From positions 3,849,726 to 3,913,725 of the forward strand of contig NC_090211.1 of NCBI RefSeq assembly GCF_033026475.1: a stretch of DNA of 64,000 nucleotides, written 5' to 3'. Shown here piece after piece: positions 1 to 64,000 of this stretch. Position 1 is the first letter of the stretch; each line of letters starts with the position of its first letter. The translations under genes were made by a program, and so were the position numbers. This DNA is from Channa argus. Its lineage: Eukaryota. The notes under the pieces are model-generated. The model was not told the origin of the DNA. It was given only the letters and a program-made list of their open reading frames with translations, and searched no databases.

Positions 1-956
1 ATGGCACATTGAAAAGATCTTTTTTTGGATGTCCAAAGACATTCTGAGTCAAAATACAATTATAGACAATGGAAAATGAAATTATAGCTAGGCAAAATGT
101 AATTACAGATATCTTAAATCACAGTTTTGACAATTGATATATACTTTGCAGATATCTGTAATTTCAATTAAGTCCCTCCAATTAATGCTTCAAAGGTCTT
201 GACAAAGTGATGTTTTTTAACACCTCAGGAATGAGGTTGGGCTGTACGCTCTGCTTCACAGCTGAGAAAAAAATGATTTTCTAAGCTAATCTCAGCTTGT
301 TCCCTAAACCTGTCCCCCTCCCAAAGTGACTTTTTGGTAGAAAATCCTTTTTTTAAAATTGTTGGTCTGGATCAATTAACAGCACAAACAAGCTGTAAAA
401 ACGAGTCTACATTTGGTAAGGGGGGATCACATGACCTGACACCCCCACATCTACCACAGATACTACAAAAACAACAAAACATTTTATAAAATTGATGATC
501 TTTGGTTCGAAATTCTATTTGGCAGGAACTAACTTAGTGCTAACATTAGCCTACTGTGTGTGTGAGTGGGACATTAGCTTGATGTCCATATGGTGACAAA
601 CAGCAAAGGCACAGAAGCTTAACCCACCAATGTCATGCAGGTTATTATTAAGTATTATGTGTGTAATAATCATCCTGCTGAGCAACTGATCCTGGTGCTG
701 TTTGGATACTAACTGCTCTGATTAGTTCCACTCCGTAAATGGGTGTTTCTTGAACTTTTACCTCTTTACATTGTTTTTCAGATTATAAAACTAGTCAAAT
801 ATTTGCTAAACGTCTATTACCTGATCCACCACCTCCTTCTACTTTTCACATGTACTTTACCCACTACAACTCACCTGAAACCACCTGACAGGAAGACACT
901 GAAAACATGACAGTCTACAGTGTATCAGGGATCAAATGAGATCCTGAAAGGGAAAA

Positions 957-1060
957 ATGAGACCATTCTCCATGAAATGCACCTTTCTCCTACTGGGAAC
1001 CTGCTGTTTCATCATTTTTACTTTTTTGTACGGACTGTGCAACAAGCTGATCTCCAACAG
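957..1060 (+). CDS. st6galnac2-like: Gene A exon 1 (ST6GalNAc-I/II-like sialyltransferase): ATG, cytoplasmic tail and signal-anchor transmembrane segment MRPFSMKCTFLLLGTCCFIIFTFLYGLCNKLISN; ends in phase 2 at donor ag|gtaggt
   Basis: ATG in reasonable context (aaaaATGa). A hydrophobic stretch follows a short N-terminus, as expected for a type II Golgi glycosyltransferase. Canonical GTAGGT donor. Paralogous exon at 12426 has the same donor and flanking intron sequence. Confidence 0.8.
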
Positions 1061-1342
1061 GTAGGTGGGCTGTAATATCACTCCAGAGTTTGGGTTAGTA
1101 ACCTGAACCGGAAAATATTTGTTTAACACTAGACTAAATGTTTATAATAATGTTTATAGGAAAATAATGTGAGCCACAAATGGCAAATAAAACATATGAA
1201 GCTTCGTACTAAGAACCCAATCTTAGTAGATTAGAAATAATTATAATATTAAAGGTGATTTCTTATATGAATTACCTTTATCAGATTTACTGTCTTATTT
1301 ACAAATCAAAGTTAAACTAAGTATATTTGTATAATTTAACTG

Positions 1343-1550
1343 GCTGAAAGGTCCCTGGGTTGAATCCAACAGCTGACTGCAGTCTTTCTGTGTGGAGTTT
1401 GCATGTTCTCCCTTGGTTTGTGTGGGCTTCCTCCATTACGTCAGTTTCCTCCCACAGTCCCAAAACGTGCATTTTAGGTTAATTGGTGACCCTGAAATTG
1501 CCTTTAGGTGTCAGTGAGTCTGTCTGTTTGTGTACGTCGTCCATAAAGAG
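1343..1550 (+). mobile_element. Fish SINE copy (family B: core tgtgtggagtttgcatgttctcc...gtttcctcccaca...gttaggttaattggtgac...aaattgcc) in intron 1 of gene A
   Basis: The same core is found at 37598..37925 (+) and 61303..61586 (-). Confidence 0.7.
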
Positions 1551-1608
1551 ACTTTAATGTTATGGCTGTAAGTTTTACCGGAGATGTCTGACGGTGTTGT
1601 CATGACAG

Positions 1609-1699
1609 TGAGCAGACAGAAGGTGGCAGCATCAAACCTCTAAGTGAAGATCAGGTGAACTGGACAATCATCTCAGCAGCACAACCAGAAGAAGACACG
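1609..1699 (+). CDS. st6galnac2-like: Gene A exon 2 (stem region, SEQTEGGSIKPLSEDQVNWTIISAAQPEEDT); acceptor acag|, donor acg|gtgagt
   Basis: Open in the phase demanded by exon 1 (phase 2 in, phase 0 out). GTGAGT donor. The 3' end aligns to the paralogous exon at 12918..12981. Confidence 0.65.
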
Positions 1700-2656
1700 G
1701 TGAGTGTTTCTTTTCTTTTTCTGCGGTGGATGCAGCTGCTTTCTAGCATCCAACTGTTTTGCCCTCTGACAATGTACGTAATGACAAATAAGTGAATTAC
1801 AGAAAAGCACATGCCAAGTAAATGGTAAAGGCAAATACTACTTAAAAATGGAAAAAGTACATTATATACAAAATGAACACAGTGCAGCTGATGCTTTAGT
1901 TAAAGTTACCTCAAAACCTCTGCTGACACTGACGTAGCTCCTAGGATCACGTGTATTAATACTGATTTGTCATAATTAAGACTATTAAGGCCCAACATGC
2001 AGATCATCTCAAACATGTGGACTGGGTGCATGTGTAGAAAGGGGTCTACTTTATGTACTTACTATAGATCAATGTTTCCTCCAGAACCTTCAAAGTTCCA
2101 GTGATGGCTCTGGCTTATTAAAGCTGCTCTTATTACAATATTGACATTCATTTATGTAAAAGTTTGTCTCGGTGCTGCTAATGCAGCTTGTTTTCATGAA
2201 TCCCACTTTAGCAAATTTCACCTAGAATGTGATTAGACTTAAAGTAAACAAAGCCAAAAATGCAGCTGAGGCTCATAAAATACTTCAACAGTTCCGCTAG
2301 TCTTTTAAAGTAACAGCGTATTTTAGACAAATTTGACGGTTTCTGTGTTTTCTGAGTTGAGACAGAGGGAGATCCTCCATCCTACAAACAGCACTGTAAT
2401 TGTTGCTTTGCAAAAGATGCATAGTTACAAACATGAACCGTATAGTCTAATTTTCAGAAGAGTTTATGTAAGAGTTTGGATGAAAAGACTAACAGAACAA
2501 ACACAAAGAGCCTGTAATAACGATCAAAACAGACATCCACACATAAAAATGGATATTTCTAATCAGAACAACTTCCGAAACCAGAACCATACAGTGCCTT
2601 TAAATAACTGGAAATCAGACTTTTCCCTTTCCGTCATGTTGAAACAGACGCTGCAG

Positions 2657-2828
2657 ATAGAAGCTTCTTGTTCTCTGAGGAAGGCAGTGAGAAACGATCC
2701 TCTCTTCAGGAAGAGCTTCAGGTTCTCGGTACCAGTCCTTCAGTGGATGGGAAGCTTCAACAAACCTACCTGGGAAAATCTGAAGAATGACGCACCTCCA
2801 TATGGCTGGAAGGGACTTCCTATTGATG
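2657..2828 (+). CDS. st6galnac2-like: Gene A exon 3 (stem, ...FRFSVPVLQWMGSFNKPTWENLKNDAPPYGWKGLPID)
   Basis: Acceptor ctgcag|ata, donor gatg|gtacac. By recall the peptide aligns with the human ST6GALNAC2 stem (FNLSIPVLLWGDLFTPALWDRLSQHKAPYGWRGLS). Near-identical paralogous exon at 14068..14239. Confidence 0.8.
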
Positions 2829-3173
2829 GTACACTGCAGGGCCCTGATCTTAATACGCTGATAACTCTGTTATCCTGGTCTGACTGTTAACAATTTAGGA
2901 ATTGTTGTCACACACAAATCCAGGCAATCCAATCCAAACCTAAAGCCAAAATAACACGAACTGGGAATCAGCTTGTAAAACTTGAAAATGCACTGGGAAA
3001 AACTATTAAGACTCGCAGTCTGTCTCACTGCTGCATTACTGTTGTCACTCCATACACCAAACCTAAGACACACGCAAGTGTCATCATGGGCTCTTCTATA
3101 CACAGTAAGTGAAGGTTCATTTACAGCTTGCGATCGGATCTGTAGTTCAGGAAACTCTCTGTTTCTTCTCCAG

Positions 3174-3327
3174 TTGTCGAAACGACCCTCTCCCTCCTCA
3201 ACAGCTCCCGGCTCGTTCAGCGTGGCTTACCTGACAGGTGTGTTCGCTGTGCTGTCGTGGGAAATGGAGGCATCCTCCGAGGATCCAAACAGGGAAAGAA
3301 CATTGACAGCCACGACTTTGTCTTCAG
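3174..3327 (+). CDS. st6galnac2-like: Gene A exon 4: sialylmotif L ([52 protein letters not shown])
   Basis: Carries the L-motif C[12 protein letters not shown]...ID.HD.VFR that defines sialyltransferase family GT29. Acceptor tctccag|, donor cag|gtgagac. Phase is consistent with exons 3 and 5. Confidence 0.9.
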
Positions 3328-4324
3328 GTGAGACTAAAGACACTTGGAGCCTCCAGACATTTACACAGCGCTCTTTATACATCATAGCATAGTTAAATTA
3401 AATAAGTTATTAGGCCAGTAACTAAAATTAAATAGTGCCACCGAATGAAAACCGATTTGGCAAAAGTGCATTTTGTTTTGCAGAATTGCAGATGTTATAT
3501 TAAATAACCTTTTTAAATTGTATAAACTCTTTACAATTTTATCAGTTTCAAGTTCTACAATCATAAGTTAATTTGAATTGTACAATTGTACGATTGTTTT
3601 TGAAACTCGTCACATGATTTAGAAATGATAACTGACTCTTACTAAGCACAGAAAGCAGATCTGAGTTAAATGAACAAGATAAATTAAGAAAAGTAAATTG
3701 GGATGGAGTTTCTAACTTGGATTAAAGGATGACACAAGGCTCAGAGCTCAGATTTCATATTTGTGAGGATGAAACATGTCACCTGGTACAGAGCTGTTTA
3801 CATTTCACTTTTCCCTGATGTGGTTTTAATAATTTTTGAAAAGGTTGTTGGCACAGACAAAGAAACTAAATTAGTTTGAAAGAACGGATGAAAATTCTAG
3901 TTAGTGGATGCAATTCTTTGCTGGTTTTAGTCTCTGTATTGGAAAAGCTGAAAAACAAGTGACCTCATGCTTTAAGCTGACAAATAAAATGTTTCTAAAT
4001 TGAAAAACTGAAATAATTACCATTTCTGAACTTTGTTGCTTTGTTGAGTTTCGTTAACTCTTATCATTATTATTTTCCACTAAAGTGAAAAAATTAAATT
4101 GCCCAATGTTTCATATTTAGGGTAACTAGGTTTAATTTAAATGGAGAGTTTAAAAGTCTATTCAAATTGAGATCATTACTGCAACATTACTGGTAAAACC
4201 CACGACCCAAAAAACTTAGTAAACTTTAGTATATTAAATTAGTTATAGTTGAAGGCACATTTTGTGTTTTACTATTATCATTCATTTTTGGTTTAAAACT
4301 TACCACTATTTCCTTGATCTCCAG

Positions 4325-4463
4325 GGTGAATGGAGCAGTGATCAGCGGTTTTGAAGAAGATGTGGGTACAAAGATTTCTTTCTATGGTTTTACTGTAAAC
4401 ACCATGACACATGCCCTCAGATGGTACAAAAAGGACGGTTTTACCAAAGTCCCTCAGGGCCCG
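4325..4463 (+). CDS. st6galnac2-like: Gene A exon 5 ([47 protein letters not shown])
   Basis: Matches the human ST6GALNAC2 segment [28 protein letters not shown] (recalled). Acceptor ctccag|, donor ccg|gtgag. Confidence 0.9.
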
Positions 4464-4561
4464 GTGAGAAATATTGAAACAAAGTGCTGAGATGTTTTAT
4501 TCTCCTCGTCCGAGTTTATTTCTCTCTGACTGACTGTAATTTGTAATTTCTTCCTGTGCAG

Positions 4562-4665
4562 GACATAAAATACATCTTCATCCCTTCAGATCTCAGAGAT
4601 TATGTGATGTTGGACGCTGCTCTTCAGGGCCGGACTGTCCCATCAGGCAGAGACAAGGGGGACAA
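4562..4665 (+). CDS. st6galnac2-like: Gene A exon 6 ([34 protein letters not shown])
   Basis: Matches the human DLQYIFIPSDIRDYVML...DKGD (recalled). Acceptor gtgcag|, donor aa|gtgagc. Ends in phase 2. Confidence 0.9.
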
Positions 4666-5095
4666 GTGAGCTTCTTACATTCAGCAGCTGCAAAGAGATC
4701 AATGATTATTTATCGAACTTAACCCAAAATGAAGAACCAACATATAAATGTAGACTTTACTGCTTATAATTACATCATATCAAATATTAATCTATATTCC
4801 AAACTTCAGAGCATCAACAAGGTAACAAGTTTAACATTTATGTAAACAATAACAGTCTAAATTGAATCACATTCACTTTTTAACCAGACTGCCTGATGGT
4901 AGGTGGATATTTTCCGCTAATTTAAGATAATGTAAGTATTTCCTCCCTCTTACTCTCTGTCATGTAACTCTGTTCATGTCTGTTCTTGGCGTGTAGGATG
5001 GTGAAGGCCCTCAAGATTTTGTGAGCTTTCTTTATCACGAGGTTATAATTTTAGTTGCTATTGTTGTTTATCCACATTTTGTTTTTCATCAACAG

Positions 5096-5176
5096 ACCCT
5101 GGAATTATTTTGGCCACAAAACACCTGACAGCTTCAAGATTCTCCACCCCACATTTATTGCCTATGTGACAAAAAG
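5096..5176 (+). CDS. st6galnac2-like: Gene A exon 7 (KPWNYFGHKTPDSFKILHPTFIAYVTK)
   Basis: Acceptor caacag|, donor aag|gtaaag. Frame is open and consistent with neighbouring exons. Similar to the human FKLLHPDFISYLTERF segment (recalled). Confidence 0.85.
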
Positions 5177-5294
5177 GTAAAGGACCAGAGTTTTAGTTTC
5201 TTTTTTTTTCTTTTTTATTTAAACTGAGCTCAGGCCTCTGAGTATATGACAACTTATTATTGTTGACTGAGTTCTTTTTTTTCCCATTTGTCAG

Positions 5295-5397
5295 CTTCCT
5301 TCATTCTCCTCAGCTGACCGACGTCAGGACTCGCCACCTGTACATGCCAAGCACTGGAGCTCTGATGCTGCTGACCGCCTTACACACCTGTGACCAG
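5295..5397 (+). CDS. st6galnac2-like: Gene A exon 8: sialylmotif S N-terminal half ([35 protein letters not shown])
   Basis: [19 protein letters not shown] is identical to the recalled human ST6GALNAC2 S-motif. Acceptor tgtcag|, donor cag|gtgatg. Confidence 0.9.
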
Positions 5398-5444
5398 GTG
5401 ATGTGTGACCACACAAACACACATTCCCAACTTTTTGGAGATGT

Positions 5445-5600
5445 GTTGCTGTCATCAAATTAAAAGTGATCTAATATTTTCCATGAAATGGCAAATATCT
5501 CAGTTTCAACATCTGATATGTTGTTGATGAGATTTGCATTCAATTTTTATTTAAGTTTACACATTCTCCCAACTTTTTTGGAATTGGGGTTCTAACTAGT
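5445..5600 (+). mobile_element. Solo terminal-repeat fragment of a Tc1-like DNA transposon in intron 8 of gene A. No counterpart in the gene B intron.
   Basis: About 150 bp similar to both ends of the Tc1-like element at 57682..59150 (ccatgaaatggcaaatatctcagtttcaacatctgat...ttttggaattggggtt). Confidence 0.6.
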
Positions 5601-5794
5601 TTATTTAATTTATTGATATAATTAAAATATCAACTTAGAACCTGTGACTACTTACATTTGATCTTTTGAAAATTGTAAACCTCACAACAGCCCTTAACAC
5701 TGATTACTGTCCTGTAGATGTCCCGTGTTTGCAAGCGCAAACCGGTTGGCACTTGAATCACTGAAGCACATTCTTTTTGTCTTCTACCCTACAG

Positions 5795-5974
5795 GTTTCT
5801 GCTTATGGCTTCATCACCAGCAACTACGCAGCATTCTCCGATCATTACTATGACTCCAAAAATCAGCCCCTAATATTCTACGCCAACCACGACCTTCGCA
5901 TGGAGAGCCATCTGTGGGAGGCTCTGCACCTCCGGAAGGTCATCAAGTTGCAAAGAAGGAACAAGGGAGACTGA
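5795..5974 (+). CDS. st6galnac2-like: Gene A exon 9 (last): [59 protein letters not shown], stop TGA at 5972..5974
   Basis: Supported by the ORF track entry 5777..5974. Carries the VS/motif III region HYYD and the conserved [11 protein letters not shown]. Acceptor ctacag|. Confidence 0.9.
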   Translation, partial: VSAYGFITSNYAAFSDHYYDSKNQPLIFYANHDLRMESHLWEALHLRKVIKLQRRNKGD

Positions 5975-7989
5975 GAGAGGACATATGATGGATTTAAATG
6001 AGACTGGAATGGAAGTAGCTCTGTTCTATATTTGACATATTTCAATTTCTATATGTTTTACTCGGTGAATATGTCTAGAATATGATGGTGTAACATGTAG
6101 TTGTTACACCTTGCTCATTTAAATTTGTTTAATAATTTGCTGAATATTAACATCAAATGGTTTGAATTAAGGCCTTTTGTTTTACTCAATTTTTATAATG
6201 CAGGTGTTAGGTGTTAAAATTAAGACGTGTCCTGTGTAAAATGTAAAGCTGTTCAAATCGGAATGCAATGATCTGCAAGTCATTGAAACCTATGTTAGGT
6301 TGTAAATAGTACAAAGACAACGTATAAAATCTTGACAGTAAGAAAATGTCATTGTTTTTTGTAAAATATATGCCGATTTTAAATTTGATGCCAACAACAT
6401 GTCTCTAAAGCAGATTCCATTATTTTGACTGTGTCATTTCCATTTCCTGCCTCCCTGACTTTTATTTCTGGCTTTAAATTCAAATGAGCAAATATATTAT
6501 AGAAAACAATCCAATTCTTATGTTCAACATTTTGATAGCAGAAACTAACAGAAATTATGATCATATGATGTATTTTGTATATAATGTATTTGCAATTGTA
6601 ACTAAATGTCCTTCTGGTTTTAAATATACAGTATAAGTTTTTATATATTTTGAAAGATGATTGTGATCAACAGTCTATAGACGTTTGTCACCAACTCTGC
6701 AGTTCTACTGAGCCTTTTAACTTCATTCAGGTCTTTAAGGTTTGTTCTGTCATGTTTCCATGGGGACAAAACGGGTTAAATAAAATCGGATATTGTCAGC
6801 TTTTACTTCTCCAATGCTCACATGTGCACTAACTCTTCCATTATCATAAAACCAGTCAGTGGAAAAGGTTTTTCTCATTGCAAATATATTACATGACCAA
6901 TTAACAATAGGTCTCAAATCTACACTGAACATCTACCTGTTAATATTTGGACTACATAATGTTCATATGTCCTCCAGCCTGATGTCAATCCCAGGGCACT
7001 ATTTTGATACTATGGCTGTCAGATGAGTACACTAGAAACCCTGGGCCCTCAATATTTGACTCCTAATGCAGTACAGAAAGCCATAAGTTCATTTGGTTGG
7101 TACAACAAGACACATGACTCCAGTGGGAGAAGCTGTGCACTTGTCCAAGATTGATCCACAACTTTCGATCCACAACTTTCAACACTGTATGCATTTGATC
7201 TTTTCACTTACGCTGAGATTTTGGTGCCAAACCTATTGGTTTCTGTTTTCAAAGTCAGCCAGACCGTGATGTTTCCACAACCAACCCAGCATTTCAGGTG
7301 CCACCACTCCAGAGGCGCTTCTGAATATTCTGAAAGGACACAGCTTTAAAATCAGCCCCTCGACTTCTCAGTTTACACTGACATAATGTCCTTCACCTGA
7401 TATCATTGACAACAGATATTATAGTGGAAATAATGGAATATTCTTTACTAATGTGTCAATCTGCTCTATCTAGTGCCTTATTGTTCTTTCTTTTTGCCTA
7501 TCATGTTCAAATTTGCCCTTTGTCATCAGTATATTTGTTTTTCTTTGTTTTTGAATGGGAGCTGTTTTTCATCAGCAGAAAGACACAAAACTAAATACTT
7601 TTCTTCACTGCATCTAAAACAAATATAACATTAGACATTTCACATTAAAGACAGTCGTTTTATTACACCATCCAGTGCAGGCAGGCATGAACTTGGCCCC
7701 ACCCCTAACTAAGCGAATCACCTTTATCAGGTACAAGACTCCCATCATAGATGCCGGGACCACAGACCCGACAGCAGCTCACCACGAATGACCTATGGAG
7801 ATTTATTTGACACATTAGGTTCCCAAAAGAAAATTCACGGAGACGCCGGTGTCTTCTTTGTGTCCCTTCTCCGTGCGAAAAACTGACTTTTAAGAAGAAA
7901 CCAGGTATGTTGAGACACTTTTTTTTGTAGTCTATGCTTGTTTTTGCCTGACCTGGTGTTGGTTAATGACTTTAATGTAGTTCATGGTT

Positions 7990-8135
7990 TGTTGGCCACT
8001 CTTCCTGCGCAAGACACTGGATCCCCAACAGCCCATCCCCGCGCAGCACCGTTGCCAAGCCCCGCAGAAATTGGGGAGGGCACCCGGCTTGAAAAGTGTG
8101 CCAACCCTGAACTCAAAGGATAAGCTGAAAAAACA
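7990..8135 (+). mobile_element. SINE family A, 3' partial (core ...cccaacagcccat.ccc...gaaattgggg.gggc...tgtgccaa...ccctgaactca..ggataagc)
   Basis: Homologous to 47018..47280. Forms a tail-to-tail inverted pair with the next element. Confidence 0.6.
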
Positions 8136-8196
8136 AGTCTTTTGCAGGTGAACCTTTTATTTATGTACAGTTTTGAGTTGTTGTTGTTTTTTGTTT

Positions 8197-8425
8197 GTTT
8201 GTCCGCATATTGATTTGGCACAGTTTTTACGCGGATGTCCTTCCTGACGCAACCCTCCTCAATTTCTACCGGGCTTGGACCAGCGCTGCACAGATGGGGA
8301 GGGGAATGGGCTGTTAGGGGTTCAGTGTCTTGCCCAGAGACACTTCGAAGTATAGCTGGGGCCGGGGATCGAACCACTGACCCTATGCCTTTACTGCCTC
8401 TACTGCCAGAGTAGGACGGGCTTCT
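8197..8425 (-). mobile_element. SINE family A copy, minus orientation (tRNA-derived head ggggccggggatcgaaccactgaccctatg on the reverse strand)
   Basis: Near-identical to 44110..44412 (-) and, on the opposite strand, to 47018..47280 (+). Confidence 0.7.
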
Positions 8426-8530
8426 TTCTGAGACTTGCGTCACAGAGTTGTTTCACAAGATAAGTTAGTTAGAAAAACATCTTCTCAGGTGTTGTTGCTC
8501 CATAACCAACATTTGCTCATTTGAATTATT

Positions 8531-8533
8531 ACC

Positions 8534-8615
<82 letters not shown>

Positions 8616-8618
8616 ACG
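8531..8618. repeat. (CA)n microsatellite, about 40 units with a few interruptions near the 3' end
   Basis: Direct reading. The spurious Cys-Val ORF at 8465..8677 derives from it. Confidence 0.95.
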
Positions 8619-10739
8619 GGATTTTCACACACACGGGTGAATATGTGACTTAGACTGCAGAGCTTAGATTTATTCACCTTGTTCCCCTAGCAGCTACCTT
8701 GTCCCTATCACTTTTTTTCAGACAGTAACATTTGGCTCAACATTGGTTTGGAGTTGTGTGATTTGTTTAGAGCTGATAACTGTAACGTGTGAGCCATGTT
8801 TACACACTCTGTGTACAGGTGAGGCTCTGTCTCTAGAAACCAGTGGCCCACAGGGACAGGAGGCATAAGCTGTAAAATGGCACTTGACATAACACACAGT
8901 GACGGTGGTTGAGTGGTGAATGATTGGCCTAAAAAACGGTGCAAAAGTTTCCTTTTTGGACATAAATGTGGTCAGAACTTTAGTATTGATCACTTACTTT
9001 CAGGCTGTTGAGGTGGTGCAACAGTATAAATATTTGACTGTAACATTGACTCAGTGTGTTCAAAGGCCCACCAACATATGTGTTTTCATTGATACTACTT
9101 ATATGAAAAAGGTTTTATTCTTGTTGTATTAAATCCATTTTAACATTTTCTTTTATTTTCTGATTTGCGGCTCTTAATTTGAAAATCCAAAAAGGTTGGA
9201 GAATATTGCGAGGCTGTGCAGTCAAGTGTCCGGCACAAATTTTGATGAACTTCCAAGCAGAGCTTTAAAGCCGATGACAGCCACCCTCTTTTTGCAAAAC
9301 ATAAGTTACTTCCCCTTGAGCAGAGAATTTCTTTGCCAAAAGGTAGAATAAATAGATTTAAGAATTAATTTGTCCTGGCTACCGTTGCCCTCCTGGACAG
9401 CATGACTTAACGTTCACGCTCACTCTCTGTGATGTTTTTATTTGGATTGTAACTGTTATGTTACACAACCTGTTTTGTAGCCCAGTGTGATCAACTGTAC
9501 TTGTGATGCTCCATCTTTATAGATACAAGTGTCATTCAGGGACAGTGGACACAAAGTGTAGATTTACAAAATTGTACCTTAAGTCACTAGACAATTACTG
9601 TGGTCATATATGTAAAACACTGAACAGTAGAAGTAGAGTAGTAGAAGAACGATTAACAGGTTATGTGTGTAATGCAAGTGGCACTGTGGGTGGCTGGATT
9701 GATTAAAATAGGTGAAAAGATGTCCGGTGTCAGAGTCCCAGTCATCATGCAGAAATTATATCATTTACAGAATTTATAAACAACTGTTGAGTCTGTTTTG
9801 AAATACTGTGTTTTCAGAAAATCTGAAAGCTAATTAAACCATTAAAATTGCTATAGTTGCTTGTGAATTTCCTCTTACAGAGCCTGGCGGCCACTTATCC
9901 AGGTGTTTCCCCACCTGTCAACTTACCAATATACACAACCGCCACTCACTGACTGATCACTCTTTGTCTATAAAGCATCCACATTCTTTCAGTCATTTGG
10001 CAGGTTATTCTTTTAGAACCCGTATCACTGGGTTCAGCCTGTGCCAGTATTTCCTATCTGATCATTAAATACCTGTACAGTTTATTTCCTTGTCTAGTCT
10101 GGCTGTCTGCCTACAGTAAAACTTGCCACGTCTGTCTCCACAGCACAGTGATAGGACACAGTGTCCTGGAAAGTGATTCTCTATAGTGTTGGTGGAAAAA
10201 TTGTTGGATACAGCATAAACCCGGAGAAATCTCAATTTGTTTGCATGCTTTTCAGTCAATTGCAATAAGGCACTTGAACCCTGCATGGATGCATTAATGA
10301 AGTGACCTCCCATGCACAGGCCCAGGGACAAAAAACTCGGACAATACAATTCATATTTCTTGTTTGAAAGAGCTCAGCTAAAGGAACTGGCGGGTGTTTA
10401 AGGAAGCAGCTTTAACAAACTCTGTGGTTAACGTGACTAATCGGAGAGAAAAAAAGCCTCATCATTGGAGCTAAATAAATGTAAATCATTTATTCATCAA
10501 TCATCATAGTAACGTCATAGTAATGTGTGACATTATTGTAGATTTATCTTCAAAAAAAAGCAAATTTAATAAAAAGAACAGAGACTGCAAACTAAGGTAT
10601 CATTCTTTCATTAGTAAGTAGACATGGATTGTCCTAACAGACAATAAATCAGACAATGGCATTTAAGATTCAAACGACTGATAAATGATTATGACTCTGA
10701 TTTGAGTAAGGGAGATAGAACTGTCCCCTGTGAAGCAGC

Positions 10740-11160
10740 TGGGTTGCAGATTGCAGTGTCAGGCCCACAGCTGTGCAGCTGGAAACAGTGGGAGCAGCCA
10801 GTGACATAACCTATAATGCCAGAAACAATGGGGGTGTTTCAGTATGCCCCCAGGCTTGGTCAGGTGGGTGTAGGTGTGGTGGAGCAGATGAGTGATGATA
10901 TCATCCACTTCAAGTTGAGGATGGTCCAGGTGATCTGGACTTGAAGTATGAGTTTGACCAGGGTCCAGACCAGCCTCTCAAAAGCCTTAGAAATGTGTGA
11001 AGAAAGTGCCACTGGTCTGTGGTAATGATGGACAGCATGGAGGGTCTGGATCAGTACAGCTTCGCCTGTCTGTTGGCCCATTTTTTTTAATCCATCCATT
11101 AATCTGAAAGTTAGTAATGAGGTCATTAGGTCACATGTCATTAAGTTACATGACACCTCA
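10740..11160 (-). mobile_element. Degenerate retroelement (LINE-like reverse transcriptase) fragment
   Basis: The minus-strand ORF 10860..11156 contains ...DISKAFERLVWTLVKLILQ..., reminiscent of the RT F-x-D-x-x-KAFD motif region. Weak. Confidence 0.3.
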
Positions 11161-12425
11161 CTATGTTGGACGTGTTGCTATTTGCCTATAACATATAGTC
11201 TATGGTCCTGACATCTTGCTGTTCGTGCTGTTTTGCAGATCTTATGTTATTGGATTCTCATGGTTCCAGGTTCAGTTTCATTTACACATAAACATTTAAA
11301 TCAAATCAATTTAAAAATTTAGATATTTTTATAAACCAACCACCTGATCCTAAACACCAGCAAGACAAAGTAGTTGGTGATGCTTGTATCCAAAGTGACT
11401 TACGCGTGAGTTATAAGGCAGCAAAAATCTAAGTTAAAGAGAAAACCATCAAAGCAAAGTCCTATCAGAAAAGTGTTCACATTTCATGAGATGCAAGTGC
11501 AAGAAAGAACAGAAAGGTGATATTTATTTATTTATTTTTTTAAGATAGAACAAGTTTAAGTGCATAGGAGAGTGTGGAAGAGTTTTTTTTTTTAATATTG
11601 GGAGTGAGTTTGCTGAGCGTGCAGAGTTTGGTAGCTCGTTCCACCATTGTGGGATGATGCCGCATTTTAGATCATCTGCAAGGGTTTGATTGTGGATACT
11701 GGTAACCCCATTAACAAAGTGTTGCAGTAATCAAGACGGGATACGACCAGCACCTTTAGAATGGGTTGGGTTGTGTATTTAATGATGTAGGGTCTGATCT
11801 TTGTAGAGGGCAAATTTGCCTGGAGACTGAGGAGATGATGTCCATCGATGAGTGGGGACAATCACTGTAGATCCAGTGTTGATGCAGATGTTGTGTAGTG
11901 TTGAAGGTCTATCTGTGAAGATAAGAACTTGTGTGCTGGGAGGGTGGCAACATGGACAGACGGGATGGGACTCAATAGGCTGGTTGAGAGGGCCGGCTCT
12001 GTCCTGGGCTGCCCACTCGATTCCATCGAGGAGGTGGCGGACAGAAGGATATTGGCCAAACTGACATCCATGTGTATGGTTATTATGGGAGAAACATTCA
12101 TGTCTGTTCTGTAACTTTTTTGTGCTGTTGCTCAATGTCTGTTTAGGTGAGGGGTTAGAGCAAATATCTTATCTGATTAATGTGTGGTGCATAACTGATG
12201 CTTGTCTCTTCTCTGCTGGAACCCTGGAATTCCCCCGTTGTGGGATCAATAAAGTCTAATCTTATCTCATCTTCTTTTTTCAAGGACAGTAAATGCTTCC
12301 GTTTTCATTTTTTTCACCTAGTCGACTTCCTCCTGCTGTATTTTCCTGGATTCACCTGAGGACAACGCTTATAATGTGATGATCTATATCAGTGATTGCA
12401 CTGTATGAGTATCTGAAAGGAAAAA

Positions 12426-12514
12426 ATGAATCCCTCCATGAAATCTACTTTTCTCCTACTGGGAATGTGCTCTTTAATCATTTGTACTGTATACAACAAG
12501 CTGATCTCCAACAG
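12426..12514 (+). CDS. st6galnac2-like: Gene B exon 1 (tandem paralogue): MNPSMKSTFLLLGMCSLIICTVYNKLISN; 5 codons shorter in the transmembrane segment than gene A
   Basis: ATG and signal anchor present. Identical donor to gene A exon 1 (ag|gtaggtgggctgt), with a homologous intron start. Confidence 0.75.
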
Positions 12515-12917
12515 GTAGGTGGGCTGTGATGTCACCTGATAATGTTATGATGCAATTACATTTAAATATTCACCTGCTGCTCCAGAGTCTGGGTTAGTAA
12601 CCTGAACCAGGAAATTTTAGTTTTAAAGTAGAATAAATGTTTCTATTCAGTAGTTGTTTCAGATAAATAAGGATTGTTTGAAGTTGTCGAACAGACACCA
12701 AAAAGTCCTCTAACTTTAATGTTCAGAGATGTCGTTTAGAGGCCCTGCTGATTGGTGGACAGGGGTCAACATTGAAAAAAATTTATGTTGGCCACGATCA
12801 ACAGGTGTCAGAAGAAACATATATAAATGTCCATGCTGACTCCTGTCCATCACAACATTAAAACCACCAGGTGGCATTAATGTTCCGGCTAATTTATGTG
12901 TATTAAACCTTTTACAG

Positions 12918-12981
12918 AAGCTTCGTCACCTCAAGTGACTTGAACTTGAAAACCACATCAGCAGCTCAGCAAGAAGATAAA
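12918..12981 (+). CDS. st6galnac2-like: Gene B exon 2 (stem, RSFVTSSDLNLKTTSAAQQEDK); 27 nt shorter and strongly diverged from gene A exon 2
   Basis: Acceptor tttacag|, donor aaa|gtgagtgtttcttttc, which matches gene A's gtgagtgtttcttttc. Phase 2 in, phase 0 out. Confidence 0.6.
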
Positions 12982-14067
12982 GTGAGTGTTTCTTTTCGTT
13001 TCCTTTCAAGCTATAGGTGCAACTCCTTTGTCTCATTCACTGATTTAATCCTTTAACAATGTATACATATTGATACCAAATACCAATAATACATCTACAG
13101 TAAATATATAAAGTGCATCAGAGAAAAGAACATGCAATGTAGTGAAAGGCAAAAAATGAAGTAGAATTGCAAATAAATATGCATGTTGCATAAACACACA
13201 TATGGTTGATATTTCAACTACGGTACATTGTGTGTCCTTGGAAAAATTAGGGAAACCAAAAACATATTTCTATACTTTCATATCATTACATGTACCTGAC
13301 ACCAAGGCAAGCAATGAAGATAGGAAAAATGGAAAAATCAAATCATAGTCACAGTTGTCATTTTTTACATATAGTCAAAATGGCATGAAAGCAATCCTGC
13401 ATACTGAAGGTGATTGATCTCAAAATAAATTCAGAGTGTTGCCATTGTTTCCACTTATGTTGTGGAAATGGTATTTGGAAAGTATTGAAATCCCTTTAAT
13501 TTATGCACTTTTAACTGCATTAATAATTTTATTTGATATGGAAAACACCCTCATTTATCATGAAATAAAACACATGAACACAACACATTTTAAACATGTT
13601 TGAATTCTAAATATTGTCAAGCCAATTTGTGCTAGAAATTTACAATTGTCAAAATAACTCATATTTCAGTATAATACATAAAATTGATTTCCTCACATGT
13701 AGAAGACCGCAAAAATTTTGTCTGGATACATGTGTGCTCTTTTTTTTTTCAGCTCTTTTTTCCTTTCAATCAGTTTAAATTCCAGAAACCTTTAATGGCC
13801 AAAGAGCAACAAAGCTGCTGAACCAGTTCTCAAAAAGTCTATTCAGTATGTTGACTTTGTGCTTACTGTACTTGGTATTACCATCGTAATGAATTAATAA
13901 CATCTCCTTGGGCTCCTGTTTAAAGTGCATGAGGCGGTTTTCAGATCAGAAAAAAATATTCACACACAGACATTTTAGCTAAAATCTTACACTTAAAATA
14001 TGAATAACTGAGCCAGCCTGTTTCTCTGGACACTTTTTTCCAGCTTTAAACCTGTGTTTTTGTGCAG

Positions 14068-14239
14068 ATAGAAGCTCCTTGTTCTCTGAGGAAGGCAGTG
14101 AGGAATGATACTTTCTTTAGGAAGAGCTTCAGCTTCTCAGTACCGGTCCTTCAATGGATGGGAAGTTTTTTGGAATCAGCCTGGGAAAATCTGAAGAATG
14201 ATGCACCTCCATATGGCTGGAAGGGACTTCCCATTGATG
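14068..14239 (+). CDS. st6galnac2-like: Gene B exon 3 (IEAPCSLRKAVRNDTFFRKSFSFSVPVLQWMGSFLESAWENLKNDAPPYGWKGLPID)
   Basis: Identical length to gene A exon 3 and about 90% identical. Acceptor gtgcag|, donor gatg|gtacac. Confidence 0.8.
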
Positions 14240-15177
14240 GTACACTGCAGGGCCCTGATCTTAATACATGGAGAACTCTGTTATTCTGGTTTCAGTTGAT
14301 AATTTGACATCAACAGACATGATTGGTTCTTCCAATTCTTTAAACCCAAACATAGAAAAGTTTACTGTCAGTGAACTGGCCACGTATAATTCACAGTATA
14401 TGTTGCTGCTGCAGTTCATTGCAAGGTTTATTAACACACAGCCTGGTAGGATAAATCTTTGAGCCTGAGTTCAGAGCAAACAAAGTTGCCAGGAAACCGG
14501 TGATAGAGGACTTTACCTGGGAGTGAAAATGTTTTATTCATCAAATATTAAATTGCAAATTGCACCCTATAGCACCATATTACAAACTCGGCCAGAGTTA
14601 CAAACAGAGGTCAGAGCCTAAATCTTTAGCTACAAACAAATGTGATCATTTCTCTTTAACTAATATTCGGGTACTTTTCTTCATACATATTTAAGGTTAA
14701 ATGGAGTGAAGTTGGATTTCTAATCTAATTATTTAATTATTTGAGGCACCTGCTCACTCTGGTGGTTGAATAGACCATGTTGAAATTGATTTTACCTTTT
14801 CAGAAAAACTGATTCTGCTGAAGGCTTTGAGCAATATAATGATGTTACATTCAGACGTGATTCGTCAAAAGTGGCAAAAATACAGAACGAAAAAAAGCTG
14901 CCTGACAATTAAATGTACTTCATTAATGGCACCACAAATGCACATTCATTGATAGACAGAGAATTATTTGTATAATCTGTGCATAATAATTAGAACGACT
15001 ATAAGCTGATCTGAGTTTGCGAGTTTTGAGATATGTTGCTTAAAGACATTTGAAGAATCAACAGATCTGGATCATGTCTTATCATTTACTTTATTTTCCA
15101 GCTAATCCATGCATGAAGAATAGAGCCCAAATGTCCAGGTTATGTAACTTTGTCTTCTTTTCCTCTTTCTTCTCCAG

Positions 15178-15331
15178 TTGTCAATTCGACCCTCTCTCTC
15201 CTGAACAGCTCACACCTCTTTGATCATGGCTTACCTGACAGGTGTGTTCGCTGTGCTGTTGTGGGAAACGGTGGCATCCTCAGAGGATCCAGGCAAGGGA
15301 AGGACATTGATAGCCATGACTTTGTCTTCAG
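15178..15331 (+). CDS. st6galnac2-like: Gene B exon 4: sialylmotif L ([52 protein letters not shown])
   Basis: L-motif is intact. Same length and phase as gene A exon 4. Confidence 0.85.
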
Positions 15332-16516
15332 GTGAGACCGAAGACAACTGCAGCCTCCACATATTAAGTCTGATTTATGTATTTTTTTTAGAATGCATAA
15401 GACAAAATATTAGGCCTAAATTATGAGCATCTAAAATCAAAAGATGATCTTGCACCACTAAATCAATATAGTATGTCCTTTGGTTCTGCAAAATCACTTA
15501 TATGCACGCTTATTTATTTAAAAAAAATATTTATTTATTTATGTACTTATTGTTAAAAAAGTTGTTTTCTGAAATCGCATTATGTTATTTGGTTGTACTG
15601 TCCAAATGTTAGTCTGTCCTTTTGCCCCATCCTTGTGACGGCAATATCTCAGGAATACCTTGTCACAAATGTCCAGTTGGGATGAACTGATTAGACTTTG
15701 GGGGTCATAAGTCAAGGTAACTGTGGTTATCAAGGTAATTTCTCATCAATCTATCACTCTATCTATAAAAACAAAAAAGTCTGGATGAAGTTAAGGGAGC
15801 AGCTATAGGAGCTAAAATGCTTGATGATCTCATCAGGATGTTTCCGATGTTAGCAACTTTATCACAAAAAAAACTGAGCAAACTGATCACATTTTTTTTA
15901 CTCTAATATATTTTTTTTATATAGTGCTAAAAAGCAAAGAGGCATTATTTCAATTGTTAGTAATTAAGTAAGAAATATATGATTAATTTGAAGATTTCAT
16001 GTTTCTAATTTTTAAAAAAAATATCCATTCTTATATATTTGTGTAATGTAAAATATACTTGTAAATGTGTTTTGTTTTCAGCATCTTTTTGTTACAGTAT
16101 TCCCTTGTTAGGCTTTTGGTAACCCACTGATTTATTTAGATTTAACTGTTGCAAGACAATTATTCAAGATAATGTATTAATAAATTATCCACCATCATGC
16201 TACCTGATGGCAAAACATAATCTTTCTGTATTTTTGTGCTTATACAGACCAGATAGAGGTTTAGTCTCTCAGTTGGTAATAAGGTAGATGTGGGAATGAT
16301 GCTAAGAAAATTAAAAAAAAAAAAGATAGAAAATAAAGAAACTAACTGAGCAGTGGTTTTATTAAAGAGTGAAACTTTGTAAATAGGCTTGTTATTCAAG
16401 TTAAACAAAAATGAATAGTTTCCAAATACAGCACCAACACAGCGGCAACAGTAGAGGAAACTGCTTCCTGTAGTCTTTTAAAAATCATTTATCACTTGTT
16501 ATTCCTTGGTCTCCAG

Positions 16517-16655
16517 GGTGAATGGAGCAGTGATCCGAGGTTTTGAAGAAGATGTGGGTACAAACATTTCTTTCTATGGTTTTACTGTAAACACCATGAC
16601 ACATGCCCTCAGATGGTACAAAAAGGACGGTTTTACCAAAGTCCCTCAGGGCCCG
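16517..16655 (+). CDS. st6galnac2-like: Gene B exon 5 ([47 protein letters not shown])
   Basis: About 98% identical to gene A exon 5. The downstream 97-nt intron is identical to gene A's intron except for 1 nt. Confidence 0.85.
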
Positions 16656-16753
16656 GTGAGAAATGTTGAAACAAAGTGCTGAGATGTTTTATTCTCCTCG
16701 TCCGAGTTTATTTCTCTCTGACTGACTGTAATTTGTAATTTCTTCCTGTGCAG

Positions 16754-16857
16754 GACATAAAATACATCTTCATCCCTTCAGATCTCAGAGATTATGTGAT
16801 GTTGGACGCTGCTCTTCATGGTCGGACTGTCCCATCAGGCAGAGACAAGGGGGACAC
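16754..16857 (+). CDS. st6galnac2-like: Gene B exon 6 ([34 protein letters not shown])
   Basis: Near-identical to gene A exon 6. Donor ac|gtgagc. Confidence 0.85.
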
Positions 16858-17352
16858 GTGAGCTTCTTAAATTCAATAGCTAAGATCAACACTTATTTAT
16901 GCTATTTAACCCAAATTAAAGAACCAACATGTAGACGTATTTTACTGGCGATAACTATGCTGTTATCTAAAAAAAACCAAAAAAACAATGATTTGTATTG
17001 CACATTTCAAGAGTAGAGAATCATTAAACTGCAAAACAAGGTAACAAATTAGAATAACTCAAAACAGCTTTCACAGCCTATCAGTTTTTTAACTTTTTAA
17101 TCCATAATATCCATAATATCTGGATATGTAATGTATGGAAAAAAGGACCATGATTTGTCATGTAATTCTGTTCTTGGCCTGTGGATGGGGATGAACTCCT
17201 TAATTATTTCGTGTGTTTCCTTTTTCTTTTCTTTTACACGTTTTTTTTAAATAGAAGTTGCTTTTCTTTCTCCTGCTTGTTGTTCTCTTATTTGGCTTAT
17301 TATTGGAACATTTTTAAGTAGTTGATGTTTATTCACATTTCGTGTCCAACAG

Positions 17353-17429
17353 ACCCAGTATTTTGGCCACAACACATCTGACAGTTTCAAGATTCTCCAC
17401 CCAGAATTTATTTCCTATGTAACAAAAAG
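17353..17429 (+). pseudogene. st6galnac2-like: Gene B exon 7 homologue is 77 nt against 81 nt in gene A. The net 4-nt deletion near the acceptor (accc-ag-tattttgg vs accc-tggaat-tattttgg) shifts the frame: read in the phase delivered by exon 6 it hits TAA at ...cctatgTAAc. Exons 8 and 9 downstream are intact.
   Basis: Direct alignment of the two copies. No alternative AG acceptor within about 12 nt restores the frame. Confidence 0.6.
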
Positions 17430-17549
17430 GTAAAGGACCAGAGTTTGTTTTGAAAAATGACGAGAGGCCTCTAAATTTAAGTCCAGGTGTTGTGAACAGC
17501 CACACAGAAAGACTGAGTTTCGTCTCTGCATTTTTTATTTATTTCTCAG

Positions 17550-17640
17550 CTTCCTTAATTCTCCTCGGATGACCAACAACCTGTATATACCGAGCACTGG
17601 AGCCCTGATGCTGCTGACCGCCTTACACAGCTGTGATCAG
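17550..17640 (+). CDS. st6galnac2-like: Gene B exon 8: S-motif ([30 protein letters not shown]), 3 codons shorter than gene A
   Basis: Acceptor tctcag|, donor cag|gtaata. The S-motif is conserved. Confidence 0.75.
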
Positions 17641-17646
17641 GTAATA

Positions 17647-17690
17647 CAAACACACACACACACACAAACACACACATTCTCTCTCTCTCA
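17647..17690. repeat. (CA)n followed by (CT)n compound microsatellite in gene B intron 8
   Basis: Direct reading. Confidence 0.9.
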
Positions 17691-18247
17691 ATAAGTTCAC
17701 CATAAACTGTTATGAAAAAAATAAAATAAAATGTTTAGTACAGTGCTTAAAGCTACAATATGCAGCTTAAGTTGGTTCAAGATTTTGTTCTGTCACTTGC
17801 TCTACTACACCCCACCACGCTCTTCCCAGCACTACAGGTAGTTATAAATATCAATATTAAATATCAAAAAATATCAAATCATAATTTGTTTTATTTTAGC
17901 AAGCAAATAATCAATAATGAATCAATCTAAGTTAATTTATAGTCATTCAAAATTTTACCTAACTAAATATAGAAAAAAAGAAGGAACACTACTATACATC
18001 CATAAATCCAAATAGATTATTTATAAAAATATATACGCTTTTAATAACTGCACCACATTCCTAACAGTCATGATGTTTTTATGTTTTTTTGTTTTGTTTT
18101 GTATCAAACTGATCCAGTAATTGTTGTCACACTGCAGAGAAACTTTGAAAATCACAGTTTTGTAAAAACTGGATACAATACAATACAATGTAAATACTGG
18201 AGGTGAAGCTTGTGAATCACTGAACCACACTGTCATCTATCCTAAAG

Positions 18248-18427
18248 GTTTCTGCTTACGGCTTCATCACCAGCAACTATGCAGCATTCTCTGATCATTA
18301 CTATGACCCCAAGCATAAGCCCCTCAAATTCTACACCAACCATGACATGCAGATGGAGAGCCGGCTGTGGGAGGCTCTGCACCTTCGTAACATCATGAAG
18401 TTGTATCAGAGAAGCAAAGACAAGTGA
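18248..18427 (+). CDS. st6galnac2-like: Gene B exon 9: [59 protein letters not shown], stop TGA at 18425..18427
   Basis: Same 180-nt length as gene A's last exon. The acceptor is weaker (ctaaag|). VS motif conserved. Confidence 0.75.
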
Positions 18428-18610
18428 GGAGACAGGGGGGGTATGATAAATATGATATATCATTTTAAGTGTTTTTGTTGACTTTTTCTTAGAAATATAT
18501 TAAAAAGTAAATTATTTTTGTCAGTTTTAAAATGTACTCTCATGCTCAGCTGTTATATTGGATTGCATTGAACAGAAGAACTCAATGAAGAGCCTAGTGT
18601 ATGTTTAGAT

Positions 18611-19044
18611 CAGGGGTCTCCAACCTTTTTGTCCCCTGAGAGCTACTTTTACAAAATGATCTATTTATTGTCATATTGTATTTCGACGAAAACCAACTGA
18701 TAAGCCGTTGTCCACAACTCACGCTGCTCGTTGAGAACAGAGAGAACGATACGTGTTGTGACGTCAGAGTCTCCAAAAGTCTCTAATAGAAAACCAGAAA
18801 AAGTCGCTAGATTTGCTATTACTCGATTCTTAGAGGGGTCTTAATACTGGCTACGTGTAAACACTGACTCATCAAGCTTGACAAATTGTCGAAGAATCCT
18901 TTATGTAAGAAGGGGGCGGGACACTTATGAATCTGATATACATTTAAGTTGGTTTGAGAACTTAAATTTGACTAATCAAATTTATGTAGGATTCATTAAC
19001 CCTTTTGGAGAGTTACTGCATGAGCAGTGTGGTGGAGACCCCTT
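18611..19044. mobile_element. 434-bp non-autonomous DNA transposon (MITE), hAT-like: terminal inverted repeats CAGGGGTCTCCAACC / GGTGGAGACCCCTT flanked by a perfect 8-bp target-site duplication GTTTAGAT (18603..18610 and 19045..19052). Sits 184 bp 3' of the gene B stop.
   Basis: The TIR and the TSD are both visible in the sequence. An 8-bp TSD and a CAG.. terminus are typical of the hAT superfamily. No transposase ORF inside. Confidence 0.7.
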
Positions 19045-22000
19045 GTTTAGATATATTCAATATATAAAGGTAAAAATGAAAAAAGTATTTCAAATGCAAA
19101 ATTGGACGACATATTTTTGTTGAATTGAATTGATGTGTCTATGTAATGTGAAAGTTGTCTGTATTAAAACCTCCAGAGATTTGTTATCAATTAACTGCAA
19201 CTTTAATAAACATTTTAGCCTTGCTTGGCTCCTTGTTTTATTTCTGCAGCTCATTTACTGTTTTTGTCACAGAGACAAAAAAAAAAACTTAAAAAGCCAC
19301 TGAACACAAACAGCAGACAGTCGACTGTTGACTGCATGTAGCAGCTGACGAGTCAGATATTTCCCTTAGTCGCCTATACAGCTGCTGGATGTGGAATTTA
19401 GCAACTTGATTTCTTGTTATAGATGTTTCACAGACTGCAAGTGGTCAGAAACACAAGTAAATTAAGTATATTGGAAGACAATTATGTACAAATGCAATTT
19501 CTAGCACCAGTGGTGATCCTGGAGTCTGTAGGGGCAGAAATGGGAAAAAGTATTGTCTGCGTTAGCTGATTATTTGCAGCCTGCTAGCTAAGCTAACAAG
19601 CAAAGCTGTAACACATAAGTTAGCTGAGTTAGCTCATGTTAAATGTTAAAATAAACAAGACACAATGCGGAAGCTCTGTTATTTAACTGTCCCTTCACCA
19701 CAATTGCAGCTACATTGGCAGCATTTAGCCAATGATACATAGTTTATTATATTTAATCGTCATTATCTCAACTGCTCCACTTACCGCTATCTTGGTTTTC
19801 TTTGGTCCTCCCGCTGTTCTTTTTTTTTACTCCGAGAAAGATAACTCCTCTTCATCTTTATGAGCGTGTTTTCCTTGTTTCATTAGACCTGTTTATTCAC
19901 ACTGAATCGTGATCTACTTGTAACAGAGTTAGAGTAGAGTTAGCGCCTCTGTCAAATATAGCGAAAAATGTAAATTAAAAGAGAATACAACGATGAGACC
20001 CATTTTTGATTCTAAATAGCATATTAACAAAACCTCTTCCAGATACAGATTTATACTGCAGTCCTTCAATGATGGTCACTACACTGTGTGAGTTTTGTAA
20101 CGAGTTGGTTGAACAAGCAATAATTAAGCGGAGTTACTTTAAAGGGGGTTAATCTTTATACAATCACTGATTTTTTTGGTTTTTTTATTTTTTTTATTAA
20201 TTTAGTTTATTTAGTCGAGGCATGTTCCCACTTTGTCAAATTAAAACAAATAAGATTTACGTTGGAAAAAGGTTACACAATTCTGTAACAACTGTTGTCG
20301 TTTTGAAGTTTGTTTTAAACTTTAATTTATTATTTGTATGCAAACTGGTATACATATTATATGGTGTTGTTAATCATATTACTGTGTCATGTTACTAGGA
20401 CTGTTGTATTTTGATGGTTGGTTTATTACAATTCCTTGAATTAATTTTTTATATAAACTGGTATGCTGATTTTTATTAGTTTTTCAAACTATTCTCTTAA
20501 TTTGAAATTCTCAAATGATCAGGTTCTTTTTGAAACCATTTATTAGTGCCTCAAATAATGATTATTAGATGTTTTTGTTAAGGTAAAATAAATGGTTATT
20601 TAAAGAAGGTTTTTGGAAGGTTTGAGGCATCTTTAAATGCTCTTTAAATGACTTGGAGAAGGCAGCAGTATTTCTGGTTTGTGTTCATACACTTTTTTTT
20701 TCATGGTAGGGTCCTAACTTGCATTTGTGGATAGAGCAGGAAACTGACAGTTATTTTCAGAGGTATTCCTGAGCCCATGCACTTATTTCCACTACACAAT
20801 TAGGACAGTTTTTGATGCTGCCTGAGGGTCCAAACGTCAGAGCTATCTAGGAATGTTTTTGGCCTTGTACCTTGCGTTGTTCTTGGTTTCAGGATGTTTT
20901 AGATATGCTATTAGGTATTTACTATAGTGAAGAAATTAAACCTTCTCCAGAGGCATTGAACATACATTTTATGTATTATTGCACAACTGTATTTCCCACT
21001 GGAATTTATAAAGTTGTCTGATCTGATGTTTTCAGAGTAGTGAACTTTGCTCCATGCTTAGTTGTGGCAGACTCAGCTTCTCTGAGATGCTCCTCTTATT
21101 CCCAGACACAATTAACCTCCTTAGTTCTGAGATGTCCCACCATGTTTTGTTGCCCGAGTCAACTTTTAATTAAAAAAGAGAAATGAGAAACATTAAAAGG
21201 GTCATCAATTTTGTTAACTTACAACAAAATAGCAAAACCTTAGATGTGAAACACTATAATATCCACTCTCATTGAATTCTGAGTGAAATATGATAAAACA
21301 TTTAAAGGCACATACTAGAAAATCATTCGATAATATACTCAAAACATGCAATAAAGATTTAACAAAATGCGTAAAATAAGGCAAAATAAACAGTGACTTA
21401 TACAAATAATGTATGACTTCATCCCATAAAGAATAAAAGTTTCTAAAATGTCCATCAAGTAGAAAAGGTTTTGATTATTGCAAATAAATGTGCGGTAGCC
21501 TACTACATGACAGATTTACACTTTCATAATTTTGTTTTTGTAAGTACATGGGCTACATAAAGGTTTAAACTGACAGTTACAGTAACTGTTCTGAAAAGAT
21601 GTTTGTTTAGAGCTGGATACTTTTTATGATTTGTAATAATAATTTATCATTTAACGAATCAGTATTATTCCAGCATAAAACAGTGGAGAGACTACTTTGG
21701 AAAATAAACAACACAATGAATCCGTGAATGTATGAATGATTTGTGCACAAAGTCGTGAGCTAAAGTGTTAACAGTGGATTTTGTGAACCGCCAAAAATAC
21801 ATCTTGTTTTGAAAGTCTCCGTCGGATGTTGTATGTGGTGTGTTCACGGCACCTTGACACCGTCCCAACATTTTCGAAATCAGCGGAGAGAGTGTGGCAT
21901 TTACGGCGAGGAAGGAAAAGCTGATAGAGAGGTGACTAACGAAGTGTAGTCTAAAGTGTAAGTCCTAAAACTACATACATCTCCTATGCTAATTATGCAA

Positions 22001-22393
22001 GAGCACTGAGCAATAATTGAATAGTCTTTGAAGCTACTGCTGTTGACATAAAAGCCAAAGGAACATCGACTTTTCTGGAATATCAACACATGGACTAACG
22101 TTACTTTTCCAGCTCTGCTGAGTCTTCCTGCAAACTGCCACCGTGGTCCGTTAAAATGCAGGGGTCGAAAAGTGCCTAAGACAGTTCTATTAAAAAGGTA
22201 AGTCGTTTTTGACATTCATATGATATTTTTACAAGTATGAAAATAATTGTAAAAATTCTTACTAGTGGCATTAACTAACTTCGGTAACATTACAAAGGTC
22301 GGCGCTGTGGGAACAGGCTAAGCGCCTCCCGGTGTTGACATGCCAGACTCTCGCCGCGTTTTGTCCTTTTTTTCCGGTGGGGAGAGAGCTTAC

Positions 22394-22429
22394 ATTACAC
22401 CGTGTGAAATCTTTTTCACACGGTGTAAT
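22394..22429. repeat. Perfect 16-bp inverted repeat with a 4-nt loop (ATTACACCGTGTGAAA tctt TTTCACACGGTGTAAT), followed by an A14 run
   Basis: Direct reading. Confidence 0.9.
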
Positions 22430-22695
22430 TTACTTGAAAAAAAAAAAAAAATGGCACCACAGAGACGTTTCTGTATCTTTGCAAACAGCTCTTCAAATCG
22501 GCGTAGGTTTTCATCTTAAAGTTGCATTTCAATGGATTTGGGCGCAGAGTGGTCCTTAACGCACAGCCTCACTATGCTCAGTTTAGCTGGTACAAGACTT
22601 GCTGTTACGGTTTAGAAGTGCTTGCTACAAATGTATTCACAAAAATGATAACATATTTTATCGTACGCCACATAAACTTGGCTTCAAGTTAAACA

Positions 22696-22736
22696 CCGAT
22701 CAGCCACAACATCAAACCACCGTTGTGGCTGATCGG
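22696..22736. repeat. Perfect 15-bp inverted repeat with an 11-nt loop (CCGATCAGCCACAAC atcaaaccacc GTTGTGGCTGATCGG)
   Basis: Direct reading. Confidence 0.9.
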
Positions 22737-23780
22737 GGTGAGCGTGCTGTTACACAGCATGCTGGGGGTTTTGACACCTGTCGATCACGTCTAGCGTTAA
22801 AAAGTTCCCATGCTCTCCCCTGTCCATGACAGCGTTGTTGCCCATTTGTGTTTTAGTGTAAAATGGGGTATTCATCGACACTTTGGACCACTGCACTAGC
22901 AACTGCAGTCTTTGCAGTGACACAGTGACATTTCTTATAAGGACTGTGCCTCTTGTCTTGTCACGTACAGTGTTTTACTAAAAACAAAGCTCCTGAGGGG
23001 TTAGAGGAAAAAAGAGGGGGTGATAGGGCCAAAAGGGACTGATAGCTCCCTGCCCCTTTGTGACTGCATAGTTATGTAATGACACAAGTTGTAAGCAGGA
23101 AAACAGAGCAGGGTGCAGGGCCACACCAGTGGACTCTGTGATCGAACTGCAAACACACCTCATAACACACTGTTTGTTTATACAGCAACACTGATTTTGA
23201 GGCCTGGTGCTGCAGCAGTGATCATGTTTTCAGACAGAAATCGGGACTGTCAACAGCAATGTCAGTCATCTGCAGCAAAACTGGAGCAGAGCTCACAAAC
23301 TCTGCCAACTTCTTCTTCCTATATCTGTGAGTTGTGGTCTGGCCAGTGGGCTGGAAGAGTTTAAGTAGCTTTTCTGCAGCTGAAACGAAGTGTAAAGCCA
23401 GGGCTAACTTATAATCTATCACAGCATCCCGAGGGAAGCAGCAGAGCAAGAGAAGTCAACTGAATGCCACGCAGAGCTGAATGCCAGGTGGTTTAACTGA
23501 TCAGTTATTCCACTCTGCTTTAAAAATGTGGATTAACTAAACGGGGTTTGGTTTAAAATGCACTTGACCCCAAGTAGGAAATGTTTAACTTCTCATGCTG
23601 TGGCGAGGCTCTGGTAGTCTCATCAATATTTACACAGCAGAGACAGCCCATAAGCCGATTCTTCATGAGCTGTAGGTTGTTTGAAGATTTGGTGAGCTGT
23701 AATTAAACCAACCGCTCGGCTCACAGGACGTTTAACACTCGGTTACTGTGGTTTCCCAGCACCGATCTCACCTGTGACAG

Positions 23781-23810
23781 GTGTGTTTGTGTGTGTGTGA
23801 GAGAGAGAGA
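23781..23810. repeat. (GT)n(GA)n compound microsatellite
   Basis: Direct reading. Confidence 0.9.
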
Positions 23811-25236
23811 CACGACTTGTCTAAATCTCTGTCTAATTTGAGTGTGTCATGTTTGCCTTAATGACACACGAGGAAGAATGGAAACACAAAAAGACTTTTA
23901 CATGCAGAACCCCGATTTTCATAAATGGCAAATGTAGAATTTCAGCATAGATTTCTCTTTCTGACTGTATGTTTCTGATAGTTGGGAGTTTTATTAGTCC
24001 ATTTATATATGTTATATTAGTCTTTATTAGTTTTATTTTCTAGGGCTGCAATTAAATGATTATCAGCTATTCTCCTGCCTATTTTTTCATTCATTGTTCT
24101 GTTTTTAATGTCAGAAAATCGTGTAAAGTTGCTTCATTTCTCAAAGTCTAAGATGGTGCATGCAAATTTCATTCAACGTTTTTTGACCAGCAGTCCAAAA
24201 CACAAAGGTATTAAGTTTACAGTCGGGAACAAAAAAAGGAAGCAAATAACATGCAAATCTTTGAGAAGCAAATATATACATATATAACTTTCTGTTGATC
24301 GGGTGATCGATTAGTTGACAGATCACTGTAACACTTTTGTAAAATAAATAAAAATCTAACATGCATGTCTTTGGACTTGGAAACCAGGAGGCCAGAGTAC
24401 CTGAATGAAACCCACGCAGCCAGCAGGTAGGTTTGAATCACAGACCTTTTAGCTGTAATGTGGCAGCACTAACCATCACCATTATGGCAACTCAGAATAA
24501 TCAATAAAGAAAATAGGTGTTCGTTACAGCTCTAAAGCAAATGGCTCAACTTTTTAATATATAAGTAGAGTGTAAGTTTTAACTTAATGATGAAGATGAA
24601 TTTTAAATGCATTTCTCCACTCATACATGAATACAGCAGAATCCATGAAAATCTAGTTCTCATAAAGGTCTGAATTGAGACTGTGAGCTTGAAGATCTGA
24701 TTTGTTATGATTCTGGTTAGGATCAGTCACTGTAAGTGGATCAGAACTGGATCTGGGCTAGAAGAAAAACCTTTCCCTTATTTTGTATCCACACATGGAA
24801 GCAGGCACGAGAGCTGCTGTGGTCCAGTCTGGAGTACTATGAAAGATAATCTGATCTGTTTTTCTCATTTTTTTCCTCTCAGGCTCTGGATACTCACCAC
24901 ATCATTCCTTCTTCCTCCAGTCACATCAACAGTAGCTCTACTAACTGCCAACCACCCGTCTGACCTTGGATATAACATTTCCCCTGAAATAAAGACTGTA
25001 ACAAAGAAACATCTGACCAGGAAATTAAGCAGCAGAAAGGTTTTCCATCTTTCTGGTCTTGAAGGGCACATCACAGTGAGAATTTTTTTGTGCCTCGGGT
25101 TGTTGCTGGGCTTTCTACTGAGCGGAAGTGGAGGGCCTCACCTGAGTCAGGTCCAAGTCTCTGGTGCTCAGCATGAGGCTCTAAGAAGGAAGCAGCGTTT
25201 TAAATAAAGCTTATTGAAAACTGAGGAGGGGGGAGC

Positions 25237-25330
25237 ATGGGAAAAGAGCAGGACCTGCTGCAGGCAGTGAAGACCGGAGACCTGCTGTCCACTCAGAAGT
25301 TGTTATCCAAGCTCAAATCCAACAGGAACA
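25237..25330 (+). CDS. caskin2: caskin2-like first coding exon: MGKEQDLLQAVKTGDLLSTQKLLSKLKSNRN; donor a|gtaagt, ends in phase 1
   Basis: N-terminus resembles the recalled CASKIN2 N-terminus [32 protein letters not shown]. Strong GTAAGT donor. The frame continues into the exon at 51777. Confidence 0.7.
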
Positions 25331-28300
25331 GTAAGTACACCTGATGCTGCTGCTTTGATACTGATGCTTGTCTAAAGTTCTTCACAGGTCACCTGATGCC
25401 ATTATAATATCACCTAATGTTGTATTTTTTTGGCCAACACATCTTGAGCTGAGCTGGTTGATGTTGATGTGGAGAACAAAATGATTTTAGTTGCAAAGAT
25501 AGTGCTGTGAAATTCAACTTGAGTTAGCTTGCATAGTTTGCTTTTCTTAGTTGTCTTTAATGAAGTATTTCCAAACCTTTCCTAATTGACTTTTTAAAGC
25601 AGTGTTTTGCCTTGTTGCCAGCAACAGACGAGGGTTTCGCCATGATAAAGTTGTTTTACAGGTGGAAATTGTTCACATAAAGGCTGTTATATAAGCAGTT
25701 TACCTATAGTCCTTTACAGGTTAAACTCAGCTGAAGCAGAATGCTAAATATTGCAGTAAACAAAAACATTACTTAAATATGTAGTATGCAACATTTGTCA
25801 CATATTATTAATAGAGACATGCTCCATAACTCATCTTAATGTGGAGAGTTAAGCTTCAGGTGACACAGACTCAGTGAACATCACTGGGAGCAGTGCGGAG
25901 ATATTCCCATTTAAAAGGTTTAAAAGTGAGGTTCGCTCTACTGACCGATCAGAGAAGAACAATTAATACCACATGAATATATTTTGTAATATTGTTTTTT
26001 TTTTTTGCAATTTCATAAGTAAGACTACCTGTAGGGCTGTGCAGGGTGTAAAGAGTAAAGTGAAGCTGTTTGAGAGCAGAGAGGGAGGACTGGCATAGCA
26101 TGCAGGATTGATGCAAAGTCTCATGTTAGTGGAAGCTTTTAGTAAGTTGCACAGTAACTTTCAGCGTTTGTTTCACAAAGCTTTCCTACACATTTTGTGT
26201 AGCCATGCTTGTTTGGAGTAATTCCAGCCTGAGTGGTTTAGATGGTGGAATGTTTGATTGAATCTCATTGACTGTTGCTCCTCTTAGTTAAATTTCAGTA
26301 GCATAAATTTACATCTGTAACTGGCAATTTGATAAATTCTGTTTACGCCACAGTACCTTTGCATACTCATACCTTTGCATGAAATGTATGCTATTTAATA
26401 TGCCTCTCTGGTCGCTTGCTAGGCTCTTTTGTCCTGAACTTTCATACATCTTCCTGTTTTGATTGGTATTATTATGGTTTCAGAGGAGAGCCATTATGCA
26501 GCTGAGATGGTTTTGGTTTCTTTTACAAGCAAAACATTCAGGAGGAACTTTGAGGTTCTTAGGATTAAAATAATCAAATATGGAAGCACTGAGAGAAAAC
26601 ACTGAATTTAAATTCCAAATTAAGCTGCTGGGAGCTTCAGTTTTTCTTTTTTCCGCTTTTCTTCATTTTTTTTTTATCAGTTTTTCTCTCTGCAGCTGTG
26701 GCTATTGGAGCTCAATTGTTTCACTTAGCATAAAGTTTTTCTCTTGCAGAGAAAGACAGAAACTCTAGCAGAGAGGCAGGAAAGTGATCATTTTGTTGAC
26801 TTTTGTCTCCTAGTGTTTTCATTTGTACAAAAACCTCTGGGTCTAAATTGATTCTGATTTGAGTGAGCTGAAGCCAGCAGCTCGAAGTTCAGAAATGATG
26901 AAAGCCGTTTGATTGCTACTCTGAGCTTCAAAAAACAATGTATCATAAGCCTTTTTCGCATATGAACTCCAGACAATGTCAGGAGAAATCAGCTACAGAC
27001 TGAAAATTCACTGTTCTTTCACTGGTTTCAACATGTATGGAAGCAAGTGGAAAGGCCATATTGGCATTTATTGATAATGTCTAGCTGATGGAAGCAATAG
27101 GAAAGCAGATGTATACATTGTCAGATTTAGCCTAATGTGTGAAAGCCTAATGGATGACATTTTATTGTACAGTAGCATAATGATTCTAAGCAAATAGCAG
27201 ACTCTTTAGGGTGAAGAGGTGAAATATTCTTGCCTGGCCAAGTCAGAGGTCAGAGAGACCTCCCACCAGACAAGAGCTAATGGTGGCTGAAGCAAAGGTC
27301 TATGAGAACATCACCAAGAACTGTACAATCTGAAACATCTGAATCTATTTATTGAAGACTTCAGGCAGTCATTGACTCCAAAGGATTTTTTAAAGATGAT
27401 TATTTGCCATTTTAGCCTTATTATTATTATTTATACATAGTTAGTGAATATATAGACTAGAAATATGGGAGAGAGATTGTTAAGAAATAATGTTTACACA
27501 AATGTAAGCTAATTTCAATTAAAGAATATGTGTAACTATCCAAATAGACTTGACCGCATCCAACTTTATATCTGCTGCTGTCCTTAAATTTAAAATGAGC
27601 TAATATTTTCCATGAATTGTTAATATTTAGGGTGAGACAGATAAATCTATATGACACAGGCCTGCAAAAATGTTTTTAGTTAAAATTGGATGGGATTTAG
27701 ACTTTTATGGAAGAATAATTTCTGAACAACATTTGAAACCTCTGCTTCACTTAATTTAGCCCTTTGTAGTTGTCTTATCATTGCCCTACTACCTGACAGT
27801 CAGTTTTGTTTTCTCTTTGACTAAGTAAGGAGAGAGGTCGCCCTAGGGTGAGTAGGAGGTCAGTCTTTATCAGACAGAAAACCTTTTACATATCACAGGA
27901 TCTTACTCACAGCTGATGTCTACTGTCATTAGTGAACCCTGACCTCCAAGGATAAATGTAGTGAGTGCCAAGAGGTGAAAACTTCGAGGATGGGTCAGCA
28001 AATGATGTGTTGAACAAACATGGACAGGATGTTGAAGCTGAAGCAACATGTTACATACAGCCAGTGTTACATACTTAACCCTTAGTATATGATGTTGGGA
28101 TGTTTGGTAACTCTGACGGGCAACAGTTGCAACAAGCATTGCATTTCAAACATGAGAAACTGTGATCTGTACGTTTCCCAAAGCACAATACTGTTTCTCA
28201 CTGAAAATTGGGTGAGGAACACTAGGGAAATAGGATTGCCTGCGTTGTTCCTTATCACTGCTGATCAGTAAGCCAAGAGGCATGGCAAAAGGGTTTGGAG

Positions 28301-31300
28301 GACAGACAGGCTAGTTTGGCCGGAGTGTCTATTTTGGAACATGAGGAATATTCTGAACAAGAGGATCATGTCTCTGTCAATTCAGAGAGCGCGATTGTCA
28401 GCCAGCCTGTACGCATCTAGGCTGTACACACACAACCCCAGAACCAGCACTTACACAGACAGCACCAGAGCCCCATTCTTCACTTCAGAGGATGGCTGCA
28501 AAGAAGAGGTACTGTGAGCTGTGTGGCCCAAAAAAAGACAGGACAATACGATACAAATGTGTTGTATCGTATTGTAAATGCAGCAAATCTAATTGTAACA
28601 GAGAGTAACAAAGAGTCAAAATCTGTCCCTTATGTGAGGTTTAGAAATCAAATTTGTACTGGTGAGCATGTCTTTTTTACATGGCCTGTCCATTTATGAG
28701 CAAAAGAAACAAAGATTATAACATTCAGTACTATCCTTCAAAGTAAGGCAGTAATTTCCCACCCAAAATATTGTCATTGTTATATTTAACTATACATGCC
28801 ATTCAAATAGATTGTAAATGAGATGAAGAGAAACTTTTACACTGTCTGAAATTTTTTTTTTTTCAGTTTTGATATAAATGTTTATAAGTAGGTTTTCATA
28901 TAAAAACCCTCAATGTTCCACATCCAGTAGATTGTGTAATCAAAATATGAAGATCACACAATGGTTAGTCACAATAACTTCACATTTATTTACACATTTG
29001 GACTTGAACACTCAAGTTGCGGGCACTGCCCACCTCGACAGAGGAGACTCAAAGGCTCACAGTTGCATGACATAGGAAAGTTGAGACAGAAACAAAGAGT
29101 TTCTACATGAGATCCAATCCACTGAATTGGCATTGGTACCCAAACCACCATTTATGTGTATCAAGTAGAGATGTTCTGGATCGGTATCAGAGCCAATCTG
29201 AGAACATTTTAATGGATTGCTATTGGCTAAAATAAAGCTGATCAAATGCAGATCCCTCTATAATTACTACTGCTGCAGTTCTGAACCTGGGGGTCTACTA
29301 CTTTTTTTGTCAAGGAAGGGGAGAGCTGCTCTCGAAGGGGGTTTTATTTTACTTGAGTCGACCACAGTATCTGGCAGTAATGGAGACAGTTACAGTGATA
29401 ACTATGTATCTGTAAATGTGTTGAATTTTTGTGGACTTTGTGGTTGAGACTGATCAGGTTAGAAGCTTAAGGCACTTTAAAAGAAAACATCCAACAGAAA
29501 ATAACAACTTCTCCCCAAACAGAGAGCACTATTTGGGCAAATGTAAGTATTAGATTGGACTAGATAGATAATGAAGGATCAGGATTAGGGCCAAGAAAGC
29601 TTAAATGGGACATCACTAGTATTATTATTTATCAGATGTAACCAATCTATACTCTTCCTTGTCACTGTTTTTTAATATTCAGGCCCTGAATATAGTAGAG
29701 TTTGAACGCTGGCAATTATTGTAATTTCCATATAATGTGAATACAGTATTATCCTCACATCAGTGGTGGGTGTAGATGGTGATTCAGACCTCTGTCTCTC
29801 AGTGTCGTAGACAGTATTGTAACATTTAAAGTGTTGGATAGTATTGTTAGTGTTGGATGGTCTCCTCAACCAGCTGACAGGCATAAACTGCTCCCCGAGG
29901 GTCTTCCTGAGACTGTCACATGACTCCTATCTATTATTCACCACCTTAACACACCCAATCCATCACCTTAATATGTTACATGAGAACTTTTTCAGCCATT
30001 GTTACTGAAGACAGCAGCCTATTAAAATGATAGGTCCTCTATTGTGAGAAATCTTCTATCCTCCGCCTAAGATAGAAAATGTGTTATATTCTTTACTTTT
30101 AGAAGGACTTTGCTCCTTTTGCTTATTGCAAAATCAACAATGATACAATCTTTTCCGGCTATTTCCTATGATTTTTTTTAGGGGCATGTTTGACCCAGAC
30201 TCTCTCCCTCTGACATCTGGTACTTCAGTATCAACCCCATGCCCAACTGCTATCGCCCAAATCACAGGGAACTCCCAGATGCTGCTCAGCCAGGATTAAG
30301 TGGAATTATAGCCCTGGGGAGGGAACGGGGTCCAGCTCTGTTTATCAGGCACTGTGGAATCTCATTCTTGTTGCCCTGCTATTTACAGTCAGCACACTGT
30401 GAATATACTGCTCTGTTAAATTAGATTTTAACGGACTAATCTCATAACCTCAATTTATTTACCATGTGTTCAATTTCTCTAAAATCTACAGTTGTAAAAT
30501 GTAAAAGCCTCATTTTTAGGTCTGCTATCTAAACAATTATTGTTTTCATTATCAGTGTAGAAATTAGGATTTCTTATACGAATCACTGCAATTTACTTTC
30601 CATCCAAATGTACTGCAAATTTTAACCAGATTTGAGAAAACAATACAAAAAAAAAAAATGCAGATTTTTGCTTTCGGAGCTGATTCTCCTGTAGGTGCCA
30701 TTAAGATATTATAAGACATAGTGTGATGATTTTGTTGAAAGAGCTCCAGTCATATCTCAAACAATGGTAAAGACTGTGGAAACAAATGATGTTGCTGTTA
30801 GTTTTATGTAGCAGTTAAAGGAAGGTTACAGTCACCTCATCCTCCCACACGGATCTGGTGTTTTCTGGTAATCAGAGACTGTTTAGACTTTTTTTTTCAC
30901 TTAATCTGGTAAATTAAATTGCTATACATATTACGTATTTATTGTTTTGAAGGGAACTGAAGCAAATTCAGCCTTTGACCTAACTGTCTTACATATTTTA
31001 TTTTATAAGTCTCGTTTCATGTCAGTAGCATCATGAAAACTCCTCTTCTCACTTAAAATTTTGGTCTGGTGGGGTTTTAGACACTTTAACCACAAACAAA
31101 AGCAATGGCTTATAACATCCCCATCTGTCTTTCTTTACCAGAAGTGTGCCACAGGAGGCATTATTATTGACCCAGTGGAGTGATGTTTGCTGTTAAAGCT
31201 CATTGACATCCTATTATTGGAGCATCGTAAACCTGTCACCCCTCAATGAAAAATCTGGGCCGTTGAGAATGAATAAAAACAGCTAGTGGCGTGTTTGAGT

Positions 31301-34300
31301 CTCTGCTGAGAGACGGGGTGGACTAATGCCTACTCTGGATATCTGCTGTCTTTTCACACATATCTGCCTCATGTTTAATTCATGAGTTTGGGTTCAAACT
31401 CGGCCCAGCCAATCATCTCCCACAAAATCTTCCCACTCTTAAGCGTTGGCAGAGGCCTTGTTTCATTATGGACTATTTTACACTGCAGTTTCTCCGAAAA
31501 GTTCTTTCACCTTTTTCTGCTTTGATGGATCTCACTTGTTTTATTTTAGGAATCTGAGAGTACAGTTAATCAGTCTTAACTGGCCCTAAATGTTCTCAGA
31601 GTAATGATTTTTTAGCTTCTCTTTTAGGCTTCGGAGGAAAATCCTTGTATGAACTTTCCATCTTAGGAAATCATTCCTATATGTGCTAATATGGACGACT
31701 CCTTACCTGTTACAGACTGTAGGAATGTGTTGAAGGAGGAGAGATTGGAACAGAGGTATTTAAAAGATACTATTTTACTAGGAGATCACAGGTTCCAAAG
31801 ACTAACTTTTGGCAACAAAGAAGAGTCTATAAAAAAACTATTATCTTGCTGGTTCTGCTGCATTAGAATTAATTTACAACATTGTAGGAATGAAATTATA
31901 AATTTGTAGTAAACGTACCATTAGTTAAAGGGAAATGTAATTAGTATGCCACAGCCTATGGAACATTACTGCATGTACATGACAGTACAGATTTAGTACA
32001 GCACCCAAACCTTTGCACATGCTTTAATTACTTTGGCTCAGGGCTTAGGATGTTAATCGTCCTTTGGACCTTTGTTGTTACTTTCTCTTTATCCCGTGTT
32101 GTCTCCCGTCTGTAGAATTTGTGTTTAATGAAGGCATAAATCACACCTGTCTATCTTGTGGCTGAAAAGTGGTGACATATCACTCTGTTCCAGGGGTTGT
32201 TCTCTGAGTCTTGTACAGGCACTGTAGGACTTGTTTTAGTTATGAGTCTGATACACCAACAATATAAAGCCAGGTTTGCAATTGCAGTTTTCGCTGCTTG
32301 CTGTCAACTGTCTTGTTTTTCCTGCTGACTTATGGGGAATAAATGAGTCATTTGAAATGCTATGTATGTAACTGGAACAAATTCAGAGCTTCACACCCTT
32401 ACTGATGCTCTATTCCCCCACTAAAGAAAACCCAGAAACAGGATGTTTTCTTTACATAATATGTTCAGTATGTTGAAAGGTCAAGCATTTACAGAGGACT
32501 GTTTGTGAGGTAATCAGTCATCAATCTCACTCTGTTGAAGTTTAGAGAGTTGCTCTATTTCTACCCTCATCACAAAACACCAAACTACTGTTTAAACCAA
32601 GGGGATAATGAGGCAGGAAATTTCCACTCTCTCCCAGACAAGACAAGTTTGAGGGAAAGTGTTAAAACCTTTCAGACAGTGCATGAAACTCTTTCTGTGT
32701 TTGAGCTGATAGTGTTTGCCTGTCAACTTTGGTGTTGGCGTGTTAAATGTTTAATTGATCCACTAAACAGACAGCTTGCTTATGGCCTTTGGGCTTGGCT
32801 AGTCATACCTCTGAAGGGAATACAAAGCTCTTGTGTGTGTTGAGACTGAGGGGCCCCTAATGACCTCTGGCTGTCAAGGGTTTCAGTCCTGACTCTGACG
32901 TAACAGAAAGAAAAAAAAGATAAGACATGGGTAGTGGCTATGCATGCTTATTGTTTTTTAGCTTAGGGCATGTATTTATCCAGCATGTTTTCAATGTGAC
33001 TAAAACCAGAACTACCTCTGAGTTGCATATTAATCTTTCTTTCTGTTAAGTTCTGTTTGTCCCATGTATTTTCTTCTGCAAAGATTCTTAATGCCTATTG
33101 GTGTCAATGTGAGAATGAATGGTTTGTCTGTGTATGACTTGCACAAACTTAAGTAACTGAACTGGGTCCTGAAAATCTGCGTATACATGCAGCAGAAAAG
33201 TAATCAGATTTCTACCCATCTTGGAATTATTTTGGAAGCCTGGCACACAGAGTATAATGTATAATGACAGAAAATGTTGCTTTCTGACTTTTTTATGTGC
33301 GTATGTATCTCGGCAGAGTGACGGCGCAGGGGAATAGAAACAATAAAAAAGGGGGAGACACACAGCTGATCTACAACAGGAACTGCCTGAACTTTAAAAC
33401 TCTGTGGGGGAAAGTAGACGTTTTGTTAGTTACATTGTTTGTTGGACTTTAGGCAGACTTTGTGTTAAACATAAGGTGGCATAAACGCCCTCTCCTTTCA
33501 TTCAGCTTTTCATTCAGCTGCATGTTCCTCTCTGCATCCTTTAATTATGCACATGCATAGATGGAGAAAGTCGATTAAAAACCAGGTTATGCGAATACAC
33601 GGCAAAAAAAATTGTTCTCCAGGAGAAGAACGCTGATTCCGTAAACCAGCTTTCCCGAGAAAGCCAACTGTGACCTGGTTACTTAAGTCCATGTAAACAC
33701 ACTCTATGTCTCCCTGAGTTGGCCCTGAGATACACCAGTGACCGGGGTATACCCTGCCCAGGGACAGTTTGGATAGACTCTTAACAGCACAAGCAGTTAA
33801 AATAGTTGATGGGTATATATGCAAAAACGTTTCCTAAATAAATTACTAATATTGCAAGCAAGTATATTGGGGTCCAAGCATTATTCACAAATTACCATAG
33901 GACCCAAGCTGCAGTGTGCTTATATCCATTTAATTTACAGTCAGGTTTTTGGAGAAAGCTGATTTCTTACCCAGTATTTTACTGGGAAATCTGGTTTCAG
34001 GTAGATTTCTTCTGGAGAAACCCAATTTCTCTGCCATGTATCGCTCCTGTGCCATTGCAGACAGGGCAGTGAACGGCTGACTGAAAGAAGGGGATTGTTG
34101 ATGGACCTCATTTTATGTCAAAGTCTGACTGAAAATGAATCCGACAGGTGTTCTTTGGCTCACCCATGGTCACTCTGCAGCAACACAAACACCCAGCGAA
34201 AAATAGAAAAAAGAATTTCAGAAAGCAGTGTTTCTGAAACTGTACTGTTACAGTCTGTGATCTAGGTTTCGAAAATTGGTCAGAGAAGAACTTTTTTTAA

Positions 34301-37300
34301 CTCGGAGTTTTTTAGTTAAAGTACTGTCCCCTCAAATTCCAAATAAAAAAAAAAAATATATATATAATTTTAGACAATGTTATGCAGTAGTGTGAGAGCT
34401 GAATTGCTAAGTCAACTAAATTATTAGTTAATCGACAGAAAATTAATTCTACAATTGTTGGCTGTGACAGACTCTAAATTTGTTTCCGAGGTAAAGCTGC
34501 TTTTTGCATCTCACACAAGGCCAGTTTTCAGTAAAACAGTAATTTGTAATCCGCTCTTGCCACTTCTTACATATCCTAACAGGGTTATGCCCATGGAGAT
34601 CGAAATATCAGAACAGATGGGAGTCATTTCTTAGTTGATAAAATACCAGAAACTGTTCTCTCACATGTTAATTTTTGGTCAGTAAGGATTTATTTCCTGC
34701 TCTGAGTCTCTTGGTTTACTACAGACATTATTTTCAGCTAAACTAATTAAACCAAATAGAGTTTTAAAACAAATTTTCTAGCATCTGGGATGTCTGCTGA
34801 ACTCTTGTTGAACTGATGCTCTCAAGCTGATAGTTTATTTAGTTTTCTTATTTTTCACATAAACACCTTCTCAAATATAATTGCCTGTGCCTGTGAGCAT
34901 GCCCATAGCCGAGGAAACCATTCCTCTCTTCAGTTCTTATAGATGCTTTGAAATGAAACCCAGAAGATAATGAATCTAGTTGGAGGCTATAGCCTGTGTA
35001 TATTGTGTCGTGGGATGCAGTGTGTGCGGCAGAGTAATGGCTGCTGCTTATTTGGTGCGTTATGTAATAGATGTTCTGCAACAGGTTGTCTTGTTGGTTG
35101 GCTTCCTCTTTTCTAACTTTCAAGCCAAACACTTTTTATCTATGACATTGCAAAATGTGACTTTTGCTTTAAATAACGCACAGAATACATTCAGAAAAAC
35201 AACTTCTAAAGACTAAGGAAGAGTGCTTATTGTGAACATCTTGACACCGTAGTTACACATGTGCATTACGTGTATAAAATCTGAACCTGGCTAAAAATTG
35301 GGCATGCAGCTTCTATAGACAGGATTTTTTTATAATTTTTTTATACAGTTTTATAATGTGATAAATAAACGCAGACTTATAATATTTCGTGACATTGTTG
35401 TTTGTTTATCTTTAAAAAGCTATTTTTCCATTTCGAAGCAGCTGCTTTTAAAATGATGTACAAGCACCTCAAATAATGCCCAGCATCCTTTTTGATGATG
35501 TCTGTGTGTAAGGAGGTTAAGCTGTTCTTGATAAGTCTGTCTTTCTTTGGACAAAGCTCTCATTTTCTGCTGTTAAGCGGGTTGTCTTGTTTGACTACTA
35601 AGTTTTGATTAGACTCTCTGTATAAGGAACATTTCCCACTGAGCATGAGTGGAATTCCGAAAGCACTAATTTAGGTCAAAATTGTGGTAAGATGCTCGAA
35701 ATAGTTGTATTTTCCCTGAGAAAACATAGCTTGTTTGCAAGTATGCAGGTTTTCATATTCCAATATCTTAAAACTAATAAAAGTTTTATAATCAGTGCAG
35801 TTAAAGACAAGTACAGCTGTGTACTCGAAGGTAAAAGTTTAATTTATTTCTTTCCCCCAAATCCCCAGAGTTGTATCTGTGCCAACCATTGTCAGAGCAG
35901 CAGAGGGAATTTGAATGCAGAGGGAAGAATAGAGGGGGTGATGTCATGGTGTCGGAATGTGGACCCCAGAGCAATACCTTCGATCCCCCTTTTCCTTGGA
36001 ATTTAACTCGGGTGAAATACAGTGTACAGAGGGTTTCCTAAAGTTTTCAACAGACGACAATGAGAAAACAAGCATGACCTCAGGCCTACTGCTCCATTGC
36101 CACTAGACTCCTGCTGCTCTTTCCCAGTGAAGCTTTAATATGACTTCAAACATATTCTGACTCAGAGGCTGAAAAAGTGGAAAGGGTTTTTGTGAATGAT
36201 GTAGAAGTTTTGGGCTGCAGGGCAGACAATAAGAACTTTCATTGTTCATTTTGGTACCCGACTAATGTAGTTTTTAAGAAATGTGCATTTTGTTTTTCAC
36301 ATGCTAGTCATTTGATTATTATTAGTTTAACTCAAATGTCCTTTAAAATGTAGTGTTGTGCATTTTTTCTTTTTGTGGCTTCTGTTGGCTATTGATGTTT
36401 GCAAGTGCATTTATCCATAGTCTTTCAGAGTCAACACACATAGTATTTTGTTACTCTATAAGTAGTTTCTAGAGCCTGGTGTAATGTTTTTTGTGCCAAG
36501 GAGCAAATGAACTAAAATTGAGCTCCTAGTGTCTTTACTGCAGAAACAGCCAAGAATCCCAGCTGTCACAGATGAGGAGCTCAGAAAAGTCTGAGAAAAA
36601 GATTCTGACTTCTTCACCAGTCTGTCAAGAGAGAGTCTGTCACTGATAACATTTAGTAATGTGGATTATGAGCATTACCTTATATATGTAAATAATATGT
36701 TATATGTATTTAATTAAAACTTTGATGAGAAATCGGCAGAAAATATGCAGTATCATGGTATATATTGTTATCAGGACAGAAATTAACGACATGGGCATAT
36801 GAAATGCTGGTCATATTGCATTGTCAAGTAAAGAAGACTCAACTCTAGCTGCTACTGAGCAGTGGAAAAAATAAGATGGAGTATTCAAGTGATCACTGTT
36901 ATTAAAAACAAAACGATATTGTGCTACAGAAAGCGATGTTCAGACGTTAAACCGTGATATGTCTTAGATAATCTTTGACTTACATAAAGTGATGAACAGA
37001 GGAGTTACAGAGTTATACTATCAGTTTTAGCTCAGTTTGAGTTGTTTCCTCCTTTCATTCATGCTCTGAGACAGTTGATAACTTGATTTAAATGCAAAAT
37101 AACTTTGCACATTGTTTTTCTTCCTCCACAAATTTCCCCAAATGTTGTACCTGCTGACACACCATTCACACTATCTTTACATCTACTACACTTGTAGGGT
37201 TATCATGATTAACCGCACCCAGACCAGTCACATGCTGGACGCTTGAATGGTGGTGGTGGTGCAGTCCAGTGGTATGACTGTCCAAAAAGATGGAGGCGTG

Positions 37301-37597
37301 TCTGTAAGGAAAAGTCCGTTCTGAGCAAAGGAACGGGTGTGGAGCCAAGCTCACATCCCCCTGAACAATAAGTGTGGCGTGCTGAACCATTTCTTGTTTT
37401 AAGTTCAGATAGAAACAGGAACTCCACACTCCACCCTAAGACACTTCACTGGGAAAACAATACTCAAAAGGCTTCACAGAACACAGATGACTTTCTGTGG
37501 GTGCCATTTGTTCTATTCTTTGTTTTGAGAATTAACACAAAAGTTATATTTAAGCAGCTTTGAATTTATGAATGTTAGTTTTGGGCAGCATGTTTGT

Positions 37598-37925
37598 GGA
37601 GCTGTTGGCGCTTCCACCTCACAGCTAGAAGGTCATGGGTTTGCATTCCCGGACGGCTGCTGCCTTTCTGTGTGGAGATTGCATGTTCTTTCCATGCTTG
37701 CGTGCGTGTCCTCCGGATACTCCGGTTTCCTCCCACATTTGAAAGACATACATGTTAGGTTAATTGGTGACTCTAAATTGCCTGTAGTTGTGAATAGTTG
37801 TCTGTCTATGTAGCTCCCTCTATGTTGGCCCTGAGATTGACTGGTAACCTGTCCAGGGTGGACCCCGCCTCTCGCCTTATGGCAGCTGGGACAGGCTCCA
37901 GCCCCACAGCGACCCTAAACGTCTA
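37598..37925 (+). mobile_element. Full-length SINE family B copy: tRNA-like head, the tgtgtggagattgcatgttc core, and a tail ...ccagggtggaccccgcctctcgcc...cgaccctaaacg
   Basis: Homologous to 1343..1550 and 61303..61586. The spurious ORF 37568..37813 lies inside it. Confidence 0.75.
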
Positions 37926-40505
37926 CACATAAAACGGTGAACAATTTCAATAATTGAGGAATTGTTTCAGCCAATTTGCAAGTCAAAATGGTGACAAAAT
38001 GTCAGATGTTGCCATTTGAGACTCCTAGATATGAGGATTTTTTTGCTTTTCTTTCTAATATGCATCAAAATATTTTGAGGAACTGAATGAATCATACATT
38101 TTGGAGCAGATATCTTTTTTTACTTGTAGACCTGTTTCACACAAATTCTAAAACATTTTTACTTGACTTTTATTTCTTGTGTTACACATTTAAGGATTAG
38201 TAATAACATACTACAATGGTTAACTCTTTCTGGTTTCTTGTTGTTCTGGGGAGCTCTAGTTCCACTATAATTATTACCACATTACACACTAGTTCCCAGG
38301 AGGTTTCTCAACAATTCACAAGAATGTATTTGTGGAAATGGTCATGTCATAATATAAAGTGATTACTAAATCTTTGTGTACTAGTACTAACACGCTACCT
38401 TTTTGTATTTTGTTTTCAGCATTGTGTTTGGGAACACTTTTTTCATGCATAGTCGTAAACACCTCACTGTACTGCATCTTTTTTATTTAATTCTTTTTCC
38501 GCTTATTGGTCAGCAACACTATCCACCATGGCCTATATATTAAGATATATTAGGGTAGGGTTTGTTTACCCAGTGTAAGCTGAGTGAGAAATTATATTTT
38601 TTTGGTCTATATTAAAGTTGCATAAAGTTTTAACACCTGTAATGTAGCACATTCAATAATCCCGTCCTATATGTTCAGTTTTTTCTTTGTGGTCCAGCTC
38701 TTTTATTACCCAGCTCTTGTGTTCATACCTGCAGGGTGAATATTGTAAGATTAAGCTTTTTAATATGTTTTTTCCCTCTGATCCAACATGTCTGATTCAG
38801 CCATCAGCAGCTTTCAGTGCAAAATGTATTCAGAAAAACTTGTTTCATTTTCCACCAAGACCCCAGACGTGCTAAGCTGTGGTACAACATGTCCCTCATT
38901 AACAAACTAGTGTCATAATTTGACTTTTTACTACACAATATGAGTCCAGGCTTTACTAAACACACAGAAGAGGGACCCACACAGCTGTTGCTACATTGTC
39001 AACTGCCCATTGGGTCCTATTAGGTTGTCCCCCACAGTCAGACATATTCAAGAGATGTCAATGATGATGTCTGCTGTCACCCAGTCTGGGTGGCCTAAAG
39101 TGTCCTGATCAGCATTTCCTCGTAAGAGTGAGGCTGGTGTCAGTAGCTTCCAGCTGGATCAACGGACATAAAAGCATCTCTGCCTCCACATTAGGCTTTG
39201 TTGACTTGGGCATCCTGGCAAATGGCAACCAAAACATACATCTGCAATAAATAACTAATTACTAAGAGTCACTTTGGTATGTGGGAAATTCTGTCCATTC
39301 ATCAGTATTTTCTCTTTTATTATATCGTTTTTCTTACTTAGTGATCGGTCTGATATACAGGACACCGATTATATACAATGGTTTATCTAGGGCTCTCTAA
39401 AATTAACACAACGCATTATTTTTCTCCAGTTCAGCAGTTTTAAAACAGAACCCTGACAGTTGTACAGATGTTTCCCTTTGTGATGCATTTTGTGTTTCCC
39501 GGTACTTAATAGAATGTGTTCAAGGCCATTCTCACTAGTTACGTTTTATGATGAATTCATGAGGATGATTCCTGTCCACTAACTGACAGCAAGAACTTCT
39601 TCCCACTCCCAAAGAAAACATTCCCTCACTTACTATTGCACTTTTTCTCTCTTGGTTTTTATTGTGAAGTTGAAGTCTGAAACATTGTTTTGTGGCTCAT
39701 TGATCTTCTTTACACCTTCTTCCCTGACACTGACCTCACTGGTCTGATGATACTCGGGAGACTCTGGACTGCAGCTGCTCAACTCCATCAGCTTGGACCA
39801 AAGATCAAAGACCTTTTCCTCCTCCTCACCTTCACATGTCAAGATTCTGTCTATTAGTTAAGATGAGTGACATGAGGTACATTTTACTGCACAATGCATG
39901 CAAAGGATATCGTTTCTAATACTCTTTTCCACTGAAGGATCTTAACAAACTAGGGCCTAGTTCTTCTCCAAACTGATTCTCAGTTTATACAATTCACTGT
40001 TATAAAAATAACATAAACTTTTTAACACTTCTTGAGCTAAAGCAACCCTCTAAGCTGACAACACTCACAGGAATACCAGAAAAACTTCTTTAAAACTGTC
40101 ACAAATATTCACATGGGCCATTGTGACCTCATGCTATTGTTGGGAACACTCTATCTCAGAAATGTGTAAGAAATTTCCTTACATCTCGTTCTACTTAGAC
40201 TCTTGAACAAAATTATTAGAATACAGTAGTATTCTATAATACTTTGACTCTTCTTGTAACATCATGACTCTTATTAGGATAATACTAGAGTTCCAACAAA
40301 TATGGCAGCTGCCGGTAACTTTGACTTTGACGAACAAAAAGCAGAAAAATAATGGATGTAAATGGCAACACAGTCTAAAGAGTCTACAGAGGAAAATGAA
40401 GGTAAAATAATTTTATAAAACAATGCTACATTCAGGTAAAGCTTTACTCACTGCCTCAGTTGTAACATCAACCATCTCTAATACTGGTCATATATATTAT
40501 ACATG

Positions 40506-40680
40506 ATTGAGAATGGTGGTGTGGTGGCTCAGTGGTAGAGCATTGGGTTGGGATGAAGAAGGCAGCGTGTTTGAATCCCACCCCACCAGGTGTGGCCCCA
40601 CCCAGCCACCAAAATGAGAGGGTGGCGGCACGAAGGGCAAAAAACCCAGGAAGGGCAAAAAACAAGCAAAATCAAGGTGC
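40506..40680 (+). mobile_element. tRNA-derived SINE head or pseudo-tRNA (ggtggtgtggtggctcagtggtagagcattgg...gtgtttgaatcccacc), followed by an A-rich tail
   Basis: Box A-like (tggctcagtggtagagc) and box B-like (gtttgaatccc) elements are present. The anticodon arm is aberrant, so this is not a functional tRNA. Confidence 0.5.
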
Positions 40681-43600
40681 ATTCTATGCTTGTAAAGTTG
40701 TTTTTTCTAACACTGTCATGAAGGAGTTTGAGAAAGTAAAAGGGGGACATTTTAAATTTGTGTTTGTTAATGTGTGTGTTTTGGAGGCGTTGAGCTGTAA
40801 CCTGGCCGTGACTCGGTGTCAGAGGAAGAGGAGGGTAGGTGGGGGGGGGGAGGTATTTTGTGTTGACAGAGGCTCTTGAGGCGTGGAGCGGTTGTCAGAA
40901 ACAAAGCCAGGACTTTGAGCTGGGCCTCTTCTACACTTCCTTTCCCAACGTTATTGTTCACAGGGTGGGAGGTGGAAGCATTGTGTCAGCTCAGACCCTT
41001 CCCTGAGGGAAACAACAAACTCACTGAGTGATAGACTTAAGGAAAAGAGAGGATACTGACTGACTGTTGTGGGCCAACTCATTTTTTTCTCTGATGATCT
41101 CTGCTGATCTCTGTCATTTTTCAGAAACACAGGTCTTATTTGCCTCCATTAACTCTCTTATTCTTAAGCAAGGTTGCTACAGATCCTTAAAAGGTATTAA
41201 AATGTCTGCAAATTATATTTACTGTTTAAGGCCTTAGAAGGTACAAGATTGGTTTACATTCAGATCGGACAAATCTTGTTGTTTTTTTTTTTTTGGGTCA
41301 CATCACTGCAAGAATTTACACTTGCAGAGCAGAAAGTGCAAAATACTGTATGAGACAACTAGTAGATTCTAAGAGCAGTTTTTGTAACATTTAATCTCCT
41401 GTTTACTCGGATTGTCAGTTCACCACACACTGGTGCTTTGCGGAAACAAACGTACCCAGTCAGGTTAAGCTAGCAGGCTGGAAACACAGCAGAGACTGAT
41501 GTCGTTGAGCAGAGAGTGAAGATAGTGACCTGGTAAATGAAAGGTCACATATATATGGTGTGTAGTAGAGTTTTAACTTGCATGTGTGAATGCAGCAAAT
41601 TAACAGTGGTTTTTAGAGGTTTCCCCGAAAATGCGGTGATAAACTAAGACAACATATCAAATGTTGAAAGTGAAAGTTTTTATCTTATTTTTTTGAAAAA
41701 TGTATGCTAATATTAGATGTGATGCTGACAATGTGTATGTGGCAAGTTTCGGGAAAGGGGCTTGTCCCATCCATTTGCAGAACACAAACTATTTACTACC
41801 GGTGGTTTTCAGAAGTGTTCCTGAGTCCTGCAGTGATGACCACGGCAGAGATCATGTCTCTGAAACAAGAATCATGTCTGCGTTTAATGTACTGTTCACT
41901 GTGGGCCCAGAGATCAGCCATTCATTAATTCATTAATTCATTAATTCTGGGTACTTGTCTGTTGTTTACACAGATTTCTATGGATGTTTTAATAAGCTTA
42001 TGTACCACATATGATAAAATATGCATATTCTTGGAAATTTTATTTTGAGAAACTCTATTCTCCATCTTCCAATACGCCTCATGGTGGGATGTTCCACCAG
42101 GTGTTTTCATTTCAGTACTCCACTGTTGTCTTTTTCCAAAATGTTACGAGACGTGTGACTGGCATCAAATTCCAACTGAGCATACCTGTTTTAAAAATGT
42201 AAATATCTTAATAACAATATTATGCACAAGTACAATTTAAAGAGAAGACCATCTCCAGGTTAAAACGCAATGAAAAAAATGATTGACTGTGAGTCTACAG
42301 TGCTTCCAAGTCACTGCTATCGCACACCAGCGGCTAAACCTGGCGCCTTCTTGGTGCTTTGTTAAAATCACTTTTATCAGCAGACGAGAACAGAGCCGAT
42401 AACACAGACGTCACTTAAACAATAAAGAGCCGATAAGGCTGTCTTCATTCCTCCATCATCATCCTAACTTAGCGTGAAGTTTCCGAATCTCTGAACTGCA
42501 AAATCCACTGCTCCACTGGCTCCACTGGAATGTAAACAAAATCTCTGCCGTTTACACCTAATATCTTTTTAATGGTACACAGAGTTTAAGAGGGAGATAG
42601 ATTGAAGTAAAATTTTTGACCCTGGACGTTTTCAGATTAGGAGAAATGCTGGAGCATGTAAATTCAGAAGACACAATTACACCTACTGTGAAAGTCAAAA
42701 CTAATATGAGAACATACATGTCACAAACATTTGAGAACCAACCACTAGGAAACTTAAGGAAGGTACAAAGAAGTTTATAAAACTTGAGAACACCAAAACC
42801 TAATTCTGGATATTAATTTAAGTTCAAGGTGGCATCTTTAAATTGCTTGTCTGAAGAACTGTGCAAAAATTAAACACATTGCACTACACACATTTTGGGC
42901 ATTATTGCTTCAAAAATGAACAAAAATTAAATAATATTAAACATGGTATGCTTGGTCCTTCTTTTTCTGTTAATTGATGAAATAATTAATCAATGTATTA
43001 ATGTACTGTAAAATGTATAAACATACATTTGTATATCAGGAGCAGACAATTTAATGCTTTTTCAAAAGCGGCTTAATGTAAATCATCATCTATAAGACAG
43101 TTTAATGACTATAGATTTGAACTGAGCTGTCAGTAAGAGCCACTTTTCAGAATTAAGCAGAAAACTTGACAGCTGACATCTAGCAGCAGACACAGGAGAA
43201 ATAAGAGTTTACGTTCCTTGTAATGGTGTTAGATAAGTGAGTCTAAAACAAACATATTCACCAGGTTTCCACAGGAGAAAGAGCTATGGTTTTCCTCTCT
43301 ATACAGGAAAATACGCTTCCAGCTTCACACTGAGGCTTCTGCTGCAAGTTAACAAATTTGATGAATTGACAGGTTTCACACCTCTGCCTGTCAGAAAACA
43401 CCTCCAACCTGCAGCCAGGTGATCTGTCTATTTTACCACTAGCAGGGAGAGAACTACATTGTGTTAAGGCAGAAAGCTCTTAGATGGCAGACAGATTGTA
43501 AACACAATGGGTGATATCAAATTGCGTAGAACAGGGACCAGGGCACCAGTGGCCCCTATGGCATGGCTATGTGACTGTAGTCCCGTTTGTCTATACCCTG

Positions 43601-44109
43601 GGCGAGTTGTTGTATCTCTGCTGTTCATCTCTGTCCGATATGACTGAGCTGGAGGACAGGCTGGAGAAACCTCCACTGTGGCCTCTTCCTTCCAGAGCAC
43701 AGATGAGATACAAGAACTAATCTTCATCTCTACCCTGTACTGCCGTCACCATCCTCACTCAGCCAGCAGATATGGGACAGATGTGTCCCACTCTTGCTCT
43801 GGACAAACACTTCAGAGCTTCTTGTGTTCCTGTGCCAGGCTCTTTGAAAGCCAGAGGAGGGAGAAAAGCTGCTGATTGGTGCCCATGTTTCCCCCTGAGA
43901 CTTTCTAATCTTCAAACAGACCTGCTGCATCAAACAAACCCTCTATCACATACTGGTGTTTGACCGATTGGGCTGTTTGAAGACCAGATCATAAACCACG
44001 ACTATGGTGGAAGGATTCCTTAAATATCTTTCATATAATACATGTAGATGTTTTGAACTAAGTTCATTTTTATTTTCAATATCCAGTAAGAGAGAGTTTG
44101 AAGGTTGGA

Positions 44110-44412
44110 GTTCGATCGCAATTTCTGAATTCTATTAAATCTCATGTAGAATCCCGTGAGTTCAGGGTCGCCACAGCGGATCATTGTCCGCATGTTGATT
44201 TGGCACAGTATTTACGCCGGATGTCCTTCCTGACACAACCCTCACCAATTTCTACTGGGCTTGGACCGGCACTGCACAGTTTGGGAGGGGAATGGGCTGT
44301 TAGGGGTTCAGTGTCTTGCCCAGAGACACTTCGACATATAGCCGGGACCGGGGATCAAACCACTGACCATGTGGTCTGCGGTCGACTGCCTTTCCCAACT
44401 GAGCTACAGCAT
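44110..44412 (-). mobile_element. SINE family A copy (minus). Head reads gcaatgctgtagctcagttggg...ggtcagtggtttgatccccggtcccggc on the reverse strand.
   Basis: About 90% identical to 8197..8425. The spurious ORF 44098..44421 lies inside it. Confidence 0.75.
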
Positions 44413-47017
44413 TGCAAATAGTAGTTCCAAATAACTACAATGCAAAAACTCACTTTAAATCTGTGATTTACTTTTATGGGCTCCAAATTAAGAGCAGCAA
44501 ATTTACAAACACTAATAAATTATTATCATTAATTAAGAAAGATCTAGTTATTGGTCAAAACCTGTTGCTCCAACCTATAAATGACCAGAGCAGCAGAAGA
44601 TCTAAAATGTTCTTTGCTGATTGCTGAACCCCAAATACTGATTTGATCTGCATGAAAAGTTGAACGGTTGAAAAACCTGGGATGTGGGAAATGTAAAAGT
44701 TTAAACATTAGTGTTGCCCCACAGAGCTATTTTGATCAGCGAATGTGGCTAACAGTATATAGGTGCCATATACATTTTATAGCTTTTCTCAGTAATGGAA
44801 ATAAAAATTAAAAGCGTTGTAAAGCTTCATGAAAAAGGAAAAAGAATTAACAAGTCTAGTCATTGGAGCTGTTGGTAAATAATGCGTATTAGCCACATAT
44901 TTTATTTTTTTTGTGTACTGTGCACTGCATTGTGCAATCAGGTATCCTGAAATGTAGAAGGGACTAGAAGAGAAAGGGTTGAGAAAGATAAAGCTCATCA
45001 TCTGCACCCAGCTTCAGCATCAGCATCAGCAGAAACCAGAAGAGTGTTGCCTATTAGACCTCATGAACATGGAACACGAATCACGTTACGCTGCCACTTT
45101 ATAGAGGGAATGTTCAAATGTGTGAATATTTTTTACCATGTATTTTGGCATTTAATCTGACCTTACCTAAATTGTTTAAGATTTAGTCTAATTTTAATTC
45201 CCGGATGAAGACATACATTTTATTTTTATAGCTGTTTTTAAAGCAGAAAGGCATGTTTATATTTAAACTACAAGATGTAATCTGTGGTATAAATCATAAA
45301 GTGGTAGCAGTTGGACCTCTGCTGTATTTCAGGGAACACTTTCTGACTGGAATCTGTTGTGGTGTGATTGGAAGACGTCCAGGATTCATGAAAGAATGCA
45401 TAGATTTAGTGCAGCACTGCTGCTCAGCTTTTACACTTTTCCACAATGAGATGGGAGAGAAGAATGATGAGCAGCCATTATCATTTGTTTATTGCTTTGT
45501 CCAAAATGCAGCTTTTTGAGCCCTGGGAAAAAAAAAGAAGACATATGAGACGTTGCCTGCAAACATATAATCATAGATTTGATCCTCACAGTGGCCGTCT
45601 AATTTTAGTCAGTAGATTTTTACAACTGATTCCCGTTGAAACTCAGAGTCTGGTCCATGTGCCTGATCCCAACAAGATTTGTCAAGTTTAAGACTCCTGC
45701 AAAAACCTCCTCCTCTTGCTGCATTCTTGTGGCAGCCTATCTACAGGACGCTAAACTTTGAGCCGAAAATATACAAAGAGGTTGAGTCCCTGGAAATGTT
45801 GGGGCTTCAAAAGACTCCGGCCTTTCTCGGGCTTCTCCACTTAGCTTTATAAACAATCAGTAAAAATAACCTTGAGGGGGGTGGACGCCATATTTTTGAT
45901 TTGCATTTGTAGGCACAAAGATTTTATTCACACTTAAATATGAATGGATGATACTAAAGGGGCATCAGGTGTCCAATCACATGCAGCACAGATTTCTAGA
46001 AAAAGTCACTTCTAGTGTTTCATGTACTGTATGCACTTAATAAATAATAAAAAGTAAGGCTTGGTCTCTCACAAGTTACAACTAGTTGTGAGATTAATTA
46101 ACATCAGACATCAGTACAGGTTGAACTGAACTGGCTGTTCAGATTAAAGTGGATTGGAAACCTTAGCGGTTGTCTTTGTAGGTATTGTGATAGAAGCAAA
46201 GGAGGAGGTCAGGTGATGTAGAGTAAAGATCGACAACGTACAAAATATAATTTTAACTAAACCATGATCCCAAACCTTTCTCTAAACCTATGCAAGTCAT
46301 TTTTGTGTCTTCTGTGCCTGTGACAACCACGTGCTTATTAGTGCAAGTATAAAAATAAAGGTTCGCTACACTATCTGTTTGCTGAAGTCTTATTTCAGGA
46401 GACTGATGAGACAGAGGGTGGGGACAAATGACCATAAGATCATTTACACTAATAGACTTAAAATTAAAATAGTCACAGACGGTATAATCTGATGTCACAG
46501 AGTTGGTAGGGAGACAGGGTTTCTGCATATCTGACTTTATGTCAATCAGTTTTGGACGAAGTATTGTAGCTCCTTTGAGTTGACTATACGCTACGTGATT
46601 TTCGACTGTCCCAGTAGAAAGATGACCAAACACGGTGGTGTCTTTTGTTTGTGACTCCAAAAACAGCTGTCACACTGTAAGAAAGGTTAAAACATGCCTG
46701 TTGTCACGGTTTTGCAACCAAAGACAGCCTTTGACAAAATTCAGTGTCAAAAACAGTGTCTCACAATGTGACTACTGCTACAACTAGCTTGATTCTTAAT
46801 TTCAGCATTCACATTGCGAATCTATGGTGTAAATTTTGTCTCTGCCCAGTCTATGAGGATTCTGACCCGACACTATGAATGGCAGCATACAGCCCAAGAA
46901 TTTGTGTCTATACAACTGTTCGTAGCCCTAATTCTCTGACTGAACACGGGGTAGAAAACTAAACTCGCAGCTCATTTCATACATGGAGGGTACTGTATGT
47001 AATATATCGATAAGGCA

Positions 47018-47280
47018 ATCGTCCACGGATCATAGGGTCAGTGGTTTGATCCTCCAGTCCCGGCTATATATGTCAAAGTGTCTCTGGGCAAGACACTGAA
47101 CCCCCAACAGCCCATTCCCATCCCCAGCTGTGCAGTGCCGGTCCAAGCCCAGTCGAAATTGGGGTGGGTTGCGTCAGGAAGGGCGTCCGGCGTAAAAACA
47201 AAAACTGTGCCAAATGAACATGGCGACCCTGAACTCACGGGATAAGCCGAAAGGACAAAACACAAAAACAAAAAAAAAGT
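47018..47280 (+). mobile_element. SINE family A copy (plus). With 44110..44412 it forms an inverted pair 2.6 kb apart inside caskin2 intron 1.
   Basis: Reverse complement of the 44110..44412 and 8197..8425 elements. The spurious ORF 47038..47319 (-) lies inside it. Confidence 0.75.
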
Positions 47281-50200
47281 GTATGTAATATATACTTCAA
47301 CATCATTCAGACCATTCAACAGTTACACATATTGTTTGAGGTCTTTCACTTACATGTTGATAAATCAAATACAACACACAATGTGTTCTTCATCTTATTG
47401 CTGTTGATACTCTCCAGATTGTAGCCATCCCCAGTTGCAGTGTAAACAAAGAAGTCCATAATGTGGGTTCAGGTATGTGGGACAGGCAAGCGGCTACTAT
47501 GATCAGGGCTTTGCATCTACTAACAAACTAAAGGAATGCAGCATTAAGCCTTGTTTTGGTGTTCTGGAAACAATAGTGACTAAAACCGATTGGATAATGT
47601 TACGTTGGAGCTAACAGATGTTGAACAGCAGTTGCTTTGACTGAAATTACTGCAAGGCAGGAAGGAGAGCACACGTTGGAGGCATCGGTCTGTATGACCA
47701 CTAAACTAGAGGGACAGAGTGGACCAACCACAGCTGTTTTTGTCCATGTTTCTATGTCACTTAGTTTCTGTGCACCCTACACAGGGGTCTGCGTAGGGTG
47801 CACACCTATGCAGAACCTACATAAGACTTATAGCGAAGATTTGAAATAAACCAAGTATAATAAGATTAATTCATGAAGCATTTTCCCACTATATTCTTGT
47901 TAAATCCATGTTTTAGAACAATATGAAAACAATGAAGATGTTGAAGCACAGTTTGGTGGCTGATTTAATAAAGGTCCAATCTGCTTAACAACAAATCAAA
48001 ACAATCTAATAAATTAATCCAAGATTACACTTGAGTCAACTTGACAAGTTAATATCTCACTTTGCTTCATGTTTGAAACCTGCTTACCTACCTGTACCCA
48101 GATTATAATGGAATAAATGAGTATAGTAGTAAAGACATTCTTCAAAACGAAGCTTCAGTGTTTATCTAGGGTCTTGTTCTTGGTCTTTTAATGAGCAGAG
48201 AGTTTTCATGGCTCTGTCTTCTCCTGTATGTTTATAATTTGTGGGTTTTAATTTTTTCTTGCTTTATTTCTTGATGTATTCCACTTAATTATAAAATCCA
48301 GACCATTACCAAAGCAGCCTTCCTTTCCTCAGAGGGAAAGCCTGCTGCATTCGCCCATGTTGTTAAAACTTCAAACGCTCTCCTTTTGGGGGCTGAGGAT
48401 GGTGGTGGAGGTTAATTTTGGAGGTGTGGGGGCAGGGATGTTAAAGATGACATACTGCCTTATGCAGTATTGTGCTGGCTTCTGCTAGTCTCCAGTCTGT
48501 GGGTGGATCCCGTGTCTGGGATCATTTTCCCATATTCCCCAGCAAAGTCCCTGCTAACTGACCTTTTAACCTTCTGTGACCTGTGACTGTAAACACTGAG
48601 TGGAGCAGTGTTTTATTCAACCACTGTGTTTAAATGCATTCAAGGAAGCAGGTTACTGGCAGAAATGAATACTTGCTGTTTCATGTCTTGACCCCCCCCT
48701 CAAACCACCAAAGCCCATATTTTGAAACTAGGATGTGTTATCTTTAAGACTGTGTTCTTTCTGAGTAGTTGGACTGATGACACAGTCAAAAATACATTTC
48801 TGGAAAGAGGAGATACAGTTTTTTTTTATGCTGTGTGGAACTGGAATAGATGAAATATTATCTTTTTTATTAACATAATCAAAACAAAAGCATAAAGAAA
48901 AACTTGTATGGTGATGCAATTGGAAATAATAATTTTCAAGATTTTGTCCATATTTTCATTGGAATAAATATCTTTTGAACTTCACCAACTGTGAGACATT
49001 CTCTGTCATGAGCAGATTATTTCTTCCTTCACACTTTGGCCTCTCCATTACCTTAGTAGAGGTTACTCTTAGTCTCATCAGTCAATAAGACTTTTTTCCC
49101 AAAACTTTTGTGCATCAGCACTGTACTTTTCTCTAATTCCACCCACACTTTTTGATTCTTACTGCTGATAAGGTGTTTGCATCTTGTGGTTTGGCCTATG
49201 TATTTCTGCTCATGAGGTTTACCTCACTATAGTGGGTTGTGATACCTTTACTCCTGCACTGTGGAGATTGTTGGTGATATCACTGGCGGTTGTTGCTTTG
49301 CAGATCTCACTAAAATACAGCTGTTGTTTTAGTTTGGCTTGTCATTCTATGTGCACTGTTGCCCATAAAAGTTGGAATAAGTTTGTTTTCCTCTTTTTTT
49401 GCAAAGATTAATTGTGGTTTAATTTTCACTCTGATTTGTTTGGAAGAGATTGATCAATAAAGTTTTAAGAAGATATACACTTATCTATCAAGAATAAATC
49501 ATATTGTCACAATCATTTCTTGAGAAGAGGTAAAAAATTTTATTCCAACTTTATGGGCAACAGGTTATGTTGGTTATAGCAGTGGTTTATCTCTCTTTTC
49601 CCCCTGAATTTGGTTGTATTGGTCTTTACCTTATGTTTGTGCAATGCTAACGTATGAGACTGGAGCCTGACATGTTATTATCTATGATGCCAATTGTAAA
49701 CGAACATCCACAAATGTCCGTTTCGGACCTGCAATTTTGGAAATGTTAAAACAGTAAGAAAACTATATCCATCCGGCCCCCTACAGCTGTAGAAAGATAT
49801 TGAGACAGTAAATATTTATTTTTACTTTCCTTTTTAGTCAGAAAGCTGTGTCTAATGATGATTTCTCGCCCACTGCACTGCTTCCCCTGTAATACTCCCT
49901 GGAGTTTTTTTCTGCATACATGCTCACATTTGAAAACATGTGTCAAATATTTCTCCAGGAATTAAACATCCAGCTGTGCTTAACTATGTTTTTTTGATCC
50001 GTGCACATTGATTGAAGAAGCGAGGTTTCAGCAGAAAGGAGGTATGCATTTGGTAGTAATTGGGTTAGTTGGGTTGTAAAGCTGGTTTACAGGATGCACT
50101 TGGCTGTAGCTGTGTTGCTTCACAGACCTGCCATTGTCTGGTGATTCAGAACCAGCCACCTGAACTTCAGTTGAGAGGCTAAGAGAGTGAATGCAGCTTT

Positions 50201-51776
50201 CTGACTTAAAGTGCAGAGTCAGTGACCGTGGCATTATACATGCTGATTAGACATAGGCCAGGCCACCACTGCACCAAACAGAGCACAGCCTGTCATAGAG
50301 TCTGATTAGTTTAAAGGCCACAGTATTCCACTGAGTGGGAGTCAAACTGAGGCTGCAGAAAAAAGGACAAGCTGCTGAATGTCTCACGTGTCAAGGTCAG
50401 AAACTTTGCTGACCTCGACACGTGAGACATCCCAACAGGCTCCCAAACTGGGAGTTGGTGGTAGAGCCTTGGCAGTGATGAGTGAGAGAGCCCGAGTAGG
50501 AGAAGAAGGAGCAGGGAGTCTTTGTCTGCCAGGAGATCAAAGAGTTGTCGAGTTTTATTCTTTAGCGTCTTAGCATTCTTCATCATCATTTGACCTAGCA
50601 GGGGAAGTCAAGCCCAGGTCAGAGGCTAATGAAGATTCCTCAGGAGTTCCAGCAGAGACACACAAGAGGATTTATGATCAGGTGTCTCTGTCTGCTGAAT
50701 AAACTCTCTGCAGGAAACAGCCAGATATCTCTTTCCTGATTGTGACTAGATTTCCTCTACTGATACCAATGGGAAGAGAGTGTAAGCCTGAGGATACCTG
50801 GAGTCTCCAGTCTGCCCCCTTTGGCTGGGACACAGTGTCTCTGAAGCAATTGATCTTGGTAGTTGTCAAATGAAAAACTTAAACACTTTATTTTTCTCAA
50901 GCCTTCATACTCACATTTACATACATCTAGTGTGTTTTGTATCATCATTACAGATCATACTAACAAGCTGGTCCTTGGATGATTATGTTATTATATGTAC
51001 CACAAAAAGAGATTTCTTCACAATAAACTGTGTAACTAGGTCCTGGTTACATAATCTTATATATCTGTTGGAAAATGCCCCTATCTGATTAATAGCAATT
51101 ATTGAATTGTACATGACCCATTAATGTTTTTCAGGTATTACCTTCCAATATTGCAAACACGTACTGTTAATTTAATGTTTTAATACGATCACATTTATCA
51201 ACTCTAAATAAAGTCTAAATACTTCCAACACTGTTCAATACACTGAGTCTCATCAAAATATACATTTACATCTGCTCATTTTATCTTAATTAATCAATCC
51301 TCAATTCCACATGAGCCACTGCTGCCTGATGTTATTTTTCCTGTTGTCAATTCTTTTATGTTTCTTTTAATGAGCATTCAGCATTCTTCAATATACTGTA
51401 AAACCAGAAGTGTTTTATGGTTAATTGAAATGTGCAGCACTATAGGTGTAAATGTTTTCCACGTGTTTGAATTATTGTTTATTACTGAGGTCACAGTGGG
51501 AGGTGGAGTTGTAGAGCAAGGCAAAATATTTAGAGGTGGTTCTAATCTTGGCCACCCTATTTAAAACGAAAGAGATTGCCAAAATATTAGAAGCGCCTCT
51601 TATTATAGTGCACCCCGGGACATCAGCACTCACTATGACCTCAGTACTAAACACATGGTAGAATTTTCTTCTTTGAGCATCTTTATTTTTTGGAAAATGA
51701 ATAGGACCTTAACTACAGGATGCTTGGATAGAGTGAATGAACAGGTCCAAAGACTAATATTCTTTTTGTATTTCAG

Positions 51777-51828
51777 AGTTGCTGGGCTCCACTAAAAGAC
51801 TGAATGTGAACTACCAAGATTCAGATGG
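51777..51828 (+). CDS. caskin2: caskin2-like coding exon 2: (K)LLGSTKRLNVNYQDSDG
   Basis: Acceptor tatttcag|, donor gg|gtgagtg. Compare CASKIN2 LLGSTKRLNVNYQDADG (recalled). Phase is compatible with exon 1 (phase 1 in, phase 2 out). Confidence 0.75.
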
Positions 51829-53618
51829 GTGAGTGATGAAGTCAGCACTATAAAAAGACATTTCTCAAAGTGAAGGAGTTCTTGCTCTGTGTCCAGCCAT
51901 TACTCTGCTCCCTCTAGATCTATAAAACAGTTTCCATGCTACAGATACTCCTGCTGCTGCTGTGGACCTGGAAAAGACTTGTTTGATTGGGCCGCTGTTC
52001 GGTCACATCTCTGTTGCTCTGTTCAGCTGAGTCAACAGATTCAGTCAAGTGGTAGTAGTGTCTGGTGTCAAAACATCATATTAAAAGTAGTTTTTAACAA
52101 CTCTGTTAGAACTGAGAGCCTTACTCCCCGTACTCGGTTCACTCTCTGTTACCTACGCTGACTCATTAAATTTCTCCCTTGGAGCTCATGAGCCTTAGAG
52201 GAAAAATATATGAAGACAATTTAGTCTCTCCACATTAATATTTCTCTTTGTTAAAGCTTTTCATTATCCTCCATGTAACATCTTGCTCCTGTTTCCTCTT
52301 AAGCATCTCCCTCCCGAGTCAGTGGTGTTTTACCTGTGTTGACTGCCTCATCACTATAACTCTTTCACTTATCCACTTTATATAACGGTACAAATTTTAA
52401 TCAGACAAGACTTTTAAAATCTTGGATAGCCCACCAGTAACCAGTCAACGTTTGGTGGTTTAAATACTTAAATTATTTGATTCATAGCAGTGTATTGGCA
52501 TTCATCAGGAGTATTTAAGTTAAAAGGTGTTAACAAAAGTTGGTGGGAAGCTACGTAGCCATAGAATACAATATGCAACATTCAGATTGATTAAAACAAC
52601 AAAGCACAACTGCAGCATATTAAACTGAGGATAATGAAACAAAGTTTGCATTGCTGGGTGGCTGCATCATAATTTAGATTTATTGTTTATTGCTAAACCT
52701 AAGTTGCTAAATGCAATTATCGCATTGTGTTAATTTTCAAACTAATAAATCAACAAGTCACTTTAATGCCAAAGTTAATACAGATCTTCTTTGTTACTAT
52801 AGAAACAGACAGCGTCTCAGTGTTAAGAGTGCAGCTCAGTGCACATCACTGCATGATTTAATGGCCTCCTGCTAATGCAACTGTCTGAGCCTTTTCAGCT
52901 TTAAGACAACGTTGTCGTAACAAAAGCTCAAAGTGAGTAGACGACCTAGGAGTCTGAGATAGCAGTAAATAGAAGACTGTAGACCACTATATCAGTCCTT
53001 AGACACTGTCAAGTGTCGGTCTCCTTTGTTGACCCTTCGGAGGGCAGAGGGGGAAACTGGGAAGGTCAAAGGTTGGGAAGCAGAGGGCTAGACAATAGCT
53101 AATGATTAGATAGGAGTGTTTACAAAGAGCCTGAATGACTTAATACAGGGGTGACAGTCGAGACAGAATTATTGTACCTTATCTGCTCATGGTTTTCCAT
53201 ATTAATCATCAAGTTGTTTGGTCTATATAATGTCAGATAAGGGCAAATAGAGTGAGTCACATTTTCCAAGAGCATAAAAACATCTTCTTTTGTCCAACCA
53301 ACAGTGAAAAACCCAAAGAATATTTACATTTTATATAAAACACAAAAATCTTACAACTATCTTCAAATTTAGAAGCAGGAAAAAGCAAGAATTCACATTT
53401 GCTTGGAAAATGACACAACGTATAATTTATTATTCAAATTGCTTCAGGTGTAAGATGGTTATTTGGCTACAGGGAACCGCAGTGACAAGACATTTTATGT
53501 TTTAAAGAGAACAGTGTTTCAGTGGTGAAGTCTGACTCAAACTGTGTGATATGTTTGGAACAACATTAGCATGTCTGAAATGTAATTGGTGCTTTTCCTC
53601 CCACTATGTCTCAGATTG

Positions 53619-53621
<3 letters not shown>

Positions 53622-53706
<85 letters not shown>
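53622..53706. repeat. (GT)n microsatellite, about 42 units
   Basis: Direct reading. It generates the spurious poly-Cys-Val ORFs at 53551..54024 and 53606..53968. Confidence 0.95.
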
Positions 53707-53708
<2 letters not shown>

Positions 53709-56700
53709 TGGACCTAATGGCCTCCACAGGGACAGTAGCTTTCAGGCAGGAAAAGGGTTTTCATTATTCATTAGTGCCACTGGTGGCTCACTGGTTGATA
53801 GAGCTCAGAAAAAGCTCCACCCCCACTGCAATAATCATGCTGATGCATCTAAGCACAACATCCCTAACGCACAACTTCCCACAGTCCTTCAGTGCCCACG
53901 TGGCAGGCCAGGAGTTCGGTTTGTTGATGTCAGTTCATATTTATACACAGTCAGTCAGCAAACAGTGACTCTGTTCTCACAGGAGGATTTTATTCTTTTC
54001 TTTGGTTCTTCTGTTCTGCACTAAGACCAGAGGTGTCTGTGACTCAGGTAAAATATTAGAGAAGCTTTTAGTCTGTGTTGGGATTGAGAGCCGCATTTAA
54101 ATTAAAAAGTTTATATTATAAAGATGTTTGACAGTTTTTTAAGCCTCCACATAAGCAACAGCCATGCATAGAATCATTGTTTCAGGTTGTCCTATCATAT
54201 GTCCACCTGCCTGCCCCCTTTATATTAACATGATCAGATCATCGCTTTGGAGAAATGTCTGCATTTGGACATGACAACAGATAGGATGAACTGTTGAGAT
54301 TTTGGTGGTCAAGGTCACATCCATTCTATTCTTGTAAATACAATATTCAGAGGGCACTTGGTAGGAAATCTCTTCCAATTTGGGCCAAAAGGTCCACTTG
54401 GACTTGGATTCACTGATTATCTTGGTCAGATGTATTAAGTCATCTGCTGGACGGTAATATCTTAGATTAGGAGTGTGACAAAGTAAAGTATTACATTTCA
54501 GCTTCTGATTGACTGAAAACACCTGATAAGGCAGGTAATCACTCGTGGGCAGGAAAGGGATAGTGGGAAAACAAGCAGGGCAGCAGTCCTTGAGGATCAG
54601 GGTTTAAAACTTCAGCTTTAAAAACACATCTTGTGTTGGGATACAGAAGTAAAAAAAAAAAATTACATTGCGTCACTGCCTAAATATATTCAGTGAAAAT
54701 TCTAAATTTTTATGCAGGTTCAAGATTTTATATAATTGTAAGACAGGATGGTTTCAACATTGTCTTTTTGCATCTGTCATCTGCTACTTGTTCTTCACTT
54801 TGTATTTTTTAATGGAGATTGACATCAGAATTAGGTAAAACTTTGTTTTTTATGCTGTCATTAGAATAACAAATTTGTGCAGTAAACTTGTGCAGCTTTC
54901 TGATCTCTCTGAACGTTCTTCTTCTTGTTGATTTATTCATCAGATCATTAAACTCACTGGAGGATGCGGTGCCTTTTGTTGAGCAGCTTGTTGACAGACA
55001 GAAAAACACTCTGAATAAGTGAACAAAGAAAACGGTAACATTCAGAATAGATTCACAGAAGAAGAAGAAGAACAGAGCCGGAGGTTATGTTTAATGAAAC
55101 AGAAAGGCATCCAGCTCTCTTTGCCAACATTCAGTCTGAACAATAGCTGACATACTTTCCTCCTGGCTCAGATACTTTTACATTTCGCCAAGTTTTCATC
55201 ACCAATCCTCCACTGCAGATTAATGAAACTCTCATTGATGATATTTGGGCCCACCTCTCCAGGTGTTTCTACAGACCCACAGTCTGTTGATACTAATGTT
55301 GTGATTGGAAGATTGGAAGTTTATTTTGTGTAAAGACAAAGTGGCACGTTGACAGGTAGGATGGTGTTTGGACATGTAGACGGACAGACAAACCTGAGGG
55401 AGACATGTAGATAAAATGAGTCGTGACCTTGCACACAAATCAGTGTTTCTAAGGCTGTGTTAGTGTTTGTGCAGGTTGGCCATTCATCACTGTGAATATT
55501 TGTCTTTATTGACATGCATGCTGGTGCGTGTGTGCCTATTCATCTCTGTGAAACACACACTGGGAATAAAGGAGCCTTCTTTTCTGTGTCCCTGTGAGCC
55601 GGTGAGTATTTGAGTCTGTGGTGATGTCTCCGGCGGCCTTATGGCTGAGTGTTTGGTTGTGTTTCTATGGTGAGCAGAGCTGGAATGGTAAATTGTAGTG
55701 ATGGTGTGAGCTCAGGCCTTTAGTCCGGGATGAGCCGCCTAAGGAGGGAGGAAAAACGTTTTCCGTTTCCCAACAGAATCCACAGCCTAATCCAGCCACA
55801 GCAAATTTATATGGTTTTCAAAAAAAAAAAAACCTCTAAAAAAAATAAAAATCACTAAATTGAATCAAATCACAGTTTACACTGAGTTTAAAGGTTTTAG
55901 AAAGAAGTAAAAGAGCAATAACTATTACTAAAACTCTTAAGACCATCTTGACACAGAACGCATGGCATAGGCAGGACATTAAGGCCCTTTATTTATAACT
56001 AGGGCTGTATTCTCTGTGGTATATTGTAAAAACTTTGCACCAAGATACAAATTAGTTTTATCTTTATATTAACAGTTTGCATGGACCCGATGTAATGTGG
56101 ACATCTCACATGAGCCTACAAACAAGTTGTTTGGAAATATTTCAGCAACAAATAAGATTTGAATCAAACATTTGTGATTTGTCAATAGTCTCAGAAACCC
56201 AAATCAGCAAAGGGTGAAAACGTCAACTGGATATTTTTTTTACTGGCTCAAACACAAGAACCAGATTATTAGGAAATCATGGCCTTGAGGAGGCACAATA
56301 ATCATCCCAACTAAACAAATGAATTTCTTTCTTGTAAACTTCACAATATAATCAGAAGATGTGAGAACCCTCACATAGATTATTTTTGAGATCACAGCAA
56401 AAAAAAAAAATGGCAGCAATGACATACAAAGTAAATGGTTGATGAGGTTTTTCCCCAACACATTCTGCTATTGTTGTGGTATTTCAGAGCTGCTGAGATC
56501 ATTTGAATTTTACATGGTGAAAAGCCAGTATCTGAAGCCTTCAAGCCTGACAGAGAGGCAGTGACAACTCCAGTTCTCAATCTGCATCTATAAAGGAGAC
56601 ATTGAGGTACAATAATGAATGTAGGTCACCTGCATTTTAGATGTGCTGTGAGCCAAAACACAGTCACTGCAGTTATGATTCGTTAACGTTAGATTGTATC

Positions 56701-57681
56701 TATTATATTAGTAATGTGTTACATATGACAGATGAAAAATGCAGCTGAAACACAATATGTATACATAATATTTTAAGAAAAAAATATCTTAAAAAGATCT
56801 TTAAAAAGATCATAATCCTAACAGATTTTAATACTTAAAATTAGTTAGTAAAAATTTGTAAAAAAACATAAGTTGTGAGTTCCTCCAAAATGTCAAATTA
56901 TTATTAAAGGATTAAGATAATTCAATGTAATGAAACCAATCACAATATATTTTAATGCAATGGAATTTATTGTATGACACTTGAAATTACATGATAAGTA
57001 GCTAGGATCATACCAAAGAAAAGATGTGATCCACATCTGCTTCTGTGTGGAGAGATCTGTGTGGTCTTTACTTATTTTTCCTGTAAAATGTTTCCCCTCT
57101 GTCAGCCTGCCTCAACCTGCTCCTGAAAAAAACTCCCTGTAGTTTTTAATTTTACTAAAAAAACATTGTCTAATAAAAGATTAGAAAAACACATGAGTTA
57201 AGGATATGAATATACGGTAAATCCCTTATTCTTCAGCCTGTTGAATGCCCACATTAACACATGGGAATATTCATGTTTACTGAACTGATTTCCATTGAAC
57301 TGAAATGCTTTTATGTAAAGTAAAGATCAGTGTTCACCATGTTAAATATGATATATCATCCTTAAGACCACAAAAAGTTTTAAGAAGTATTTGTGTGCTT
57401 GATATATATATCAAAAAAATTTATTTAAATGCAGTGTTGGTTAGTTGGGAGTGCAATGTCCACAAATTTTAATTTGTTTGTTTTTAATTACTAGTAATTT
57501 ATTTCTTCATTTAAAGTTAGGTTTGTTACACTTGACCTCAGGAATTTTAGCCTTAAATGAGTTTTAGAATAATAGTGAATCTTATTGAGTGTGTAAATTA
57601 AGCTCTATTTGTCCAGGAAGTCGTATTGAGATTGGCTGTATTAGACAGAGTCAAGAAAACCACAGAAAGCTAACTTGATAA

Positions 57682-59150
57682 AATACAACCCCAATTCCAA
57701 ATGTGTTAACGTAAATAAAAACAGAATGCAATGATTTGCAAGTCTCATCAACCCATATTTTATTCACAAGAGAAAATAAAAAATATATCAGATGTTGGAA
57801 ATGAGACATTTTATCATTTTGTGGAAAATATTAGCTCATTTTGAATTTGATGGCTGCAACACACCTCACAAAAGTTGGAAAAGGGTGATGTTTATCATTG
57901 TGTAGCATCCCCTCTTCTTTTAACAACTGTCTGTAAACGTCTGGGAAGTGAGGAGACCAGTTGCTGGAGTTTTAGGAGAGGAATGTTGTCTCATTCTTTT
58001 CTGATGCAGGATTCCAGCTGCTCAACAGTCGTGGGCCTTTGTTCCCGGATTTTTCATTTTATGATGGCCCAAATGTATCTATTGGTGAAAGGTCTGGACT
58101 GCAAACAGGCCAGTTCAGCACCTGGACTCTTCTCCTGTGAAGCCATGCTGTTGTGATGGATGCAGTATGTGGTTTAGCATTGTCTTGTCGAAATATTCAA
58201 GACCTTCCCTGAAAGAGACATTGTCTTGATGGGAGCATATAAGTTCTTTTCAGCATTGGTGCTGCCTTTCTAAATGTGTAAGCTGCCCACACCATAGGCA
58301 CTAATGCTCCCCCACACCATCAGAGATGCAGGCTTTTGAATTGTACACTGATAACAAGCTGGATGGTCCCACTTCTCTTTAGTCCACAGGTAGTTCATGG
58401 TTTCCAAAAACTATTTCAAATTTTGATTCATCTGACTACGGAACAGTTTTGCATTTTGCCTCAGACCATTTTAAATGAGATTTCTCCTTTGCATGATAAA
58501 GCTTTAACTAACATTTGTGGATTGCATGGCAAAGCGTGTTTACATACAGTGATTTTTGGAAGTGTTCCTGAACCCATGCAGTGATGTCTAGAAGAGAATC
58601 ATGCATGTTTTTAAGATCTAGTTTTGACCTTTGGCGTTGCACACAGAGGTTCCTCCTGATTCTCTGAATCTTTTGATGATATGATGTACTGTAGATAGTG
58701 CGGGGCGGCTGTAGCTCAGCTGGTAATGCAGAAAATAAACTTATCTTCCAATCACAACATTATTAACAACATACTGCACAGCTGGGGATAGGGACAGGCT
58801 GTGGGGTGTCTTGTCTTGCCCAGGGACACTTATATATGCAGTTGTGAAGAGCGGGGCACGAACTTCCGACCTTATGGTCAGTAGGCAGCTACTCTACCAA
58901 CTGATCCACTTTGCGGCAATTACTTTTCCAATCTTTTGTTGCCCCTCTTGTGTTGATGTGTTGCTACCGTCAAATTCGGCAATGAGCTATTATTTTCCAT
59001 GAAATGGTAAAATATCTCAGTTTCAACATCTAATGTTGTTTATGTTCTCGGGTGAATAAAATATGGGTTGATGAGATTTGCAAATCATTGCATTCTGTTT
59101 TCATTTCTGTTTTACATATCCTCCCAACTTCTTTGGAATTGAGGTTGTAC
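57682..59150 (-). mobile_element. Tc1/mariner-like DNA transposon with about 170-bp terminal inverted repeats (tacaaccccaattccaaatgtgttaacg... / ...ggaattgaggttgta) and a decayed transposase remnant. A SINE fragment is nested at about 58703..58930.
   Basis: Minus-strand translation of 58030..58160 gives QDNAKPHTASITTAWLHRRRVQVLNWPVCSPDLSPIDTFGPS*, which is the DDE-region signature of Tc1 transposases (QDN.P.H.A......WL......VL.WP..SPDL.PIE..W). The two ends are inverted copies of each other and of 5445..5600. Confidence 0.75.
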
Positions 59151-61302
59151 TGAGGCTGACAGTATCAAAAACCTCTGGACAGATCTCCAGGGTGCAGCAA
59201 GCTCCTCACAAAGGAAAAGAAAAGACACATTAAGCAACTTTAGGGAATGTCATGGGGAATTTCAACAGTGGAAAGATCCAAGTCAAATATCGCTGTTGCC
59301 AGCAATCCCCAATAGGTTGTCTCCCACAACCACACTGCAATCAGAGAAAGATTTAGAGCCCTGTGATTGTTTGGGTCTCTGCAGGAATGTGACACTATCA
59401 GCAGGAATGTCATCTGTAACTCTTCTTGAACATTTGTGTAATTGCATGTTGGGGGCTAATTGTATTTCAAGCCACCAGTGCGTTCGAATTTGCAGGGATG
59501 ACACCAGGAGAGAGTGGAGGAGGTGGGAGAAGGTGACAGTCTCCACGGAGAGGTTTGCAGTTCTGTCCGTGTCTCTCTGCCCTGCCTCCCCCCTCTCCTT
59601 CTTGAATTTGAGTAGTAGTGATGAGAGGTGAGGTCAAAAAGGGCCTTATTTGCCCAGAGAGAGGAGGGGATAGGCAGATGGAAAAGACAGAATGAGTCTG
59701 AGCCTTGTTGGTGAGGAGAAAAGATCCTGTCCTGTCTTTGAGAATTATATCCTTCTGCAAAAATCTTGATACCAGCTCACCCCACATGGTGTGACTTGCA
59801 CAATGTTCTGACTCCATGAAAATAACCAGTCAGCTCATTGGCGCATATCTCCGTGCTCCCCATTCTCTGATTAGGCCCACGTAGATGTTTATTTGTATTG
59901 ACACAGCAGCCTAATCCTGCCTTAAACTGCTGTGTAGTGGATGTAAATACGATTCAAGTCATACTTTAAACCATAGCAAATATAAAACTGCGTGTTTACA
60001 AATAGCGTGCACCCCGTTAGATATTACTGCTATGTATGCACAAGATGCAATTCCATATATTCCCCGTGGGTCAGTATCAAAAGATCTTGGCAGCAGCTTC
60101 AAATTACAACTACAATAGTGGAAAGTTTTGGGACAGAAATTATTGAGCTTGTCTACAAGTACCCACATCTACATGTTGTGTTGCTGTTTTTTCTGCCGTA
60201 ATCTCCAGAATAAACTCTTTGAGTGTTGCCATTGCTTTTGTTTACATTGTGGAAAAGCAGAAGTTCATGATGAAGAATTTTTTTTTTTTTGCAGTTGTTT
60301 TTTTGTTTGTTTTTCTCTTTGCATTTATTTGTAGTTTTTTTCTCTTTTTGGCTGTGTTGCATGTGTTCTTTGCATATTATTGCTTAAAGTGATGACTTTT
60401 ACTTTAACTAGTATTAACAGTTACCTCATGCAGAGGCGCTGGTCCAAGGGCTCCTCCTCTCTAGTAGACAGGTTTAGTAACCCATTTATGGGCTTAAGGA
60501 AGAAGGCAGAGTAGGAAAGTTAAAATGCCTAGTGACTTTCTGGTGCTAAATCAAACCCAGAGGTTTACAAAAAATGTAAAATACAAGAATATGGTCACAC
60601 ATTTATTATATATAACCCAAACTAAGCTGTTATTACGTGCTGTTTTAGTACCAGTACAGTACTACCTAAGTCTTGGGTATGTTGGGTTTTTTTTGGAGGA
60701 GCTTCAACTGACTTCACCTTTGTTCTTAACTCTCTCTGACTGCCTCTCTGTGATCCTCAGTTAATGTTGACATGTCTCTACTGTATGTGGGAGTCTTAAT
60801 TAGCAGCCTTTAGGGAGTCCACTCTTCTTTTAAACTAATTATTTTGCTCCTGCAATTTCCCCACTACAGTAGCAAGACTTAAGATTCAAACCTCAGGCAG
60901 CTGTTTCTTGTGGAAGATGACTTCTGATATTGAACTCCTTGTGATGACTAGAGGATTCCTTCTTTTTCTCCTCTGTCCTGCTCTTTGAATTCTCTCTCAG
61001 TGATGCATCCATTACTGTTGGAACATCCCCCGGCACAGTCTATTACTGTGCCCACATGAATGCTATCGCTCACATTACGCAACAGGACAAAAGGAAGCAA
61101 GAGCACTAAAAACCGACCCTTAAAACCAGCTCCCTTCTCTGCCTCTATTTGTTTTTTTCTTTCTTCTCTCCCCCGTAGAGCTCTGATTTCTCTGCCTGAT
61201 TTATTTACAGACGGCCACATGTAGCCCATAGCTTTTTTTTCCCTCTCCTGTCTTTACTTTACATGTGGGGGAGGGTGGTTACATGTGAAGAGTTTGATGC
61301 AT

Positions 61303-61586
61303 TGTATATATCATCCATGAATTGTCTGTAACCGCTTATCCTGTTCTGGATACACCAGGTTGCCAAACAGACAACCATTCACTCTCACATTCACAATTAC
61401 AGGCATTTAGAGTCACCAATTAACCAAACATACATGTCAGTGCACTGCGGGGTAAAAATGGAGTACTCGGAGGAAACGCATGCAAAGAACATGCAAACTC
61501 CACCCAGAAAGGCAGCAGGTAGATTTGAACTGGTGCTCTTTTAGCTGTGAGGCAGCACCACTAACCACTCCACCACCATGCTGCCC
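61303..61586 (-). mobile_element. SINE family B copy (minus), with the typical tail ...aacaggataagcggttacagacaattcatggatga
   Basis: Reverse complement matches the 37598..37925 core (gtttgcatgttctttgcatgcgtttcctccgagtactcc). Spurious ORFs at 61437..61673 and 61480..61677 lie inside it. Confidence 0.7.
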
Positions 61587-63266
61587 TGAGGAGGCACAGA
61601 TAATAATAATAACTTGTCTACAAAACAATCTGTTTGCTTTAGGCAATTTATATTTTGTTACCTGTTTAATCATTTAGGATGTAAAGTTCTTCATAAAAGA
61701 GAGCCCGTGGCAATTGCAAAAGATTGAGCTGATAATACTGATTACCTGGATCAGGTGTGTTTAGTCAATCAGCAGTGTAGTGCTGGGATAATTAAAGACA
61801 AGCAGGGCTGTGGCCCTCAAGGACATGGATAACTTCCATTCGGTTACGGTAAAGAGCTAAGTAAATGCAATATGTCAACGATTGTTCTCAGTATAGTGAG
61901 ACCTATGTGTGTTCATGTATGAAACAAAAGGTTGAATTAGTGATGATTCTCTAGTCTGTTTGGACTTGCTGCTCGAGTGTGGACAGGAGACAGGAGGGAG
62001 AGTGAGAATATTGTGTTACAGTGTGAGTCAGACGCCGACCTGCAGATACAGGTATATTATAGTACACCTGGGAACACATCTCCACATTGGTCACACCCTT
62101 TATGGAAAACTACTTCAGAAGCATCGCTCAGACTCATTGAATTACTGCTGCTGTGTGAATATACAGACAGAAACCTGCAGAAACACTATTATGTGACTTT
62201 TCTGATTTGGGAGAAAGCAAAATGATTCTTAGTTATATACACAAAATAAGTTCAGTTTCCACACTTCTATCCCAAGACATAAGAGAAGAAAAGAGAGATC
62301 AGTTTGTCTGTTCCAGATTGAGATTAATAACCAAACTCTCTTATCTAATTGGGAAAGTTTGTGTGAGTCTTGTTAAACAACAAAGTCCTGGTTTTCCAAT
62401 CAGTCTCTAGTATGTTTGAAAGGGACTGTTTATATTTATTGTATTTATAGTCTTGTTTGAGCTCTCTAAATTAAAGCATCAGCCGACAGTGTGTGATCTG
62501 AAGTGCTGCGGTTCATTTTAGTGCTTCTGAAACTCAAACTGGATCCAGCTGGTGGTTGCTTACTGTGGTAAAAGGCTTAGGTTTAAAAAATACAGCTCTT
62601 GTCAGTCCTTTTCTCTGTGTCAGACATGTGTCTTTATAATCCTTCTCTCTCTGTCTGTCTCTTTAAAAGTCGGCACACACTGACCAACTGTACGACCAAT
62701 TCTGAATGTGATTACGTTGCGACAACTGGTTGGAGGTAGTTGGTCGCTGTTAGTGCCAGTCTGACTCAGTACTGCTGATCGTTGGCAGAGAAATCGTTAC
62801 ATGTTTTACCATGTTTAATATTTGCCACCAATGACGTCACAACCTAGGAAGACCTACAGTAACTTCAGCGTTACCGAAACGTAGCATTGTTTTATAGTTA
62901 TTTTTTATGGTTTCCCTCTATAGGCTCAATACTCTGTGATGTCCTGGCCTTTAACATCTACGGTTTAGCTGCTTTACTTCATCCTCGTTCTTTTGAAAGC
63001 AAATTGTTTAGTTTAAAGGTCTGTTCTCGCAGGATTTGAAGTATGCCGATCTCCAGAACGTCCAGACATTCTGGCGGGTCATTCAGTGGGTCGCCCACAG
63101 TCATTGTGTGTGCACTATTTCCAGACTATGAGAGACTAGATATCTGTGATAGTTGGTAGAAATAGTGTGTGAACTGTTCGGTCTTTGATAGTCTTTGCTA
63201 TTAGCTCTCTAGGTGTGTGCCCATCTTTATTCTCCCTGCTTGTGAACTTTAACCTCTCCATCTCAG

Positions 63267-63364
63267 GTTTTCAGCCCTGCACCATGCTGCTCTCACGGGG
63301 ACCACAGAGCTGCTCTCTGCACTGCTGGAGGCTCAGGCCACTGTGGATATCAAGGACAGCAATG
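63267..63364 (+). CDS. caskin2: caskin2-like coding exon 3 (first ankyrin repeat): [34 protein letters not shown]; donor aatg|gtaaga. The gene continues beyond the window.
   Basis: Acceptor tctcag|. Compare CASKIN2 [33 protein letters not shown] (recalled). The phase chain closes with the previous exon. Confidence 0.75.
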
Positions 63365-64000
63365 GTAAGATTCCTGTACATTTACATTTCGTCTTTTGGC
63401 AGATGCTTAAATGCAAAGCGACTTACAAGTGAGAAGCACACAACAGGAGCAGCTTGGTTCAATGTCTTTCCCAGGACCACTGTTCTTGTTTTCTTTTTTA
63501 ATGGAAACGAAATATTTGTAAGGTGTTTTTAAAGATATACTTGTTCATTCAGTGGGATCAGGGCTGAGAGCCACATTAGTTTGGGTCCAAACATAAGATT
63601 TGTTCACAGTAACATGTTAAGAAAATAAAAATAAAAAATAAAAAAGATAATGAATAATCTAGAATAATGAATAATCTAGAAGCAATGTTTTCAGTGAACC
63701 CCTTTTTCAGGAACACCATATTTTAGAAATGCCTTAAGGGAATTTCTTCGTTATTGACATAAACAGCCTCTTAGACTCAGGAATAAACTGAATATAGTTT
63801 GATAGTCAAAGTTTAAAACTCAAGGTCACTGTAACCTCACATCTATCACATTCTCACTTAGGCAAAACTTCAGGAAGACTGAGGGAATTTTATTACATTT
63901 GGCACAAATTGAGCTGATTAGCATTGGAGTCTGCAAACACATGCATGTAAACTGCAGTTTACACAAGGCATGCATGAACGCTTATTTTAGTTAATTTCTT

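Follow-up and report, generated by a model that had tools for sequence, protein, structure and literature searches.

Two tandem ST6GALNAC2-like genes

The window analysed here, a 64,000-nucleotide stretch of a Channa argus chromosome, contains two homologous genes arranged head-to-tail on the plus strand between positions 900 and 18,500 (Table 1). Self-comparison of this region finds at least seven conserved blocks, which extend from about 936 to 5961 in the upstream gene (copy A) and from about 12405 to 18417 in the downstream gene (copy B). By spliced mapping, the protein P0002 (XP_067332214.1 / KAK2893354.1) is the exact product of copy A, and the same nine-exon mapping bears out the exon numbering of a preliminary description of this DNA.

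Several lines of evidence bear on the identity of the two genes. Copy A matches Pfam PF00777 (Glyco_transf_29) over profile positions 5-271 of 272 (E=8.5e-70) and the human ST6GalNAc2 structure 6APJ over residues 70-374 (E=3e-116). In a protein-collection search, nearly all named proteins among the top 120 matches, drawn from fishes and tetrapods, are ST6GalNAc2 or SIA7B, and the two top matches are from Channa argus. Both copy A and a frame-repaired copy B align end to end with human ST6GalNAc2 (CAZy GT29; PDB 6APJ/6APL), carry sialyl motifs L, S, III and VS as vertebrate ST6GALNAC2 does, and have the nine-exon structure conserved for ST6GALNAC2 in other fishes. The synteny also agrees with that of other fishes, with MXRA7 on one side and a CASKIN-like gene on the other: an MXRA7-like gene lies upstream in C. 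argus, and in C. argus, C. striata and Anabas the downstream neighbour is an ankyrin/SAM Caskin-like gene. Thus, both genes are tandem st6galnac2 copies of the ST6GALNAC2 type, a type that the preliminary description had not named. ST6GalNAc I and II sialylate peptide O-linked GalNAc (PMC10225777).

Correspondence with the annotated genes of the three comparison loci (L001, L002 and L003) places the MXRA7-like gene just upstream of the window, and the start of the large ankyrin-repeat/SAM (Caskin-like) gene at about 25200-64000. A repeat of about 190-380 bp is found downstream of copy A (8005-8387) and again at 44184-44368 and 47031-47222, with 84-91% identity; these two further copies lie in opposite orientations within the downstream gene region, and the repeat is probably an interspersed element.

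Table 1. Features of the two ST6GALNAC2-like genes, in window coordinates.
Feature	Position	Strand	Remarks
Copy A, intact ST6GALNAC2-like gene	957..5974	+	9 coding exons; P0002 spliced mapping
Copy A exons 1-5	957-1060, 1609-1699, 2648-2828, 3174-3327, 4325-4463	+	
Copy A exons 6-9	4562-4665, 5096-5176, 5295-5397, 5795-5974	+	
Copy A exon 7	5096..5176	+	81 nt; reference for ancestral length
Copy B, frameshifted ST6GALNAC2-like gene	12426..18427	+	introns all GT-AG
Copy B exons 1-5	12426-12514, 12918-12981, 14068-14239, 15178-15331, 16517-16655	+	
Copy B exons 6-9	16754-16857, 17353-17429, 17550-17640, 18248-18427	+	
Gene-conversion tract	16502..16947	+	common with copy A 4310-4762; exon 5, intron 5, exon 6, start of intron 6
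Internal AG, copy B exon 6	16787..16788	+	acceptor in GenBank model KAK2893355.1 (P0001), forcing open frame
Copy B exon 7	17353..17429	+	77 nt; 4-nt deletion between 17356 and 17357
Internal AG, copy B exon 7	17383..17384	+	exon start 17385; sole acceptor restoring frame with normal exon 6 donor
Premature TAA	17420..17422	+	98 nt upstream of last exon-exon junction
Copy B exon 8	17550..17640	+	91 nt vs 103; in-frame 12-nt deletion just upstream of motif S; motif S intact

A four-nucleotide deletion in exon 7 of copy B

The gene structure of copy B is well preserved. All of its introns (8/8) begin with GT and end with AG; the normal frame is open through exons 1-6 and the ancestral frame through exons 7-9. 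Exon 7 reads cag/ACCCAGTATTTTGG...ACAAAAAG/gtaaag (slashes mark the splice boundaries), and, as the preliminary description had stated, it is four nucleotides shorter than its counterpart in copy A. The alignment of the two exons contains a single gap of four columns after ACCC, so that ACCC and the gap are followed by AGTATTTTGG in copy B, against ACCCTGGAATTATTTTGG in copy A. Because exons 4-9 have identical sizes (154, 139, 104, 81, 103 and 180 nt) in C. argus A, C. striata A, Anabas testudineus and Toxotes jaculatrix, the 77-nt exon is the derived state.

In both copies, exon 5 ends in phase 0 and exon 6 is 104 nt long, with its last two bases opening a codon. Carried into copy B exon 7, this phase gives ...GRDKGD-TPSILATTHLTVSRFSTQNLFPM and then the TAA that the preliminary description had reported, 7 nt short of the exon 7 donor; adding the 91 nt of exon 8 gives its 98-nt distance from the last exon-exon junction. 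The canonical product of copy B is 263 amino acids long and matches PF00777 only over positions 9-157 of 272 (E=5.5e-35). The DNA of copy B still holds all four sialyl motifs. However, motifs S, III and VS lie 3' of the frameshift and, under canonical splicing, are out of frame with motif L, whereas copy A encodes all four, the catalytic histidine included, in one reading frame. The histidine of motif VS is the catalytic base of GT29 enzymes (PMC10225777).

Exons 8 and 9 of copy B had been described as intact and open. They are indeed open and carry motifs S, III and VS, but exon 8 is not full length, owing to a 12-nt deletion specific to C. argus B. We considered this deletion, which removes RTRH beside motif S, as a sign of decay and rejected it, as the loop varies in both length and sequence among 116 orthologues. 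Programmed ribosomal frameshifting was likewise set aside on sequence grounds, since the A CCC AGT around the deletion is not a slippery heptamer.

The deletion in a second assembly

If the four-nucleotide gap were an assembly or sequencing error, the true gene would be intact. We therefore turned to an older C. argus assembly, GCA_004786185.1 (locus L001), which, like the C. striata assembly GCA_033026295.1 (locus L002), was reached via members of the copy A protein cluster. The older assembly is collinear with the window at 99.6-99.8% identity, and it is base-for-base identical over 15749-18350 (~2.6 kb), the 77-nt exon included. Yet it differs nearby: the 9 kb from 11000 to 20000 of the window contain 8 SNPs and 5 indels, and the older assembly carries a 2.4-kb insertion (11012-13467 of its locus) in intron 2 of copy A, at window position 1965, where the window has none. 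Because of these SNPs, indels and the insertion, the two assemblies are different haplotypes; their chromosome sizes also differ (23,222,735 in GCA_004786185.1 and 23,711,288 in the window's assembly).

This comparison refutes the assembly indel that the preliminary description had offered as one explanation. Consensus errors in a paralogous region are possible in principle, but we found no support for one here; the deletion site is neither a homopolymer nor a microsatellite, and an independent assembly with its own variants is identical across it. We consider an assembly or sequencing error extremely unlikely.

The 2.4-kb insertion is an insertion polymorphism between the two C. argus assemblies. 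It contains a 653-amino-acid open reading frame with a YADD motif, which reads as a putative reverse transcriptase of a non-LTR retrotransposon (LINE).

Origin of the duplicate and gene conversion

Anabas and Toxotes have a single copy at the ST6GALNAC2 locus, where C. argus has two. In Anabas, the one st6galnac2 gene has the same neighbouring genes and lies upstream of the same Caskin-like gene, and the sequence beyond it shows no remnant of a second copy. In C. striata, the orthologue of copy A is intact, and a second copy lies at about 16640-20470 of locus L002. Over exons 3, 7 and 8, the p-distance separating this second copy from C. argus B is 0.179, as against 0.209 for C. argus A and 0.228 for C. 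striata A, and it has B-specific states in common with C. argus B. As C. striata B is closest to C. argus B in these exons, the two are orthologous; together with the single copy in Anabas, this dates the duplication to after the split from Anabas and before the split of C. argus and C. striata.

The C. striata orthologue does not have the four-nucleotide deletion. Exon 7 is 81 nt long in C. striata B, as it is in C. striata A, C. argus A, Anabas and Toxotes, and it reads ACTCTGGGACTAT... in C. striata B, ACCCTGGGAGTAT in C. striata A and GCCCTGGAAGTAT in Toxotes. From these sequences, the ancestral C. argus B exon read ACCC(TGGG)AGTAT, with a clean loss of the four bracketed bases in the C. 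argus B lineage. The preliminary description had aligned copy B with copy A (TGGAAT to AG); comparison with C. striata and the outgroups shows that the T in copy A exon 7 is copy A's own change.

C. striata B is heavily decayed by other means. It has a 14-nt deletion in exon 3; exons 4 and 9 are not detectable at the L002 locus; about 40 nt of exon 5 are left; the acceptors of exons 6 and 7 are replaced by AAG and CTG; and exon 8 has deletions of 1 nt and 27 nt, with loss of PSTGALMLL. The B duplicate was thus lost independently, and much earlier, in C. striata, so that it is dispensable in the genus.

The history of exons 5 and 6 is different from that of the rest of the gene, in that gene conversion with copy A has homogenised them recently. 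The segments 4310-4762 and 16502-16947 are 92.9% identical over 453 nt, and a single base differs in intron 5. In these two exons, C. argus A is separated from C. argus B by a dS of 0.038 and from C. striata A by a dS of 0.37; in the remaining exons, the dS of C. argus A and B is 0.39. About 400 bp lie between the end of the tract and the four-nucleotide deletion downstream of it. Since in exon 6 each species' B copy resembles its own A copy, the sequences point to independent conversion in both Channa species. Exons 5-6 are homogenised in C. striata too (L002 12196-12299 against 19688-19785), though its B copy is long dead, which suggests a local hotspot of gene conversion between gene and pseudogene.

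Within exon 5, residue 205 of P0002 (window 4400-4410 and 16590-16600) is threonine in all three Channa sequences, C. argus A, C. argus B and C. striata A (NTMTHAL), and lysine is invariant at this position in 116 other vertebrate ST6GalNAc2 sequences. The change from lysine to threonine is snakehead-specific and older than the duplication.

Selection on copy B

If copy B had long been free of constraint, then its dN/dS should have moved toward 1. Outside exons 5-6, the Nei-Gojobori comparison of copies A and B gives dS 0.39 and dN 0.109, a dN/dS of 0.28; for exons 7-9 alone, dN/dS is 0.36. We then assigned changes to branches by parsimony with C. striata A, Anabas and Toxotes, leaving out the converted exons 5-6. 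On the B branch, 24 changes are synonymous and 17 nonsynonymous (dN/dS ~0.2), and the A stem and C. argus A branch together have 15 synonymous and 24 nonsynonymous changes. About 70-78% of changes are expected to be nonsynonymous under neutrality, so that the binomial probability of 17 or fewer in 41 on the B branch is 4.5e-7 to 1.4e-4. Exons 7-9 of copy B, downstream of the frameshift, have 12 synonymous and 11 nonsynonymous changes (p = 0.0015 to 0.021). Thus, relaxed constraint on copy B is not seen in its dN/dS.

The same is true at conserved sites. At 149 columns that are at least 80% conserved among 116 orthologues, copy B has 3 private departures (K193N, M302I and T316S) and each intact A copy has 2, so that there is no meaningful excess in copy B. 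Copy B has no second disabling lesion. We interpret the low dN/dS of copy B as reflecting the recency of the lesion, rather than as evidence of function: copy B was constrained, and presumably functional, for nearly all of its history, and too little time has passed since the deletion for the neutral phase to show. A strong signal of purifying selection is also what one would expect of a gene in current use, and we weigh this reading against the splicing evidence below.

The exon 9 acceptor of copy B (18236-18247) is ...cctaaag/G, against ...cctacag/G in copy A. As AAG is less favoured than CAG, a slight weakening of splicing here is possible.

Splicing around the frameshift

Copy B could still be coding if splicing bypassed the frameshift, as with the cryptic splice site that the preliminary description gave as a further explanation, through skipping of exon 7, the internal acceptor that starts the exon at 17385, or the exon 6 acceptor used in the GenBank model. 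The resulting mRNA would encode an in-frame protein lacking part of the catalytic domain. To survey such routes, we listed all pairs of GT/GC donors and AG acceptors around exons 6 and 7 and kept those that are stop-free and in the frame of exon 8. There are 16 such pairs, each of which removes at least 11 residues of the conserved core; 15 of them depend on non-consensus donors within exon 6 (for example, ACT/GTCCCA) and lose 11-35 residues. The upstream intronic AGs at -31 and -34 are in the right phase but read straight into TGA, and were discarded.

The preliminary description had held that no nearby AG restores the frame. This proved too strong, as the AG at 17383-17384 makes a stop-free, in-frame junction with the normal exon 6 donor, although only by deleting about 12 residues. 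The acceptor (acatctgacag/TTTCA) has a poor, purine-rich pyrimidine tract, and the product, ...GRDKGDT-FKILHP..., loses P259, Y262, F263 and G264, including the YFG, all of which are invariant or nearly so in 45 orthologues. Skipping of exon 7 also keeps the frame, as the ancestral exon is 81 nt long and exon 6 joins exon 8 in phase. Exon 7 is exactly missing from five annotated fish proteins (P0046, P0049, P0051, P0059 and P0112), three of the five being RefSeq isoforms.

What these bypasses would cost can be judged from the AlphaFold model of copy A (mean pLDDT 76.7). Exon 6 contributes a strand (226-229) and a helix (234-245), and exon 7 a beta-strand (271-274) and a helix (276-286). The blocks of the exon 6 and exon 7 elements have pLDDT 82-93, and those of exon 7 have pLDDT 82-90, so that each splice bypass would remove core elements. 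In addition to the four residues lost through the 17385 acceptor, F271, H275, P276, F278 and Y281 of exon 7 are invariant or nearly so in orthologues. Read in the old frame, copy B exon 7 still encodes every conserved residue, which is what an exon used until very recently should show. In the GenBank model, exon 6 is 16789-16857 by spliced mapping and contributes 23 out-of-frame codons, which replace a conserved stretch, so that the conserved strand and helix are missing. Searches of the protein collection with repaired copy B and with copy B exons 7-9, which have little power, found no transcript-derived Channa open reading frames from A or B.

Collectively, the in-frame exon 6-8 junction, the five fish proteins that lack exon 7, the stop-free junction at 17385 and the dN/dS of ~0.2 over the rest of the reading frame give splicing rescue some plausibility. 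Against these stand the confidently modelled strand and helix with their near-invariant residues, the purine-rich acceptor that sacrifices YFG, the out-of-frame codons of the GenBank model, the intact coding of the old exon 7 frame and the lack of transcripts in our searches, and we judge rescue by splicing unlikely. The narrower proposal that copy B is alive because its mature mRNA always omits or trims exon 7, by the exon 6-8 junction or through 17385, seems to us very improbable. If it were true, the product of copy B would be a sialyltransferase-like protein anchored in the Golgi, missing a core strand and helix and acting non-catalytically, for example as a lectin-like or dominant-negative partner of copy A, and this would account for purifying selection as strong as that on copy A, or stronger.

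Copy B as a probable young pseudogene

Our data are best explained by a model in which copy B is a tandem st6galnac2 duplicate that arose in the snakehead lineage, after the split from the climbing perch and before C. argus parted from C. striata. On the C. argus side, it remained under purifying selection and exchanged sequence with copy A by conversion across exons 5-6, until exon 7 recently lost 4 bp (TGGG) close to its 5' end. Normal splicing would then produce 22 wrong codons followed by the stop, giving a product that is predicted to keep the membrane anchor, stem and sialyl motif L and to lack motifs S, III and VS and the catalytic histidine. With these elements missing, the truncated protein should not be an active sialyltransferase. 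In addition, nonsense-mediated decay usually acts on stops more than 50-55 nt upstream of the last exon junction, and a stop 98 nt upstream should therefore expose the copy B transcript to it. Copy A would carry the function.

On this basis, copy B is probably an unprocessed pseudogene of very recent origin, or a null allele that has reached high frequency, in keeping with the very recent pseudogenisation that the preliminary description had listed among its explanations: there is a single disabling lesion, dN/dS on the B branch is low, conserved sites show no meaningful excess of changes and the deletion is absent from the C. striata orthologue. The protein records also fit this call, in that the searches returned a RefSeq protein for copy A (XP_067332214.1) and none for copy B.

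Could the deletion still be segregating in C. argus as a loss-of-function allele, with an intact copy B allele persisting in the species? The lesion is very young and the gene otherwise intact; only two haplotypes were sampled (n=2), and their identity over the 2.6 kb around the deletion may mean that both represent one common haplotype. However, both haplotypes carry the deletion despite several variants within a few kilobases. We think continued segregation quite improbable. The deletion itself, its occurrence in both assemblies and its absence from C. striata B are read from the sequences, as are the selection signature and the conversion tract; from these we infer that the deletion is fixed in the species, that the transcript is degraded and that copy B has lost its function.

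Copy B is an intron-containing paralogue with a real frame-disrupting lesion, and it resembles other unprocessed pseudogenes of young tandem duplicates in several respects: it keeps its introns, adjoins its parent gene, has a disabling indel and a premature stop, and undergoes conversion with its functional neighbour. It is unusually fresh: a single indel is its only disabling lesion, and its dN/dS has not risen detectably. In C. striata, by contrast, exons 4 and 9 and motif S of the orthologue are gone, along with several splice sites. Sialyltransferase pseudogenes such as human ST6GALNAC2P1 are likewise disabled GT29 copies. The human sialyltransferase pseudogenes are possibly retro-transposed, or remnants of ancestral genes, on other chromosomes (PMC10225777); copy B, unlike them, is tandem, intron-containing and snakehead-specific.

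The loss of copy B is thus an ordinary, lineage-specific and very recent frameshift of a duplicate. The locus is a textbook example of how the pseudogenisation of a duplicate begins, with C. striata showing the end state. It also shows gene conversion still at work between a functional gene and a dying copy. Its biological interest is modest, and the main value of the analysis lies in the correction of annotation.

Public protein models at the locus

Three public protein records at these loci are artefacts of gene predictors working around the lesion, and they should be excluded from, or corrected in, counts and alignments of fish sialyltransferase genes. The GenBank model of copy B, KAK2893355.1 (P0001), matches PF00777 over positions 9-270; given its forced exon 6 acceptor, it is a predictor's workaround and not evidence of function. 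The C. striata record KAK2832919.1 / A0AA88M9J5 (P0122; L002 10001-25472), 491 amino acids long, fuses the A orthologue to out-of-frame exons of the decayed B copy, and its C-terminal ~130 residues are not real protein. The third, KAF3699685.1 / A0A6G1QAV9 (P0121; L001 10001-29890), is a chimera in which A exons 1-8, the second of them aberrant, are joined to B exon 9. The B part shows a Q-to-R polymorphism, an A to G change at window position 18351.
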